Shown: positions 1 through 64,000 of the stretch, in pieces | How the letters are laid out: each line of letters opens with the position of its first letter | How positions within the stretch are numbered: the first letter of the stretch is position 1 | Assembly: GCA_036012755.1 (NCBI GenBank) | Contig: DASCPX010000211.1 | Span: 1-64,000, forward strand | Direction: 5' to 3' | Source: Myxococcota bacterium | GTDB taxonomy: Bacteria > Myxococcota_A > UBA796 > CAJQPC01 | Length of the DNA: 64,000 nucleotides | The notes under the pieces: generated by a model | Databases searched by the model: none | The model's input: the letters and a program-made list of their open reading frames with translations, nothing else | What the model was told of the DNA's origin: nothing | Program-made: the position numbers and the translations under genes

Positions 1-1
1 C

Positions 2-496
2 GAGATCTGCGACGACATCGACAACGACTGCAACGGGCTGGTCGACGACGCCTGCCTCGAGGTGAGCTCGGCGCCCATCATCGTCGGCGGCATCGACATG
101 ACCCAGCCCGCCTGCGAGATCGGTGAGAGCATCCAGCTCAGCGTCTTCGTCTACGACGCCGATGGTCAGGAGCCCATCTACGTGTGGAGCATGGACGAGG
201 ACGGAGGAACGGCAGACAACACCTCCGCGGCGAACATCACCTGGACCGCGCCCTCCGAGCTCCCCGAAGGCAGCACTGGCGAGCTCTACCAGGTCTACGT
301 CGTGGCGCAGGACCCCGACGGGACCCAGGTCTGGGACTTCACCGAGATCGCCGTCTACCCCAAGGACACGCTCTACCAGCAGTTCGTCCAGGTCGTGACC
401 ATCGACTCGGAGAAGGGCTGCGCGACCGGCCTCGGCTTGGGTGGTTTCCTCGCGACGCTGCTCGCGATGGGAATGCTGCGGCGCCGCGAGGACTGA
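2..496 (+). CDS. 5'-truncated surface protein with MopE-type metal-binding repeat, Ig/PKD-like region and MYXO-CTERM tail
   Basis: Frame from nt 2 reads EICDDIDNDCNGLVDDAC and ends KGCATGLGLGGFLATLLAMGMLRRRED (GC, hydrophobic helix, Arg cluster). Confidence 0.85.
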   Translation, partial: EICDDIDNDCNGLVDDACLEVSSAPIIVGGIDMTQPACEIGESIQLSVFVYDADGQEPIYVWSMDEDGGTADNTSAANITWTAPSELPEGSTGELYQVYVVAQDPDGTQVWDFTEIAVYPKDTLYQQFVQVVTIDSEKGCATGLGLGGFLATLLAMGMLRRRED

Positions 497-506
497 ACCA
501 GGTCCG

Positions 507-536
507 TCGCAGTGGGGCGTTGTCGTCCCACTGCGA
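507..536. terminator. GC-rich hairpin after the MYXO-CTERM gene (possible terminator)
   Basis: Perfect 10-bp inverted repeat TCGCAGTGGG/CCCACTGCGA; no U-tract. Confidence 0.45.
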
Positions 537-571
537 GCGACGCAAGTAACTGGAATCGCGCTGGGAGCGCT

Positions 572-587
572 CGGCGCGGTTCTTGCT
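572..587 (+). promoter_or_regulatory. Putative sigma54 -24/-12 promoter of the Tad pseudopilin cassette
   Basis: CGGCGCG-GTTC-TTGCT fits TGGCACG-N4-TTGCW with correct GG-N10-GC spacing, 30 nt before the GTG start. Confidence 0.55.
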
Positions 588-616
588 TTGCAGTACAGTG
601 TCCCCTCGGAGGGCGC

Positions 617-1057
617 GTGCGTCGCGGTCAGAGCACCACCGAGTTCGCGCTGATGATCCCGGTCATCTTTGCGCTCCTGTTTGCGGTGGTGGAGTACGGC
701 TACTACCTCGGCGCCATCCACTACGTGAACTACACGACGTGGATGTCCGCCCGGGCGCAGCAGGTCAGCGACGACGGTGACGCTCTGGCCCGTGATCTGC
801 TGACCGGGCGCATGACCGACTACAACGACAACGACGTCGAGCTCACCTTCGACGACGAGCTGGGCAAGGTCACCTCGCGGTTCAACTGGGAGGCCCAGAC
901 GCCCGGCTTTCGGCAGGTCATGGGGGACATGACGGTGAGCATGTCCGTGACCATGGGCCCCCCCGAGTGCGAGTACGAGAGTGCTGGGGCGCTCTCGCGG
1001 GGCGGGGTCACCTCGCTTGCCTATCGCTACGCGGACAACCGCATGGAGTGCGAATGA
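617..1057 (+). CDS. TadE-like pseudopilin
   Basis: MRRGQSTTEFALMIPVIFALLFAVVEYG prepilin motif; GGAGG before GTG 617. Confidence 0.85.
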   Translation: MRRGQSTTEFALMIPVIFALLFAVVEYGYYLGAIHYVNYTTWMSARAQQVSDDGDALARDLLTGRMTDYNDNDVELTFDDELGKVTSRFNWEAQTPGFRQVMGDMTVSMSVTMGPPECEYESAGALSRGGVTSLAYRYADNRMECE

Positions 1058-2166
1058 GACGGGGTCGGCGAGGACAGGCCGCGATCTTCATCGCGCTCTG
1101 CATGTTCGGGATGGTCATCTTCGTTGCCCTCGCGACGAACATGGGCATCGTCGTCAACGACAAGATCCGCATGCAGAACGCGGCCGACGCCGCAGCCTAC
1201 GCCGCGGCCTATCGAGAGGCACAGGAGCTGAACCGCCTGGTGATCCTCAACCAGGCCATCGTCGACAAGGCCGCAGAGTGTCGCGACCAGCTCATCGCCC
1301 AGCCCTGGCCCAACCAGTGTGACTGTCAGGCCCAGAGTGACCTCGCCGAGACCTACATCGAGGGCTGCAAGATCCAGCTGGAGAAGCTGGCTCAGGACTT
1401 CGTCGATGCAGCCGCCTACGACCGCACCATCAGCCCCGCGATCCAGACGGGCCTGAACACGATGGACGCCAACGTGCGTGGGACGGCCGGGACCGGCTCC
1501 ACCATGCACGACAACATCTTCAACAGCGCCACCTACGAGGGGCGCCCCGACTACCGCGTCGATGGCACCCTGCTCAACGGCTACGTCCGCACCCCCGCCA
1601 TCGCCAACCTCGAGCGGGTCCAGGACACCAAGTTCAACTACCCGGTCCTGCTGTTGTGCCGAACGGCCATCGGGTGCATCCCCTCGGGGATCGTCCCCAG
1701 CGCGAAGACCCACGAGCTGGCCACCTGGTACTACAAGGATGACGACGAGCCCGACGTCTGGGTCATGAGCTCGGTCCAGGGCACGATGCGAACCGCCCTG
1801 TTGGACGTCGCCTACAGCGCCGGGGGGGGTGACGGCGGCTACTTCGGCGGCTCCACGACCGGCGACTCCGACCGCATGGAGGCCGTCGCCGTCGCCAAGC
1901 CGTTTGGTGGCTCGGTGGGTCCCACGCGCGCTTCGGAGGCTCAGCGGACGGGCAACACCGATCCGGCCGGGCCGTATTGGAACGGCGCCGGGACGCGCTT
2001 CGCCCGGCTGGCGATGGTCGACGAATACCGAGCCCGGCTCGCCGGGATGATCGAGTGGTCCTCCAGCACCAGCGCTGGCGGTGCCTCCGCGAACACAAAC
2101 CCACGAGACGCCTTCGCGTCCGGCAGCTCCCCATGGGCCAGTGAAGCTTCGAAGTTCCGGCACTGA
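1054..2166 (+). CDS. TadG-like pilus assembly protein (Tad N-terminal domain)
   Basis: RRGQAAIFIAL...RMQNAADAAAYAAA motif; ATGA coupling to the upstream gene; Cys-rich body. Confidence 0.85.
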   Translation: MRRGRRGQAAIFIALCMFGMVIFVALATNMGIVVNDKIRMQNAADAAAYAAAYREAQELNRLVILNQAIVDKAAECRDQLIAQPWPNQCDCQAQSDLAETYIEGCKIQLEKLAQDFVDAAAYDRTISPAIQTGLNTMDANVRGTAGTGSTMHDNIFNSATYEGRPDYRVDGTLLNGYVRTPAIANLERVQDTKFNYPVLLLCRTAIGCIPSGIVPSAKTHELATWYYKDDDEPDVWVMSSVQGTMRTALLDVAYSAGGGDGGYFGGSTTGDSDRMEAVAVAKPFGGSVGPTRASEAQRTGNTDPAGPYWNGAGTRFARLAMVDEYRARLAGMIEWSSSTSAGGASANTNPRDAFASGSSPWASEASKFRH

Positions 2167-2170
2167 GTCG

Positions 2171-2527
2171 ATGCGGCGCTCGCGGATCCGTCGCCGTGGC
2201 CAGGCGGCCGTCGAGACCATGCTCATGGCCTTCGGCATCGTCGTGATCGTGGTGGCGATGTTCCACCTGTTCACGGTCACCTGGGCCACCTCGAACGCGC
2301 ACCTGCGGGCTCGCGAGGCCCTGCTGCATGGCGATGCGTACCTCTCGGGCGAGACGAAGAACGACTACGTCGAGGCCGGGAGCACTCCCTTCGACCCGGA
2401 CACGAGGCAGTACAACAAGGCGCGCACGGACGCCGCGATCATGTTCAACGCTCGAGCCTGGGACACCACCCGCGACGACCTCATCGGTTCGGACGCCATC
2501 CAGGTCCGGATCGAGATGACGAACTGA
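2171..2527 (+). CDS. TadE-like pseudopilin
   Basis: MRRSRIRRRGQAAVETMLMAFGIVVIVV prepilin motif. Confidence 0.8.
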   Translation: MRRSRIRRRGQAAVETMLMAFGIVVIVVAMFHLFTVTWATSNAHLRAREALLHGDAYLSGETKNDYVEAGSTPFDPDTRQYNKARTDAAIMFNARAWDTTRDDLIGSDAIQVRIEMTN

Positions 2528-3188
2528 GCCCGTAGCGGGCGAGGGCGGCCACGGCCGCGGTGTCCGCCCGCAGCACGGTCCGACCGAGGCCCGCCGCGAC
2601 GAAGCCAGCCGCCACGGCGATCTCGACCTCTTCGGCGTGGAGCCCGCCCTCTGGCCCGACGAGCAGGGTCAGGGAGCCCTCGGTGGCGGCGGCGATCGGC
2701 GCCCCGGGCGACAGGACGAGGCCCGGTCCCATCGAGACCAGCTCCGGTAGCGGACGAGGCGCGTGTACCTCCGGCGCGATCCCCCTCTCGCACTGGCGGG
2801 CGGCTTCCTCCACGATTCGGCGCCACCGGTCCAGGTGTACACCCTTCGCGACCCCGTGCCTGGCGTGGAAGGGGTGGATGTCCGTCGCTCCGAGCTCCGT
2901 CACCATGCGCAGGGCGCGCTCCCACGCAGGCTTCCGCGTCAGCGCCAGCAGCAGCACGCGGGGATCGCCTGCGCGGACGGGCGTTGCCTCGCCCACCAGC
3001 TCGAGGACCGCCACGCCGCCGCTGCCATCGACGAGTCGAGCCTCGCACTCCCAGCCCCCGTGGAAGACGCGGAGGAGCTCTCCTCTTGGCACGAGGCAGA
3101 CCGTCAGCAGGTGGTGTGAGGTCGCGGCGTCGAGCACGACGCGCGTGCCGATGGCGCCGAGGTGTGGGGCGGGAAAGCGCCGGCTCAC
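2481..3188 (-). CDS. rsmE: 16S rRNA m3U1498 methyltransferase RsmE
   Basis: HHLLTV, TELGA, EAARQC, VGPEGG, LGRTVLRADTA motifs. Confidence 0.93.
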   Translation of the reverse strand: MSRRFPAPHLGAIGTRVVLDAATSHHLLTVCLVPRGELLRVFHGGWECEARLVDGSGGVAVLELVGEATPVRAGDPRVLLLALTRKPAWERALRMVTELGATDIHPFHARHGVAKGVHLDRWRRIVEEAARQCERGIAPEVHAPRPLPELVSMGPGLVLSPGAPIAAATEGSLTLLVGPEGGLHAEEVEIAVAAGFVAAGLGRTVLRADTAAVAALARYGLSSSSRSGPGWRPNR

Positions 3189-4036
3189 AGGCGCTCCAGG
3201 TGGAGGTGCAGCCAGTCGCCCTCCTCGACGGAGCGACGGACGGCGAGGGGAGGGGAGAGCGCCGCCAGCACCGGCTCGGCCCTGGCGGTCAGGATCCCCG
3301 CCAGGACCAGGTGCCTGCCGGTCACGCGCACCAGATCCGGAGCCAGTTCGGTGAGCACCTCTGCGAACACGTTGGCGACCACGAGGTCGAAGCGGCCCTC
3401 CACCGACGCCAGGGGGATGCCGGAGAAGCTCGCCGCCAGCTGGTTGGCTGCGGCGTTGTCACGAGCGGTCTCGACCGCCGCGGGATCGATGTCGATGCCT
3501 GTCGCGGTCATGCCGAGCTTCGCCGCCGACAGGGCGAGCACTCCGCTCCCGCAGCCGACGTCGAGGCAGCTGCGGCAGCTGTTGGCGAGCTCGTCGATGG
3601 CGGCCAGGCAGGCCGCGGTGGTGGGGTGATCCCCGGTGCCGAAGGCGTTGCCCGGGGGGATGACGAGGTCCCCAGGGCGCGCACACCAGGGCGGCGAGAC
3701 CCGCAGGCGTGAGCTGATCTCGATGCGCTTGTGGTGGTGTTTCCAGGTCTCCGCCCAGTCCTCTTCGTGCACGTCGAGGAGCTCGATGTCGGCGCAGCCG
3801 GCCTCGGAAAATGCGCAACAGAGGCGGTCGCGAGCTGGCTCGGCGAACCAGGCCCGAAGCATCACCTTGAAGGGCAAGGGCGCATCCACGGTGTCCCAGG
3901 GCTGGCGGAGCACTCGGGGCGACCCCGGCGCGGCAGCCTCCTCGACCCCGCTGGCCCCGAGTTCGAAGGCCAGGGCGCTGAGTCGCTCGAAGCTGCTCCT
4001 CGCGACGACGGCCCGAAGCTCCACCCAGGAGCTCAC
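3185..4036 (-). CDS. prmA: Ribosomal protein L11 methyltransferase PrmA
   Basis: EEDWAETWK, PGNAFGTGDHPTT, LDVGCGSGVL, DLVVAN; GTGA coupling at 4036. Confidence 0.93.
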   Translation of the reverse strand: MSSWVELRAVVARSSFERLSALAFELGASGVEEAAAPGSPRVLRQPWDTVDAPLPFKVMLRAWFAEPARDRLCCAFSEAGCADIELLDVHEEDWAETWKHHHKRIEISSRLRVSPPWCARPGDLVIPPGNAFGTGDHPTTAACLAAIDELANSCRSCLDVGCGSGVLALSAAKLGMTATGIDIDPAAVETARDNAAANQLAASFSGIPLASVEGRFDLVVANVFAEVLTELAPDLVRVTGRHLVLAGILTARAEPVLAALSPPLAVRRSVEEGDWLHLHLERL

Positions 4037-5349
4037 CGCTCGGGCCTCGGCGGCGCGGGTGGCAGCTCGATGCCCTCCTTCACGGAGGTGAGGATGAGGT
4101 GGGCACCCTCGACCGCGTACTCCATCGTGATCCACTCGTCGGAGGGGTGCACGCCGCTCAGGAACATGTAGGGGGTCGAGTCGACTCCGGCGCGCTTGGC
4201 GTCTGCGATGTCCATCTGGACCCGCTCCATCATCGCGGGGTCGTCGAGGCAGTCCTCGAACTCGGCGCGGTCGAGGCCGATGTCGGAGGCGACGAACAGG
4301 AGGTCGTCCCTGCTCAGGTACTCCTGGTTCTTGAACATCGCCGCGTTCATGTCCCAGAAGGCCCGCTGCGCGCCCGCGCAGGTGCCAGCGACTGCGGCGA
4401 AGCAGGCGTCCTCGTGCAAGTCATGGGGCACGTTCTCGTTGCACTGCTTCGACAGCGGGTAGTTCTTGAAGACCACCTTCAGGTCCGGATGGAGATCGAC
4501 GAGCTCCTTCAGCTGGGGGCTCACCCGTCCGCAGAACGGGCACTCGTAGTCGGCGTACTCGACCAGGGTGTAGGTGGCCTCCGGATCGCCGTAGACGGGC
4601 TCGTCGCCGCGGACCACGACCTCGCCCTCCACCTTGGAGAACAGCGGTGTGAGGTCGTCGCCGTCCATCGGGCTGCCGCAGGTCACGAAGCCGAGGCCGA
4701 GGATGGCCATGCCGCTGAGGATGGCGGTGAGAAAGGACCGGTCCCCGCTGCCGGAGAGGGCTCCGCCGATGTTGGCCGTGAAGCCCTGGTCGCGGCTTCC
4801 GAGCAGGCCGCCCGCGCAGATGATGAAGCTGAGGCCATAGGTCCCGATGCAGAACAGGCACCACGCCCCGATGCTCACTCCGCTCCGATAGATCAGGTAG
4901 AAGGCGAAGATCGAGGCGACGATGCCTCCGAGTCCGACCACCACCGGAGCGCGCACGAACTTCTCGCGGCCCAGCCACCCGAGGGCGCCGATCAGGCCCA
5001 TCGCGAAGTAGAAACCGACTCCGAACAGCGCGATCGGGACCCCCCCGACCTCGCTCCACTCGGAGGTGTTGACGACGTCGCAGTTGAAGACGTCTCCGAC
5101 GTTGCAGACAGAGCCCCCCGAGCCCGCATGCATCTTGGCGAGGTAGGCGCTGACGGCGGTGCCGAGTCCGCCGGCGCTGGTGACGCCGAGCATCGGGTGG
5201 CTGGCCAGCGCGGCGAGGCACAAGGTCCACATGGCCGCGATGCCGAGGATCAGGGCCACCAGGCGAGTGTCGACGTTGTCGTAGAGGACGACGGACGCGA
5301 TGCCTCCGAGCACCGCCAGTCCAGCCAATCCGAACGACAGCTTCTGCAT
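4033..5349 (-). CDS. VKOR-DsbA (thioredoxin-fold) fusion
   Basis: CNVGDVFNCDVVNTSEWS and CLFC (VKOR), followed by EYADYECPFC and GVDSTP (DsbA). Confidence 0.9.
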   Translation of the reverse strand: MQKLSFGLAGLAVLGGIASVVLYDNVDTRLVALILGIAAMWTLCLAALASHPMLGVTSAGGLGTAVSAYLAKMHAGSGGSVCNVGDVFNCDVVNTSEWSEVGGVPIALFGVGFYFAMGLIGALGWLGREKFVRAPVVVGLGGIVASIFAFYLIYRSGVSIGAWCLFCIGTYGLSFIICAGGLLGSRDQGFTANIGGALSGSGDRSFLTAILSGMAILGLGFVTCGSPMDGDDLTPLFSKVEGEVVVRGDEPVYGDPEATYTLVEYADYECPFCGRVSPQLKELVDLHPDLKVVFKNYPLSKQCNENVPHDLHEDACFAAVAGTCAGAQRAFWDMNAAMFKNQEYLSRDDLLFVASDIGLDRAEFEDCLDDPAMMERVQMDIADAKRAGVDSTPYMFLSGVHPSDEWITMEYAVEGAHLILTSVKEGIELPPAPPRPER

Positions 5350-5372
5350 GCGCGCGGACTATCCCGGCCCGC

Positions 5373-5828
5373 TCAGCCGCGCTTCCCGAGCGACTTGTCC
5401 CGGTTGTGGGCCTTCGCCTTGAGCGCCTCGCGCCTGTCCCCCTTCTTACGGCCCCTGGCGAGCGCGAACTCCAGCTTCACCCAGGGTCCTCGGAACATCA
5501 GGGTCAACGGGACCATGGTCAGCCCCTTCTGCTGGATCGCCACGTTGAGCTTCTTCAGCTCCTTCTTGTTCAGGAGGAGCTTCCGGGGGCGGTCGGCCTC
5601 GTGGTTGTTGTAGGAGGCCTGCTCGTAGATGGGCAGGTTCGCTCGGAGCAGCCAGGCCTCTCCACCCTTGATCTTGATGTAGGCCTGGGCGATCGAGCCC
5701 TTGCCGTTTCGGAGGACCTTGACCTCTGACCCGGTCAACACCATCCCGGCCTCGTAGCGGTCGAGGAGCTCGTAGTCGTGGCGCGCCTTCTTGTTCCGCG
5801 CGATCACCTTCGTGCGATCCTTGGACAC
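5373..5828 (-). CDS. smpB: SsrA-binding protein SmpB
   Basis: IARNKKARHDYE, EAGMVLTGSEVK, RPRKLLL, GLTMVPL, LARGRK; GTG start at 5828. Confidence 0.96.
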   Translation of the reverse strand: MSKDRTKVIARNKKARHDYELLDRYEAGMVLTGSEVKVLRNGKGSIAQAYIKIKGGEAWLLRANLPIYEQASYNNHEADRPRKLLLNKKELKKLNVAIQQKGLTMVPLTLMFRGPWVKLEFALARGRKKGDRREALKAKAHNRDKSLGKRG

Positions 5829-5903
5829 GATCTCGGCTCCCGGGGCGCGATCTCTAGCGTCTGGGCGGCTTGAGGGCGAGGCTCCCGTCTTTTTTCTCAG
5901 ATG

Positions 5904-5927
5904 GTGGTCCAAAGTGGTGGACCGTGG
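5904..5927 (+). promoter_or_regulatory. MraZ-binding direct repeats
   Basis: GTGG at 5904, 5914 and 5924 (GTGG-N6 with 10-bp phase) upstream of mraZ, the known MraZ operator architecture. Confidence 0.75.
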
Positions 5928-6013
5928 AGAGGGCGAACGGTAAGGTTGCTGCGAAATGGAGAGATTGTGGAGAGGGAAGGGGCGGCAAGGCCGGCTCCCT
6001 CTCTCCATCGCGG

Positions 6014-6457
6014 ATGCTCGGAGAACGTTGCCAGGTCACCACGTCGCTCGATGCCAAGGGCCGTCTCGGTCTGCCGGCGAAGCTGCGGCACAGGCTGAAG
6101 GAAGAAGGGATAAATGCGCTCGTGCTCACATGCGTTGACGGCGGGATCAAGGCCTTCAGCCTTGCATACTGGCGTGAGCACGTCGAGCAGCCCATGGCTC
6201 ACCACGGTCCCTTCGATCGCGGCGCTCGGCCCTATCTCTACAGCGTGCTCGCCGACGCCGAAGACGCTGGAGTCGATGGACAGGGACGCGTCCGGATTCC
6301 GGCGCGACTTCGGACCCAGGCAGCTCTCACGAGGGAGTGCGTCGTCATCTCCATCATGGAGTGGATCGAAGTCTGGAGCCCTGAGCGGTGGAAGGTGGCG
6401 CAGGACGCAGCGCGCGAGGAATACACCCGCCAGGCCAGTGCCCAGCCCGCACCGTAG
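6014..6457 (+). CDS. mraZ: Transcriptional regulator MraZ
   Basis: SLDAKGRLGLPAKLR and VDGQGRVRIPARLR repeats, IEVWS; first gene of dcw. Confidence 0.93.
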   Translation: MLGERCQVTTSLDAKGRLGLPAKLRHRLKEEGINALVLTCVDGGIKAFSLAYWREHVEQPMAHHGPFDRGARPYLYSVLADAEDAGVDGQGRVRIPARLRTQAALTRECVVISIMEWIEVWSPERWKVAQDAAREEYTRQASAQPAP

Positions 6458-7319
6458 CGTCCTTCTCGAAGAGACCATCCAGCTCCTGGACGTGGCCCCG
6501 GGCATGCGGATCCTGGACTGCACGCTGGGTTGGGGCGGCCACTCGGAGCGCCTCCTGGAGACGGGCGCGACCGTGGTGGGCATCGACCGCGACCCCGACG
6601 CAATCGAAGCCTCCACCCTGCGTCTCGCTGGCTACGGCGAGCGCTTCCGGGCGATCCGAGCTCGCTTCTCCACATCTCTCCACCGTCTCGACGAGCCGGT
6701 GGACGGGCTCGTCGCTGACCTTGGAGTCAGCTCTCCCCAGCTGGACCGCGGCGAGCGTGGCTTCAGCTTCCGCTACGACGCCCCCCTCGACATGAGGATG
6801 GGGCGAGATGGCCGGACCGCCGCCGAGCTCATCGAGGACTCTGATGTCTCCTCCCTGGCTCGCATCCTCCGCAGCTACGGCGAGGAGAACCAGGCACTGC
6901 GAATCGCGAAGGCCATCAAGAAGATGGGCCCTTCGACCACGGGTGAGCTCGCGCAGCTCGTCGAGGATCTCCTCGGCCGCCGCGGACGCATCCATCCCGC
7001 GACGAAGACCTTTCAGGCTCTTCGAATTGCGGTCAACGACGAGATGGGCGAGCTCGAAGCCCTTCTCGGGGTCCTGCCCGAGCTGCTGAGGAGCGGCGGC
7101 CGGGCGGCCATCATCAGCTTCCATTCGCTGGAGGACCGCATGGTCAAGCAGCGCTTCAGGGAGCTGTCGGGCATCGGCACCGAAAAGGACCCCTATGGGA
7201 ACCCCGTGGAGCCCCCCCTTGGGCGGCTCGTCACCAGGAAGCCGGTGACCTCGAGTGATGACAACCCCCGGGCGCGTTCTGCGCGCCTGAGGGTCTGGGA
7301 GAAGCGGTCCCCCCGATAG
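6438..7319 (+). CDS. rsmH: 16S rRNA m4C1402 methyltransferase RsmH
   Basis: HRSVLLEE, DCTLGWGGHS, DLGVSSPQLD, HPATKTFQALRIAVN, SFHSLEDR, NPRARSARLR. Confidence 0.96.
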   Translation: MPSPHRSVLLEETIQLLDVAPGMRILDCTLGWGGHSERLLETGATVVGIDRDPDAIEASTLRLAGYGERFRAIRARFSTSLHRLDEPVDGLVADLGVSSPQLDRGERGFSFRYDAPLDMRMGRDGRTAAELIEDSDVSSLARILRSYGEENQALRIAKAIKKMGPSTTGELAQLVEDLLGRRGRIHPATKTFQALRIAVNDEMGELEALLGVLPELLRSGGRAAIISFHSLEDRMVKQRFRELSGIGTEKDPYGNPVEPPLGRLVTRKPVTSSDDNPRARSARLRVWEKRSPR

Positions 7320-7378
7320 CAGACCCCAACCAGCAGAAGTAGCAGCGGAACGAAGCGGAAGTGGCAGCGGAGGAAGCG

Positions 7379-7702
7379 ATGGACAGAGGGCGTCAGCTCA
7401 CGCGGGCCTGGGTCGGGTACCCGAACCGCCCCTTCGTCGGACTCTCGCTGACGGGGGTCGTGCGCTACCTCGCGTACGCCGCTCTGCTCATCGCGTCGCT
7501 GATGTTCTACACGTGGTCTCGAGTCGATGTGCGGGCAACGGCCGCAGCGCTGGAGGGTGCGCAGCTGGAGCTCAGCGAGCTCCGGACCGAGCAGGACCGC
7601 CTCGAGCTCGAGCTGGCGACTCGGCGTGATCTGGCTCGCGTTGGCGGAACGACCGAGGGCCTGGCCCTGATCTCCGAGGTGAAGGTGGTGGAGGTCCCGT
7701 GA
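7379..7702 (+). CDS. ftsL: Cell division protein FtsL
   Basis: One TM helix plus leucine-rich coiled coil (LRTEQDRLELELAT), between rsmH and ftsI. Alternative GTG start at 7361. Confidence 0.8.
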   Translation: MDRGRQLTRAWVGYPNRPFVGLSLTGVVRYLAYAALLIASLMFYTWSRVDVRATAAALEGAQLELSELRTEQDRLELELATRRDLARVGGTTEGLALISEVKVVEVP

Positions 7703-9663
7703 GCCGCCCGGACCTGGATCTGGTCCTCAGCCGTGCGCGGTACCGCGCCGCGGTGGTCGGTGCTCTGGTCGCCGTCGGGTACGTGATCCTGGCCATCCGC
7801 GCCACGCCGCTCATGTTGCTGGAAGACGAGCGGCTCCAGGCGCTGGCCGCCTTGCAGTTCCAGCAGGCCGTGACGGTGCGCGCACCCCGTGGAGACATCT
7901 TCGCGCGGGACGGCACGCTGCTCGCCACCACCGTCTCGATGCCGAGCGTGCATGCCGATCCGAGCGTGATCGACTCCGAGGACGTCCCTGCCCTCAGCCG
8001 GCAGCTCGCCGAGGTCCTGGGCAAGGACGCCGAGGACATCCAGAGGCAGCTGAGTCGCACCAACCGGCGGGACGTCACCCTCGCCGCCCAGATCACTCCG
8101 GAGATCGAGGACGCCGTCGAGGCGCTCGACCCCGGCAACGCCATCTGGACGCCCGACCAACCTGCTCGGTTCTACCCGTCGCGCACCCTGGCCGCCCAGG
8201 TCCTGGGTGTCACGAGCCACGATGGTCGCGGGTTGGAGGGTCTGGAGGCGGCCCTCGACGAGCCTCTGCGCGGGAGCATCTTCAGGTACGTGCAGCAGCG
8301 GGATCGCCGTGGTCGCGCGATCTCCTTCGAGCTCGAAGCTCGCAGCCGGGCGCTCGCTGGTGGAACGGTCACCCTGACCCTGGACCCCTTCGTCCAGACC
8401 GCCGCGGAGGCCGCCCTCGACGAGCTCGTCGAGCGAAGCGCACCCCTGTCGGCCACAGCGGTCGTGATCGACGTGGAGACCGGCCAGATCCTCGCCGTCG
8501 CCAATCGTCCCGTGAGCAACCCGAACGATCGTCGCGCCCGGACCGCGGAGGGCCTGCGCAACCACGCGATCGGCGACGCCCACGAGCCCGGCAGCGTGTT
8601 GAAGCCCTTCGTCATCGCGCTCGCCGTGGACGATGGCATCGTCCAGCCGGACACGCTCATCGACTGTGAGGACGGTGCCTGGCGCCTCGGCCGCAACACC
8701 ATCCGCGATGACCACCCCCACGGTGTCGTGACGCTGACCGAGGTCGTGAAGTACAGCTCCAACGTCGGCACGGCCAAGGTAGCGTTCCAGCTCGGAGCCC
8801 ACGAGGTCGTCGCGGGGCTGCAGGAGTTTGGCTTCACGCAGGCAACCGGCGTCACCATGCCCGGCGAGGTCCGCGGCTTCCTTCGTGATCCCGACCGCAT
8901 CAAGCCGATCGAGCTCGCGACCACCGCCTTCGGCCAGGGCATGACCGCCACCGCTCTCCAGCTGGCCTCGGCGCTGCAGGCCCTCGGAAACGACGGCGTT
9001 CGACTCCAGCCGATCCTCGTCAGCCGCATCGAGGACCGGCACGGGCGGCTCGAGTTCGAGGCACGGACAGAGGTCCTTGGGCAGCCGATCAGCGCCGAGA
9101 CCGCCCGGACCACCGTCGACATGATGGCCACCGTCTTCGAGGACGGCGGGACTGGCCAGCGTGTGCGTGTGCCTGGCTACACCGCAGCCGGAAAGACCGG
9201 GACTGCCCAGAAGGTCGTCGACGGCGTCTACTCGCCGACTGCCCGCGTCTCCTCCTTCGTCGGCCTGGTTCCTGCCAGCGAGCCCCGCCTCGCCATCGTG
9301 GTCATGGCCGACACCCCGACCGAAGGCAGCCGCTACGGCGGCACGGTCGCCGGCCCGGCCTTCCGCGACATCGCCCAGGCCTCCTTGCGCTACCTGGGTG
9401 TTCCCGAGGATCGCGTGGACGAGGACGAGACCGTCGAAACGGTCCCGAGACTCGCCGCGGCGCCGGGGGCAGAGCTGACCTGGACCGAGGACGGCCTCCG
9501 TGTGCCGGACTTCTCGGGCATGTCTATGCGCGACTCGCTCGCCTCCGTGGAGGGCTCGGGGCTTGCCCTGGCGCTCCTCGGAAGCGGAGCGGTGAGCGCC
9601 CAGTCCCCGGCTCCGGGGACAGTGGTCCTGCCGGGTGACCGGCTGGTCCTTCGCTTCGACTGA
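7699..9663 (+). CDS. ftsI: PBP3/FtsI transpeptidase with C-terminal PASTA domain
   Basis: APRGDIFARDG, EPGSVLKP (SxxK), YSSNVG (SxN), GKTGTAQK (KTG), VPDFSGMS (PASTA). Confidence 0.95.
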   Translation: MSRPDLDLVLSRARYRAAVVGALVAVGYVILAIRATPLMLLEDERLQALAALQFQQAVTVRAPRGDIFARDGTLLATTVSMPSVHADPSVIDSEDVPALSRQLAEVLGKDAEDIQRQLSRTNRRDVTLAAQITPEIEDAVEALDPGNAIWTPDQPARFYPSRTLAAQVLGVTSHDGRGLEGLEAALDEPLRGSIFRYVQQRDRRGRAISFELEARSRALAGGTVTLTLDPFVQTAAEAALDELVERSAPLSATAVVIDVETGQILAVANRPVSNPNDRRARTAEGLRNHAIGDAHEPGSVLKPFVIALAVDDGIVQPDTLIDCEDGAWRLGRNTIRDDHPHGVVTLTEVVKYSSNVGTAKVAFQLGAHEVVAGLQEFGFTQATGVTMPGEVRGFLRDPDRIKPIELATTAFGQGMTATALQLASALQALGNDGVRLQPILVSRIEDRHGRLEFEARTEVLGQPISAETARTTVDMMATVFEDGGTGQRVRVPGYTAAGKTGTAQKVVDGVYSPTARVSSFVGLVPASEPRLAIVVMADTPTEGSRYGGTVAGPAFRDIAQASLRYLGVPEDRVDEDETVETVPRLAAAPGAELTWTEDGLRVPDFSGMSMRDSLASVEGSGLALALLGSGAVSAQSPAPGTVVLPGDRLVLRFD

Positions 9664-10137
9664 AGCGCGTTCTTTTTCATCCCCTCATCCGTCTCGAAGC
9701 CTCATCTCACGTCCTGTGAGGTGGATCGTCTCCCCGCCCGGCCTCGCGCGGGCCTCGGGGGCGCGGCACCACCGGTCGCCTTGCAATGGCGCCCTCCTTG
9801 GGAACCCCTCCGGACCTCCTGGTCCACTCCCACTCGTCCTTCTGTGACCCGTGTTGTCCGCTGTCGCCGCTATCGCTGTTGTTGTTGCCCGCCGCTGAAG
9901 AAGATGCTGGACCTGGAACCCCGGGGTCCGCGCGTGGTCCCTCCCCCCTTCGAGGGGGAGTCGCTGCGGAGACGTCACATCCGAGCCATCTGGGCTCGTG
10001 GACTCGAGACAAGCAAGGCATGGCGGTGCCCCTCTGGGAATGGCCCGGACAGAGTTGTTCTTCCCTTTTTTCCGCGTGACTCCCTGGACCCCCGAGGGGC
10101 GCCGCTCGCCCTTGCACTTCCCCCACCAACCCCTCCA
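9664..10137. other. Long structured non-coding spacer between ftsI and murE (candidate regulatory RNA)
   Basis: 474 bp in an otherwise overlap-coupled operon; several hairpins (9706-9720, 9812-9825, 9941-9960); no convincing protein in any frame. Confidence 0.5.
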
Positions 10138-11553
10138 ATGCTCCTCAGCGACCTGCTCTCCCAGGTCGATCACCGCCTGCTGTACGGTTCCGTCGACCGC
10201 CCGATCACCGCCCTGACCCAGGACTCCCGCGAGGCCGGCCCAGGCTCGGTCTTCGTCGCGATCCGAGGTCTGCGCGTGGACGGTCACCGCTTCGTTCCGA
10301 GCGTCGAGGCCGAGGCGGTGGTCGTCGAGCGGCCCGTCGAGGCTCCGGCCGGCGTGACCGTGGTCGAGGTCGACGACACGCGCCTGGCGCTGGCGCGACT
10401 CGCCGCGGCGCTCCACGGCCATCCCTCCGAGGAGCTCGATGTCGTGGGTGTCACCGGGACGAACGGAAAGACCACGACGACCTGGATGCTCGAGGCCATC
10501 GCCCGCGCCGCTGGCCACAAGGTCGGTGTGGTCGGCACTACCGGGAACCGCATCGACGGGCTCGAGCTGCCCACCGCCTACACCACACCGGAGGCACCAC
10601 AGTGGCAGGGGCTGCTCCGCGAGATGGTCGACAACGGCTGCAGTGTCGTCGCAGCCGAGGTCAGCAGCATCGGCCTCGCGGCGAGGCGGGTCGATGGCAC
10701 GCGCTTCGCTGTGGCCATCTACACGAACTTCAGCCAGGACCACCTCGACGCCCACGGCACGATGGAGGCCTACGCCGCAGCCAAGGCGCGACTCTTCACC
10801 GAGTTCGAGATCGGCCGAGCCATCATCAACGTCGAGGACGCCGCCGTAGCAGGCCTGCTGCCCCTGACCATGCCGGTCTGGACCTTTGGTCTGGAGGGGG
10901 GAGACCTGCACGCCCTGGAGCTCGACCTCCAGGTCCGGGGGAGCTTCGCCGCGATGCAGACACCTGCTGGTGTCATCGACCTCTCCCTTCCGCTCCCCGG
11001 CGCCTTCAACGTGGAGAACGCCCTCGCGGCTGCGGGGGCGGCCCTGGCTCTAGGTGTGCCTCCCGAGGCCATCGAGTCCGGTCTCGCCGGCCTCCCACAG
11101 GTTCCCGGCCGCCTCGAGCGCGTGGATCGAGATGACCTCGACGTGTTCGTGGACTACGCACACACGCCCGACGCCCTGGAGACGGTGCTCGCGACGCTGC
11201 GGCCCCTGGCCCGCGGGCGGCTCCTGGTCGTCTTCGGCTGCGGTGGCGACCGAGACCGCCACAAGCGCGCTGACATGGGCCGCCTGGCCTGTGCTGGCGC
11301 GGACCTGGTCTTCGCGACCTCCGACAACCCACGCACAGAGGACCCCGCGGCCATCCTGGGAGAGGTCCGCGCGGGCCTGGACGAGCACGCCAGGGTCATC
11401 ACCGATCGGCGCGAGGCCATCAACGAGGCCATCCGGACGGCAGCGCCGGGAGATGTCTTGCTGATCGCCGGCAAGGGCCACGAGACGACCCAGGAGATCT
11501 GCGGCGTGAAGCATCCCTTCGACGATCGCGTCGTCGCCAGGGAGGCCCCGTGA
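10138..11553 (+). CDS. murE: UDP-MurNAc-tripeptide synthetase MurE
   Basis: GVTGTNGKTT, TTPE, DHLDAH, VDYAHTPD, FGCGGDRD, DNPR (meso-DAP motif), AGKGHE. Confidence 0.97.
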   Translation: MLLSDLLSQVDHRLLYGSVDRPITALTQDSREAGPGSVFVAIRGLRVDGHRFVPSVEAEAVVVERPVEAPAGVTVVEVDDTRLALARLAAALHGHPSEELDVVGVTGTNGKTTTTWMLEAIARAAGHKVGVVGTTGNRIDGLELPTAYTTPEAPQWQGLLREMVDNGCSVVAAEVSSIGLAARRVDGTRFAVAIYTNFSQDHLDAHGTMEAYAAAKARLFTEFEIGRAIINVEDAAVAGLLPLTMPVWTFGLEGGDLHALELDLQVRGSFAAMQTPAGVIDLSLPLPGAFNVENALAAAGAALALGVPPEAIESGLAGLPQVPGRLERVDRDDLDVFVDYAHTPDALETVLATLRPLARGRLLVVFGCGGDRDRHKRADMGRLACAGADLVFATSDNPRTEDPAAILGEVRAGLDEHARVITDRREAINEAIRTAAPGDVLLIAGKGHETTQEICGVKHPFDDRVVAREAP

Positions 11554-12893
11554 CCTTCTCCGGCGCCGAGCTCGCGCAGGCCACGGGCGGACTGCTCGAG
11601 GGCCAGGGCCCTCCAGGGCCCGTGACGACCGACACCCGGCGGCTGGAGCCCGGGAGCTGGTTCCTGGCCCTCCGCGGTGAGCGCTTCGATGGTCACGAGT
11701 TCACCGCGCATGCAGCAGCGGCTGGCTGTGCCGGCATCGTGGTCGACACCTTGCCAGAGGGCTGGTCTCGCGGCGCTGTCGTCGTCGAGGACACCCTGGT
11801 GGCGCTCCAGGACATCGGCCGCTTCGTTCGCTCGGGTCTCCGCTGTCCGGTGGTCGGGGTCACCGGATCTGCTGGCAAGACCACGACTCGGGCCATGACC
11901 GCCGCCGTGCTCCGAGGCCTCGGCCGTGTCCACGCGACCGAAGGGAACCTCAACAACCACATCGGCGTCCCGCTCACCCTCCTCGCCACGCCTCCCGAGG
12001 TCGACGTGCTCGTGCTCGAGATGGGCATGTCCGCGCCGGGAGAGATCGCCCTGCTCCAGGACATCGGCGCGCCGACTGTCCGCCTGATCACGAACGTGGG
12101 CGTCGCGCACCTCGAGGGCACCGGCTCGATCGACGCGATCGCGGCATGCAAGCAGGAGCTCTTCGACGGGGCTCGCCCTGGCGACGTGCTGTTGGTGAAT
12201 GGGGACGACCCACGAGTCCGTGCCATGCCCCTGCCTCCAGGGACCACCTCGCTGATCTACGGATCCGAGCCTGGCTGCGACCTGCGATTGACGCACGTCC
12301 GGGTGGACCCGGTGAAGCTGTCGACCTTCGTAGAGCTCGAGTACCGAGGCCATCGGGTGGCGACGCGCATCTCCAGCCCCGGCCATCACCTGGCCCTCGA
12401 TGCCTGCGCAGCAGCCGCAGTGGGGGCGGCGCTGGGGGTGCCCCTGGACGAGATCGCCGCGGGCCTGGGTCGCTACGAGCCGGTCGGCATGCGCATGCGC
12501 GTCGAGCAGCACGGCGACATCACGGTGCTCAACGACGCCTACAACGCCAACCCGCCAAGCATGAGGGCGGCGCTGCAGACCCTCGCCACCATCGAAGGCC
12601 GCCGCCGCATCGCGCTCCTCGGCGACATGCTGGAGCTGGGGTGGATCGAGAGCGAGGCCCACGACGACATCGCTCGCTTCGCGGCCTCGCTCGAGCTGGA
12701 GCTCGTCGGTCTCTGTGGTCCGCGCATGGGCAGCGCCGCGCCGGAGCTCGATGTGCTGCGGGCTTCGGAGTCCGTAGCCCTCGGCGAGGCCGTTGCTCCT
12801 CGACTCGTCCCAGGCGACGTCGTGCTCCTCAAGGGGAGCAGGGGAGCGCGGATGGAACGGGTGTTGCACTCGCTGTCGGTCGAGGAGGCCTGA
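11550..12893 (+). CDS. murF: UDP-MurNAc-pentapeptide synthetase MurF
   Basis: GERFDGH, VTGSAGKTTT, GNLNNHIGVPLT, NDAYNANP, LGDMLELG, KGSRG. Confidence 0.97.
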   Translation: MTFSGAELAQATGGLLEGQGPPGPVTTDTRRLEPGSWFLALRGERFDGHEFTAHAAAAGCAGIVVDTLPEGWSRGAVVVEDTLVALQDIGRFVRSGLRCPVVGVTGSAGKTTTRAMTAAVLRGLGRVHATEGNLNNHIGVPLTLLATPPEVDVLVLEMGMSAPGEIALLQDIGAPTVRLITNVGVAHLEGTGSIDAIAACKQELFDGARPGDVLLVNGDDPRVRAMPLPPGTTSLIYGSEPGCDLRLTHVRVDPVKLSTFVELEYRGHRVATRISSPGHHLALDACAAAAVGAALGVPLDEIAAGLGRYEPVGMRMRVEQHGDITVLNDAYNANPPSMRAALQTLATIEGRRRIALLGDMLELGWIESEAHDDIARFAASLELELVGLCGPRMGSAAPELDVLRASESVALGEAVAPRLVPGDVVLLKGSRGARMERVLHSLSVEEA

Positions 12894-13972
12894 TGCTCTA
12901 CCACCTGCTCGTGCCGCTGGCAGACACCCACATCGTCTTCAACGTCTTCCGGTACACCTCCTTCCGGACGGCCTGGGCGATGATCACCGCCCTGTTGTTC
13001 TGCTACTTCGTCTTCCCCGCGTTCATTCGCTGGATGAAGGCGCGCAAGCTGGCGCAAGTCATCAGGGACGACGGCCCTCAGGAGCACATCGAGGCCAAGG
13101 TCGGCACGCCCACTATGGGGGGGGTGCCGATGATCCTCGGCATCGCCCTGGCGGGTCTCCTCTGGTGCCGGCTCGACCAGCCCATCGTCTGGATCGCGCT
13201 CGCGGTGTTGCTCGGCTACGGCGTCATCGGCTTCGTCGACGACTGGAAGAAGGTCATGGGGCGCTCCAGCGACGGCCTCGCCGGACGTTGGAAGATCGTC
13301 GGCCAGCTGGTCTTCGGCGGCGTCCCGCTGGCTCTCGGCGTGCACTTCGGTGTGGTCTCGACAGAGGTCTGGCTGCCCTTCTTGAAGGGCGTCGCCATCG
13401 ACATCTGGTGGTTCTACCTGCTGTTCGGGCTGTTCATCCTGGTCGGAACCAGCAACGCCGTGAACCTCACCGATGGCCTGGACGGCCTGGCCATCGGGCC
13501 GATAATGACCAGCGCCGTGACCTTCGCCATCCTCGCCTACATCGCGGGACACGCCGGCTTCTCCGACTACCTCAACGTGCCGGGGGTCGAAGGCTCGGGT
13601 GAGCTGACCATCATCTGCATGGCGGTGGTCGGCGCCGGGCTCGGCTTCCTCTGGTTCAACACCTACCCCGCCCAGATCTTCATGGGCGATGTCGGCAGTC
13701 TCTCCCTCGGCGGGCTCCTCGGCATCCTCGCCATCCTCACCAAGCAGGAGATCCTCCTGGCCCTGGTGGGTGGCATTTTCGTGCTCGAGGCGCTGAGCGT
13801 GATCATCCAGGTCGGCAGCTTCAAGCTGACCGGGAAACGCGTCTTCGCCATGGCCCCCATCCACCATCACTACGAGAAGAAGGATTGGTCAGAACCAAAG
13901 ATCATCGTCCGTTTCTGGATCATCAGCATCTTGCTCGCCCTCGTCGCGCTCACGACGTTGAAGCTACGATGA
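12893..13972 (+). CDS. mraY: Phospho-MurNAc-pentapeptide transferase MraY
   Basis: KVGTPTMGG, SNAVNLTDGLDGL, FMGDVGSL, MAPIHHHYE. Confidence 0.97.
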   Translation: MLYHLLVPLADTHIVFNVFRYTSFRTAWAMITALLFCYFVFPAFIRWMKARKLAQVIRDDGPQEHIEAKVGTPTMGGVPMILGIALAGLLWCRLDQPIVWIALAVLLGYGVIGFVDDWKKVMGRSSDGLAGRWKIVGQLVFGGVPLALGVHFGVVSTEVWLPFLKGVAIDIWWFYLLFGLFILVGTSNAVNLTDGLDGLAIGPIMTSAVTFAILAYIAGHAGFSDYLNVPGVEGSGELTIICMAVVGAGLGFLWFNTYPAQIFMGDVGSLSLGGLLGILAILTKQEILLALVGGIFVLEALSVIIQVGSFKLTGKRVFAMAPIHHHYEKKDWSEPKIIVRFWIISILLALVALTTLKLR

Positions 13973-15234
13973 GGTCTCTCTCCGGGGCGCGAGTCACGGT
14001 CCTCGGGGCGGCGCGATCGGGTCGCGCCGCAGCGGAGCTCGCTCTGCGCTTCGGCGCGATTGTCGTGCTCAGCGATCTGCGCGAGGACCTCGACGAGCTG
14101 CCAGGCGCCACCTGTGTGTTCGGGCATCACCGGAACGAGGACCTCGTCGGAGCCGACCTCGTCGTGGTCAGTCCCGGCGTGCCCGCTGCGGCGCCGCCGG
14201 TTCGAAAGGCCATCGAGGCTGGCGTAGAGGTCGTCGGCGAGCTCGGCTTCGCTGCCTCGTTCATCGATCCTGGCGTCTCGCTGCTCGCCGTGACCGGGAC
14301 CAACGGCAAGTCCACGGTGACCCACTTCACCGCCCAGCTCCTCGAGGCAGCGGGGGCTCGTGTCTTCGCCGGGGGCAACCTCGGAACGCCGCTGTCGAAG
14401 GCCGTCGGGCTCGACGCGGACGTGCTGGTCGTCGAGGTCAGCAGCTACCAGATGGAGCTCCCCGGTTGTTTCGCGCCGAGCGCTGCCGTCGTGCTGAACT
14501 TGACGCCGGACCACCTCGGGCGCCACAAGACGATGGAGGGCTACGCCGAGGCCAAGTGCCGGGTCTTCGACCGCATCGACGAAGGCGGCTTCGCGATCCT
14601 GCCCGCCGGCGACGAGCTGCTCGCCAGCGCGGCCCGGGGTCGGGGCGGACGGCGGGTCTGGCTGGGTGCCCAGCCCGGCGCCACGATCGAAGGTGACGAG
14701 CTCCTCATCGGCGATGGCTGCCTCGATCTGACCCGGCTCGAGGTCCCCGGCGAGCACAACCGCTGGAACGCCGCCGCCGCGAGCCTCCTTGCAGTGGCCG
14801 CGGGCCGCCTGGTCGAGGACATCGACCTCGCCGTGCTCAGCGGGCTTCCCCACCGCCTCGAGCTGGTCGCGGAGATCGACGGTGTCCGCTGGATCAACGA
14901 CTCCAAGGCGACCAACATCGACGCCGCCGCCATCGGCATCAAGGCGATGAATGGCGAGCTGACCGTCCTCCTCGGCGGTCAAGGCAAGGAGGGAGTCGAC
15001 TGGGCTTCGCTGCCCGTCGGCGGCGCCCGGGTCATCTGCTTCGGTGCTTCCGGCGCCCAGATCCAGGCTGCCGTCGGTGGTGAGCGCGTCCTGACGCTGC
15101 AGGCCGCAGTCGAGCGCGCCCGCGAGGTCGCTCGAGCAGGGACCACGGTGCTGTTGTCCCCAGCCTGCGCCAGCTTCGATGAGTTCAACGACTTCGAGCA
15201 CCGAGGGGTGCGCTTCAAGGAGTGGGTGGGATGA
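13969..15234 (+). CDS. murD: D-glutamate ligase MurD
   Basis: VVSPGVP, VTGTNGKST, EVSSYQ, NDSKATN, LLSPACASFDEF. Confidence 0.96.
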   Translation: MRSLSGARVTVLGAARSGRAAAELALRFGAIVVLSDLREDLDELPGATCVFGHHRNEDLVGADLVVVSPGVPAAAPPVRKAIEAGVEVVGELGFAASFIDPGVSLLAVTGTNGKSTVTHFTAQLLEAAGARVFAGGNLGTPLSKAVGLDADVLVVEVSSYQMELPGCFAPSAAVVLNLTPDHLGRHKTMEGYAEAKCRVFDRIDEGGFAILPAGDELLASAARGRGGRRVWLGAQPGATIEGDELLIGDGCLDLTRLEVPGEHNRWNAAAASLLAVAAGRLVEDIDLAVLSGLPHRLELVAEIDGVRWINDSKATNIDAAAIGIKAMNGELTVLLGGQGKEGVDWASLPVGGARVICFGASGAQIQAAVGGERVLTLQAAVERAREVARAGTTVLLSPACASFDEFNDFEHRGVRFKEWVG

Positions 15235-16367
15235 GCGTTCGCCGCACCTATGACACCGTCCTCATCGCCACGGTCGCAGTCCTGTTGGTGATCGGCCTCG
15301 TGATGGTCCAGTCCGCGTCCGGGCCCGTAGCCGCCGATCGCATGGGCGACAGCTGGCACTACGTGAGGCGCCAGGCCCTGGCGATGGGGCTGGGAATCGG
15401 CGGCTGTGTCGCCCTGGCGCTGATCCCCTACCACTTCATCCGGAGATGGGCGTGGGTGCTCTTCGGGCTCGTCGCCGTCGCCCTGTGTGCTGTCTTCGCC
15501 TTCGACCCCGTCAACGGCGCCCGGCGCTGGATCGGCTTCGGAGGCATCAACTTCCAGCCCTCGGAGTTCGCCAAGGTCGCGGCGGTCCTCTGCATGGCCG
15601 ACTTCCTGGATCGGCACGCCGACCGGCTCGCGGACTGGAAGGTGCTCGCAAAGGCATGCGCCATTCCGGGCGTGCTGATGGTGCTCGTGCTCGCCGAACC
15701 CGACTTCGGAACCACCTGCATCCTCGGTGGCATGGCCTTCCTGACGCTCTACGTCGCCGGGCTGCGTCGGAAGGTCCTGTGGGGGCTCGGAGTCGGTGGC
15801 GTCCTCGCCGCGATCCCAGCTGTGATGTTCGCCAGCTACCGCATGGACCGCTTCAGGGCCGTGCTCGACCCCTACGCCGATCCCGCAGGCGCCGGCTACC
15901 AGATCATCCAGTCGCTCATCGCGTTCCACTCCGGGGGGCTTGTCGGGCGCGGGCTCGGCGAGTCCCAGGCCAAGCACCTCTTCCTGCCCGAACCCTGGAC
16001 GGACTTCATCGCCTCCGTGCTCGCCGAGGAGCTCGGTCTTATCGGCATCCTCGCGCTCATCGGCCTCTACGGCGTGCTGATCTGGCGAGGGCTCCGGATA
16101 GCCCGCAACGCTGGCGATCTCTTTGGCGTGTTGCTCGCGACCTCGGTCACCGGGACGCTCGGCCTGCAGGCCTTCTTCAACCTCGGCGTGGCCCTGGGCA
16201 TCGTCCCGCCGAAGGGTCTCGTGCTGCCCTTCATGAGCTACGGGGCGTCCGCCATCATGGGGCACCTCCTCTGCATCGGGCTGCTCCTGAACATCTCGGC
16301 CAACGGCGCTCCGGTACCCAAGACGCCGCCCATCTACCGCGCCACCGCGACGGCCGAGGGCTTCTGA
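15231..16367 (+). CDS. ftsW: SEDS peptidoglycan polymerase FtsW
   Basis: NGARRW, FQPSEFAK, EPDFGT, GYQIIQS, LPEPWTDFI, LPFMSYG. Confidence 0.96.
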   Translation: MSVRRTYDTVLIATVAVLLVIGLVMVQSASGPVAADRMGDSWHYVRRQALAMGLGIGGCVALALIPYHFIRRWAWVLFGLVAVALCAVFAFDPVNGARRWIGFGGINFQPSEFAKVAAVLCMADFLDRHADRLADWKVLAKACAIPGVLMVLVLAEPDFGTTCILGGMAFLTLYVAGLRRKVLWGLGVGGVLAAIPAVMFASYRMDRFRAVLDPYADPAGAGYQIIQSLIAFHSGGLVGRGLGESQAKHLFLPEPWTDFIASVLAEELGLIGILALIGLYGVLIWRGLRIARNAGDLFGVLLATSVTGTLGLQAFFNLGVALGIVPPKGLVLPFMSYGASAIMGHLLCIGLLLNISANGAPVPKTPPIYRATATAEGF

Positions 16368-17740
16368 TGTTTCGAGGCAAGGTCCACCACATCCACTTCG
16401 TCGGCATCGGCGGAGCTGGAATGAACGGCATCGCAGAGGTCCTGCTGAACCTCGGCTTCGCGGTGACCGGGAGCGATCTGCGCGCGAGCGCCAACGTGCT
16501 GCGACTACGCAAGCTGGGCGCCCGGGTGCACATCGGGCACGCACCGGGAAACCTCGGAGAGGCCGACGTCCTCGTGAAGTCGACCGCGGTGGGGCTGGAG
16601 AACCCAGAGGTCCGCGCAGCCCTCGCCCGCCAGATCCCGGTCATTCCGCGCGCCGAGATGCTCGCCGAGCTCATGCGCATGAAGTACGGCATCGCCGTCG
16701 CCGGTACGCACGGAAAGACCACGACCACCTCGATGCTCGCGCGGGTCCTGGGCGAGGGCGAGCTCGACCCCACCATCGTCATCGGTGGCAAGCTCGAGGC
16801 CATCGGAAGCTACGCGAAGCTCGGGGGAGGGGACTTCCTCGTGGCAGAGGCTGACGAGTCCGACGGCTCCTTCATGTACCTGGCCCCCACGGTCGCGGTG
16901 GTGACGAACATCGACCCGGAGCACCTCGACCACTACGGGGACTTCGAGACGCTCAAGCAGACCTTCGTGCGTTTCGTGAACAAGGTGCCGTTCTTCGGCT
17001 TCGGCGTCGTCTGCCTGGACCACCCGGTCGTGCAGGAGCTGCTGCCGGAGATGCGCCGGCGTGTCGTGACCTACGGCCTCACCCGGCAGGCCGGACTCCG
17101 TGCGGACGAGCTCGTCGCCGCCGGCCTGAGCACGAGCTTCACGGTGCTCCACGACGACGAGGTGCTCGGCCGCGTCTCGATGAACATGCCGGGGAGGCAC
17201 AACGTGCAGAACGCCCTCGCGGCGATCGCGACGGGGCTGGAGCTGGACATCCCCTTCGAGACGATGGCCGTGGCGCTGGACGGGTTCTCTGGGGTGCAGC
17301 GTCGCTTCACCGTGCGCGCGGACGTCGGGGGCGTCCTCATCGTCGACGACTACGCTCATCACCCGGTCGAGATCGAGGCGACCTTGTCGGGGGCACGTCA
17401 GGGCTTCCCGGATCGCCGCATCGTCGCCGTGTTCCAACCCCACCGCTACTCGCGCGTTCGGGACATGGAGAACGACTTCTGCCGGGCCTTCAACCGCGCC
17501 GACCACGTCATCGTCTGTCCGATCTACGCCGCGGGAGAGACGCCGATCGAGGGCTTCGACTCCTGGCGTCTCGCGGACGGGCTCCGCGCCCACGGACACC
17601 GCTCGGTCGAGGCGGCCGAGAGCCTCGGCGATGCCCACGAGCGTCTGGTTGGGGTCTGCGAGCCTGGCGACCTCGTCATCACCCTGGGCGCCGGAACCGT
17701 GAACACACTCTGCGACGGTCTCGCCGAGGAACTCGCGTGA
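16367..17740 (+). CDS. murC: UDP-MurNAc-L-alanine ligase MurC
   Basis: HFVGIGGAGM, AGTHGKTTT, EADESD, DDYAHHP, FQPHRYSR. Confidence 0.97.
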   Translation: MFRGKVHHIHFVGIGGAGMNGIAEVLLNLGFAVTGSDLRASANVLRLRKLGARVHIGHAPGNLGEADVLVKSTAVGLENPEVRAALARQIPVIPRAEMLAELMRMKYGIAVAGTHGKTTTTSMLARVLGEGELDPTIVIGGKLEAIGSYAKLGGGDFLVAEADESDGSFMYLAPTVAVVTNIDPEHLDHYGDFETLKQTFVRFVNKVPFFGFGVVCLDHPVVQELLPEMRRRVVTYGLTRQAGLRADELVAAGLSTSFTVLHDDEVLGRVSMNMPGRHNVQNALAAIATGLELDIPFETMAVALDGFSGVQRRFTVRADVGGVLIVDDYAHHPVEIEATLSGARQGFPDRRIVAVFQPHRYSRVRDMENDFCRAFNRADHVIVCPIYAAGETPIEGFDSWRLADGLRAHGHRSVEAAESLGDAHERLVGVCEPGDLVITLGAGTVNTLCDGLAEELA

Positions 17741-18582
17741 TCCCGGTCAGCCTCGTCCAGGCTCTCGCGCAGGTCGCCGATCTGGCGGTCCGCAGGCACG
17801 AGCCCCTCCGGAGGCACGGCGTGTTCCGCGCGGGCGGCGAGGCTCCGCTCTGGCTCGTCGGTGACACGGAGGAGGCGCTGGTCTCGGCGGCCAGGGCGTG
17901 CCGAGATGCTGGCGTCAAGGTCCGGCCGGTGGACGGGCTCGAGTGGCTGGCACACGAAGGAGGGCTCGACGGCGCCTGCCTCAGGCCTGGTCGCTGCGGC
18001 TACGGGATCGAGCGCTCTGTCGCCGGTCTGCGCGTCGGAGCGTGGCATCCCGCCGCGGCCCTCGCCCGGTTCTGCGAGCGGGAGTCCCTCGGCGGCCTGG
18101 AGGCCCTCGCAGGCTGGCCGGGCACGGTCGGGGAGGCTCTGCGCCAGGGCCGGGTGTCGGGCTGTGCGCGGGTCCTGAAGGGCGTCCGTCTCGGCGACGT
18201 CGAGGTGGTCCTCGACAGCCACGTCATCATCTCGGTCGAGCTCGAGGTGAGGCCAGAGATCTCAGCTGTCATCGAAGCCCAGGGACTCCGGAACATCGAA
18301 CAGCGCCGGGGGGTCGGTCCAGGCCCGGGCCGTGTCTTCGAGGAACCCGGCCGCCAAAGCGCCGCGGAGCTGCTTGCGGACGCCGGCCTGTGCGGGGTGC
18401 GGCTGCGCAAGGCCCGGCTCGGCGTCAGAGAGCCGAACTGCATCCAGAACCTCGGCGGCGCGAGCGCAGAGGACGTGTTGCTCCTGGTCAAGATGGCGCA
18501 GGACCGCGTGAAGGCCCACTCGGGCATCGCGCTGTCAGCCGTCCATCGACCCCGCGGGCAGCGGCGGCGGACCCATGGATAG
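17737..18582 (+). CDS. murB: MurB-like protein, highly divergent
   Basis: Between murC and ddl; EPLRRH..FRAGGEA, GLEALAGWPGTVG, NLGGASAEDV..LV skeleton present but catalytic motifs altered. Confidence 0.7.
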   Translation: MIPVSLVQALAQVADLAVRRHEPLRRHGVFRAGGEAPLWLVGDTEEALVSAARACRDAGVKVRPVDGLEWLAHEGGLDGACLRPGRCGYGIERSVAGLRVGAWHPAAALARFCERESLGGLEALAGWPGTVGEALRQGRVSGCARVLKGVRLGDVEVVLDSHVIISVELEVRPEISAVIEAQGLRNIEQRRGVGPGPGRVFEEPGRQSAAELLADAGLCGVRLRKARLGVREPNCIQNLGGASAEDVLLLVKMAQDRVKAHSGIALSAVHRPRGQRRRTHG

Positions 18583-19507
18583 AGCGAGCACCCGCGTGGG
18601 CGTCCTGATGGGTGGCATGTCCCAGGAGCGAGCCGTGAGCCTCAAGAGCGGCGGGGCCGTCCTCGCAGCCCTGAGGCAGCGGGGCTGGAACACCGTCGCC
18701 ATCGATGTCGGCCCGGACCTCCCCGAGAGGCTCCGGGCGGAGCACGTGGACGTCGCGTGGATCGCGCTCCATGGACAGTTCGGCGAGGACGGCTGCGTCC
18801 AGGGTCTGCTGGAGATCATGCGCATCCCGTACACGGGCAGCAGCGCGCAGGCCTCTGCCGTGGCCATGGACAAGATCCGCACCAAGCGGCTGCTCGCCGA
18901 CACTGGCATCCCGATGCCGGGAGACCGAATCTGGCGTCGGGGGGATGAGATCCCGCCGGTCCGGCTCCCGGTGGTGGCCAAGTTCCCGAGCGGGGGGTCC
19001 ACCCTGGGACTGGCCATCTGCAGGGAGAGAGGCGAGCTGGAGAAGGCGCTGGTCGAGCTCAGCGGACTGGCCAGCGAGGTGCTGCTCGAGGACTTCGTCG
19101 CCGGCGAGGAGATCACCGTCGCCGTCCTCGACGGTGTGGCGCTGCCGGTCGTGGGTATCGTCCCGGAGAGCGGCTTCTTCGACTACGAAGCCAAGTACAC
19201 AGAGGGGCAGACCCGCTACGAGGTGCCGGCGACGCGCGTGTCCCAGGAGGTCCAGCTCCTCGCTCAGGAGCACGCCGCGACCGCCTACATGGTCGTGGGT
19301 CTGTCCGGGATTGCCCGCGCCGACTTCCTCGTCGATGGCGCCGGCGTTCCCTGGTTCCTGGAGATCAACACCATCCCGGGCATGACCGCCACCTCGCTCT
19401 CTCCGATGGCCGCGAAGGCCCTCGGCGTCTCCTTCGAGGAGCTCGTGGAGAGGCTGCTGCTCTCCGCTGTCGTCCACCTCGAACGATACGATCAGATCCT
19501 TGATTAG
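18575..19507 (+). CDS. ddl: D-alanine--D-alanine ligase
   Basis: GGMSQERAVSLKSG, LHGQFGEDG, IPYTGS, FDYEAKY, LEINTIPGMT. Confidence 0.96.
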   Translation: MDRASTRVGVLMGGMSQERAVSLKSGGAVLAALRQRGWNTVAIDVGPDLPERLRAEHVDVAWIALHGQFGEDGCVQGLLEIMRIPYTGSSAQASAVAMDKIRTKRLLADTGIPMPGDRIWRRGDEIPPVRLPVVAKFPSGGSTLGLAICRERGELEKALVELSGLASEVLLEDFVAGEEITVAVLDGVALPVVGIVPESGFFDYEAKYTEGQTRYEVPATRVSQEVQLLAQEHAATAYMVVGLSGIARADFLVDGAGVPWFLEINTIPGMTATSLSPMAAKALGVSFEELVERLLLSAVVHLERYDQILD

Positions 19508-19509
19508 TA

Positions 19510-19544
19510 TTTACTTGTCAAGACCTGTGTCGCGTTGGTACAAA
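19510..19544 (+). promoter_or_regulatory. Putative internal sigma70-type promoter for ftsQ-ftsZ
   Basis: AT-rich gap; TTGTCA (19515-19520) and extended -10 TGgTACAAA (19536-19544). Confidence 0.5.
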
Positions 19545-19547
19545 GAC

Positions 19548-19568
19548 CAGCAGCAGCAGCAGCAGCAG
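19548..19568 (+). repeat. (CAG)7 trinucleotide tract in the ftsQ leader
   Basis: Seven perfect CAG units ending 14 nt before the ATG at 19583. Confidence 0.95.
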
Positions 19569-19582
19569 ACTCAGAGCAGCGG

Positions 19583-20350
19583 ATGTCAATTGTCGTGGAC
19601 CGGCCCAGGGGCCTTCGTTCGAGGTTTCGGAACCTTGCACGCGCAGGTTTCGTCACCGCAGCGCTCACCAGCGCCGGGTGCCTCCTGATGAGCCTCTACG
19701 ACGACGTCGCCAGGGTCGGATCCGTGCAAGTCCACGGCAACGTCGAGGCCGCTGACGTCGGACTGCGCCACCTCGCTGGCGTGCAGGTCGGCGAGAGCTT
19801 GATGTTCCTGGATCTCGGGGACGTCGTCGACCGCGTGGTGGCCCATCCCTGGGTCGCCGAGGCCACGGTCTATCGGGCCTGGCCCGACCAGATCGTCATC
19901 GAGGTGAAGGAGCACGACGACGTCCTGCTGCTGGCACACCGCGGGCTGTACCGGGTCAACAGCTCGGGGGAGCTCTTTGTCCGAGCCCGCAGCGGCGACC
20001 TCGACCGCCCGGTGCTCACGGGGCTCTCCCCGGTGCTCGTCGACCAACACCCCGGCGTCGCTCGCCGCATCGTGCGAGAGGCCGTCGCTGTCGTCGGGGC
20101 CGTGCGCGACTGCTCGGTGTTGTCAGAGGACGAGCTCTCAGAGGTCCACTTCGACCCGGCCCTCGGGTTCACCCTTCGCCTTCGCAACAACAGCGCCATC
20201 CACCTGGGCTTCCAGCCCCCGCACGAGCCCCTCGCTCGGCTGGAGCAGATGGTCGGCGCCGGCCTCGACCTGGCGGTGCCGCACGAGATCGACCTCGATC
20301 TCGCAGGGCTCGCCGTCGCAACCCCCCTCGATCCCGCCAGCGCCTCCTAG
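19583..20350 (+). CDS. ftsQ: Cell division protein FtsQ/DivIB
   Basis: TM plus POTRA ([29 protein letters not shown]), EIDL near the C-terminus; between ddl and ftsZ. Confidence 0.88.
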
Positions 20351-20399
20351 GGCGCCCCCCCCCCCCAACTCTCCTCACTCCTCCCCCCCGGAGCCCTCC

Positions 20400-21518
20400 A
20401 TGACCATCGAACTCGTCGAGAACGAGCTGACCTACGGCGCCAAGATCAAGGTGATCGGCGTTGGCGGCGGCGGAAACAACGCCATCAACACCATGATCGC
20501 CGGCGGCCTGACCGGCGTCGAGTTCATCGCGGTCAACACCGACGCCCAGGACCTGCGTCGCTCCCTTGCCACGCGGCGCTTCCAGATGGGTGCGCAGCTG
20601 ACCAAGGGGCTGGGTGCAGGCGCCAACCCCGAGGTCGGTCGCGAGTCCGCCCTCGAGGACAAGGAGCGACTGAGCGAGCTCGTCGTCGGCGCGGACATGG
20701 TCTTTGTCACCGCCGGCATGGGCGGTGGCACCGGCACGGGCTCCGCCCCCATCATCGCCCAGCTGGCCAAGGAGGCTGGCGCCCTGACCGTCGCGGTCGT
20801 GACGCGCCCCTTCTGGTTCGAGGGCAAGAAGCGTCGCCGCCAGGCCGAGGAGGGCGTCGAGACCCTCAAGAGCGTGGTCGACACCCTCATCACCATCCCC
20901 AACCAGCGCCTCATCTCGATGGCGAACGAGCGCACCACCATGAAGGAGGCCTTCAACATGGCCGACCAGGTGCTGCTCCAGGCCGTCAAGGGTGTGTCCG
21001 ATCTGATCAACTTCGAGGGCATCGTGAACGTCGACTTCGCCGACGTGCGCACGACGATGTCGAACAAGGGCGTGGCGCTCATGGGTGTGGGCAGCGCGTC
21101 GGGTGAGCACAAGACCGTCGACGCCGCTCAGCGCGCCATCTCGTCCCCCTTGCTCGATGACGTCAGCATCGCAGGTGCCACCAGCGTGCTGATGAACATC
21201 ACCGGCAACAGCAACCTCACGATGTACGAGATCAACGAGGCCAGCACCCTGATCCAGGAGGAGTGCCACGAGGACGTGAACCTCATCTGGGGTTGGGTCA
21301 TCGACGAGGACATGGAGGACGAGGCCCGCGTGACGGTCATCGCGACCGGATTCGAGGAGGCCCGGCACGCCGCGCTGCCGAGCGCCGAGCGCCGTGTCGC
21401 CGTGCAGGTCGCGGGCAACCGCCCCGGTCGTCGCGTCCAGAGCCGCGGGCTGCACTCGGGCTTCGACCTCGGCGACGAGGACTACGACATCCCGACCTTC
21501 TACCGCAACGCCGACTGA
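20400..21518 (+). CDS. ftsZ: Cell division GTPase FtsZ
   Basis: [42 protein letters not shown]-terminal DIPTFYR. Confidence 0.99.
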
Positions 21519-21535
21519 CGGAGCGCGCCCCCTGC

Positions 21536-21550
21536 TGGCACGGCTCTTGC
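21536..21550 (+). promoter_or_regulatory. Putative sigma54 -24/-12 promoter
   Basis: TGGCACG-GCTC-TTGC is an exact match to the TGGCACG-N4-TTGC core, 65 nt upstream of ATG 21616. Confidence 0.7.
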
Positions 21551-21615
21551 GCTGTGCCGGGATTGTGTCGGGAGGGGGCTTCCCGTAGATAGGGGCCGCC
21601 ACATCGGAGGCTCCA

Positions 21616-22743
21616 ATGTTCGCCGCGCTCACACTCCTCAGCACCGCCGCCCTCGCCGAGAGCCTCTCTGACGCTGAGACCAGCTACTCCGGCGCGACCA
21701 TCCTGGTCGGCAACGAGGACGCCTGGTTCGAGACGTACACCCCGGGTCCCATGACTCGCGACGGCAAGTACGAGCAGACCGAGTACGCCTTCTGGAGCGG
21801 CAACACGCTCTATGTCGGCTCTGAGGACGAGCACGGGAACCAGGTCGACGCCATCGTCGAGTTCTTCTGGTTCGAGTCCTCCATCGACCGCGGCAGCGAC
21901 TTCTACGTCGCCGTCATCAAGGCTCGCACGACGCCGAACGTCGAGGACGAGTGGTACTTGATGAAGGACGACGAGAAGCCGGTCTTGTACGTCGACGCCT
22001 ACACGGACATCAGCCGCGAGACCAACGCCTTCCGGTGGGACTGGTCGCTGCCCTTCACCAACTACGGCGTGGACAGCTACGGCCAGGTCACGATGAAGTC
22101 GTCCTATGGCATCGGCGGCAACGCCGAGGGCTCGGCCATGTACTCCGAGACCTACGAAGAGGACGGCACGAAGGCCACCGGGACGGTGCAGGCCAAGGGC
22201 TACGTGAACTCCGAGTACAGCGTCAACACCAACTACAGCGTCGAGCTCTGGTCCTGGTACACCTGGGTCGACGGCTCGCCCGGCGAGATGGAGTGGAAGA
22301 TCACCCTCGACAACCGGACGAAGCTCGAGGAGAACGCCTACCACGAGTACTTCCTCGCGATGCAGGCATCCGAGGGCGAGGAGTTCATCATCGACGAGTT
22401 CACCATCGGCGCCACCACCGACCAGTGGTGGTGGGGCAAGTGGAACGAGAACAGCGTCACCGTCCACGGCCTCCACCTCTACCGTCCCGAGTACGCCGTC
22501 GAAGAGGAAGAAGAGGAGGAGGAGTTCGAGGACACCGGCCTCGAGTTCGACACGGGTGACGACGGCGCAGATGACGACGACGACGACAACCACGACGTCT
22601 ACGGCGACCCCAACCCCGACGGCGCCATCCCCCTGTGGGACCAGCCGGCAGAGGATGGCAAGGGCTGCAGCACGCTGCCCGCGAGCTACGGGCTGTTGAC
22701 CGCGCTTCTCGGCGTGCTCATGTTGTCGAGGCGCGAGGACTGA
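21616..22743 (+). CDS. Secreted acidic, aromatic-rich protein with MYXO-CTERM tail
   Basis: Signal MFAALTLLSTAALA; poly-E/poly-D linker; ends KGCSTLPASYGLLTALLGVLMLSRRED; GGAGG RBS. Confidence 0.85.
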   Translation: MFAALTLLSTAALAESLSDAETSYSGATILVGNEDAWFETYTPGPMTRDGKYEQTEYAFWSGNTLYVGSEDEHGNQVDAIVEFFWFESSIDRGSDFYVAVIKARTTPNVEDEWYLMKDDEKPVLYVDAYTDISRETNAFRWDWSLPFTNYGVDSYGQVTMKSSYGIGGNAEGSAMYSETYEEDGTKATGTVQAKGYVNSEYSVNTNYSVELWSWYTWVDGSPGEMEWKITLDNRTKLEENAYHEYFLAMQASEGEEFIIDEFTIGATTDQWWWGKWNENSVTVHGLHLYRPEYAVEEEEEEEEFEDTGLEFDTGDDGADDDDDDNHDVYGDPNPDGAIPLWDQPAEDGKGCSTLPASYGLLTALLGVLMLSRRED

Positions 22744-22768
22744 AATCCTCGTCTACACCGAGTTTTCA

Positions 22769-22824
22769 GACGCCGTCTTCTGTCAGCCGCGTGGTGGGTG
22801 CTGACACAAGGCGGCGTCGCTTTT
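22769..22824 (+). terminator. Long hairpin terminator between convergent genes
   Basis: GACGCCGTCTT-c-TGTCAGC...GCTGACA-c-AAGGCGGCGTC followed by gcTTTT. Confidence 0.6.
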
Positions 22825-22831
22825 GTCTGGG

Positions 22832-23785
22832 TCAGAGCGCGATGGCGTCGCGGCGTGCCTGCAGGAGCTCGGTCGTCGAGTTGTAGAGCCTGTACTTCGA
22901 TGCGACCACGAGGCCCTGGTCGTAGCTCGTGTAGGCCTTCTGGAGCAGCACGAGGGTCTGCTCGTCGAGGAGCTCGTAGTAGAGCTCCAGCGCCTCTCCT
23001 TCGAGCTCGGCCGGCGGCGTGTCGTGCATGTCGTCGTAGAGTTCGATGTAGGCATCGCCCAGCACGAGGAGGGACCGGATCATCCACTCGGGCTCCTCGG
23101 TCTCGATGACCTCGATGATGTGGGCCTCTGCGGTCTGGATGGCTGCGGCCCGACGAGCGAGGTTCTTCTCGGGCTTTCGCTTGTCCAGCCTGAGGTCCTC
23201 GACCGCCTCGAGCTCCATGGTGGCCAGGTGGTAGGCGGTCCGAGCCCGGAGCCAGCGCATCTCGTCGGTGTCCTCCGTCGCCCGCATCGCGCGGTCCAGC
23301 ATCTCCTCACCGCGCCGGCGGTTGCCTGCCCGTTGCTCGGCGACGCCCTGCGCCATCTCGATGCTGATCCAGTCGACGCGTTCGTAGTCGACCAGCCGCG
23401 GGATCTTCCGGTACTCGCGCACGGACTCCTTCCAGCGGCCGAGCTCGTCCAGGCAGAGCGCTCGGCGGTAGCGGGCGTCGACGGTCCTCGCGCCCTCGGT
23501 CTCCAGGGCCTCTGTGTAGGCGGAGACCGCGAGGTCGTGCTCGCCCTGGAGCTCGTGAACGATGCCCAGCTGGTAGTGGATCTCCTGAGGATCGGCCCCG
23601 ACCTCCAGGAGCCAGCCGAGGCGATGGACCGCCCCCTCGAAGTCCCCGTCCTGCCGTCGGGCGAGGGCCTCGTCGTAGACCAGCGGGTGGTCCTGGCGGT
23701 CGAAGACCTCCGCCAGGGCGGGTGGAGGCCTCTCCGGCGCGTAGGCCGGGATCTCGTGCAGGCAGGCGGTCAGGATCAGGAGCAT
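22832..23785 (-). CDS. TPR-repeat lipoprotein
   Basis: MLLILTAC lipobox-like start; TPR patterns IHYQLGIVHELQGEHDLA and ARYRRALCLDELGRWKES. Confidence 0.8.
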   Translation of the reverse strand: MLLILTACLHEIPAYAPERPPPALAEVFDRQDHPLVYDEALARRQDGDFEGAVHRLGWLLEVGADPQEIHYQLGIVHELQGEHDLAVSAYTEALETEGARTVDARYRRALCLDELGRWKESVREYRKIPRLVDYERVDWISIEMAQGVAEQRAGNRRRGEEMLDRAMRATEDTDEMRWLRARTAYHLATMELEAVEDLRLDKRKPEKNLARRAAAIQTAEAHIIEVIETEEPEWMIRSLLVLGDAYIELYDDMHDTPPAELEGEALELYYELLDEQTLVLLQKAYTSYDQGLVVASKYRLYNSTTELLQARRDAIAL

Positions 23786-23800
23786 GTCTGTGTAGACGGT

Positions 23801-23840
23801 CCCTCCGCCCGAGAGTTCCAGTCGAACTCCCGGAGGAGGG
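23801..23840 (-). terminator. Strong hairpin immediately 3' of the 6S RNA
   Basis: Long imperfect stem CCCTCCgCCCGAGAGTTC/GAACTCCCGGAGGAGGG. Confidence 0.55.
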
Positions 23841-24020
23841 CACCACCTCAGGGCCGTGTGTAGCGGTGCAAGTCCTCCTCTCACCAGAGAGGGGACGGTC
23901 TCGCCGCTTCAGGCTCCCTTTCCTTGAAGGTCTGCACACCACGACGAGGGTTCGTTCCCGTAGGAAACAATCACGGAGGAACTGCAAATACCGCTGGTTC
24001 ACGCACCCGGCAGGAACCAC
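23841..24020 (-). ncRNA. ssrS: 6S RNA (ends approximate)
   Basis: Minus strand TTCCTGCCGGGTGCGTGA...GTCGTGGTGTGCA...GGGAGCCTGAAG...CACACGGCC resembles deltaproteobacterial 6S RNAs as I recall them. It folds as a rod (AGCGGT..TGCAG.TTCCTCC pairs with GGAGGA.CTTGCA.CCGCT) around a central bubble. TTGACA-N19-TACGCT lies upstream (24055-24025). Confidence 0.8.
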
Positions 24021-24091
24021 CCAGAGCGTACCCAGAGGCCCGCGAGGTCTGTCAAGCGGGTATAGACTCCAGCCGACTGGGAGGCCCCGAC

Positions 24092-25126
24092 ATGCTGCTC
24101 GCGAGCTTGATCCTGCTTGGTCTCGGATGCGCGATCGGTGGGGGCATCTTTGGTAACGACGACAGCGGCGTGGTCGACGACTCCGGTGGAGGAGGTGGCA
24201 ACCAGGGCGACACCTGGCGCGCTCGGGGCAAGGGCAGCGCCTACCTCCTGGACGGGAGCCAGGACCACTCGTTGTTCTCCATCGAGCTGACCAGCTGCAT
24301 GGAACCGCGAGAGGGCGAGGCGTACCACGGCTGGCTGACCGGCGGTTCGAGCCCGATCTACCTGGGCGAGATCCCGGTCTTGGATGACATCGTGCTCCAC
24401 GAGGTCGAGCTCGATCTGAACGCTTTCGAGAATGGCTACACCACCTTCCAGGCCTACGTGTCCGACGAGGTCCCCTCCGCCCCGGGCGAGGGCGAGATCC
24501 TCTGGTACGGCGAGATCCCGGCCTCCGCGGTCGAGATCCTCGAAGACCTGCTGGTGTCGTCGCCGGAGAGTGACGAGGGCAGTCTCCGGGCGATGGAGAC
24601 CACCGCCGAGGCCATCCGCGACTACGGCCAGGCGGCCTCTGACGGATTCACCGACATCGACACCTTCCGCAGCGAAGCCGAGGCCGTACGCAACGGCATC
24701 GCGGGAGAGGAAGAGGACGTCGACAACAACGGCTCGGTCTCGACCATCTCCGGGCTCGAGGTGGCGCTCATCGGCGACAACGGCCAGAGCGCGGTCATCC
24801 TCGAGGACTTCCAGGAGGCCTTCATCGCCTTTGGCGGCGACAGCGCCGACGAGGACATCCGAGAGGCCCTCGACGTCGGCTACGACTGCATCCAGCGCAT
24901 CGAGCTGCACGCCGAGGAGGCATACTCGCTCGCGGGGACAGCCACCGTGTGCGGCGCCGAGTCTTCCTGCGTCGGCCTCATGAACAGGGTCATCGAGGAG
25001 CTCGACTACGCCATCGAGGGCGAGGACGAGGACGAAGACGGGACCGTGGAACTCGACGAGGGGACCATCGACTGCGCCATCGAGTACATGAGCCGGCTCA
25101 TGGCCTTCGAGGTCGCCGTCCCGTAG
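24092..25126 (+). CDS. Highly acidic putative lipoprotein, unknown function
   Basis: GGGAGG RBS; MLLASLILLGLGC; D/G linker; PREGEAYHGWL..YLG segment; D/E-rich helical C-terminal half with Cys pairs. Confidence 0.8.
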   Translation: MLLASLILLGLGCAIGGGIFGNDDSGVVDDSGGGGGNQGDTWRARGKGSAYLLDGSQDHSLFSIELTSCMEPREGEAYHGWLTGGSSPIYLGEIPVLDDIVLHEVELDLNAFENGYTTFQAYVSDEVPSAPGEGEILWYGEIPASAVEILEDLLVSSPESDEGSLRAMETTAEAIRDYGQAASDGFTDIDTFRSEAEAVRNGIAGEEEDVDNNGSVSTISGLEVALIGDNGQSAVILEDFQEAFIAFGGDSADEDIREALDVGYDCIQRIELHAEEAYSLAGTATVCGAESSCVGLMNRVIEELDYAIEGEDEDEDGTVELDEGTIDCAIEYMSRLMAFEVAVP

Positions 25127-25147
25127 CGAAGTCGATATCGAGGTGCC

Positions 25148-26656
25148 GTGTCGGGCTTCGAAGCGGTCATCCTGGGCGTCTACGGCGTCTGTGCGCTGGG
25201 GCTTTGCGTCTTCGGCGCGCACCGTTGGTTCCTGACCGGCCTCTTCACCCGGACCTTGGGCCAGGGCCCTCGACCCGGCCCGCAGCGCACGCCCTCGGTG
25301 ACGGTCCAGCTGCCTCTCTACAACGAGCCCCACGTCGTCGAGCGCCTCGTCGAAGCAGCCTGCAGGCTCGACTGGCCGGACCTCCAGATCCAGATCCTCG
25401 ACGACAGCTCGGATGCCACCACCCAGCTGGCGAGGGCTGCTGCTGCTCGCTTTCCCGAGGTGGACGTCGAGGTGATCCGACGCCCATCTCGGATGGGCTT
25501 CAAGGCGGGGGCGCTCGCACATGGCCTCGAGAGGGCGCGCGGGGAGTTCATCGCAGTCTTCGACGCCGACTTCGTGCCGGCCCCGGACTTCCTCCGGCGG
25601 GTCGTGCCGCACTTCCGCGAGGGCATCGGCATGGTCCAGGCGCGCTGGGGTCACCTCAATGGCGACGACTCCCTGCTCACCCGGCTCCAGGCGATCCTGC
25701 TCGACGGGCACTTCGTCGTCGAGCACACGGCACGCCACCGCAGCGGGCGCTGGTTCAACTTCAACGGCACCGCCGGGATCTGGCGCCGCCAGGCCATCGA
25801 GGATGCTGGTGGCTGGGACCACGACACGCTCACGGAGGATCTCGACCTGTCCTACCGGGCCCAGCTCGCCGGCTGGGCCTTCCTCTACGTCCCAGAGGTC
25901 GTCGTGCCGGCTGAGCTGCCCCCGACGATGCTCGCCTTCAAGAGCCAGCAGCACCGCTGGGCAAAGGGCTCGATCCAGACGCTGAAGAAGCTCGCCTCGC
26001 ACCTGTGGCGAGCTGAGGCACCGTGGCCCGTTCGGCTCGAGGCCCTGGTCCACTTGTCGAACAACCTGGCCTACCCGCTGGTCGTGTCGTTGGCGCTGCT
26101 CACGCCGCTGGCGGTGTGGATCCGGGCTCGGCACATCCAGAGCTGGCTGTCCTTCGACCTCCTGGTCTTCGCGCTCGCGACGGTCGGCGTCGGCCTCTTC
26201 TACACGGCCAGCCAGTGGGCGGTCCACGCGGACTGGCGGGTCCGCGTCCGGCTGTTGCCCGCCGTGCTGGCGCTGGGTATCGGCCTGGCCGTGAACCAGA
26301 CCCGGGCGGTGGGCGAGGCGCTCTTCGGTCACACCTCGCCCTTCGTCCGCACCCCCAAGGCGGGGGCCCGCGGCGCGATCCACCTCCCTGGCAGCGCCTG
26401 GTCCGTAGTCGAACTCGCCCTCGGCCTGCTCCACGTCGTCGCGGCGGGCTGGGCGGTCTCACGGGGCTACTGGGCGTCGGTGCCCCTGGAGCTGCTCCTG
26501 GCCAGCGGCTTCCTCTACGTCGGCGCCTGGGGCAGCTTGCGAAAGGGCTCGCCCACGACCAGCGAGGCCGAGGTGGCGGCGGGCTCGTCCGTGGCTTCGA
26601 TCCCGCAAGCGACCAGCTCCGGGACCGCTTCGCAGCCGGTGACCAGCAGTCGGTAG
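25148..26656 (+). CDS. Membrane GT2 glycosyltransferase (cellulose synthase/CslA-like)
   Basis: VTVQLPLYNE, QILDDS, GFKAGAL, FDADF, TEDLDLS, QQHRW (QxxRW). Confidence 0.92.
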   Translation: MSGFEAVILGVYGVCALGLCVFGAHRWFLTGLFTRTLGQGPRPGPQRTPSVTVQLPLYNEPHVVERLVEAACRLDWPDLQIQILDDSSDATTQLARAAAARFPEVDVEVIRRPSRMGFKAGALAHGLERARGEFIAVFDADFVPAPDFLRRVVPHFREGIGMVQARWGHLNGDDSLLTRLQAILLDGHFVVEHTARHRSGRWFNFNGTAGIWRRQAIEDAGGWDHDTLTEDLDLSYRAQLAGWAFLYVPEVVVPAELPPTMLAFKSQQHRWAKGSIQTLKKLASHLWRAEAPWPVRLEALVHLSNNLAYPLVVSLALLTPLAVWIRARHIQSWLSFDLLVFALATVGVGLFYTASQWAVHADWRVRVRLLPAVLALGIGLAVNQTRAVGEALFGHTSPFVRTPKAGARGAIHLPGSAWSVVELALGLLHVVAAGWAVSRGYWASVPLELLLASGFLYVGAWGSLRKGSPTTSEAEVAAGSSVASIPQATSSGTASQPVTSSR

Positions 26657-27609
26657 CCCCGCTGCTGCAGCCTGGCGAGCATGAAAGCCCGCTGCAGCCC
26701 GGCGCCGCTGGGGACCTCGCCCGAGAGCAGGGTCCGTAGATCCCCTGTCTCCCGCAAGAGCCTGGCGAAGGCCTGCTCTCCGCTGCCTCGGCCCATGCCT
26801 TCGGGACATGCCGCCTCCAGCACGAGCCGGGCCCCGGGTCTCAGGGGCGGCGAGGGGGACAGCGCGAGGTAGGTCGCAGCGCGGGATGCCTGGTAGAAGT
26901 TCGCCGCCTTGCGCCCTGGGCAGCGGATGACGACCTCGTCGTGCAGCGTTGGCACGATCAGCCAGGGATCCTCTGCCTCTGCGGCCACCCTCAGCGCTTC
27001 TGTCGGCGGACCTCCGATCCAGCAGCCAGAGGCCGTGTATTGGAGGGCGAAGGCGACACCGATGTGCTCGCCGAGTGCGTCGACCGCGGCGCGGAAGGGG
27101 TTCCCGGCGAGGCGGCCGACCTCGACGTCGGCATGGCAGACGAGCTCCCGAGCGTGAAGCGCTGCCAGCGTGTCGCGACCCCCACAGCCCACCGCCACGC
27201 CCTTGTGGCCCCCCGAGAAGCCAGCGTACTGGTGCAGCTCGACGCGCCCGACCGTGAGGATGACCTCGGCCTCGACGAAGGCCGGGTGCACCTGGCAGGG
27301 GGTCCCGTTCACTTCGCCCATGTCTACGCAGCCGTCCGGGTCGTGGTCGAGCACGGGCCAGGGGCTGGCGGCCTCGATCGGAGCGCGCTCGGACTCCGAG
27401 AGGGGCCGATGGAGGCCGAGTCCGACGACCACCACGGCGTCCTCTACGTGCCCACGCAGTGCCGCGAGCGCGGCGGCGACGTCCAGGTCCCGGGTGCCGT
27501 CGGGGACCGCGATCGCGACCTTGGTCAGCCCTCGGGGGAGAGCTTCGAGCGCCTCTTCCGGAGCTCGGACCAGCCGAGGAGCAGCAGGACCGGGGGGTAC
27601 TCGAGCCAC
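26515..27609 (-). CDS. LarA/lactate racemase family protein (start uncertain: GTG 27609 or CTG 27528)
   Basis: VAIAVPDGTR, GLGLHR, DHDPD, ELHQYAGFSGGHK, NFYQASRA, AACPEGMG. Confidence 0.8.
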   Translation of the reverse strand: MARVPPGPAAPRLVRAPEEALEALPRGLTKVAIAVPDGTRDLDVAAALAALRGHVEDAVVVVGLGLHRPLSESERAPIEAASPWPVLDHDPDGCVDMGEVNGTPCQVHPAFVEAEVILTVGRVELHQYAGFSGGHKGVAVGCGGRDTLAALHARELVCHADVEVGRLAGNPFRAAVDALGEHIGVAFALQYTASGCWIGGPPTEALRVAAEAEDPWLIVPTLHDEVVIRCPGRKAANFYQASRAATYLALSPSPPLRPGARLVLEAACPEGMGRGSGEQAFARLLRETGDLRTLLSGEVPSGAGLQRAFMLARLQQRGYRLLVTGCEAVPELVACGIEATDEPAATSASLVVGEPFRKLPQAPT

Positions 27610-28763
27610 ACCACCCACGCGGGTTCCTCCCAGCTGCCGGCCAAGGCTGGATCGTAGCCGATGAGCACTGCGTAGGAGAGAAGGGTCGTGCTCGCGAGAA
27701 GGACCCATGCCCAGGCGCCGCGGAGCAGCGCCGGAACCAGGATCCACAGCACGTACCAGGGGTGGACGACCGGCGAGAGGAGCACGAGGGCAGCGGCGAC
27801 GTGCATCAACAGCGCCGCGGGGTCCTTCAGGCGCCACGCGGCGTAGAGGCAGTACAGCGCGCCGATCCCAACGCCGACGTAGCGAGCGTGCTCCCCGAAG
27901 AGGCGCACGAGCAGGGGAAACAGGGCTCCGTTGAACTCCCAGCGCTCGGCGTAGGTGTCGAAGCCGCGCAGCAAGGTCGGGCCCGCGTCGACGAAGGGCA
28001 GACAGAGAAGTCCGCCCAGCGCTACCGCGCCGGCGATTCCCAACAGGGCGCGCTTGTCCCTGGCCTGAGTCACCCAGGCCACCGCCGGAAGCACCTTCAC
28101 CAGGGCCGCCACGCCGACGAGGAAGCTGCTGCGACGCCGCAAGCCGAGGACGAAGAACAACAGGGCGATGCTCTCGAGGTGTCCCGAGCCCGCCGACTCG
28201 AGCACTGGGAGGGGATGAAGGGCGTAGAGCGCCGGGGCCCACGCGCCGATCCCGCGGGCGCGGCACTCTCGCCACAGGGCGAACATCAGCCCGATGTCGG
28301 CCCCTGCCGCGACCAGCTTCCACGCGGTGACGCTCTCCTCGACGAAGGCCACGGCGCGAAAGAGCCACAGCGCGAGGGGGGGGTAGATGGTGGAGACGTC
28401 CTTGTGGGCGACCTGCTCCCACGTGCCGTTTCGCAGCTCCGTGAGCGCCGGATCCGACGGCGGGTAGAGGAAGGGATCGAAGCCCGCGAGCTGGATTCGA
28501 CCCTCCCAGAGGTAGCGGTAGATGTCGTCCGACAGCGTCGGCGGGGACGCGACCAGCAGCAGCCGAAGGACCACGCCGGCAGCGAGGACCAGGCGCAGGT
28601 CACGCGCCCAGACCGCTCCGAGACTCGCCAGTCCAGCCCAGGCGAGTGCCACGATCAGGAAGAGCGAGGTGCTCTCTCGCAGTTCGCCGAGGCTGACCAC
28701 CACGCCGGCTGCCACGACGCAGAGGAGCGCGACTACCGACTCTCTGGAGATGACTCTTGACAT
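27525..28763 (-). CDS. GT87/DUF2029-like polyprenol-phosphate-sugar-dependent glycosyltransferase
   Basis: LSDDIYRYLWEG, TIYPP, LESAGSGHLE, WEFNG, LSPVVHPWY; multiple TM helices. Confidence 0.85.
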   Translation of the reverse strand: MSRVISRESVVALLCVVAAGVVVSLGELRESTSLFLIVALAWAGLASLGAVWARDLRLVLAAGVVLRLLLVASPPTLSDDIYRYLWEGRIQLAGFDPFLYPPSDPALTELRNGTWEQVAHKDVSTIYPPLALWLFRAVAFVEESVTAWKLVAAGADIGLMFALWRECRARGIGAWAPALYALHPLPVLESAGSGHLESIALLFFVLGLRRRSSFLVGVAALVKVLPAVAWVTQARDKRALLGIAGAVALGGLLCLPFVDAGPTLLRGFDTYAERWEFNGALFPLLVRLFGEHARYVGVGIGALYCLYAAWRLKDPAALLMHVAAALVLLSPVVHPWYVLWILVPALLRGAWAWVLLASTTLLSYAVLIGYDPALAGSWEEPAWVVWLEYPPVLLLLGWSELRKRRSKLSPEG

Positions 28764-28791
28764 GGCAAGACTGCCGTTCTACGGATGAGGA

Positions 28792-29517
28792 GTGACGAAC
28801 CGTAGCTGGGTCCTGGTGCTGTTTGCCCCCTTGCTCCTCGCCAGCAAGTGCATCCGACGAGACGAAGAGGTGGTCGTCGACTTGGACGTCCACATCGAGG
28901 ACGTCGAGCAGCCGCTGCAGGTCGTGTCGATCGATCCCGCCTGGGGCAACGAGGGCGAGGTGATGAGCGCGACCCTGTACGGAGCCGGATTCCAACAGGG
29001 GGCGCGCGTCCGATTCGGCGAGGACATCGAGGCGGCGCGTGTTCGCTTCGAGGGTGACGTTCGGCTCACCTTGACCGTGCCTCCGCTGGACTCGGGACGC
29101 TGGGACGTGTGGGTGCTGAACCCGGACGGAGAGGCGAGTGTCCTACGCAATGGCCTCACGATCAGCGAGGCCACCGAACCCGTCGCCTGCGAGGCCGCGA
29201 CACTGCCCTTCGACTTCGACAGCGCTCGCCTGATCCCCGTGACCAATGACAGGCTCCAGGAGCTGGCGCCCTGCCTCTCCAAGGTGCCCGGGTCGATCCG
29301 CCTGGAAGGCCACTGCGACGAGCGGGGCACCACCGAGTACAACCTCGCGCTGGGTGAGCGCCGCGCCAACACCGTGCAGCGCACTCTCGTGGGCCTCGGC
29401 ATCTCACCCGACCGGATCAGTGTCGTCTCCTACGGCGAGGAACGCCCGGTCGCCTTCGGCCATGACGAGGCGTCCTGGGCCGCCAACCGTCGCGTCGAGC
29501 TCCGGGTGATCCGATGA
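28792..29517 (+). CDS. pal: Pal-like OmpA-family lipoprotein with N-terminal IPT/TIG-like domain
   Basis: FDFDS, LEGHCDERGTTEYNLALGERRA, VSYGEERP, ANRRVE; adjacent to cpoB. Confidence 0.85.
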   Translation: MTNRSWVLVLFAPLLLASKCIRRDEEVVVDLDVHIEDVEQPLQVVSIDPAWGNEGEVMSATLYGAGFQQGARVRFGEDIEAARVRFEGDVRLTLTVPPLDSGRWDVWVLNPDGEASVLRNGLTISEATEPVACEAATLPFDFDSARLIPVTNDRLQELAPCLSKVPGSIRLEGHCDERGTTEYNLALGERRANTVQRTLVGLGISPDRISVVSYGEERPVAFGHDEASWAANRRVELRVIR

Positions 29518-30350
29518 TGCTGCTGTTGTTGTCCGCCTGCGTCCTGGATCGGACGGGTCAGTCCGCCACCGCCGCCTACGAGCGCGAGCTCGCCCTGGCG
29601 AGCGCTCGCGCCGACACGCTGGAGTCGTCCACCTCAGAGGTCGAGCGTCGGGTCGGCCAGCTCGAGGAGGTCATGCGCTACAAGGGCCAGCAGGAAGCGG
29701 TGCGCTTGGAGAACCTCGAGCAGGTCACCGACGAGGTCCGCCGCATCCGCGGAAAGATCGAGACCCTCGAATACGACGCAGGGGTGACGGCACAGGAGCG
29801 GGCGGTGCTCGACGACGACGTCGCCTTCCGCCTCGAGTACCTCGAGCTCCGGGTCGCTTCACTGGAGAAGCAGCTCGGACTGGAGCCGCCGCCGCCGCCT
29901 ATCGACGGAGCCGCCACCGATCTCCGCGATGACGGCGAGGTCGTCCTCGTCGACAGCGAGGACCCGGTCGAGGTCGAGTTCCCCGCGGGCGCCGAGGAGC
30001 TGCTCGCAGAGGCCGAGGCCCACCTCGTGGGGGGACGCCCCAAGATCGCGCGGGTGATGATCGAGAAGTTCCTTCGCGACTACCCCGAGCACGAAAAGGC
30101 CACCGAAGCGCGGTACCGCTATGCCGAGACCCACTTCAACGAAGAGGACTACCCCAGGGCAATCCTGCTCTTCGAGGAGGTGGTCACGAGCGATCCAAAG
30201 TCCCCCTGGGCCCCCTGGGCGATGGTCAGACAGGGCGAGTGTTTCCAGCGAATGGGCCAGGACGCCGAGGCCACGCTGTTCTGGCAGGACGTGATCGCGC
30301 GCTACCCCAAGACCCAGGCAGCCAAGGACGCCAAGGAGTTGCTCAAGTAG
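29514..30350 (+). CDS. cpoB: CpoB/YbgF-like coiled-coil plus TPR protein
   Basis: Coiled coil then TPRs (FLRDYP, ARYRYAE, VIARYPKTQAA); ATGA-coupled to pal. Confidence 0.8.
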   Translation: MMLLLLSACVLDRTGQSATAAYERELALASARADTLESSTSEVERRVGQLEEVMRYKGQQEAVRLENLEQVTDEVRRIRGKIETLEYDAGVTAQERAVLDDDVAFRLEYLELRVASLEKQLGLEPPPPPIDGAATDLRDDGEVVLVDSEDPVEVEFPAGAEELLAEAEAHLVGGRPKIARVMIEKFLRDYPEHEKATEARYRYAETHFNEEDYPRAILLFEEVVTSDPKSPWAPWAMVRQGECFQRMGQDAEATLFWQDVIARYPKTQAAKDAKELLK

Positions 30351-30408
30351 ACCGTTGCGGTTTGCGCCCTGCGGATTAGGTAGACCACACATCGCAACGG
30401 AACTTCCG

Positions 30409-30438
30409 GAGCGGCCTTCCAGCCGGCTCTTTTTTTTT
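30409..30438 (+). terminator. rimP leader hairpin plus U-tract (terminator/attenuator)
   Basis: GAGCGGC-cttcca-GCCgGCTC followed by T9, just before the rimP start. Confidence 0.7.
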
Positions 30439-30445
30439 GGCCCGC

Positions 30446-30952
30446 ATGTCCGAGCTGACCCACTACCAAGGCGAGATCTTCGAGCTCCTCCAGCCGACGA
30501 TCGCGCGGACCGGCTTCGAGCTGGTCGCCGTGGAGATGACCTCTGTGGGGGGCCGTCGCACGCTGCGGGTGAGCGTCGACAAGTCGGTCGGCATGACCGG
30601 CAACGCGCTGGCTTCCCTGTCTCGCCAGCTCTCCCCGTTGCTGGACGCAGAAGACGTCATCTCGGGCGGCTACGACCTGGAAGTCTCGAGCCCCGGCATC
30701 GAGCGTCCCGTCCAGAGGCGCGACGACTTCGCCCGCTTCGCCGGCTACAGCATCAAGATCACCCTGGACGCCGGGCAGGGACGCCGTCGCTTCAAGGGTG
30801 TGTTGAGAGGAATCGAAGAGGACCTCGTCGCTGTCGACGTCGACGGCGTCGTCCACGAGCTGTCCTTCGAACGCATCGAGCGCGCCAACCTGGTGTTGGA
30901 CCTCGACGAATACCAACGACTCGGGGAGGCCCTTCCTCCCCGGGTGGACTGA
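30446..30952 (+). CDS. rimP: Ribosome maturation factor RimP
   Basis: GFELVAVE, LSPLLDAED, YDLEVSSPGIERP, IERANL. Confidence 0.96.
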   Translation: MSELTHYQGEIFELLQPTIARTGFELVAVEMTSVGGRRTLRVSVDKSVGMTGNALASLSRQLSPLLDAEDVISGGYDLEVSSPGIERPVQRRDDFARFAGYSIKITLDAGQGRRRFKGVLRGIEEDLVAVDVDGVVHELSFERIERANLVLDLDEYQRLGEALPPRVD

Positions 30953-30967
30953 TCCTGGAGGTGCCGG

Positions 30968-32278
30968 GTGCAAAGTGAACTCGCTCGTCTGATCGACATC
31001 GTTCATCGTGAGAAGAACATCCCGCGGGACTCTGTCATCGAGGTCGTCGAGGCCGCGATGGAGGCTGCCGCGCGGAAGATGTACGGAAACGAACGCGACA
31101 TCGAGGCGCAGTACAACGAGGAGCTCGGCGAGGTCCAGCTCTTCGAGTTCCGCGAGGTCGTCTCCGACATCGAGAACGAGGATCTCCACATCACGCACGA
31201 CGAGGCTCTGGATCTCGATCCCGAGTGCGAGGTCGGTGACAGCCTGGGCCTGATCATCGACATCACCGAGCTCGGACGCATCGCTGCCCAGACGGCGAAG
31301 CAGGTGATCATCCAGAAGGTCCGTGACGCAGAGCGCGAGATGACCTTCAACGAGTTCCGCGACCGCAAGGGCGCGCTCATCACCGGCATCGTCCGGCGCT
31401 TCGAGAAGGGCAACATCATCGTCGACCTCGGTCGCGCCGAAGCCATCCTCCCGCGCCGGGAGCAGGTCCTCACCGAGACCTACCGGCAGGGTGACCGGAT
31501 CCAGGCCTACGTGCTCGACATCGCGCGAGCCTCCCGCAGCTCCCAGGTCGTGCTCTCCCGTACCCATCCGGGCCTGCTGATGAAGCTCTTCGAGCTCGAG
31601 GTCCCGGAGATCTACGAGGGCATCGTGCGGATCGAGGCCTGCGCTCGCGAACCGGGGCACCGCGCCAAGATCGCGGTCTCCTCCGTCGACCCGCAGGTCG
31701 ACCCGGTCGGCGCCTGCGTCGGACTGAAGGGATCTCGCGTCCAGGCTGTCGTGCAGGAGCTGCGCGGCGAAGCCATCGACATCATCCCCTACCACCCGGA
31801 TCCGGCTCGCTTCATCGTCCACGCCATCGCCCCGGCGCAGGTGACGCGGGTCTACATCGACGAGCACACCCACTGCATGGAGCTCATCGTCCCGGACGAC
31901 CAGCTCAGCAAGGCCATCGGCCGCAAGGGCCAGAACGTGCGCCTCGCGGCGCAGCTCACCGGCTGGCGGATCGACATCTACAGCGAGACCCGCCACTCGG
32001 AGCTCAACGAGCAGGCCTACAGCGAGCTGTCCCGCATCGCCGACACCGACGACGAGAACGTCGAGCTCCTGATCCGGCACGGCTTCCGCAGCGCGAAGGA
32101 GCTCTCTGACGCAGAGTCGTACGAGGTCGCCAGCATCCTGGATGTCGATGAGGCACAGGCCAACGCGCTGATCGAGGCCGCCGATGGAATCCTGGAGCAG
32201 CTCATCCTCGAGGAGGCCGAGCGCCAGCGCCAGGCCGAGGAGATGGTGGAAGAGCTCCCGCCCGAGGCTGACGACTAG
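30968..32278 (+). CDS. nusA: Transcription factor NusA
   Basis: [46 protein letters not shown]. Confidence 0.98.
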
Positions 32279-32478
32279 TGCCCGTCGGCAGAAGTCGCGT
32301 CGCGCCTTCCGCCGGCGCCTTCGGCGCGCGCCGCTGCGCGTCGCCGGGCTCCAGTTCCCTTCCAGGGGGCCCCCGCCCCCCGACGCCTGCGGCGTCTCCC
32401 CCGGCGGCCCGCTCCGCGTGCCGTCCTCCCCTCCGTCACCGCCCCGACTCCGTCGGGAGACGCGCCGGAGGGGACTAG
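32275..32478. mobile_element. 204-bp CTAG-bounded structured repeat, copy 1 (MITE/REP-like)
   Basis: CTAG at both ends; colinear homology with 39848-40051; multiple internal hairpins; no transposase. Confidence 0.8.
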
Positions 32479-33045
32479 TTGGCCCAGCCGGAGCGGATGT
32501 GCATCGTCACTCGAGAGCGGCGCTCCCAGGCCGATCTCGTCCGCCTCGTCCTGGACCCCGAGGGGGTCCTGCGGGTGGACTACCGCGCTCGTCTCGGCGG
32601 GCGCGGGGCCTGGGTTCTCCCGCAGCGCGGCTTGATCGAGAAGATCGAGACCAGGCCGGGGCTGCTGCACCGCTCACTACGAGCGCAAGACGTCGACGCG
32701 CGCGGGCTGCTGGAGAGGGTCCGCGCGGCGAACAGCCTGGCGGTGCGGGACGCCTTGTCGCTCTGCGCGCGCGCCGGAGCGCTCGCTGGTGGAAAGGACG
32801 GGGTGCGAGCCGTGATCGGCTCGGGGGGCGGGCTCGCGGTCGTCCTCGCTAGCGATTCCTCGCCGAGGCTCGCAGAGGACCTTCGACGCCGCGCGACCGG
32901 GCTGCTCGTCATCGAGGTCCCCCTTGACCGTGAAGCGCTCGGTGCACAGGTGGGCAAGGGCCCGCGAGCAGCGCTCGCGGTGCGACGGAGCAAGCCCGGC
33001 AGGAGCCTCGCCCGCGAGTTGCATCGCATGGCGGCGCTGAGTTAG
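32479..33045 (+). CDS. YlxR (DUF448) fused to an L7Ae-like domain
   Basis: PERMCIVTRE, LVRLVL, GGRGAWV, then LSLCARAGALAGG..LASDSS..DREALGAQVGK; between nusA and infB. Confidence 0.85.
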   Translation: MAQPERMCIVTRERRSQADLVRLVLDPEGVLRVDYRARLGGRGAWVLPQRGLIEKIETRPGLLHRSLRAQDVDARGLLERVRAANSLAVRDALSLCARAGALAGGKDGVRAVIGSGGGLAVVLASDSSPRLAEDLRRRATGLLVIEVPLDREALGAQVGKGPRAALAVRRSKPGRSLARELHRMAALS

Positions 33046-33152
33046 GGGACCGGCTCCTGGGCGCATTCGTGGTCTCGGTCCACGCACTGCGCGACGCTGG
33101 TCCCTCCGGCAACGACTTCAGGACCGCCTCGGCGGTTTGTGAAAGGGAATCC

Positions 33153-35816
33153 ATGGCCAAGAACGACGACCTTCTCGACCGAATGCAGAAGACGCGCGTA
33201 GTCACGCGTCGTCGCCAGGAAGAGACTGTGCCCGAGGCCGGAAAGACCTCGCCCACGGAGACCCGGAGCGGCTCCGGGCGGAAGACGGTCATCCGTCGCC
33301 GTCGCAAGCCGGCCCAGGCCGCAACGCCGACGACCGGCCGCCCCGCGCTCTGCCGTGCCAAGAGCGAGCCGGAGCCGGTCCCGACCCCGAAGCTCGAACG
33401 CCTGGGCGCCGAAGAGTCCGCACCCGTCGAGGCCACCGCCGAGGCAGAGCCCGTCGTCGAGGCCGCCCCGGCTTCCGAGGCGTCCGACGTGACTCCGGAT
33501 CCCAGCCCCGTCGCTGAGCCGGCACCAGAGGCCGCTCCGGACGTCCCGCCCGCCGTAGGGGCTGCGCCAGAGGCAGAGTCGGCGCCAGAGGCAGAGCCCG
33601 TCGCCGAGCCGGTGCATGAGTCCGTCGAGCCCGCCGGCCAGCCTCCGGCCGAACCGGCGCCCGAACCGATGGCCGCGGCTCCCCAGAAGGAGGAGCCGCC
33701 CCAGACCGGCCGCCCCCGTCTGCCCGGTCTCGGCTCGGCGGTGGTCCGTCCGCCTCCCGGCTACGACCCCACGAATCCCGAGGCCTTCCGCGCGAAGGCG
33801 CGCGCCGACGCCCTTCGCAGCGCTGCGACCGTCGGTGGTGCCGGGACCCGAAACGAACCCGGCAACCGCTGGGGTGCCGATCGCCGGCCCGGGGGAGCGC
33901 CGGGCCCTCAGCAGAAGGACACGCGCGGCCGCCCCACCCCCAGCCGTGGTCGTCGCGGGCGTCGGGTCGAGCGCCGCATGGAGAACGTCCCGACGCGGAA
34001 CCTCCGCGGGAAGCGCAAGAAGAAGGGCATCCCCAAGCTGCCCTCGCCCAAGCCGAGCGCGCAGAAGCGGAAGGTCATGGTCGACGGGACCATCTCCGTG
34101 AAGCAGCTGGCGATGGAGATGGGCGTCAAGGGTGGCGACATCATCAAGTTCCTGATGGGCATGGACTACATGGTCACCATCAACGAGCAGCTCGACTTCG
34201 ACTCCGCGACCCTGGTGGCCAACGAGTTCGAGTACGAGACGGTGAACGTCGGGTTCCAGGAGGAGGAGCACCTCATCCAGGTCGAAACCGAGGCCGCTGA
34301 CGAGAACGCCGTCGACCGGCCGCCGGTCATCACGATCATGGGGCACGTCGATCACGGCAAGACCACGCTCTTGGACTGCATTCGCAAGGCCAAGGTCGCC
34401 GAGGGCGAGGCCGGCGGCATCACCCAGCACATCGGCGCCTACCAGGTGAAGCAGAAGGGCGCGCTGTTGACCTTCATCGACACTCCAGGTCACGAGGCCT
34501 TCACGGAGATGCGCGCCCGCGGCGCCCAGGCGACGGACATAGTCATCCTCGTGGTCGCCGCCGACGACGGCGTGATGCCGCAGACGGTCGAGTCGATCAA
34601 CCACGCAAAGGCCTCTGGCGTGCCCATCATCGTGGCCGTCAACAAGTGCGACAAGCCGGGCGTGAATCCCCAGAAGATCCGCCAGGAGCTGATGCAGTAC
34701 GAGCTCGTCGCGGAGGAGTTCGGTGGCGAGACCATCATGACCGACGTCTCGGCGCTCAAGGGCACGGGCATCGACGGTCTGCTGGACTCGCTGCTGCTCG
34801 TCGCCGAGCTGCAGGAGCTCAAGGCCAACCCCGACCGCCACGCTGAGGGTGTCGTCCTCGAAGCCCGCGTCGAGCAGGGCCGCGGTGCCGTCGCGACCAT
34901 CCTCGTCCAGAGCGGCACGCTGAGGCCCAAGGACCCCCTCGTGCTCGGCACCGAGTACGGCAAGGTCCGCGCGATGACGGACCACAAGGGCAAGAAGCTC
35001 AAGAACGCGGGTCCCTCCACCCCGGTCGAGATCATTGGCCTCGACGGTGTCCCCCAGGCCGGCGACATCTTCACCGTCGTCGCCTCGGACAAGGACGCCA
35101 GGCGGCTCGCCGAGCACCGCGCCGACGCCGAGCGCGCGGCGTCGATGTCGAAGAGCAACAAGCTGACGCTCGCCGAGCTCCTCGCCCGCCAGAGTGCAGG
35201 CGAGATGAAGAAGCTCTCCCTGATCCTGCGCGGAGACGTCCAGGGCTCGGTCGAGGCCATCAAGGCGGCCATCACGGACATCGAGGTGGAGGGTGCCCGG
35301 ATCAACGTCCTCCACGCGGCGGTCGGCAAGGTCAGCGAGTCCGACATCACGCTGGCGGCCACCTACGGCGGCATTGTCGTGGGCTTCAACGCCCGCCCGG
35401 ACGCCAAGGCGCGTCGAGCGGCGGAAGACAAGGGCGTCGAGGTTCGCCACTACAAGGTCATCTACCAGCTCCTCGAGGATCTCGAGAACGCCATGAAGGG
35501 CCTGCTCGAGCCGGTCTACGAGGAGAAGATCCACGGCCACGCAGAGGTTCGGAAGACCTTCGTCATCCCCAAGGTCGGCACGATCTGCGGTTCCTTCGTG
35601 AGCGACGGGACCATCGCTCGCGGCCACAACGTGCGCCTGTTGCGCGACGGACTCGTCGTCTACGACGGCAAGATCAAGTCGCTCAAGCGCTTCAAGGACG
35701 ACGCGAAGGAGGTCCAGTCCGGCTACGAGTGTGGTGTCGGACTCGAGAACTTCAACGACGTCAAGGTCGGCGACGAGTACGAGACCTACACGGTCGTCGA
35801 GGTCGCCAGGTCCTAG
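33153..35816 (+). CDS. infB: Translation initiation factor IF-2
   Basis: RPPVITIMGHVDHGKTTLLD, GGITQHIGAYQ, DTPGHEAF, NKCD, GDVQGSVEA; Pro/Ala/Glu-rich N-terminus. Confidence 0.98.
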   Translation: MAKNDDLLDRMQKTRVVTRRRQEETVPEAGKTSPTETRSGSGRKTVIRRRRKPAQAATPTTGRPALCRAKSEPEPVPTPKLERLGAEESAPVEATAEAEPVVEAAPASEASDVTPDPSPVAEPAPEAAPDVPPAVGAAPEAESAPEAEPVAEPVHESVEPAGQPPAEPAPEPMAAAPQKEEPPQTGRPRLPGLGSAVVRPPPGYDPTNPEAFRAKARADALRSAATVGGAGTRNEPGNRWGADRRPGGAPGPQQKDTRGRPTPSRGRRGRRVERRMENVPTRNLRGKRKKKGIPKLPSPKPSAQKRKVMVDGTISVKQLAMEMGVKGGDIIKFLMGMDYMVTINEQLDFDSATLVANEFEYETVNVGFQEEEHLIQVETEAADENAVDRPPVITIMGHVDHGKTTLLDCIRKAKVAEGEAGGITQHIGAYQVKQKGALLTFIDTPGHEAFTEMRARGAQATDIVILVVAADDGVMPQTVESINHAKASGVPIIVAVNKCDKPGVNPQKIRQELMQYELVAEEFGGETIMTDVSALKGTGIDGLLDSLLLVAELQELKANPDRHAEGVVLEARVEQGRGAVATILVQSGTLRPKDPLVLGTEYGKVRAMTDHKGKKLKNAGPSTPVEIIGLDGVPQAGDIFTVVASDKDARRLAEHRADAERAASMSKSNKLTLAELLARQSAGEMKKLSLILRGDVQGSVEAIKAAITDIEVEGARINVLHAAVGKVSESDITLAATYGGIVVGFNARPDAKARRAAEDKGVEVRHYKVIYQLLEDLENAMKGLLEPVYEEKIHGHAEVRKTFVIPKVGTICGSFVSDGTIARGHNVRLLRDGLVVYDGKIKSLKRFKDDAKEVQSGYECGVGLENFNDVKVGDEYETYTVVEVARS

Positions 35817-35819
35817 CAG

Positions 35820-36137
35820 GTGCTGGTCGGGGCCCTCCGACTTGTGCTCGAGATCCCGGGTGCCTTCTCGTTGAAGGAGAAGCGCCGCGTTCGCGCCAAG
35901 GTGGTCGACCGTATCCGGTCCCGCTTCGGTGTCTCCGTCGCGGAGGTAGAGGACCTCGACGCCCACTCGCGCCTCGTGATCGGCGTGAGCGCGGTGGGGA
36001 ACGACCGTCGCGTGCTGGAGAGCCTGCTGTCGAAGGTCACCGACCACGTCGATTCGCTAGGTGTTGCCCGGATTATCGGCGAGGACTGGGAGATCTCGCC
36101 TTTTCCATCAAGTCCGGTGTTGACATGGCAAGACTAG
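35820..36137 (+). CDS. DUF503 (YlxP-like) protein
   Basis: SLKEKRRV..RFGVSVAEV; typical position after infB. Confidence 0.9.
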   Translation: MLVGALRLVLEIPGAFSLKEKRRVRAKVVDRIRSRFGVSVAEVEDLDAHSRLVIGVSAVGNDRRVLESLLSKVTDHVDSLGVARIIGEDWEISPFPSSPVLTWQD

Positions 36138-36165
36138 CGTCCACGCGCTTGCTATCATCTGCGCT

Positions 36166-36960
36166 ATGAGGGACCTCTCCCGGCTGCAGAGCGACAAGCA
36201 GTTCTGGATCACGCGAGCCCAGCTCGCGGCGCTGGGTGTCACGACCCTGGCGGTAGCGGCGCTGGCCTTCTTCGTCGGCGTGATGGTCGGTCAGGATGAC
36301 GGCCCGCTTCCCGAACGGTTGCAGGACGAGGCGGTCGTCACCGCGCAGCTCAAGGACGACGCGATCACGGAGCTCTTGGCTCGCGTCGAGACCGCCGCGG
36401 CGAGTCGGGTTCCGGAGGCTCGCGCCCGCACCCTCAGGCAGCTCAGCTACCCGGAGGAGCTGGTCGTCGAGGAGCCGGCTATCGAGCTGCCAGAGCCCGA
36501 GCTCGCGCCGGTGGACTCAGCGGCGCAGCAGGCAGAGCTCGACTCCCTCACGGAGGCCGAGGTCATCGAGATCGAGGCCATCGAAGAGCTCGAGCCAGAC
36601 CAGGACCCCGTCGCCGCGGTCCTGGAGCCGGCCCCAGCCGAGGTGGTCGTCATCGAGCCGGAGGTCGAGCGACAGCCCGTGGCTCCCGAACCAGAGGACC
36701 TCCCGCAAGAGGACCTCCCCACCAGCGGCTGGGCGGTCCAGGTCTACTCCTTCCCCTCGGCGGAGGAGGCCGAGGCGACGGTCGCCGATCTCGAGGCCAA
36801 GGGCTTCGATGCATACAGGGTCGTGGCGCTCGTCGGTGGGGACACCTGGCACCGCGTGCGGCTGGGGCCCTACGAGACTCAGCAGCTGGCGCGCAAGGCC
36901 CTGCCCCAGGTCTCCGCCGAGCTGGGTGTAGCCGATCCCCTGGTCACCCGGGCACCGTGA
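36166..36960 (+). CDS. SPOR-domain membrane protein (FtsN/DedD-like)
   Basis: N-terminal TM, acidic Pro-rich linker, WAVQVYSF...WHRVRLGPY. Confidence 0.88.
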   Translation: MRDLSRLQSDKQFWITRAQLAALGVTTLAVAALAFFVGVMVGQDDGPLPERLQDEAVVTAQLKDDAITELLARVETAAASRVPEARARTLRQLSYPEELVVEEPAIELPEPELAPVDSAAQQAELDSLTEAEVIEIEAIEELEPDQDPVAAVLEPAPAEVVVIEPEVERQPVAPEPEDLPQEDLPTSGWAVQVYSFPSAEEAEATVADLEAKGFDAYRVVALVGGDTWHRVRLGPYETQQLARKALPQVSAELGVADPLVTRAP

Positions 36961-36970
36961 GAGGACCGCG

Positions 36971-37327
36971 GTGAGGCGGGTCGACAAACCCTGGGGGCAC
37001 GAGGAGGTCTGGGCGGAGACCGACGACTACCTGGGCAAGCTCCTGCTCATCCGGGCTGGCCATCGGCTCTCGCTCCAGCACCATGTCTCGAAGGAGGAGA
37101 CGATTCGCGTCGCGAGCGGGACGATGACCCTGGAGCTGGAAGACGAGCGAGGCGTGCTGCGCAGCCACGAGCTCCACGCTGGTGACTCCGCCCACATCCG
37201 CCCTGGTCGGAGGCACCGCTTCGTCGCCCTGACCGATGTCGAGATCTACGAGGTGTCTACGGCATTCCCGGATGACGTCGTGCGCCACAGCGACGACTAC
37301 GGTAGAGAGGGGACCTCCGATCCCTGA
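36971..37327 (+). CDS. Cupin (mannose-6-phosphate isomerase-like)
   Basis: VDKPWGHE, LSLQHH..KEET, HRF, EVST, DDVVRHSDDYGR. Confidence 0.9.
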   Translation: MRRVDKPWGHEEVWAETDDYLGKLLLIRAGHRLSLQHHVSKEETIRVASGTMTLELEDERGVLRSHELHAGDSAHIRPGRRHRFVALTDVEIYEVSTAFPDDVVRHSDDYGREGTSDP

Positions 37328-37442
37328 AGCCCCCGCACCCTGCGAGCGCGCGCCCCTGGCGCCCTCGGGGGGCGGGATTGACTTGTGGGGTGGGATCGAC
37401 GATCCTCTCACTGATCTGCGCAAGCATCGCCGAGGTGTGTCC

Positions 37443-38510
37443 ATGCTGTCGTTGTTGTTCGTTGCTGCACTGAGCGGGCCGGCGGATGCCCAGGAAATCA
37501 TCGATTTCGGGACCGCGGGCACGGTCACCACATCCGACTCCGACCGCTACACCATCCAGCCAGGTGACACGCTGTGGGACATCTCCACGGCATTCATGGG
37601 TGACCCCTACTACTGGCCCCGCTTGTGGTCGTTCAACGACTACATCACCAACCCCCACTGGATCTACCCGGGTCAGGCCGTCGTCTTCAAGCCGGGAACC
37701 GTGCTCGACCCGCCCGAGATGGACCTCCCAGAGGTTCGTCAGGCCGGCTACACGCCTCCGGACACCGTCCTCATCGACTCGCAGCTGGAGTGTGGACCGG
37801 ACGTCCGGTACGACGAGAGCTACCCCAGCGCCCACTACCAGGTGCCCGCTTTCCTCGCCGATCCCGCGGACGTAGAGGTGTGGGGTTCAGTATACGCGGC
37901 CAAGTCCGGACACGTCTCGCTGGCCGAAGGCGAACTGATCTACCTCGACCTCGACGACACTGACGCGGTCGGCTGCGGTGACGTCGTCTCCATCATCCGC
38001 CAGGGTGAGAAGGTGAGGCACCCCGAGACGCGAAAGGTCAGCTACGGCAACCTGTTCCACGTCATTGCAGATGCACGCATCCTCCACATCGACGAGGACG
38101 ACCAGGTCACGGCCGTCGTCAGGCGCATGTACGGGCCCGTCAAGCGCGGTGACGTCGTGGGGCCGATCATCACCGTCGACGCCGAGCTGCCCAGCCAGCC
38201 GCCACGCGGTGACCTCGCCGGCGTGGTCATCGCGCGCTCGGGTCAGGCTCTCTACGACCTCGCCGGTCCCGGAGAGGTGGTGTTCATCGATCGCGGGCGC
38301 GCTGACGGTCTACGCGTCGGCAACAGCATGTACGTCATCCACCAGCGTGACCAGTCGGTCTCGCTCCTCGTGGACCAGGACAACATCCCCGAGCAGGTCG
38401 TGGCGCGCGTGATCGTCACCGGGGTCGAAGAGAACCACTCGACAGGCGTCATCATTCGCGCCGCGACCCACGTGTCGGTCGGGGATCGGGTCTCGCAGAC
38501 GGTGCAGTAG
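37443..38510 (+). CDS. tsaP: LysM protein, TsaP-like (type IV pilus secretin-associated)
   Basis: Signal peptide; YTIQPGDTLWDIS..DPYYWPRLW..NPHWIYPG; directly upstream of dprA. Confidence 0.75.
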   Translation: MLSLLFVAALSGPADAQEIIDFGTAGTVTTSDSDRYTIQPGDTLWDISTAFMGDPYYWPRLWSFNDYITNPHWIYPGQAVVFKPGTVLDPPEMDLPEVRQAGYTPPDTVLIDSQLECGPDVRYDESYPSAHYQVPAFLADPADVEVWGSVYAAKSGHVSLAEGELIYLDLDDTDAVGCGDVVSIIRQGEKVRHPETRKVSYGNLFHVIADARILHIDEDDQVTAVVRRMYGPVKRGDVVGPIITVDAELPSQPPRGDLAGVVIARSGQALYDLAGPGEVVFIDRGRADGLRVGNSMYVIHQRDQSVSLLVDQDNIPEQVVARVIVTGVEENHSTGVIIRAATHVSVGDRVSQTVQ

Positions 38511-38575
38511 CCGCGTCCATCGGATAGGCCCTCTGTGGGTCGGCCGCCACCTCCCGCATCGCCGGGAGACGGCTC

Positions 38576-39568
38576 ATGAGACTTCATCGTCGCTGGATCG
38601 CGCTTTCGCGCTGGTCCGGCCAGTTCGACCCCCGCCCGCTGTTGGAGCGCGGGCCACTCGAGACCCAGCAGGACCTGAGCGGGTTGCCCCCAGGCCTTGT
38701 TCGGGACCTGCGCGAGGCGACGGACTTCGTCGAGGACTCCGTTGACGACGACATCCCCGCAGAGGTGCGGCGGATCGATCAAGAGGACTACCCCAGAGCA
38801 TTGCTCGACCTCAGCGAGCCGCCTGCGCTGCTGTGGGGCCGTGGGAACTGGAGCTTGCTGGATGATCCCACCGTCGCGGTGGTCGGGTCGCGGGCCTGCA
38901 CCGGCTACGGACGCTCGGTCGCCTCGGGCCTCGGTGCGGCCGCCGCGCGGGACGGGATCGTCGTGGTCTCGGGGGCGGCCAGGGGCATCGACAGGGCGGC
39001 CCAGACCGGGGCCCTCGACGCCGGCGGTGGCAGCGTGGGCGTGCTCGGCGCCGGGCTTGGAGCCCGAGTGGCGTCAACGGCCCGCGCGCTCCTGGACCGT
39101 CTCGCAGGCCAGGGGCTCCTGCTGAGCGAGCTCCCGCCAGACCACCCCCCTACCAGGTTCACGTTCCCCAGGCGAAACCGCATCATCGCCGCGCTGGCGC
39201 GGGCCACGGTCGTTGTCGAGGCGGCCCGCCGAAGCGGGGCACTTCATACTGCAAACGCCGCGAACCGCCTCGGTCGACCCTTGTTCGCAGTCCCAGGGCC
39301 CATCGACGCGCCCGCGTCGGCAGGCTGCCTCCGGCTCCTCGCCCAGGGCGCGCACGTGGTGACCAGACTCGAGGACGTCCTCGTCGCGGTCAGGCCTGCG
39401 GACGGCGGGACTGCGGCGCTCCTCGGACAGCTCGATCAGCCGCGAAGCCTGGGTGAGCTCGCCTTGTCGCTCGGAGCCCCCCCGCGCGAGATCCTCGGCG
39501 CACTCGTCGCCCTCGAGTTGACCGGTGGGATTCGACGGTTACCGGATCATCGGTATGTCCGGGTCTGA
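38576..39568 (+). CDS. dprA: DNA processing protein DprA
   Basis: VAVVGSR, VVSGAARGID, FPRRNRIIA, VVEAARRSGALHTA, FAVPG. Confidence 0.95.
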   Translation: MRLHRRWIALSRWSGQFDPRPLLERGPLETQQDLSGLPPGLVRDLREATDFVEDSVDDDIPAEVRRIDQEDYPRALLDLSEPPALLWGRGNWSLLDDPTVAVVGSRACTGYGRSVASGLGAAAARDGIVVVSGAARGIDRAAQTGALDAGGGSVGVLGAGLGARVASTARALLDRLAGQGLLLSELPPDHPPTRFTFPRRNRIIAALARATVVVEAARRSGALHTANAANRLGRPLFAVPGPIDAPASAGCLRLLAQGAHVVTRLEDVLVAVRPADGGTAALLGQLDQPRSLGELALSLGAPPREILGALVALELTGGIRRLPDHRYVRV

Positions 39569-39851
39569 TCCTCTAAGCGCGCCCTGGGGTCACCAGCAGC
39601 TCCAGCTGACCCCTGAGGCCAACGCGTTCCTGCAGCTTCTTCGGGAGCTCGGACACCTCGACGGCGCCCTGTTCGAAGCATTCCTGCAGGAACTCTCCCC
39701 GCCGATCGGCGCCCTCACGCAGGAGCCGCTGGCGCTGGGTCGGGACGATATTCGTCGCCTCGTCGGTGCCTATCTCTTCGCGCGGTCCAGCGAGCTGCCG
39801 CCAGAGAGTCTCGAGCTCCTCGCCCGGGAGTGGCCGCTGTTGTTCGGCTAG
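39555..39851 (+). CDS. Small Smg/DUF494-like protein (C-terminal part only)
   Basis: LTPEANAFLQLLRELGHLD...DDIRRLV..YLF resembles the Smg C-terminal half; follows dprA. Confidence 0.55.
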   Translation: MSGSDPLSAPWGHQQLQLTPEANAFLQLLRELGHLDGALFEAFLQELSPPIGALTQEPLALGRDDIRRLVGAYLFARSSELPPESLELLAREWPLLFG

Positions 39852-40051
39852 TGCCCCTCGGCAGAAGTCGCGACGCGACTTCCACCGGCGCCTTCGGCGC
39901 GCGCCGCGGCGCGGCGCTGGGGCACTCGTTTCCTTCCAGGGGGGGCCTGCCCCCCGGGCCTGCGGCCCTCCCCCCGGCGGCCCGCTGCGCGTGCCGTCGT
40001 TCACCCCGTCGCAGCCCCGACTGCGTCGGAACTCGCGCCGGAGCGAACTAG
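39848..40051. mobile_element. 204-bp CTAG-bounded structured repeat, copy 2
   Basis: Same length and ends as copy 1; the two CTAGs supply the stops of two convergent genes. Confidence 0.8.
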
Positions 40052-42621
40052 GTCTTCTTCTTGCGCGTCTTCTTCTTGCGGGTCGTGCGCCTCTTCGTCG
40101 GTCCCTTCGCGCGCTTTGCCTCGAGCATCTCGATGGCCCGCTCGAGGGTGACGCTCGCGGGATCCGTGCCCTTCTTGAGGGTTGCGTTCGTGTCCCCGTC
40201 CGTGACGTAGGGGCCCCAGCGCCCGCCCTTGACCTGGACCTTGGTGTCGCCGTCCATGCCGAGCTCGGCGAGGACGGTGGGTGTTCGCGACCGCGCCGGA
40301 GTCGCCGCGAGCAGGGCCCGTGCCTCGTCTTCGGTGATGGTCAGCAGGCCCTTGTCGGCGGGAATGCTCCTGCTCTGCCCGTCGCACTTGACATAGGGCC
40401 CGTATCGACCGTTGAAGGCCTCGATCGGATGGCCGGCCTCGTCCTTGCCGACCAGGCGCGGCAGGGCCAGGAGCGTCAGGGCTGTCGCCAGATCGACCCC
40501 ATCGGGCTCCATCCCGGTCAGCAGGCTCTCCCGCTTGGGCTTGGTCTTGCCCTTGCCTTCGCCGCGCTGCACATAGGGCCCGAAGCGACCGATGTGGAGG
40601 GTGATCTCCTCCTTCGTGTCGGGATCGACGCCAAGGGATCTGGGACCCTCGGGGACCGTCTCGATGAGCTCGATGGCCTTCTGGATGGTCAACTCGTCCG
40701 GAGGCATGTCCTCTGGGATGGACCGCGTCGTCCCGTTGTGTTCGAGGTAGGGGCCGTAGCGTCCCACGCGCGCCAGGACCTTCGCGTCGCCATGGGTGCC
40801 GATCGGGATGCTGCAGATGTCCCGAGGATCCGCCACCTTCTCTGCTTGCGCGATGAGCTCGAGGAGCCCGTGGCGATTCCCTTGTCCGCCGTAGAAGGCG
40901 CTTAGGAGCTGGAGCCGCTGTCCCTTGCCGGCGGCGATCTGGTCCAGCCCGTCCTCGAGGGTCGCGGTGAAGTCGTAGTCGACCAGCGAGTTGAAGTGGT
41001 CCTCCAACAGGCGGGTCGTCGCGAAGGCGGTGAAGGTCGGGATGAGGGCAGTGCCTTTCTTGAAGACGTATCCGCGGCTCTGGATGGTCTCGATGATGCT
41101 GGCGTAGGTGCTCGGACGTCCGATGCCCAGCTCCTCGAGGCGCTGGACCAGCGAGGCCTCGTTGAGACGGGACGGCGGCGACGTGGTGTGCCCGGCGGCG
41201 CTCACGTCGACCACGTCGACCTTGGCGCCCGCGGCCAGCTGGGGGAGCTCGCGCTCCTCGTCCCTCACGTTGCGTTCGCGGGTGTAGACCGCACGGAAGC
41301 CCTGGAAGTCGTAGGTCTTTCCGCGGGTCCGGAAGAGCCCGGTGCGGCCCCCGCTCCCCGAGACCAGGGTATCGACGCTGACGCGCTCGCCTGTCGCATC
41401 CGTCATCTGGGAAGCGACCGTACGCTTCCAGATGAGGCCATACAGCCTGGCTTCGTCAGCCCCGAGGGCACGACCGCAGTCGGCCACGGGCTTGTAGGAC
41501 TCGCCAGCAGGGCGAATCGCCTCGTGGGCTTCCTGTGCGCCCTTTGCCTTGGTCGCGTAGATGCGCGGCTGCGCGGGCAGGTAGGCTGCTCCATAGGACT
41601 TCGCCACGATGTCGCGGGCAGCGGTGAGGGCCTCTGGACTCAGGGTGGTCGAGTCCGTTCGCATGTACGTGATCCAACCGTTTTCGTAGAGGCGCTGAGC
41701 CACCGTCATCGTCTTCTTCGCCGGCCACCGGAACTTCCGGTTCGCCTCCTGCTGGAGCTTCGATGTCGTGAAGGGAGCCGCGGGCTTCTCACGGAAGGGC
41801 CGCCTCTGGACGCGATCGACCTGTGCCGTACCGGCCCCGAGTGCGCTCGCCAGTGCTCTCGCGCCTTTCTCGTCGAGCACGGTCGCCTTGGCGGTCCTGA
41901 GCTTGCCCGTCGTGGCCTCGAAGTCGCGACCGGTGGCGAGCCGCGTGCCGTCGACCTCGGCCAGGCTGCCCTCGTAGGGGCGGTCGGTGCCGAAGGTGGC
42001 CGACAGATCCCACCAGCTCGCCGAGACGAAGCGCATTCGCTCCCGCTCGCGCTCGACGATGAGCCGCACGGCCACGGACTGCACTCGGCCCGCCGAGAGA
42101 CGAGGCTTGACCTTCTTCCAGAGGACCGGGCTGACGTTGTAGCCGAAGAGGCGATCGACGATGCGCCGTGCTTCCTGGGCCTCGACGAGGTTCATGTCGA
42201 TTGGTCGCGCGTTCTGAAGTGATCGTGTGATCGCAGCCTTGGTGATCTCGTGGAAGACGAGCCGCTGGATCGGGATCTTGGGCTTCAGCGCCTGGGTCAG
42301 GTGCCAGGCGATGGCCTCGCCCTCCCGGTCTTCATCTGTCGCCAGGTAGAGGACCGAGGCGTTCGCGAGCAGCGCCTTGAGCTTCTTCACCTGCTCGCGC
42401 CCGCGAGTGGTGAGCACGTACAGCGGCTTGAAGTCGTTCTGGACGTCCACGGCTGTGCGCGCCCACTTCTTTCCCCGGTGGCTCTTGGGGATGTCGGCGG
42501 CGCTCTCGGGCAGGTCGCGCACGTGCCCGATGGACGCCTCGACCTGGTAGCCCGAGCCAAGGAACCGGGAGATGGTTCGGGCCTTTGCGGGGGACTCGAC
42601 GATGACCAGCGGCTTCGGCAC
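40048..42621 (-). CDS. topA: DNA topoisomerase I with C-terminal GRYGPY-type repeats
   Basis: LVIVESPAKA, ATDEDREGEAI, SAGRVQS, ITYMRTDS, QEAHEAIRP, GIGRPSTY; four GR(Y/F/W)GPY repeats; Lys-rich tail. Confidence 0.97.
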   Translation of the reverse strand: MPKPLVIVESPAKARTISRFLGSGYQVEASIGHVRDLPESAADIPKSHRGKKWARTAVDVQNDFKPLYVLTTRGREQVKKLKALLANASVLYLATDEDREGEAIAWHLTQALKPKIPIQRLVFHEITKAAITRSLQNARPIDMNLVEAQEARRIVDRLFGYNVSPVLWKKVKPRLSAGRVQSVAVRLIVERERERMRFVSASWWDLSATFGTDRPYEGSLAEVDGTRLATGRDFEATTGKLRTAKATVLDEKGARALASALGAGTAQVDRVQRRPFREKPAAPFTTSKLQQEANRKFRWPAKKTMTVAQRLYENGWITYMRTDSTTLSPEALTAARDIVAKSYGAAYLPAQPRIYATKAKGAQEAHEAIRPAGESYKPVADCGRALGADEARLYGLIWKRTVASQMTDATGERVSVDTLVSGSGGRTGLFRTRGKTYDFQGFRAVYTRERNVRDEERELPQLAAGAKVDVVDVSAAGHTTSPPSRLNEASLVQRLEELGIGRPSTYASIIETIQSRGYVFKKGTALIPTFTAFATTRLLEDHFNSLVDYDFTATLEDGLDQIAAGKGQRLQLLSAFYGGQGNRHGLLELIAQAEKVADPRDICSIPIGTHGDAKVLARVGRYGPYLEHNGTTRSIPEDMPPDELTIQKAIELIETVPEGPRSLGVDPDTKEEITLHIGRFGPYVQRGEGKGKTKPKRESLLTGMEPDGVDLATALTLLALPRLVGKDEAGHPIEAFNGRYGPYVKCDGQSRSIPADKGLLTITEDEARALLAATPARSRTPTVLAELGMDGDTKVQVKGGRWGPYVTDGDTNATLKKGTDPASVTLERAIEMLEAKRAKGPTKRRTTRKKKTRKKKT

Positions 42622-42699
42622 TTCGCTCCCAGGACGATTGGTACCGGGCGGTATAGACAGGCCGGACCGAATCGGCAAGCGCGCTATCCTGCTGTACGC

Positions 42700-43569
42700 A
42701 TGCATCCGGACGTCCAGGACTTCCTCGAGTTCCTTCGTGTGGAGCGCGGTCTCACCGTCAACACCCGGCGGGCTTATGACCGCGACTTGAGTCGATTGTC
42801 GGCCGCGCTCGGCGAAAACGGGCGTTGTCTCAGGACTGCACGGCCGGCCGATCTGCGCGGCCACCTCGCCGTCATCGGGCAGGGGGCGCCGGCACCCTCT
42901 TCCACCGCTCGACGCCTCTCCAGCTACCGGAGCTTCTATCGGTGGGCCGTGAAGACCGGACGTTGCCCGGACAGCCCTGCCGAGCGCCTCACTCGGCCGA
43001 GAGTGCCTGCGAAGGTCCCGAGGTTCGTCGACGTCGACGAGGCATGTGAGGTGGTGGAGGTCGGGACCCAGGACGGCTGGTACCTGCTGAGGAACCGGGC
43101 GCTCTTGGAGATCCTGTACGGTTCGGGGCTTCGTGTTGGCGAGGCAGCCTCGCTCGATGTCGACGATGTGGATGTCCACGCGCGCCTCGTACATGTTCGC
43201 TGCGGCAAGGGCGGCAAGCCCCGTCGGATCCCGTTTGGGGAGGCATGCGCCGAGGCCCTCGCCGCCTGGCTCGAGGGGCACGCGGGAGGTCCGCTCTTCC
43301 TGAACCGGTACAAGAAACGCCTCTCGTCGCGCTCGATGCACCGGATCGTGCGTCAGGCAGGCCTCCAGGCAGGGGTCAGCGCGCTCCACCCGCACGCACT
43401 ACGCCACAGCTGCGCGACGCACATGCTCGCCGGCGGTGCGGATCTGCGTGCCATCCAAGAGCAGTTGGGCCACGCGAGCCTCTCGACTACGCAGAGATAC
43501 GCCCATGTCTCGGCCGAGCGTCTGCTCGAGGTGTACCGGGCTGCCCACCCTCACGCGCGAGACGAGTGA
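42700..43569 (+). CDS. xerC: Tyrosine recombinase XerC/XerD
   Basis: NTRRAYDRDL, LYGSGLRVGE, GKGGK, HPHALRHSCATH, LGHASLSTTQRYAH. XerC rather than XerD is inferred from the topA neighbourhood. Confidence 0.85.
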   Translation: MHPDVQDFLEFLRVERGLTVNTRRAYDRDLSRLSAALGENGRCLRTARPADLRGHLAVIGQGAPAPSSTARRLSSYRSFYRWAVKTGRCPDSPAERLTRPRVPAKVPRFVDVDEACEVVEVGTQDGWYLLRNRALLEILYGSGLRVGEAASLDVDDVDVHARLVHVRCGKGGKPRRIPFGEACAEALAAWLEGHAGGPLFLNRYKKRLSSRSMHRIVRQAGLQAGVSALHPHALRHSCATHMLAGGADLRAIQEQLGHASLSTTQRYAHVSAERLLEVYRAAHPHARDE

Positions 43570-43590
43570 GGGCTGGCGTATGATGAGTCC

Positions 43591-44655
43591 ATGTCCGGAC
43601 TGAGTGCGGAGGACCTTCGCGAGCTGGCTCAGCTCAAAGAGATCCTCGAGAACGGGACCTACTACGATCTGTTCGGGGTAGGGCGGCAGTTCGAGCGGCC
43701 AGAGCTGCGCACGAGCTACTACGCCATCTCTCGCCGCTTTCACCCTGACCGCTTCTACCGACAGGACCTCGGTGGACACGAGGAGCTGCTGGAGCAGGTG
43801 TTCGCGGGCATCAACCTCGCCTACAGGACCCTCGACGATCCGGAGGAGAGAGGGCGGTACAACCGCGAGCTCGGCATCAGGCCGACCAAGCTGGCACCGC
43901 CAGGGCCGCCGCCCGCGAAGAAGAAGCCCGGCTCGGGCAAGGCCGCCAAGATCGGCACCGCGGAGGAAGAGGACACCCACACCGTCGAGTTCACGATCAC
44001 GGGCATCCGCGAGGACGTCGAGAATGACGTCAGCGCGGAAGAGCAAGTCTCTGAGACGCCCAAGAAGCGGCGCCCCAGGAAGCGGAGGAGCGTCAATCGG
44101 GCCCCTCCTGCGGTCGTCGCGCTTCAGAAGCAGCTGGTGAAGCGCCTCAAGAAGGCGCGTCGCTACTACGAGTCGGGCCTGGAGGATGCGCAGGAGGGGC
44201 GGTGGGTCAAGGCGGCGAGCTCTTTCTACCTGGCTACCCAGTTCGACCAGCGGAACGCGGACTACCGAGAGGAGTACGAGGCCGCAAACTCCAAGGCCCG
44301 ATCCCACAAGGCCACCGAGTACGTGCGCATGGCGCGAAACGCAGTGGACTCCGGCTCACATCGTGAGGCCATCGGCTACTACCAGAAGGCCACGGAGCTG
44401 AACCCTCCCGACGGCGTGGCGTACTTCCAACTGGGGGTCCTCCTCCTCAAGCTGGATGCCGAGGATCGGGCGGCGCTCGACAACCTGCGGATCGCCGTGT
44501 CCAAGGACGGCAACAAGGTCGACTACCGCCTGGCTCTGGCCGAGGTCTACGAAACACACGGCATGAAGCTCAACGCCCACCGCGAGTTCGCGGCCGTCTC
44601 TCAACTGGATCCCGGTAACGATACGGCGAAAGCTGGCCTGAGGCGGACGCGCTGA
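43591..44655 (+). CDS. J-domain plus TPR protein
   Basis: YYDLFGV...SRRFHPDRF...INLAYRTL..PEERGRY; C-terminal TPRs. Confidence 0.9.
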   Translation: MSGLSAEDLRELAQLKEILENGTYYDLFGVGRQFERPELRTSYYAISRRFHPDRFYRQDLGGHEELLEQVFAGINLAYRTLDDPEERGRYNRELGIRPTKLAPPGPPPAKKKPGSGKAAKIGTAEEEDTHTVEFTITGIREDVENDVSAEEQVSETPKKRRPRKRRSVNRAPPAVVALQKQLVKRLKKARRYYESGLEDAQEGRWVKAASSFYLATQFDQRNADYREEYEAANSKARSHKATEYVRMARNAVDSGSHREAIGYYQKATELNPPDGVAYFQLGVLLLKLDAEDRAALDNLRIAVSKDGNKVDYRLALAEVYETHGMKLNAHREFAAVSQLDPGNDTAKAGLRRTR

Positions 44656-44672
44656 GCGACGCTCCCAGATAG

Positions 44673-45939
<1,267 letters not shown>

Positions 45940-45953
45940 ATGGCGCGGTTTTC

Positions 45954-46026
<73 letters not shown>

Positions 46027-46068
46027 GTTTCTTCACCCCCCTCTTTCCCCCCTGAGGGGGGCAGCTCC

Positions 46069-46143
46069 GACCCCATCGTCTAGTCAGGTCCAGGACACCG
46101 GGTTTTCATCCCGGCAACACGGGTTCGAATCCCGTTGGGGTCA
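46069..46143 (+). tRNA. tRNA-Glu(TTC), CCA not encoded
   Basis: Acceptor GACCCCA/TGGGGTC, anticodon arm CCGGG-TT-TTC-AT-CCCGG, T arm GGTTCGAATCC. Confidence 0.96.
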
Positions 46144-46186
46144 CCTCTCTCCTCACGTTCGCGGCTTCACGGCTATCCTGGCTTCC

Positions 46187-46582
46187 ATGGGCCAGCTGGT
46201 CCTGCAGCTCCTCGCGGCCGGTGTCCTCGCACAGGACAAGCTGACGGCCTCTGACGGGGCGGCCAGCGACAGGTTCGGCTATGCCGTCTCCGGCCTCGGG
46301 GACCCCGACGGCGACTGCGACGACGACGACGCCACCGTCTACCCGGGCGCCGCAGAGGTAGCTGGAGACGGTATCGACCAGGACTGCGATGGTTCGGACC
46401 AAAGTGGCCGAGGGGACCAGCCGGGATGTCCCGGGGGCTGTGAAGGTGGTGGTGGCGGCGGTCTCGCCGGGCTGCTGGGGCTCCTCGGGCTGGTCGGCCT
46501 GAGGCGGGGTCAGCGGACGGTCGCCTCGCAGGAACGCTCGTGCCCCCACGGCGCGAGGAGCCAAGCCTCGTCATCAGCGTAG
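46187..46582 (+). CDS. Miniature FG-GAP fragment plus MopE repeat plus MYXO-CTERM-like protein (possible deletion remnant)
   Basis: KLTASDGAASDRFGYAVSGLGD, DCDDDDATVYPGAAEVAGDGIDQDCDG, GGC..LAGLLGLLGLVGLRR. Confidence 0.6.
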   Translation: MGQLVLQLLAAGVLAQDKLTASDGAASDRFGYAVSGLGDPDGDCDDDDATVYPGAAEVAGDGIDQDCDGSDQSGRGDQPGCPGGCEGGGGGGLAGLLGLLGLVGLRRGQRTVASQERSCPHGARSQASSSA

Positions 46583-48147
46583 ATCGGCGGACCCGCCAGC
46601 TCCTCCATGCGGCTGGCGAGCGAGCGCACATGGAGTGTGGCTGCGGTCGTAGGCATCGTCTCGCGGAGCGGTTCCAGCCGCACCAGCACCCAGCGGAAGC
46701 CGAGGTCCTCGACGGCGAGCTGGTCCTCCAGCGTCCAGGCGATGCGATTCCGTGGGTCGTCCGTGGAGCGGTTCAGGGCGGCGAGGTAGCTGTTGGTCTG
46801 TACGGCGGTTCGAAGCTCTCCTGGGACCTGGCCCCTGGACCGCGGGTTCATGCCGTCGAGGATCGGCAGCCCGTGCACGGTCTGGTACAAGAGCGGCGTG
46901 TGGTCCCGTCCCAGGGGCAGGTCGATGACGGCCCCCTCTGCGCCGGCGAGGCAGCGCACGGCCTCTGGGACCTCGGTGTCCCAGGTTGGAAGCGGTAGCT
47001 GCGCGCGAATGCCCAGCTCCGAGACCAGCGCTACGAGGACTGCCGCGGCAGCCGGAGCTCGCCACCGTTCCGCCAGGGCGGCGGCCCCGAGAGCCGTACA
47101 AGGGACCAGCAGCGCCAGCGCACGGCATGGCCAGTACAGGCGATCCATGCCGGGGACCAGTGTGGCCAGCCCGATGTAGACCGGGTTGGGCAGGCCCAGG
47201 GGATGGGGCCCGATGGCAAGCAGCGTTCCGACCAGCGCGACGACCAGCCAGCGACGCCCGGAGAGCACGCTGAGCGCGGCCAGGCCGAGCGCGACGAGAC
47301 CAAGACCCGGCGCCGCGGCCTGCCAGCCCTCAGCGCGCAGGTTGCCGAGCGTGGCCGGCAGGTGGAGCGTGCACAGGGGCACGGTGTCACCCTCTGCGGT
47401 GACGAGGTCCAGACCGCTCCACCAGGCCGAGACGGGGAGCACCCCCGGCACCTCTCCGGCGGCCAGGCGCAAGGCCAGGGGCAGCGCCAGTGGGAGGGCC
47501 ACCAGCGAGGCGGCGCCGGCGATGGCGAGGCCTCTAGCCCAGCTGCGAGGTCTCGCCAGCGCCAGGACCGCCACACCAAGACCTGCGAACAGTCCGCCGA
47601 ACCAGTAGACGTAGCCAGCCACGGCGAGCGCGATGCCAGCGGGCAGGATGCGCCGCAGGCCGCCGGAGGCGAGGGCTTCGTCGGACAGCGCCAAGGCCAG
47701 GATGGCGGGAGCCAGGAGCGCCTGGGTGGGCCGGCCAGCGGCCAGCTCGTAGATGACGTAGGGGTGGAGGAGTACCACCAACGCCGCGACCAGGGCGGCC
47801 TCCGGGCGCTTCACCCTCGGCCTGACGAGGCGCCACGTGGCGAGCGCGTTCGTGACGAGGATGGTGACGACGAGACCGTTCCAGGCCGCCTCGGGACCGA
47901 AGGCCGCGCGCAGCGGAAGCGCGAGCAACGCGTCGACGATGTTCGCCCCGGTGTGGGCCAGCACGTCCTTGCCCCAGGGGTGATGGAGCGTCGCTTCCGG
48001 GAAGCCCTCCGCGACCCACCACTGGAACCACCAGCTCCCGAGCGCGTCAGCCGTGTGCCCACCCAGTGGACCCGCCACCATCGGCGAGGCCACCAGCCCG
48101 ACACAGAGGACGAGCGCGACGGCGCTGAGCAGCTGTGACGACCGCAT
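46510..48147 (-). CDS. Polytopic GT-C-like membrane protein, paralog 1
   Basis: DALGSWWFQWW, PWGKD..HTGANIVDA, GRPTQA, YWPCRA, GAVIDLP, YQTVHGLPI. Confidence 0.8.
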   Translation of the reverse strand: MRSSQLLSAVALVLCVGLVASPMVAGPLGGHTADALGSWWFQWWVAEGFPEATLHHPWGKDVLAHTGANIVDALLALPLRAAFGPEAAWNGLVVTILVTNALATWRLVRPRVKRPEAALVAALVVLLHPYVIYELAAGRPTQALLAPAILALALSDEALASGGLRRILPAGIALAVAGYVYWFGGLFAGLGVAVLALARPRSWARGLAIAGAASLVALPLALPLALRLAAGEVPGVLPVSAWWSGLDLVTAEGDTVPLCTLHLPATLGNLRAEGWQAAAPGLGLVALGLAALSVLSGRRWLVVALVGTLLAIGPHPLGLPNPVYIGLATLVPGMDRLYWPCRALALLVPCTALGAAALAERWRAPAAAAVLVALVSELGIRAQLPLPTWDTEVPEAVRCLAGAEGAVIDLPLGRDHTPLLYQTVHGLPILDGMNPRSRGQVPGELRTAVQTNSYLAALNRSTDDPRNRIAWTLEDQLAVEDLGFRWVLVRLEPLRETMPTTAATLHVRSLASRMEELAGPPIYADDEAWLLAPWGHERSCEATVR

Positions 48148-48259
48148 TGCCGTCAGCGTTCCAGGTCCGCGGGGGCCAAGGTGCCGTGCCTGCTTTCGCC
48201 CCTCGTCGGGGATGGCGGAGGGTTGGGGTGCGAGCTATGATACGCCGTCTGGAGGGTGT

Positions 48260-48616
48260 ATGCCAGTTGGCGCCGTGATGGCACTTGCCCTGCTCGCATC
48301 GTGCTCCGGAGGGGCAGAGGACTGCCCGGCCATGGCGGCCGGAGACGAGCGCGACGCCTGCTACCTCGTGCAGGTCAGCGCCCACGCTGAGAGGGGTGAG
48401 GGGGCGCAGGCCATCGACGACGTGCGCGCCATCGAGTCTCCGTTGATGCGGAGCGCGGCCATCCAGAGCCTGGCTACGAGCGAAGGCTCTGGCGTGGACA
48501 GCTCGTCCATCGAGGTGCTCTGCGAAGAGCTTCCATCCCCCAACGCCGCACAGTGCCTGAAGAGGTGGACGCGGCCGCACCTGTGGCCACAGACCGGTGG
48601 GGCCCAACCCCGTTGA
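48260..48616 (+). CDS. Small Cys-rich lipoprotein with RPHLW motif (copy A)
   Basis: GGAGGG RBS; LLASC lipobox; ERDAC, LCEEL, CLKRWTRPHLW; paralog at 51378-51683. Confidence 0.75.
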   Translation: MPVGAVMALALLASCSGGAEDCPAMAAGDERDACYLVQVSAHAERGEGAQAIDDVRAIESPLMRSAAIQSLATSEGSGVDSSSIEVLCEELPSPNAAQCLKRWTRPHLWPQTGGAQPR

Positions 48617-49287
48617 CGCTCCTGTCGCTGCTGGCTTGTACCGCGAGGCTGAGTGACGGACTCGGCCCGGTGGTCGCAGCCGACATGAAGGCCTGCGAGC
48701 TCGTGGAGGGCGCGCCGAGGGGTACCTGCGCTACCTCGGTGCTGGACACCCACAGGGTGGATGGGGCGACGGCCGAGATGGTCTGCAGACGGCTGGACTA
48801 CCCGGAGACCCGGGACTGGTGCTACGAGTTCTCGTCTCGTCGCCCGGCGCCCTACGCTTCGGCGGAGGTCTGCGCGGAGGTGCGCCAGCAGCGGCCTCGC
48901 GAGTCCTGCTTTCTCTCCATCTCCGAGCGGATCTCCATCGACGCGGAGGACATCGCAGAGGTCATCGCGTCACTGGAGCGCTGCGGGGACATGCTGGACT
49001 ACTGCCTGTACCACATCCCCCAGCGTCGGCAGGACCGGTACCGCGACGGCGGCTGGGACCTGGCGGAGGCAGAGCTCACCGCCGTCGTCGACGACGTGCC
49101 CGCCGCATCAGAGAGCCGGAGCTTCGGGATCAGCGTCGGGCGCGCTGGCAGGAACATCGGCTTCGGAGCCAGGGTCTGCGAGCTCCTCGGCGACCGGTCC
49201 CGGGCGTGGCAGAGCTGCCTGGGCGTGCTCGGCGTCTCGCCAATGAACTCGCCAAGCGGCGGGTCGAAGGAGCGTCGTCCCCGCTGA
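48613..49287 (+). CDS. Cys-rich helical-repeat lipoprotein (A)
   Basis: TTGA coupling; MTLLSLLAC; repeated C-x~10-R(D/E)xC units. Confidence 0.7.
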   Translation: MTLLSLLACTARLSDGLGPVVAADMKACELVEGAPRGTCATSVLDTHRVDGATAEMVCRRLDYPETRDWCYEFSSRRPAPYASAEVCAEVRQQRPRESCFLSISERISIDAEDIAEVIASLERCGDMLDYCLYHIPQRRQDRYRDGGWDLAEAELTAVVDDVPAASESRSFGISVGRAGRNIGFGARVCELLGDRSRAWQSCLGVLGVSPMNSPSGGSKERRPR

Positions 49288-49318
49288 GCCGCCTGGGAAC
49301 CCGGATCAGCCCGGGCCG

Positions 49319-49760
49319 CTACCCCTGGTCGCCCTTACCCGAGCCACCCTGCCCCTTGCCGCCGCCTTGGCCGCCGCCCTGCCCCTTGCCGCCGCCCTGC
49401 CCCTTGCCGCCGCCTTGACCGGCGCCCTGACCTTGACCGGCGCCCTGGCCGCCCTGACCTTGACCGGCGCCCTGGCCGCCCTGGCCGCCGCCTGCCTGGC
49501 CCTGTCCACTGCCCTGACCCTGCCCCCCGCTCGCCAGGCCCTGTCCACCGTCCTGGCCCATGCTCCCGCTCGTCTGGCCCTGTCCACCGCCCTGGCCCAT
49601 GCCAGCGCTCGCCTGGCTTCCGCTACCGGTCTGGCCGTCGGCGCCACCTTGTCCGCTCATGCCCTGGCCGCTCATGCCCTGGCCCTTGCCGCCCTGGCCC
49701 TTGCCGCCCTGGCCCTTGCCGCCCTGGCCTTCGCCCTGGCCCTTGCTGCCGGTCTGCGAG
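49319..49760 (-). repeat. Coding low-complexity GQG/GGKGQG tandem repeats
   Basis: Recurrent 15- and 18-bp units, e.g. GCCCTGGCCCTTGCC on the plus strand. Confidence 0.9.
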
Positions 49761-50671
49761 CCCGAGGTTCGGCTCATCCGGGTCATGGCGAGGTCAGTCG
49801 AAGTGTTCGAGGCGATCGCGTCCGTGTCCTCTGCGGTCGCTCCGAGGCGGTCGACCATCCGGGCGATCTGACCCTTCGAGAGAAGAGACAGCCAGTAGTC
49901 GTCAGGGAGCTTCTCGCAGGTCCCCACCAGGGCCTCGTATCGGGCGTACTGGCTCGACAGCAGGGTCTCGTCCGCGGCCGCGAGCAGATCGACGACCTCC
50001 TGCGGCGTGGTCTCCGCGGTCGGGTCGATGAGCTCCAGCGAGGACGTGAACAGTGCGAGCGCTGCGTCGGCTTCCAGGTTCACGCCCTGGATCGCGAAGC
50101 GCAGCGCCAGCACCGAGCGGCGGCGCTCCAGCTCCTGCTCCGGGTCCGGATCAGAGGAGACCCAGGGTGGAATGGAGTTCGAGCTGCGCTTCACCGAGAC
50201 GCTGCGCTCCTCGACGAGGGTCGTCGCCGGGTTCGCGAGGTCCCAGACGACTTCGCGTCCGGTCGGGCCAGCGGCCACCAGCACGGCCAGGATGTCCGCT
50301 CGGTCCCGCTCCAGAGACTCCCTCTCCTTGTCCTGCAGACGCCCCATCGCTGCGTCGCTCTGCTCCGATCGGCAGGACAAGGCCAACGCCGCCTGGAGAT
50401 CCGCCATCTGCTGTTCGAGCATTCGACCCTCGACGGCTCGGCGACCTTCGCGCTCCGCCAGGATCGCCTCCACCGTCGCGCTCGCCTCTGTGTCACCGAT
50501 GGCCTTGATGGCTATGTGCGCCTTCTCGAGGCCGCCCGCCTCGGACGTGGATGGAGTCGCGGTGGTCTCGGACGTGGTCTTGTCTCCGTCACGCTCGGTC
50601 CGGGTCGTCTCGGTGGTCGAGCCCGTCGAGGTGGTCTCGGGGTCGTTGCAGGCGAGGATGAGTAGGAGCAT
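49319..50671 (-). CDS. Lipoprotein with Thr/Ser linker, helical core and Gly/Gln-rich tail
   Basis: MLLLILAC start at 50671; C-terminal GQGGKGQG repeats. Confidence 0.8.
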   Translation of the reverse strand: MLLLILACNDPETTSTGSTTETTRTERDGDKTTSETTATPSTSEAGGLEKAHIAIKAIGDTEASATVEAILAEREGRRAVEGRMLEQQMADLQAALALSCRSEQSDAAMGRLQDKERESLERDRADILAVLVAAGPTGREVVWDLANPATTLVEERSVSVKRSSNSIPPWVSSDPDPEQELERRRSVLALRFAIQGVNLEADAALALFTSSLELIDPTAETTPQEVVDLLAAADETLLSSQYARYEALVGTCEKLPDDYWLSLLSKGQIARMVDRLGATAEDTDAIASNTSTDLAMTRMSRTSGSQTGSKGQGEGQGGKGQGGKGQGGKGQGMSGQGMSGQGGADGQTGSGSQASAGMGQGGGQGQTSGSMGQDGGQGLASGGQGQGSGQGQAGGGQGGQGAGQGQGGQGAGQGQGAGQGGGKGQGGGKGQGGGQGGGKGQGGSGKGDQG

Positions 50672-50757
50672 CGGATCTCTCGGTCGTGTGGGGCCTGGAT
50701 CAGTACATATTGCGGCTTGGAGGTGGTCGCTCGACTCGGCGGGATGGCGCCCCCCAT

Positions 50758-51390
50758 TCAGAGCCCGCCCATCGCATGCAGGGCGAGTCCCGGATCGATG
50801 ACGGCGGCCTCGCAGGCGAGCCGGGCGTCCCCGTAGGGAAAGACCTCGCACGCCGCGTACTCGAAGGGGAGCGCGCCGAGGGTCCAAGCCAGGTACCCGA
50901 CTCGGAAGCCGGTCTTGGCGTCGAAGGTCAGCGTGGGGTGAGCCGCGAGCAGGATGGCGAGATCCGTGTCCAGCGCTGGCAACTCCGTCCAGCGCCCCTC
51001 GCCCTGCTGGACCAGGTGGTCGATACAGGTCGCCTCCAGCACGCCGGCCTCCGCGCAGGTCGCGACCAGGTCATCCATCGGGGCCGAGTCGAGCTTCCGG
51101 TCGGCCACGGCCAGGACGCAGGAGCCTCGCAGGGTCGCGCTCTCGATCGCCGAGCAGTCTCCAGTGTCGTCGCCGGCTTCAGGGTGGCGCATCGTAGCGA
51201 GCCAGCATCGATCCGAGAGCGAAGCGTCGGTCAGCGACGGGCAGAGCGCGCGAATCGCGTCGATGTCATCGCCCCGCTCGGTGTCCTCGAGCACGCAGGC
51301 CTCGTACGCCGAGCGGCTGGGCGCCGCCTCGCAGTCCTCGTCGGCTCCGGGCAGGGCCGCGCACCCCAGGGCCAAGCTCAGTAGGGCCAC
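50758..51390 (-). CDS. Cys-rich helical-repeat lipoprotein (B)
   Basis: GTG 51390 MALLSLALGC overlaps the upstream stop; LCPSL..SDRCW, DCSAI..RGSCV, ACEVF..RLAC. Confidence 0.7.
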   Translation of the reverse strand: MALLSLALGCAALPGADEDCEAAPSRSAYEACVLEDTERGDDIDAIRALCPSLTDASLSDRCWLATMRHPEAGDDTGDCSAIESATLRGSCVLAVADRKLDSAPMDDLVATCAEAGVLEATCIDHLVQQGEGRWTELPALDTDLAILLAAHPTLTFDAKTGFRVGYLAWTLGALPFEYAACEVFPYGDARLACEAAVIDPGLALHAMGGL

Positions 51391-51683
51391 AGGTGAGGTC
51401 TCCCGAAGAGCCGGAGGCAGGCATCGGCCCCAGAGCTGTCGAGGCTCTCGCACAGCGACATGGCCTTGACTGCGTCCATCCGGAGTGGTGCCTCCTGGAT
51501 GACCCCCTTGGTGGCGGCGCTCGCGATGGCCCGATCCGCGATGGCGTCGAGATGCTCGGTTGCTCGGTCGAGGTCGTCGGCCTTTGCCGCGCTGAGCGCC
51601 TCCTCGAAGTGGCACCAGTCGCGCTCGATTCTCGTCTCCAAGGAGGGACAGTAGTCCGTGCAGGCCAGCAGCAGGAGCGTCAT
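51378..51683 (-). CDS. Small Cys-rich lipoprotein with RPHLW motif (copy B)
   Basis: MTLLLLAC; ERDWC, LCESL, CLRLFGRPHLW. Confidence 0.78.
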   Translation of the reverse strand: MTLLLLACTDYCPSLETRIERDWCHFEEALSAAKADDLDRATEHLDAIADRAIASAATKGVIQEAPLRMDAVKAMSLCESLDSSGADACLRLFGRPHLWPY

Positions 51684-51724
51684 CGGGCAGCACGATAGCG
51701 CGTGCCGCGGTTAGGCTCGCCGGC

Positions 51725-53833
51725 ATGTCTCCACGGTCCTCCCCCCGGCTACGCCTGGTGCTCGTCGGTGGGCCCAGGCTCGTGCCAGCTGAGGTTGCTC
51801 GCCGTGAGTGGGGTGCGGATCCAGCCTCCGAGGACGAGGTGGCTGCCGTCCTGCGGAGCCGCCCGGGCTCCTCGGTCTTCCTGGAGCATCCTCCCGGGAG
51901 CGCTTGGCTCGAGCGTCCGGAAGCGCGGATCCTCCGGCTCATCGAGAGCCTCGACGATGCCATCGGCACCCTCGTCTGCTGTGTCCCGGCCTTGCCGGAC
52001 CGCTTCGTCGATCCGGACCCGGTCGCGAGGCCGCTCCTCCAGCGCGCCGACGAGGTCTGGTTCTGGGAACGGGAGCTCACCCCGCCTTCCAGCGCGAGCT
52101 CCCCGGTGCTCTGCTTGTTGGAGAGCGGCTCATCCACATGGTCTCGAGCGTCGCAGGCTGGTCTCAGCCGCATCACGGCCGCTCTTGGTGGCGCGGCCCT
52201 GTTGCTGTTGGTGATGCTTGTCTGCTGGCGCGCGTGGTTGGGAACAGACTCGCTGGTGCTGGGCGACTCCAGCCAGGGGCTGCTCTCCGCCTTGTTCTTG
52301 AGCGACCACGTCGCTCGGGCGCTCGCTGGTGATGGGCCGCTGTTGTTCATCGAGCGGCTCTACTGGCCCCGCGGGGCCTGGCTTCCGGTCATAGGCGGAG
52401 GCGTGATTCCCTACGTGGTCGCCGGGTTGTTGCAGTGCGTGGCTGGGACGCCGGACCACTGGAACGGCTTCGTGATCCTGTCACTGTGGCTCAACGGTCT
52501 CTCGATGGCCTGGCTCGCGCGCCGACTCGGGGCCGACCGCCTGGGCGCGCTCGGAGTGGGAGCTGCCTGGGCGCTCGCCCCGCCGCTGTTGGACCAGGTC
52601 ACCGCGGGCGAACCCGAGTTCTTCTTCGCGTCGCTGCTCCCACTGGCTGTGGGTCTGTCGCTGGACGCGCTGGATGGACGCGCGCGCGGACATCGGGCGG
52701 GGGTGGCCCTCGCGCTCACGCTCGCCTGTGGGTGGATCCTGGGTGCTTGGACAGCTGGTGTCGTGCTGCTGCTCGCGGTCCACCGGTGGTGGCGCTACCG
52801 CCACGGGCGTCGCCGACTCTGGCGAATCTTCGGGACCATGCTTCGCTGGGGCGCGCTGGGGCTGTTGCCGGGGATCCCGGTCATGGCGCAGCTGGTGCGC
52901 GGGGACATGCTGCACGGCAGCTCCGGTGTACTGCCTCATGAGCTCGGCGATGGCTGGAGGGCCAGACTGGTCGTGGACGCGCTGGCGCAGCACAGCTGGC
53001 GTCCGGATGACCCGGGCAGCTTCGTCCTCGTCGGTCTGATGGCCCTGACCTTGCTCGCAGCATGGACGCTGACCCCACGCCGGGCGGTCTTTCCGATGGT
53101 CCTGGCGCTCGGGGCTGGAGTCCTCGCTCTCGGGCCGTGGCTGGAGCCAGACCTCCTCTTCGACCACGACTGGCGGGTGCTTCCGCACGCATTCGCCTGG
53201 AGGCTCCCCTTGGTCTCGGTCGTGGGACCCCCTGAGCGATTCGGCATCCTCGCCGTGCTCGGTGCATGCCTCGCGGCTGCCCCCATGCTCGGGGAGCTGC
53301 GTCGCCGGGCTCCCCGCATCGGCGGAGCGGCAGCGCCGATCGCTGCCATGTGCCTGGCGTCCGTCACCGCGCTCCGGGGCGGCATCCCTGCGACATCGTT
53401 GGATGTGTCCAACTTCTGGGAAGGCCTCTCACCAGAGGCTGGAGCGGTGCTGCGGCTTCCGATGGGGGTGAGCGGAGACAACCTCTACCCGGCGATGGTC
53501 CATGGCCTCACCCTGGTCGGCGGGCCTGGTGAGAGCGCCGCCGTCCTCGACCAGACTCCCTACTGGCGCACTCTCACGGAGGTCCCCGGTCTCGCTCCCT
53601 TCGTCGACCCCGAGCTCGGCTATGCCCCAGGGGTGGATGAGCTCCGGGCCGCCCGCGAGGCGGGCCTGGCCTACGTCGTCATGGACGTCGAGCTCATCCA
53701 CGTCATCTCGCAGGGAGACCGCCCCGACTCTGACGAGCTGGCTCGTCTTCCGATGTTGGTGGATCTCGCCTTCGACCAGCCGATCATGTCCGGTGGTCCC
53801 GTCCAGGTCTATCGGCTTCCCAGCTCCGAGTGA
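51725..53833 (+). CDS. Polytopic GT-C-like membrane protein, paralog 2, with an extra N-terminal soluble domain of about 140 aa
   Basis: YWPRG, LALGPW, PERF, GAVLRLP, MVHGL, GLAYVV. Confidence 0.75.
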   Translation: MSPRSSPRLRLVLVGGPRLVPAEVARREWGADPASEDEVAAVLRSRPGSSVFLEHPPGSAWLERPEARILRLIESLDDAIGTLVCCVPALPDRFVDPDPVARPLLQRADEVWFWERELTPPSSASSPVLCLLESGSSTWSRASQAGLSRITAALGGAALLLLVMLVCWRAWLGTDSLVLGDSSQGLLSALFLSDHVARALAGDGPLLFIERLYWPRGAWLPVIGGGVIPYVVAGLLQCVAGTPDHWNGFVILSLWLNGLSMAWLARRLGADRLGALGVGAAWALAPPLLDQVTAGEPEFFFASLLPLAVGLSLDALDGRARGHRAGVALALTLACGWILGAWTAGVVLLLAVHRWWRYRHGRRRLWRIFGTMLRWGALGLLPGIPVMAQLVRGDMLHGSSGVLPHELGDGWRARLVVDALAQHSWRPDDPGSFVLVGLMALTLLAAWTLTPRRAVFPMVLALGAGVLALGPWLEPDLLFDHDWRVLPHAFAWRLPLVSVVGPPERFGILAVLGACLAAAPMLGELRRRAPRIGGAAAPIAAMCLASVTALRGGIPATSLDVSNFWEGLSPEAGAVLRLPMGVSGDNLYPAMVHGLTLVGGPGESAAVLDQTPYWRTLTEVPGLAPFVDPELGYAPGVDELRAAREAGLAYVVMDVELIHVISQGDRPDSDELARLPMLVDLAFDQPIMSGGPVQVYRLPSSE

Positions 53834-54351
53834 GCCCTCGCGAGGGCGGAGCGCACCAGCGCCGCTCCTAGCAGGACGAGGAGCACTGCCCCCCAGGCCA
53901 GGTAGAGCGAGGTCGCCGAGATCCCTACGTCCTCGGCGGCCCGCGCTGCGAGTCCGGACCCGGTCCTCCTCTGTGGACCGAGCTGGGCGGGGGTGACGAT
54001 GCGCTCCATCGCCCAGCCTCCGTCCTCGGGGCGGACCCGGAAGGTCACCACGTAGGTGGTGTCCTGGAGCATGGGTGTGCCGACGCTCTCCTGGTGGAAC
54101 ACGGGGACACTGTCGATCGTGCCCTGGATGGTCAATGTGCTGATCCGCTGCGTCGGACGCACCAGTCCGAACCACTCCCCGTCGTTCGGACGATCCCACT
54201 GGATGCTGCCGTCATCGACCAGGACGCTCGGCTGGCTGAGGTCGACCTGGGCGGTCATGACGATCCGCTCGGCGTTCTGGGGAAGCAGGAGGCTCACGCC
54301 GACCCAGTTGTCCTGGGCGCTCGCCAGCGCGCACATCAGCAGCAAGCTCAC
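53809..54351 (-). CDS. Exported protein with choice-of-anchor-X-like motif and C-terminal TM
   Basis: GTGA coupling; MSLLLMCALASA; LVDDGSIQWDRPNDGEW; C-terminal LYLAWGAVLLVLLG. Confidence 0.65.
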   Translation of the reverse strand: MSLLLMCALASAQDNWVGVSLLLPQNAERIVMTAQVDLSQPSVLVDDGSIQWDRPNDGEWFGLVRPTQRISTLTIQGTIDSVPVFHQESVGTPMLQDTTYVVTFRVRPEDGGWAMERIVTPAQLGPQRRTGSGLAARAAEDVGISATSLYLAWGAVLLVLLGAALVRSALARAHSELGSR

Positions 54352-56057
54352 GAGGCGTCCATCCACATGCGCAGTTGCTCCTGGGCGTCCTCGGCCGGCA
54401 TCGCCTCTATGAACTTGGGTAGAACGAAGACCTCGACATCGTCGGCGTCGTCCGGAGCGTAGATCAGCACGAGCCGTGTTCGCAGCGCGGCCCGAAGTTG
54501 TAGTGCGTCGGCCTCGACGAAGCTCCCGGGATGGAGCACGACGTCGCTGACTCCGAGGCCCTTCATGAGAGAGAGGAGCTCGGTGATGCGTTCCTCCTGC
54601 TCGTCGAAGAGTGCGAGCGCCAGCCGCTTCGAGAGGACGCTCTGAGCGTCGCCAGCGCGCGTGAAGTCCGCCAGGGAAGGCTGGCCGTGCTCGACCTGGT
54701 AGTAGGCGGAGAGTCCGGCGTACTTGAGCAGCATCCGATCGTGGCCCCAGAGGTCCAGCACAGCGCCCCGTCTGCTGAGGTGGTCGTAGCCGACTGGCAC
54801 GGCTGCTGGCGTCACGGTGTGATCGATCGTCGACCCGGTCATCACGAGGGCGTCGACGCCGACGAGCGCGAGCAGCAAGAACCGCCAGGTGCGCGGGAGT
54901 CCCTCGCGGCGAAGCTGCTCCAACAACAGCGCCGTCAGCGCCCCCAGCCCCAGCGAGCTGACGAGCAGGAAGCGGATCGGCATGCGGTAGGCGAGCCAGG
55001 CGCGGGAGACCCAGGCCAGCCACGCGTAGGGCATCGTGATGCTCCCCGAGCTCTGGTCGTCGAAGCGCAGCATCGGCCCGAGCGCCAGGACGGTCGCCGT
55101 GAGGGCGATCGACAGCCACGGCAGAACCCGGCGCCTCGGCACGCAGACCAGCGCGGCGCAACCAAAGAGCAGCGGAGCCAGCCCGATGTAGGTGACTCGG
55201 CCCTGCCGCAAGTGGGCCGTCGCCGGGTAGGGAGCGAACAGCCCGCTCACGCTGGCGCTGTCCATGGCGACGTTGGCGAGCACGTCGTGGCCGCTGGGAA
55301 AGCGGCTCTCCAGCGCAGCCTCGAGCCCCGAACCGACCATCCATGCGACCGGTGCCGCGACGAGGACAGCGACGAGGATCGCGACCACCCCGGGCTTCAG
55401 CGCTCCTCGTCCGTGGATGAGCAGCGCCGAGATGCCGATGCAAGTACCGATCACAGCGCCGTCGATGGCAAAGTAGCCAGAGGACCAGGCCAGGAGTCCG
55501 AGAGCTACGCCGGCGAGGGCGCCACGACGCAGGCTGGTTCGTTCGACCGCCTGGAGCAGCAGACCCGCGAACAGGGGCAGGAGGAAGGCCGCCAGCAGGT
55601 AGATCTCGCCCTCGATGCGCGCGTTGAGCATCGCGGAGTTGAAGGCGCACGTCAGCGCGCAAGCCATCGCCGCCAGGGGACCGGTCCCCAGCGCCCTTCG
55701 GGCCAGCCACCAACCGGCCAGCCCGGTTCCCGTGATGGAGAGCAGACCGAAGGCGTTGAAGGCGGCCGAAGCGCTCAGGCCCAGCCGCAGGACCGGGAAG
55801 AGCAGCCCATACAGGAACGAGTCGGCGAGTCTCAGGTCGAGGCCGAAGGGGCTCGCCACCAAGTCCGAGTCGAGCCAGGCCTCGTCACCCAGGAAGGCGC
55901 GGCAGAAGTGTTCGCCGAGCCAGACCGTGCCGTAGCCATCGAAGCGGGTGGGCGACATCAACAGCTGGCTCGAGATGTCGGTCGCCAGCGGCCAGGTCGC
56001 CACCACCGCTAGCGCGAGGATCGTCATGAAGACGCCGATGGGCTCGAGGCGAATCAT
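54348..56057 (-). CDS. Polytopic GT-C-like membrane protein, paralog 3
   Basis: TWPL, FDGYGTVW, SPFG, YIG, LALGP, YRMPIRF, GAVLDLW, YYQVEHGQP. Confidence 0.82.
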   Translation of the reverse strand: MIRLEPIGVFMTILALAVVATWPLATDISSQLLMSPTRFDGYGTVWLGEHFCRAFLGDEAWLDSDLVASPFGLDLRLADSFLYGLLFPVLRLGLSASAAFNAFGLLSITGTGLAGWWLARRALGTGPLAAMACALTCAFNSAMLNARIEGEIYLLAAFLLPLFAGLLLQAVERTSLRRGALAGVALGLLAWSSGYFAIDGAVIGTCIGISALLIHGRGALKPGVVAILVAVLVAAPVAWMVGSGLEAALESRFPSGHDVLANVAMDSASVSGLFAPYPATAHLRQGRVTYIGLAPLLFGCAALVCVPRRRVLPWLSIALTATVLALGPMLRFDDQSSGSITMPYAWLAWVSRAWLAYRMPIRFLLVSSLGLGALTALLLEQLRREGLPRTWRFLLLALVGVDALVMTGSTIDHTVTPAAVPVGYDHLSRRGAVLDLWGHDRMLLKYAGLSAYYQVEHGQPSLADFTRAGDAQSVLSKRLALALFDEQEERITELLSLMKGLGVSDVVLHPGSFVEADALQLRAALRTRLVLIYAPDDADDVEVFVLPKFIEAMPAEDAQEQLRMWMDAS

Positions 56058-56113
56058 CGGCGCTGCCCCTAACCGGCTGGCGATGCACGTCCGTCCCTGG
56101 ATAGGGGCAGGGC

Positions 56114-57526
56114 GTGCTGCTCCTCCTGCTCTGCTGTCTCCCCGCGCCCCCGAACGAGCCCAAGGCAGATCCGATGGAGTGGCGGGGACCGGAGCCCGCC
56201 GTCGTAGTCGAGGTCGACGGCGAGGCGAGGGCAGTCCAGGGAACGTCCACCGCCACCCTTCGGCTCACAGGCGATGTCGAGCGCCTGCAGATGTTCGGCA
56301 TCGGCTCCTCATCGCTCACCCGGGCATCTGGCCGCGACGTCCCTGGTCCCCTGGCGCCCAGGACCTGTCCGCCGAGCAGCAAGGAGACCGGTGCCCGCCT
56401 GGAGTTCTTCGTCTCCGGCGCGCGCGGCGAGGACGCCTACGACTTCCGCTTCCTTGCCACCGACGAGCCGTTGACCGAGGGATCCTGCATTCCACTGATC
56501 CGAAGGGGCGTCACCTGGCCGCTCACCATCCTGGCGAAGGAGGGCGTCGAGACCGTCGAGCGGAAGATGGATGTCAGCTATAGCGGGCCGTCGATCGTGT
56601 CGCTCATGCACGACAAGTACCTCTTGTTGATGGTCCGAAAGCGCTCCATCGACGACCGCGGACTCGCGGAGCTTCGCCCTCACGACTCTCTGGGCGACAT
56701 CGTGGGCTGGGTCTCTTCGGACAGCAGCTTCCGCGAGGACGTGCACGGCCCGGTCCTCGTGGTCGATGACCTGAAGGCCAGACCTGACCTCGACGCCCGC
56801 GCCTGGCTCGGTGTTCCAGGCGGGGTCGCCCTGGACGAGGACATCTACGTCTACTACGCCACCGTCTTCCCCGAGGAGACCTTCGTGGACGAGCGGCCGG
56901 CGGCGGCGGCTCGCCCGGGCGCCTCCGTCCGCCACATCCAGCTCGAGGATCTTTCCGCCCTCTTCGACAAGGAGCCCAAGCCGGAGTCTGCCTGGGGTCG
57001 CCGAACTGGGCTGCCCGGGAAGGAGCTGGGGCTGGTCCGAATATGGGCGACGGTGCCCGGGGGCGCGGAGGAGCGCGAGGTCCAGCCGATGGAGGCGCTC
57101 TACCCAGACTGGAGGGTCGCGGATCCACAGCCGGCCTCCTGCCGTGAAGGCGTGCAGCTGTACTTTGCGAACGTGCCCGACAGCGCCCGCGAGTCGGAGG
57201 CCACGCAGGGAGGCTGGGGGCTGTGGCGCGCCAGCTCGTTCCCGGACAACGTGGTGTTGAAGACCCCGAGTGGACCCTATCGCACGGTATTCGGCCGCGA
57301 CTTCGTCGTGCGGGTGGACGCCGATCGTGGGACGCCAGACTACGTTCAACCCGATGCGGCCTCGTCCGGTCGCGTGTTCGTCGACCCTGATCCGGTGAGG
57401 GTCTCGGACGGTCGCTGGCTGGTCTATGCCGGCAGCCTCGACGCCACTGCGCTCTGGCGCTTCGAGGGCTCGCATGAGCTCGGCTGCCGGAGCTGGAGGT
57501 CGGCCTGGGTCGCGGCGAAGGACTGA
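56114..57526 (+). CDS. Putative lipoprotein with beta-propeller-like C-terminal region
   Basis: MLLLLLCC; blade-like motifs GVPGGV..IYVYY, VADPQP..QLYF, FVDPDPVRVSDGRWLVY. Confidence 0.7.
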   Translation: MLLLLLCCLPAPPNEPKADPMEWRGPEPAVVVEVDGEARAVQGTSTATLRLTGDVERLQMFGIGSSSLTRASGRDVPGPLAPRTCPPSSKETGARLEFFVSGARGEDAYDFRFLATDEPLTEGSCIPLIRRGVTWPLTILAKEGVETVERKMDVSYSGPSIVSLMHDKYLLLMVRKRSIDDRGLAELRPHDSLGDIVGWVSSDSSFREDVHGPVLVVDDLKARPDLDARAWLGVPGGVALDEDIYVYYATVFPEETFVDERPAAAARPGASVRHIQLEDLSALFDKEPKPESAWGRRTGLPGKELGLVRIWATVPGGAEEREVQPMEALYPDWRVADPQPASCREGVQLYFANVPDSARESEATQGGWGLWRASSFPDNVVLKTPSGPYRTVFGRDFVVRVDADRGTPDYVQPDAASSGRVFVDPDPVRVSDGRWLVYAGSLDATALWRFEGSHELGCRSWRSAWVAAKD

Positions 57527-59250
57527 GCGGCCTCATCGCGCCTGTCGGGGCGCTGACGCTGGTGATCCTGGCCTTCGCAGGCGTGCTGCCCGACCCGGGC
57601 GGGCGTTTCGTCGGAGAGGCCGGGACGGATCTCTGGGGCACCCAGTGGTTCTACTGGAGGGTCGGGGCGCGGGTCCTGGATGGAGAGCCCTTCGCTCACA
57701 CGAACCTGCTCTTCTACCCCTGGGGCAAGGAGGTCTACCTCCACACGGGCGGAAACGTCCTCGACGCGGCGCTGGCCCTCCCGGTGCGTTTCGCGGTCGG
57801 ACCCGTCCTTGGCTACGACCTGTTCGCGTTGGGTGTGCTGCTGGTCAACGGGCTGGCGACTGCGCTCCTGGCGCGGCGTCTGGGGGCGAGCGCTGGCGCC
57901 TCCGGCGTGGCGGCGCTCATTGGCGCTTTCAACCCCTTCACCCTCGGCGAGCTGGCGGGCGGTCGCCCTACCCAGGCCTTGATCGCCTTCGCTGTGATGG
58001 CGGTCTCTGCCTTTCTCAGCCTGGATGAACGAGCGAGCTGGAGGCGTGGCCTCGAAGGCGGCGTCTGGCTGGTGCTCGCCGGTCTGACCTACTGGTATGC
58101 GGCGATCTTCGTCGTCCTCGTCCTCGCGGCTGCGCTCCCGGCCGCGCTGCTCCGCGCTCGGCGGCGGGATGAGCTGGGCGCGCTGTGCGGTGCCGTCGCC
58201 CTCGGCCTCGGCGCCTCGCTGGTCCTCGTGCTCCCGCTGGCGTGGCCGATGCTGGGGCGGCTCACCTCAGGAGAGGTCCCGGGCCTCCTGCCCGTGGACG
58301 ACTGGACGCTCGCGGGCTGGTCGCCTGTGACCGTCGAGGGGCTGGAGATTGGATTGGAGGCGCTCCACCCTCGCGGGACCGGGGTGGTGCTCCACTGGGA
58401 GACGGACGCGGGGCTCAGCGTCGTTCCTGAGCGAGTCGGTCTGTTCTGGACGGAGGTGGTGTTGCTCGCGGGGCTCGTGCTCAGTCGCCGCCGAGCCATG
58501 TTCCTGCCGATGCTCGGCGCGGCCTGGATCCTGGCCACGGGCCCCCAGCTGCCGCTCTTCGATGTGGTCGACCCGATCTACGTCGGTCTGGCTCGGGTGC
58601 TGCCCCCCCTGGAGCGGCTGTGGTGGCCCGCTCGTGCGCTGTTCCTCGTTCATCTGCTCGCTGCCGTCGGGGCGGCGGCGCTGTGGCGCAGGGCGGGGCG
58701 TTGGCGAGGGGCGCTGGGGCTCCTCGTGGTGGCGGGCCTCGGCTTCGAGGCCCGGGCCGCCGGCTGGTTGCCCCTCCCCACGGCCCCCGCGGATGTGCCC
58801 GGACTTCACCGATGCCTCGCAGGAGGCGACGGCGCCCTGCTCGAGGTCCCCCTCGATGGCGAGCCCAGGCGGCTCCACTACCAGGCGGTGCATGGGCGGC
58901 CGCTGCTCGTGGGCATGATCGACAACAACCCGGTCCTGGCCCCCGCCGAGCACCGCGCTTTCCGGGAGCAGTCGAAGCTGCTCGGCGCCCTGGAGGCCCT
59001 CGACGGGCGCGCTCTCGACGTGGGGGCAGACCGCGCCGAGCTGGTCGAGCTCGGTTTCGAGTACGTGCTCGTGTATGTCCCCGAGACTCTCTCCCTGACC
59101 GAGGCCGCCCCGGAGGCTGCGCTGCAGCGGGAGCGGCGCCGCGTTCGCGCTGCCCTCGACGCGCTGCTCGGTCGGCCGGTCTACGATGCCGAGGACATGC
59201 TTCTGTACCCCTTGGCGGAGTCGGGGGACCCATGCGAGGGGCGATCGTGA
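57523..59250 (+). CDS. Polytopic GT-C-like membrane protein, paralog 4 (start CTG 57523 or GTG 57562)
   Basis: DLWGTQWFYW, PWGKE..HTGGNVLDA, GRPTQA, WWPARA, GALLEVP, YQAVHGRPL; closest to paralog 1. Confidence 0.82.
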   Translation: MSGLIAPVGALTLVILAFAGVLPDPGGRFVGEAGTDLWGTQWFYWRVGARVLDGEPFAHTNLLFYPWGKEVYLHTGGNVLDAALALPVRFAVGPVLGYDLFALGVLLVNGLATALLARRLGASAGASGVAALIGAFNPFTLGELAGGRPTQALIAFAVMAVSAFLSLDERASWRRGLEGGVWLVLAGLTYWYAAIFVVLVLAAALPAALLRARRRDELGALCGAVALGLGASLVLVLPLAWPMLGRLTSGEVPGLLPVDDWTLAGWSPVTVEGLEIGLEALHPRGTGVVLHWETDAGLSVVPERVGLFWTEVVLLAGLVLSRRRAMFLPMLGAAWILATGPQLPLFDVVDPIYVGLARVLPPLERLWWPARALFLVHLLAAVGAAALWRRAGRWRGALGLLVVAGLGFEARAAGWLPLPTAPADVPGLHRCLAGGDGALLEVPLDGEPRRLHYQAVHGRPLLVGMIDNNPVLAPAEHRAFREQSKLLGALEALDGRALDVGADRAELVELGFEYVLVYVPETLSLTEAAPEAALQRERRRVRAALDALLGRPVYDAEDMLLYPLAESGDPCEGRS

Positions 59251-59852
59251 TGTTGCTGCTGTTGGCCTGCGCCTCCGACGTCGTCGAGGAGGCCAGGACG
59301 GAACCGATCCTCTACGAGGCGCCGGGCGAGCTGTTGGCCGTCGGGCTCCTGACGCACGCGAAGATAATCAACGCCGACGCCGCCAAGCTCGAGGCCCAGC
59401 TCGATCGACAAGCGGTGGCTGAAGGACTCTGGCTCCAGGCCCGCATCCTCGACACTCTGCAGTCCCGTCCAGCCGACGAGGACGAGACGGTAGAGGCTCT
59501 CTCGGGCCTGAGCCTGACCCTGTGGGAGGTCATCCAGGAGTGGCCCAGCCTCGACGCTGACGGCGCGGGCCCCAAGGTGCCGACGGCCGCTGAGCGTCTC
59601 CTGGCCAACGGGCAGTTCGTCGCGGCGGGTCGGTCGCCGGTGGTGGCTCGCGCGCTGGAGGAGCTTCGTCGAGCCGTGCGGCGTCGCAGGGGAGTCGCCG
59701 AGGCCGCCGAGATGCTCGCATCCCGCGTGGTCGAGGCCCGGACGGAGGCCTTGCGCGCAGCAGCGGAGGTGTTCCGTTTCGCGCGGCCCAAGGAGTTCGA
59801 CGCCCTCGTCGAGGGGGGCGTGGTCAGTCGGTGGCTGGGGCTTCCACTTTGA
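59250..59852 (+). CDS. Helical lipoprotein, unknown function
   Basis: MLLLLAC start overlapping the upstream stop; fills the gap between two paralogs. Confidence 0.7.
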   Translation: MLLLLACASDVVEEARTEPILYEAPGELLAVGLLTHAKIINADAAKLEAQLDRQAVAEGLWLQARILDTLQSRPADEDETVEALSGLSLTLWEVIQEWPSLDADGAGPKVPTAAERLLANGQFVAAGRSPVVARALEELRRAVRRRRGVAEAAEMLASRVVEARTEALRAAAEVFRFARPKEFDALVEGGVVSRWLGLPL

Positions 59853-59857
59853 GGAGC

Positions 59858-61594
59858 ATGCTTCGGCGGCTCGTCGCCCCGGTCTTCTACCTCACGGCCA
59901 TCGTCGCCTTGACATGGCCGGTTCTTCGCGAGCCGACGGCGCGGATCATCGGTCACGACCAGAGCGGCGCCTGGCGCACCCTCTGGGCGCACTGGTGGAC
60001 CTTCGACCGGCTGCGGCGGGACGGGGCGTGGCCACTGGACGCACCGGAGATTGGCTTCCCGCGAGGCGGCGCCTTCTCCAGCATCGCGCCGGTCAACGAC
60101 GCCCTGTCGCTCCCCCTGCAGCCGCTGGTCGGACTCGTTGGCGCCTACAACGGCGTGGTGATCTTCCACTGGCTGCTCGCCTGCATGGGCGCCTTCCTCC
60201 TCGGGCGCGCCGCCGGTCTCAGCCGGTCTGGCGCGACCGTGACCGGCGTCGTCTTCGGTTTCAACAGCTTCCTGTTGACCTACGGCATCGGCTCGGCGGT
60301 CGTCGAGACGAGCACGCAGGGCTGGTTGGTGTGTTTTCTCGCCTCGATGGTGTGGCTGGTTCGCAAGCCGGGGGTCATCCCGGCGGTCGTCACCGGGCTC
60401 TTGTTCGCAGTCACGGCCCTGGCCAGCTTCTACTGGGCGCTGATCGCTGGGTTGCTCTCCCCGCTGCTCGCCTTCGTCTACCTCTGGGAGCATCGCTCGG
60501 ACCTGCGACCGCGGCTGATCTGGTCCGCAGCCTCCCTGGGCATCGCCGTGCTCGCCTTCACTCCACCGGTCCTCGTGCTCCTCGGCACCTACGAGGGGGG
60601 CGGGGCGCTCTTGCAGGACTACGCGCTTCGCAAGCAGGCACTGACCCGACCGGAGGTGATGACGGACCTCACCCACGACTTCGCCACGCTCCAGGGCTCG
60701 CTCCTGCCAGGGGCGGAGCAGCTCGCCGTGACGAAGGACATGGACCGGCTCTTCCAGAGCACCTACCTCGGCTGGGTCGCGCTGGGCCTTGGGTGGTTCG
60801 GTATGCGCTGGGGGCGGCTGCGGTGGGCAGCGATCGGTGGGATCGCGCTCGTGCTGAGCTTTGGGCCTTTCGTCTTCATCGCCGCTGACAGCTGGGCGGA
60901 GGATCCCATCTGGTGGTGGCAGTTGCTGCGAGATCTGGTCCCTCCGAGCCGGATGATCACCTCCTACGTGCGCTTCGCGGTCGTAGCCTTCGTGGGCCTG
61001 GCGGTGCTGGCTGGGGCTGGCGTAGACCGGCTGGGTCGCTTCCTGCCCGCACCCCTGGTCGCCGCCGTCGCTGCGCTGGCTGTGCTCGCCGAGCTGCACT
61101 TCGTGTCCCCCGTGCCGACTCCCATACCCAGCGCTGCCGCGCGCGTGCCCGAGGTCAGCAAGCGGCTGGCGGAGCTGCCCCTCGAGGGAGCAGTGCTCGA
61201 CTGGCCCCAGCGCTTCGAGGGCGAGATGGTGGAGCTGGCCCGGTACTTCTACTACCAGTCCGCCCACGGGCGCCCCATCCCCTACGACTTTGCTCCGACC
61301 AGCTACATGTCCGCGCCGATCGAGACCAACCCTTTCTTCCTCGAGCTCGAACGTCGTACCTACGGGGCGGACTACAAGTCGACGGCCCGCCTCGAGCTCG
61401 ACACCGTCCCGCTCGAGCGTGGTGTCCAGGACCTCGAGGCGATGGGCTTCGCCTACCTCGTCGTCCACATCCCGGAGGTGGCCCAGAGCCACCGAGCTGC
61501 GCTCATCGCCTGGCTCGACTCCTCGCTGCCGGTCGTCCTACGCCTGGACGACGCCGTCGTCTACGCCCTGGGGAGCACCAGCCGGAGCCCGTAG
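59858..61594 (+). CDS. Polytopic GT-C-like membrane protein, paralog 5
   Basis: GAGGAG RBS; TWPVL, LWAHWW, FPRGG, YLG, LSFGP, YVRF, GAVLDWP, YYQSAHGRPI. Confidence 0.85.
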   Translation: MLRRLVAPVFYLTAIVALTWPVLREPTARIIGHDQSGAWRTLWAHWWTFDRLRRDGAWPLDAPEIGFPRGGAFSSIAPVNDALSLPLQPLVGLVGAYNGVVIFHWLLACMGAFLLGRAAGLSRSGATVTGVVFGFNSFLLTYGIGSAVVETSTQGWLVCFLASMVWLVRKPGVIPAVVTGLLFAVTALASFYWALIAGLLSPLLAFVYLWEHRSDLRPRLIWSAASLGIAVLAFTPPVLVLLGTYEGGGALLQDYALRKQALTRPEVMTDLTHDFATLQGSLLPGAEQLAVTKDMDRLFQSTYLGWVALGLGWFGMRWGRLRWAAIGGIALVLSFGPFVFIAADSWAEDPIWWWQLLRDLVPPSRMITSYVRFAVVAFVGLAVLAGAGVDRLGRFLPAPLVAAVAALAVLAELHFVSPVPTPIPSAAARVPEVSKRLAELPLEGAVLDWPQRFEGEMVELARYFYYQSAHGRPIPYDFAPTSYMSAPIETNPFFLELERRTYGADYKSTARLELDTVPLERGVQDLEAMGFAYLVVHIPEVAQSHRAALIAWLDSSLPVVLRLDDAVVYALGSTSRSP

Positions 61595-62130
61595 CGGGTG
61601 CCTGCGCAGAGTCCGCCGACGCCGACGAGTCCGAGCGCACCCAGTACCAGCTCCGAGGGCTTCCAGGGGCGTGGCGTCGGCGACGTGAGCTCCACCTGCA
61701 CGCCGCGCCGTCGGGCGGCTTCCTCCAGGGAGATCTCGAACTCCAGCGGAGCAGCCTCGTCCAGCAACTCGTCGGCGGGGCCCAGCTGCTCCTCGCTGTC
61801 GACCTTCCAGCGGTTGCGCCCCTCGACGAGCTGCCTGGATGACTGGGAGAAGACGTCCCCGAGCGGGCTCGGGGCCCCCTCGAGCATCAGCACTTCGACA
61901 GCCTGAGCCTCCTCGAACTCGAGGTGGGCCACGTAGAGGTGGTCCCCGGCGAAGGCGTCAGGCGAGACCCCGTCGTCCAGCATCTGCAGGTCCACGTGGC
62001 TGTCCGACAGGAACACGGTGACGTAGGGCTGGTCGTGGCGACGGCCTGCCCGGTCGTCCAGGATCACGACGAACTCGACCTCGCCTGCGAGCGCAGGGCT
62101 GCTCGTCAGCAGTGCGAAGAGCGCTACCAG
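61561..62130 (-). CDS. Exported choice-of-anchor-X-like protein with C-terminal TM (probable CTG start)
   Basis: Signal-like LVALFALLTSSPALA upstream of GTG 62067; MLDDGVSPDAFAGDHLY; C-terminal LVLGALGLVGVGGL. Confidence 0.65.
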   Translation of the reverse strand: MVALFALLTSSPALAGEVEFVVILDDRAGRRHDQPYVTVFLSDSHVDLQMLDDGVSPDAFAGDHLYVAHLEFEEAQAVEVLMLEGAPSPLGDVFSQSSRQLVEGRNRWKVDSEEQLGPADELLDEAAPLEFEISLEEAARRRGVQVELTSPTPRPWKPSELVLGALGLVGVGGLCAGTRYGLRLVLPRA

Positions 62131-63944
62131 GTGCCGTCCGGACCACCGTAGGCGCCCATGTCGTTCTGGCTGCCGTCAGCGTCGTTGAAGGCGCTCGCGG
62201 GGCTGCCGGCGTCGACGGCGGGAGATCCGCCATCGAGGTGCAGATCGTCGTCGCTGGAGTCGTCGTCGTCGGTGAAGTTCACGAAGAGCGGATCCGCGGA
62301 GATGTTCCCGTCGGCACCGGTCGGGTTGCTCATGCCACCCCAGTCGTTCGGCGTGCCGCTGCGGGTGTCGCCGTACATGAACGAGGAGGTCTCGGTGCCG
62401 TCGGAGTTCCAGATCGGGCCGTCGTCGTTCTCGACCGCGATCGAGTTGATGATGTTCGCCGAGGAGCTGCCGCTCAGGTAGGTGCTGGAGTAGCCGTCGT
62501 TCCCCACCAGCGTCGTGTTCGTCAGGTAGAGCGTGCCGCCGGAGATGTCCAGCCCGGCCCCTCCGTAGATCCCGCCGTTGTCTTCGCTCGTGTTGTTGAT
62601 GAAGATCGAGTTGGTCGCGCTGAAGTCGCCGACCGATCCGAGGCCTCCGCCAGCGGCAGCACCGTTGGCATCGAAGATGCCCCAGTACTGGCTGAGGATG
62701 GCCCCCGTGTCAGCGAAGATCCCGCCGCCCGCGTCCGCGTAGTTGGTGTCCCAGGTGATTGTGTTCAGCTCGCAGTTGGCCCCGCGGAAGTAGGCGCCGC
62801 CGCCGTAGCTGTAGACGTAGACGTTCTTCGTGTCGGAGAGCTCGGTGTAGCTGTACTCGGGGAGCACGTTCCCCGTGACGAAGAGGTTGTCCAGGGTGGG
62901 ATCGGCCTTTTCGACGTAGATCCCGCCGCCGGTGTAGGTGATGGTCATCGTCGTGCAGGTCTCGGTGACGCTGCCGCCACAGTCGTAGGTGACCGTGTCG
63001 GTGTCCATGACGCCGCCGCCGCCGGTGATGGTGAAGCCGGTGAGCAAAGCGGCGGAGGACTCGCCGTTGGCGAAGGTGACGACCGGGGCCGTGCCGGTTC
63101 CGTTGATCGTCGTGTTCTCGTAGCCGTCGACGCCGATCACCTCGATGTCGCTGCCGTCGAAGCTGATGTTCTCCCAGTAGGTGCCGGGGTAGACGTGGAC
63201 GCAGACGTTGGCGATGTCGATGCCGTCCTGGATGGACACAAAGGGATCGTCCGCGGTGCCGCTTCCGATGATCCCCGTGTCCCAGGCGGTGTCGATACCG
63301 GTCTCCCAGCCGGTCTCCCAGCCCGTGTCGGTCCAGATGGCGCCGCCCTCTGAGACGATGACCGGCTCGCGCGCGTCGCTGTCGTCGCAGTCGAGGTCGT
63401 TGTCGACGTAGCCCGGCGTGTCCTCGCAGAAGAGGTCGGAGTCGTCGTGGTCGCCGAAGCCGTCACCGTCGTCGTCGGCGTAGTAGGTGCTGGTCTCGAG
63501 GTCGTTGTCGATGGTGCCGTCGCAGTCGTTGTCGAGGCCGTCGCAGAGCTCGGTCGCGCCCGGGTAGATCGTCGCGTCGGCGTCGTCGCAGTCTTCGCCC
63601 GCGTCGCTCGGCACGTAGCCATCGGGGCGCTCGCACGCCTCGATGGACTCGAGGGGGTCACCGAATCCGTCGCCGTCGGCGTCTCGGTAGAAGGTATCCA
63701 TCACGCCCTCGTCGACCTCGCTGTCGCAGTCGTTGTCGACGCCGTCGCAGACTTCCGTCGCGTCGGGGTTGATGGTCGAGTCCTCTGGGGCGCAGTCTTC
63801 GTTATCCTTCCAGCCGTCACCGTCGGCGTCGTCGTCGATGATCCCGCCGGAGTCCTCGATTGAGTCGGGCATTGGCTCCCCGGACTTGTTGCAGCCGGAC
63901 AGCGCCAGGAGGGCCGAGCCGAATGTGAGCGTGAGGCAAGACAT
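62124..63944 (-). CDS. Lipoprotein with MopE-type metal-binding repeats and a pectin-lyase-like beta-helix
   Basis: LALSGC; ATEVCDGVDNDCD and ATELCDGLDNDCDG; GTADDPFVSIQDGID, PGTYWENI, GGGIY repeats, SPAVDAG..NDMGAYGG. Confidence 0.9.
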   Translation of the reverse strand: MSCLTLTFGSALLALSGCNKSGEPMPDSIEDSGGIIDDDADGDGWKDNEDCAPEDSTINPDATEVCDGVDNDCDSEVDEGVMDTFYRDADGDGFGDPLESIEACERPDGYVPSDAGEDCDDADATIYPGATELCDGLDNDCDGTIDNDLETSTYYADDDGDGFGDHDDSDLFCEDTPGYVDNDLDCDDSDAREPVIVSEGGAIWTDTGWETGWETGIDTAWDTGIIGSGTADDPFVSIQDGIDIANVCVHVYPGTYWENISFDGSDIEVIGVDGYENTTINGTGTAPVVTFANGESSAALLTGFTITGGGGVMDTDTVTYDCGGSVTETCTTMTITYTGGGIYVEKADPTLDNLFVTGNVLPEYSYTELSDTKNVYVYSYGGGAYFRGANCELNTITWDTNYADAGGGIFADTGAILSQYWGIFDANGAAAGGGLGSVGDFSATNSIFINNTSEDNGGIYGGAGLDISGGTLYLTNTTLVGNDGYSSTYLSGSSSANIINSIAVENDDGPIWNSDGTETSSFMYGDTRSGTPNDWGGMSNPTGADGNISADPLFVNFTDDDDSSDDDLHLDGGSPAVDAGSPASAFNDADGSQNDMGAYGGPDGTW

Positions 63945-64000
63945 GTGCTGATCCGATGCGCGGGGACGAAGACTACGGATATTCGCAAGGTGAGGGAGGG

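Follow-up and report, generated by a model that had tools for sequence, protein, structure and literature searches.

The only RNA-level control of the dcw cluster that we found in the literature searched is UpsM/StsR, upstream of mraZ. According to the accessible text of the reports, UpsM lies upstream of mraZ, ends in a Rho-independent terminator and undergoes RNase E- and Hfq-dependent cleavage (PMC5089854, PMC8266604); it can be processed, and it pairs near the middle of its targets, ftsW and mraY (PMC8266604). Long-range pairing of the aSD-RBS type has been described in B. subtilis reporters at distances of hundreds of bases; according to the accessible text of that report, it is generally selected against (PMC12697547). 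Beyond a few model systems, little is understood of how one long dcw transcript yields differing amounts of divisome and cell-wall enzymes. Were there a second structured RNA, unrelated to UpsM/StsR, where ftsI meets murE, it would represent an independent solution at a new position; the literature listings and article text searched contained no description of an ftsI-murE RNA.

The locus considered here lies in a window of 64,000 nucleotides (the whole stretch of DNA that was analysed) from a Myxococcota genome designated G000. The initial annotation had proposed that part of the ftsI-murE spacer is complementary, in colinear blocks, to the initiation regions of both ftsL and ftsQ, and had named no described element of this kind; a precedent exists in UpsM, a dcw leader RNA of Rhodobacter that pairs with ftsW and mraY mRNA, as described in the accessible text of its report (PMC8266604). 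The claim of two targets, striking as it is, fails once relatives are compared. The lasting result of our study is that the dcw operon has, midway along its length, a candidate structured RNA, and this element is confined to a single family of uncultured genomes, probably of the Myxococcota.

Results

The dcw cluster and the position of the spacer

The source genome comprises 6.7 Mb with 68% G+C, and the gene order in the window is mraZ, rsmH, ftsL, ftsI, a 474-nt spacer, murE, murF, mraY, murD, ftsW, murC, murB, ddl, ftsQ and ftsZ. The features on which the comparison depends are as follows.

7320..7378, plus strand: ftsL leader, a purine-rich GCAG/GAAG/GTAG tract
7379..7702, plus strand: ftsL, named from synteny, a sub-threshold TIGR02209 match (E 3e-4) and Atlas leads
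7699..9663, plus strand: ftsI (PBP with PASTA domain), Pfam/NCBIfam
9652..9677, plus strand: weak stem with a U-run, terminator-like, across the ftsI stop (1 found against 0.5 +/- 0.8 expected)
9664..10137, plus strand: ftsI-murE spacer, 474 nt
10138..11553, plus strand: murE, Pfam/NCBIfam
18561..18588, plus strand: start region of ddl, the third site with strong predicted pairing to the linker (part 9833-9867)
19508..19544, plus strand: promoter-like site before ftsQ (TTGTCA, 18 nt, TG-TACAAA), seen by eye in ftsQ leaders
19548..19582, plus strand: ftsQ leader, with (CAG)7 at 19548-19568
19583..20350, plus strand: ftsQ, Pfam/NCBIfam, the start backed by an alignment with G002 from residue 1

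The gene names used in the initial annotation hold, for ftsI, murE and ftsQ by Pfam/NCBIfam and for ftsL on the three grounds listed; the nearest clusters of FtsL are mostly from Myxococcota. We gathered dcw regions from 32 genomes, and the spacer was complete in 17 family relatives, where its length ranges from 346 to 736 nt. The murE leader is C/U-rich and has no visible Shine-Dalgarno sequence. No sigma-70-type promoter was called in 9500-10300, the minus strand included, and no conserved plus-strand ORF with a Shine-Dalgarno sequence was present in the spacer among the relatives' loci compared. The terminator-like site at 9652-9677 is at chance level and is not conserved in the relatives' loci. 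The promoter-like site before ftsQ reads TATTTACTTGTCAA, with a TA-type hexamer approximately 18 nt on, and by eye it is kept throughout the family and partly throughout the order; a consensus promoter scan made no call for it (19508-19544). RNase III and CsrA are present in the source genome, and Hfq (PF17209) was not found in this genome, which is 96% complete.

Several observations concern the surroundings of the spacer. Within 15231-20400 of the window there is no room for murG between ftsW and murC, or for ftsA between ftsQ and ftsZ, and the ftsQ-ftsZ gap is short in relatives as well. In the stretch 5373-6014 of the window, smpB is divergent from mraZ, and the mraZ leader of G000 and its relatives contains GTGG boxes approximately 10 nt apart, like the MraZ boxes in the accessible text of PMC12957436. 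On the minus strand, from 23839 to beyond 24000 of the window, a 6S RNA-like match reaches 36.2 bits against a gathering score of 46.4, and it is cut by the end of the scanned stretch.

A conserved two-part fold

The fold of the whole spacer outscores 100 of 100 dinucleotide shuffles (z -3.3). Most of it aligns poorly, and its layout is common to the family relatives, with these parts in G000:

9730..9960, plus strand: domain II (about 230 nt), a closing helix of approximately 9740-9761 with 9918-9938 around small hairpins and the linker
9819..9897, plus strand: linker, the variable, poorly aligned, partly unpaired and GCUG/GUUG-rich 3' side inside domain II
10013..10115, plus strand: hairpin D (about 100 nt), a long stem with a large loop, 22 nt before the murE start
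10072..10087, plus strand: near-invariant loop motif CCGCGTGACTCCCTGG, anti-Shine-Dalgarno-like on the plus strand and Shine-Dalgarno-like (10085-10080) on the minus strand

Domain II measures 200-234 nt in 11 aligned genomes. When genomes were folded singly, its closing helix spanned 149-171 nt in six of eight; it was formed partly in G004 and was absent in G006. Both sides have changed in three of its eight consensus pairs, and the covariation term of an unguided RNAalifold run is near zero. The last 45 nt of the linker have a mean pairing below the spacer mean in seven of eight genomes, and the part of the linker that scores best for pairing with other RNA is 9833-9888. The spacers of four relatives (loci L032, L034, L037 and L033, from G001, G003, G004 and G012) have, in their 5' part, an additional domain that includes another unpaired, GCUG-rich stretch; this domain is absent from G000, where a similar word sits inside the linker 9819-9897.

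Hairpin D was compared in 10 genomes over 20 pairs named from our own folds. In this set, for which the structure was chosen by the analyst and kin are not independent, 88.2% of the cells pair, against 81.7 +/- 1.3 in shuffles and 49-62% in slid registers, and 14 cells have changed on both sides, against 5.3 in shuffles (reached in 0 of 500). Two of the five measures are not above the shuffles, namely the number of pairs with a both-side change (30/500) and the number of further pair types (329/500), and unguided RNAalifold returns only 7 pairs. With ends chosen by eye in 12 genomes, the z values of single hairpins range from -1.9 to -6.1, and the fold scores better on the plus than on the minus strand in 10 of the 12; an invariant G-U pair also occurs on the plus strand. 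The compensatory changes and the kept helix spans extend across genera whose MurE proteins are 54-68% identical.

A covariance model of the hairpin (R1) has a single match before murE in 19 of the 22 family genomes, and all 19 place the element between ftsI and murE; the training set held 18 of these 19 genomes, and the held-out G009 (genus g8) was recovered before murE with E 3e-5. The three family genomes missed by R1 also lack a murE N-terminal match. R1 matched 0 of 128 other genomes of the order, and a further model, R2, gave one weak outside match (E 0.039) over 150 genomes of the class. The loop motif is single-copy in G000, and 12 of 22 family genomes carry its exact 15-mer, against 1 of 129 others (G078). 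A strict two-part pattern matched 0 stretches in the genome-contig collection searched, in which a MurE scan returned mostly distant named loci. No Rfam match was obtained in the spacer at E<=1, whether to riboswitches, T-box, EAR, 6S, SRP, RNase P or tmRNA, and one weak match (E 0.24, below gathering) was obtained over the loci of nine relatives; the tmRNA and RNase P of G000 are on other contigs.

Other families (L046, L047, L049, L050 and L076) also have long ftsI-murE spacers, of approximately 190-560 nt, with genus-shared hairpins of their own. The hairpin of G023 resembles hairpin D by eye, and R1 has no match there. Outside the family, three loci (L075, L078 and L080, from G020, G026 and G030) contain spaced TCCAC/CCCAC words in the ftsI-murE spacer, which by eye are reversed MraZ-like boxes.

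Compared across relatives, at the level of sequence and predicted structure, the spacer shows a fold in two parts that is conserved, a loop that hardly varies and a constant place before murE, where the element occurs once. This fold, which is absent from the initial annotation, lends support to the earlier idea of a functional RNA in the spacer.

Complementarity of the linker in the source genome

All six pairing blocks of the initial annotation are present when G-U pairs are allowed, and five have the coordinates and pairings that were reported. The block assigned to the (CAG)7 tract does form 14 of 14 pairs (4 of them G-U), with its register at either 19550-19563 or 19553-19566. The block 9855-64, said to cover the ftsQ start codon, does pair there (3 G-U in 10), and of the AUG it reaches only the three bases themselves.

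Whether this observation beats chance depends on the score used, and the outcome is mixed. By raw duplex energy, ftsL ranks 55 and ftsQ ranks 303 among 5784 starts called by our own gene finder, and dinucleotide shuffles reach the same energy in 134 and 99 of 1000 cases for ftsL and in 51 and 79 of 1000 for ftsQ. A helix-density score without accessibility places ftsL and ftsQ at ranks 66 and 122 of 168 operon windows, which is ordinary. Once accessibility is counted, with our own simplified IntaRNA-like code (not IntaRNA itself), which includes the cost of opening both strands, the claim that the two starts stand above the background does hold: with the whole spacer as the query, 6 of 1173 random starts are better than ftsL and 1 of 1173 is better than ftsQ. 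The ddl start, which was absent from the earlier claim, ties with ftsL (6/1173). With a smaller folding window, the better starts number 2 for ftsQ, 4 for ftsL and 8 for ddl, of 1173.

The complementarity is unusual for G000. Among the other long spacers of the genome (75 run of 108 candidates), 0 of 75 have any neighbour at <= -19 kcal/mol, and the ftsI-murE spacer has three; spacers binding as strongly number 1/75 for ftsL, 0/75 for ftsQ and 1/75 for ddl. When the targets are shuffled by dinucleotides, the score is reached in 6 of 170 cases for ftsL and in 0 of 170 for both ftsQ and ddl. However, the signal is largely one of triplet composition, and the match is mostly a meeting of two kinds of triplet tract, because trinucleotide shuffles of the targets reproduce the scores in 70 (ftsL), 12 (ftsQ) and 3 (ddl) of 170 cases. 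At ftsL, the colinear order of the blocks, on which the initial annotation relied, consequently adds nothing beyond triplet content (70/170).

By motifs picked post hoc, after the sequences had been seen, the ftsL and ftsQ leaders stand at or close to the top for GCAG/GTAG/GAAG density among 1590 co-directional intergenic regions of G000, with the ftsL leader in joint first place, and the spacer is among the top three of the 1590 for GCTG/GTTG/GATG. Some other high scorers in this ranking look like miscalled coding sequence. We rejected the idea that the GCAG/GCUG tracts are generic intergenic filler of G000 since they are rare elsewhere in the genome (again by the post hoc motif), and we rejected the idea that the spacer is a dispersed repeat since blastn gave no second copy (best E 0.06 among the matches listed). 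Among the matches listed, contigs of four DNA runs compared with 7000-20000 had no strain variation that could be used for the three regions. Dense G[CAT][AT]G tracts also occur at C40:47388-47624, C2:3745-4046, C16:99646-99915 and C23:37935-38378 of G000; we take the genes after these other regions to be a DNA adenine methylase-like gene and one for a large membrane protein, and one region presumably lies between dnaA- and dnaN-like genes.

Pairing across relatives

Each relative's spacer was used as a query and ranked against a background of 250 starts of G000, not starts of its own genome, with start positions that were projected from tblastn and may be off; G005 (without ftsL context) and G009 (without ftsI) are outside these counts. 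The dual complementarity is lost although the spacer is kept, with ftsL and ftsQ both in the top 5% in 0 of 11 relatives. Taken singly, 5 of 16 relatives place their own ftsL start in the top 5% and 0 of 12 their own ftsQ start, and the ddl start of the same genome reaches the top 10% in 0 of 12. For three of the five relatives with a top-5% ftsL, the strongest pairing falls in the spacer's 3' tail and not in the linker homologous to 9819-9897. Seed-target complementarity of the kind that would mark a base-pairing sRNA is not conserved (0/12 for ftsQ, 0/11 for both), and cognate partners are not preferred.

The homologous linkers behave unevenly. G002, of the same genus as G000, has GCAG-rich leaders on ftsL and ftsQ, yet its linker ranks 185/400 and 97/400 against them. 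The linker ranks high against its own ftsL leader in G001 (2/400), G033 (3/400), G003 (7/400) and G011 (18/400), and against its own ftsQ in G003 (4/400). The linker of any genome binds most purine-rich ftsL leaders, whatever the genus, and the pairing tracks the composition of the target leader rather than the genome of origin. The GCUG tract or linker persists in genera g4, g5 and g6, whose own ftsL leader goes unbound, and the ftsL and ftsQ leaders switch between GCAG and GCUG types across genera. Covariation between linker and leader is not shown because non-cognate pairs score alike.

The two leaders also have a predicted relationship with each other. At four loci (L037, L038, L072 and L043, from G004, G011, G033 and G008), a pairing is predicted between the ftsQ leader and the ftsL leader of the same genome, with 0-1 of 400 better, and in G033 and G008 this pairing covers the ftsL Shine-Dalgarno sequence. 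Non-cognate ftsQ and ftsL leaders score alike in these four genomes.

Discussion

A proposed cis-acting RNA in the middle of the operon

We believe that the ftsI-murE spacer may be a mid-operon cis RNA that tunes the murE-ftsZ segment, and we give this reading a probability of roughly 0.5. According to this reading, the spacer would be a family-specific structured RNA that is read within the dcw transcript and would act in cis where the mraZ-rsmH-ftsL-ftsI block gives way to the murE-to-ftsZ block. Long imperfect helices are substrates of RNase III. The long helices of the spacer could thus serve as a processing site of the RNase III type or as a protein-binding site, and a step of cleavage or altered stability is purely our inference; together with hairpin D, which lies beside a murE start without a Shine-Dalgarno sequence, they would determine how stable, or how well translated, the downstream block is compared with the upstream block. 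YYG triplets are abundant in the linker, as are YRG triplets in the ftsL and ftsQ leaders of G000, and each tract would stay open because it consists of one triplet type. Opposite tract types would then pair as a by-product, strongly in G000 and not at all in many relatives. The cis-RNA reading does not explain the density of the three tracts, which are among the densest of 1590 regions, the high rank of ddl (3 of 170 trinucleotide shuffles), or the start codons and reading frame on the minus strand.

A possible antisense leader ORF

The last of these points suggests a different reading, in which the RNA is made from the minus strand, from in or near the 5' end of murE, and the loop of the hairpin carries a Shine-Dalgarno sequence and a start codon. 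A ribosome on the first 15-20 codons would open the stem, and the RNA would control expression on the ftsI or the murE side; the linker, read on the minus strand, would resemble the ftsL and ftsQ leaders and not oppose them. The open frame in G000 is the following.

9707..10138, minus strand: antisense open frame, 143 aa, of no family

The most conserved letters of the loop are the Shine-Dalgarno word of the minus strand, and a start codon follows this word by approximately 9-11 nt in 14 relatives, as ATG in G006, G007 and G013 and as TTG in G001, G002, G003, G004, G009, G011, G012, G016, G031, G033 and G005. By eye, the start is in frame with an R-G-A in the stem arm in genera g1, g2, g3, g5, g6 and g8, so that Shine-Dalgarno word, start and frame are found in six of the eight genera with the hairpin, and the frame holds across loop lengths of 6, 7, 8, 9 and 13 codons, for which a rough estimate of chance is 0.01-0.05. 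However, these starts were chosen after the motif had been seen, G000 itself has no start codon after the word, g4 reads the stem arm in another frame and g7 is degenerate. The ORFs range from 16 to 490 aa, and therefore no long protein is conserved and at most a short leader would be. Furthermore, in 10 of 12 genomes the plus strand gives the better fold, the invariant G-U pair is on that strand, and no minus-strand promoter was called. We consider an antisense leader ORF rather unlikely.

A possible base-pairing regulator

The reading closest to the initial annotation is UpsM-like: the linker, within the long transcript or in a processed spacer RNA, would pair around the starts of ftsL, ftsQ and ddl and, without Hfq, would lower their translation or stability, with conservation at the level of tract type and partners rewired between genera. 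The ranks in the top 0.1-0.7% for three genes of the operon, ddl among them unprompted, speak for such a regulator, and 0 of 75 other spacers come near. The high ranks of the linker against its own ftsL in G001, G003, G033 and G011 and against ftsQ in G003 are consistent with it, as are the ftsQ leaders that are predicted to pair instead with their own ftsL leaders in G004, G011, G033 and G008, and the variants within the tracts are by inspection mostly G-U-compatible. Precedents are found in the accessible text of the reports on UpsM (PMC8266604) and on distant aSD-like sequences (PMC12697547). The relatives argue against it, with ftsQ in the top 5% in 0/12, ddl in the top 10% in 0/12 and ftsL with ftsQ in 0/11, with the pairing lost in G002 of the same genus, and with non-cognate leaders bound equally well or better; trinucleotide shuffles reproduce the ftsL score (70/170). 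If the pairing were in cis, the partners would lie 2.4 and 9.7 kb off across translated ORFs, and ftsQ has a promoter-like site of its own. ORFs of E. coli fold mostly separately according to the accessible text of PMC5318159. We hold such a base-pairing regulator to be unlikely. The further proposal, that the open triplet-repeat strand of a structured mid-dcw RNA pairs, Hfq-free, with the ftsL, ftsQ and ddl starts in this species, is in our judgment improbable; if true, it would represent a rewirable network, coded by repeats, in which divisome subunits are balanced against peptidoglycan enzymes and the partners differ between genera.

It is improbable that the spacer has no RNA function and holds DNA-level sites (an internal promoter or a protein-binding array) or slippage-prone filler with incidental pairing, as might be suggested by its poor alignment, its low-complexity tracts that switch type between genera and an invariant word of 13-16 nt that could be a protein site on DNA, in view of the compensatory changes, G-U pairs and helix spans kept across genera, the lack of a called sigma-70-type promoter in 9500-10300 and the rarity of the tracts elsewhere in G000.

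Comparison with known systems

As a candidate cis RNA, the spacer element would work most like UpsM or the EAR element, by analogy, and it appears to be a member of neither because the tests of position and terminator fail and there is no Rfam match. RsaE-type sRNAs, with unpaired UCCC motifs (accessible text of PMC2790875), resemble it in a conserved C-rich, anti-Shine-Dalgarno-like loop and in needing no Hfq; however, no promoter or terminator of its own was seen for the spacer element, and of 111 ten-base complements of the hairpin D loop just 2 fall at start sites, which is about chance by our own estimate of the expectation. Long-range aSD-RBS pairing (accessible text of PMC12697547) is similar in that a pyrimidine-rich accessible sequence faces a distant ribosome binding site in the same RNA, whereas the predicted partners of the spacer, unlike those in B. 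subtilis, are 2.4-9.7 kb off and are not conserved. The EAR element of Bacilli, as the accessible text of PMC8191782 describes it, is likewise a conserved structured RNA in a long cell-envelope operon that acts in cis on downstream genes, an action that the spacer element may share; in contrast to EAR, the spacer element has no Rfam match and no conserved terminator at the ftsI end. With UpsM/StsR of the Rhodobacteraceae (accessible text of PMC5089854 and PMC8266604), the spacer element would share the character of a family-restricted structured RNA inside the dcw transcript. Unlike UpsM, it has no terminator at its 3' end, the only terminator-like site being at the 5' edge (9652-9677) and at chance level. 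Hfq (PF17209) was not found in G000 (96% complete). Pairing with other dcw mRNAs is strongly predicted in G000 and not conserved in relatives. Whereas UpsM is a 5' leader upstream of mraZ, the spacer element lies between ftsI and murE.
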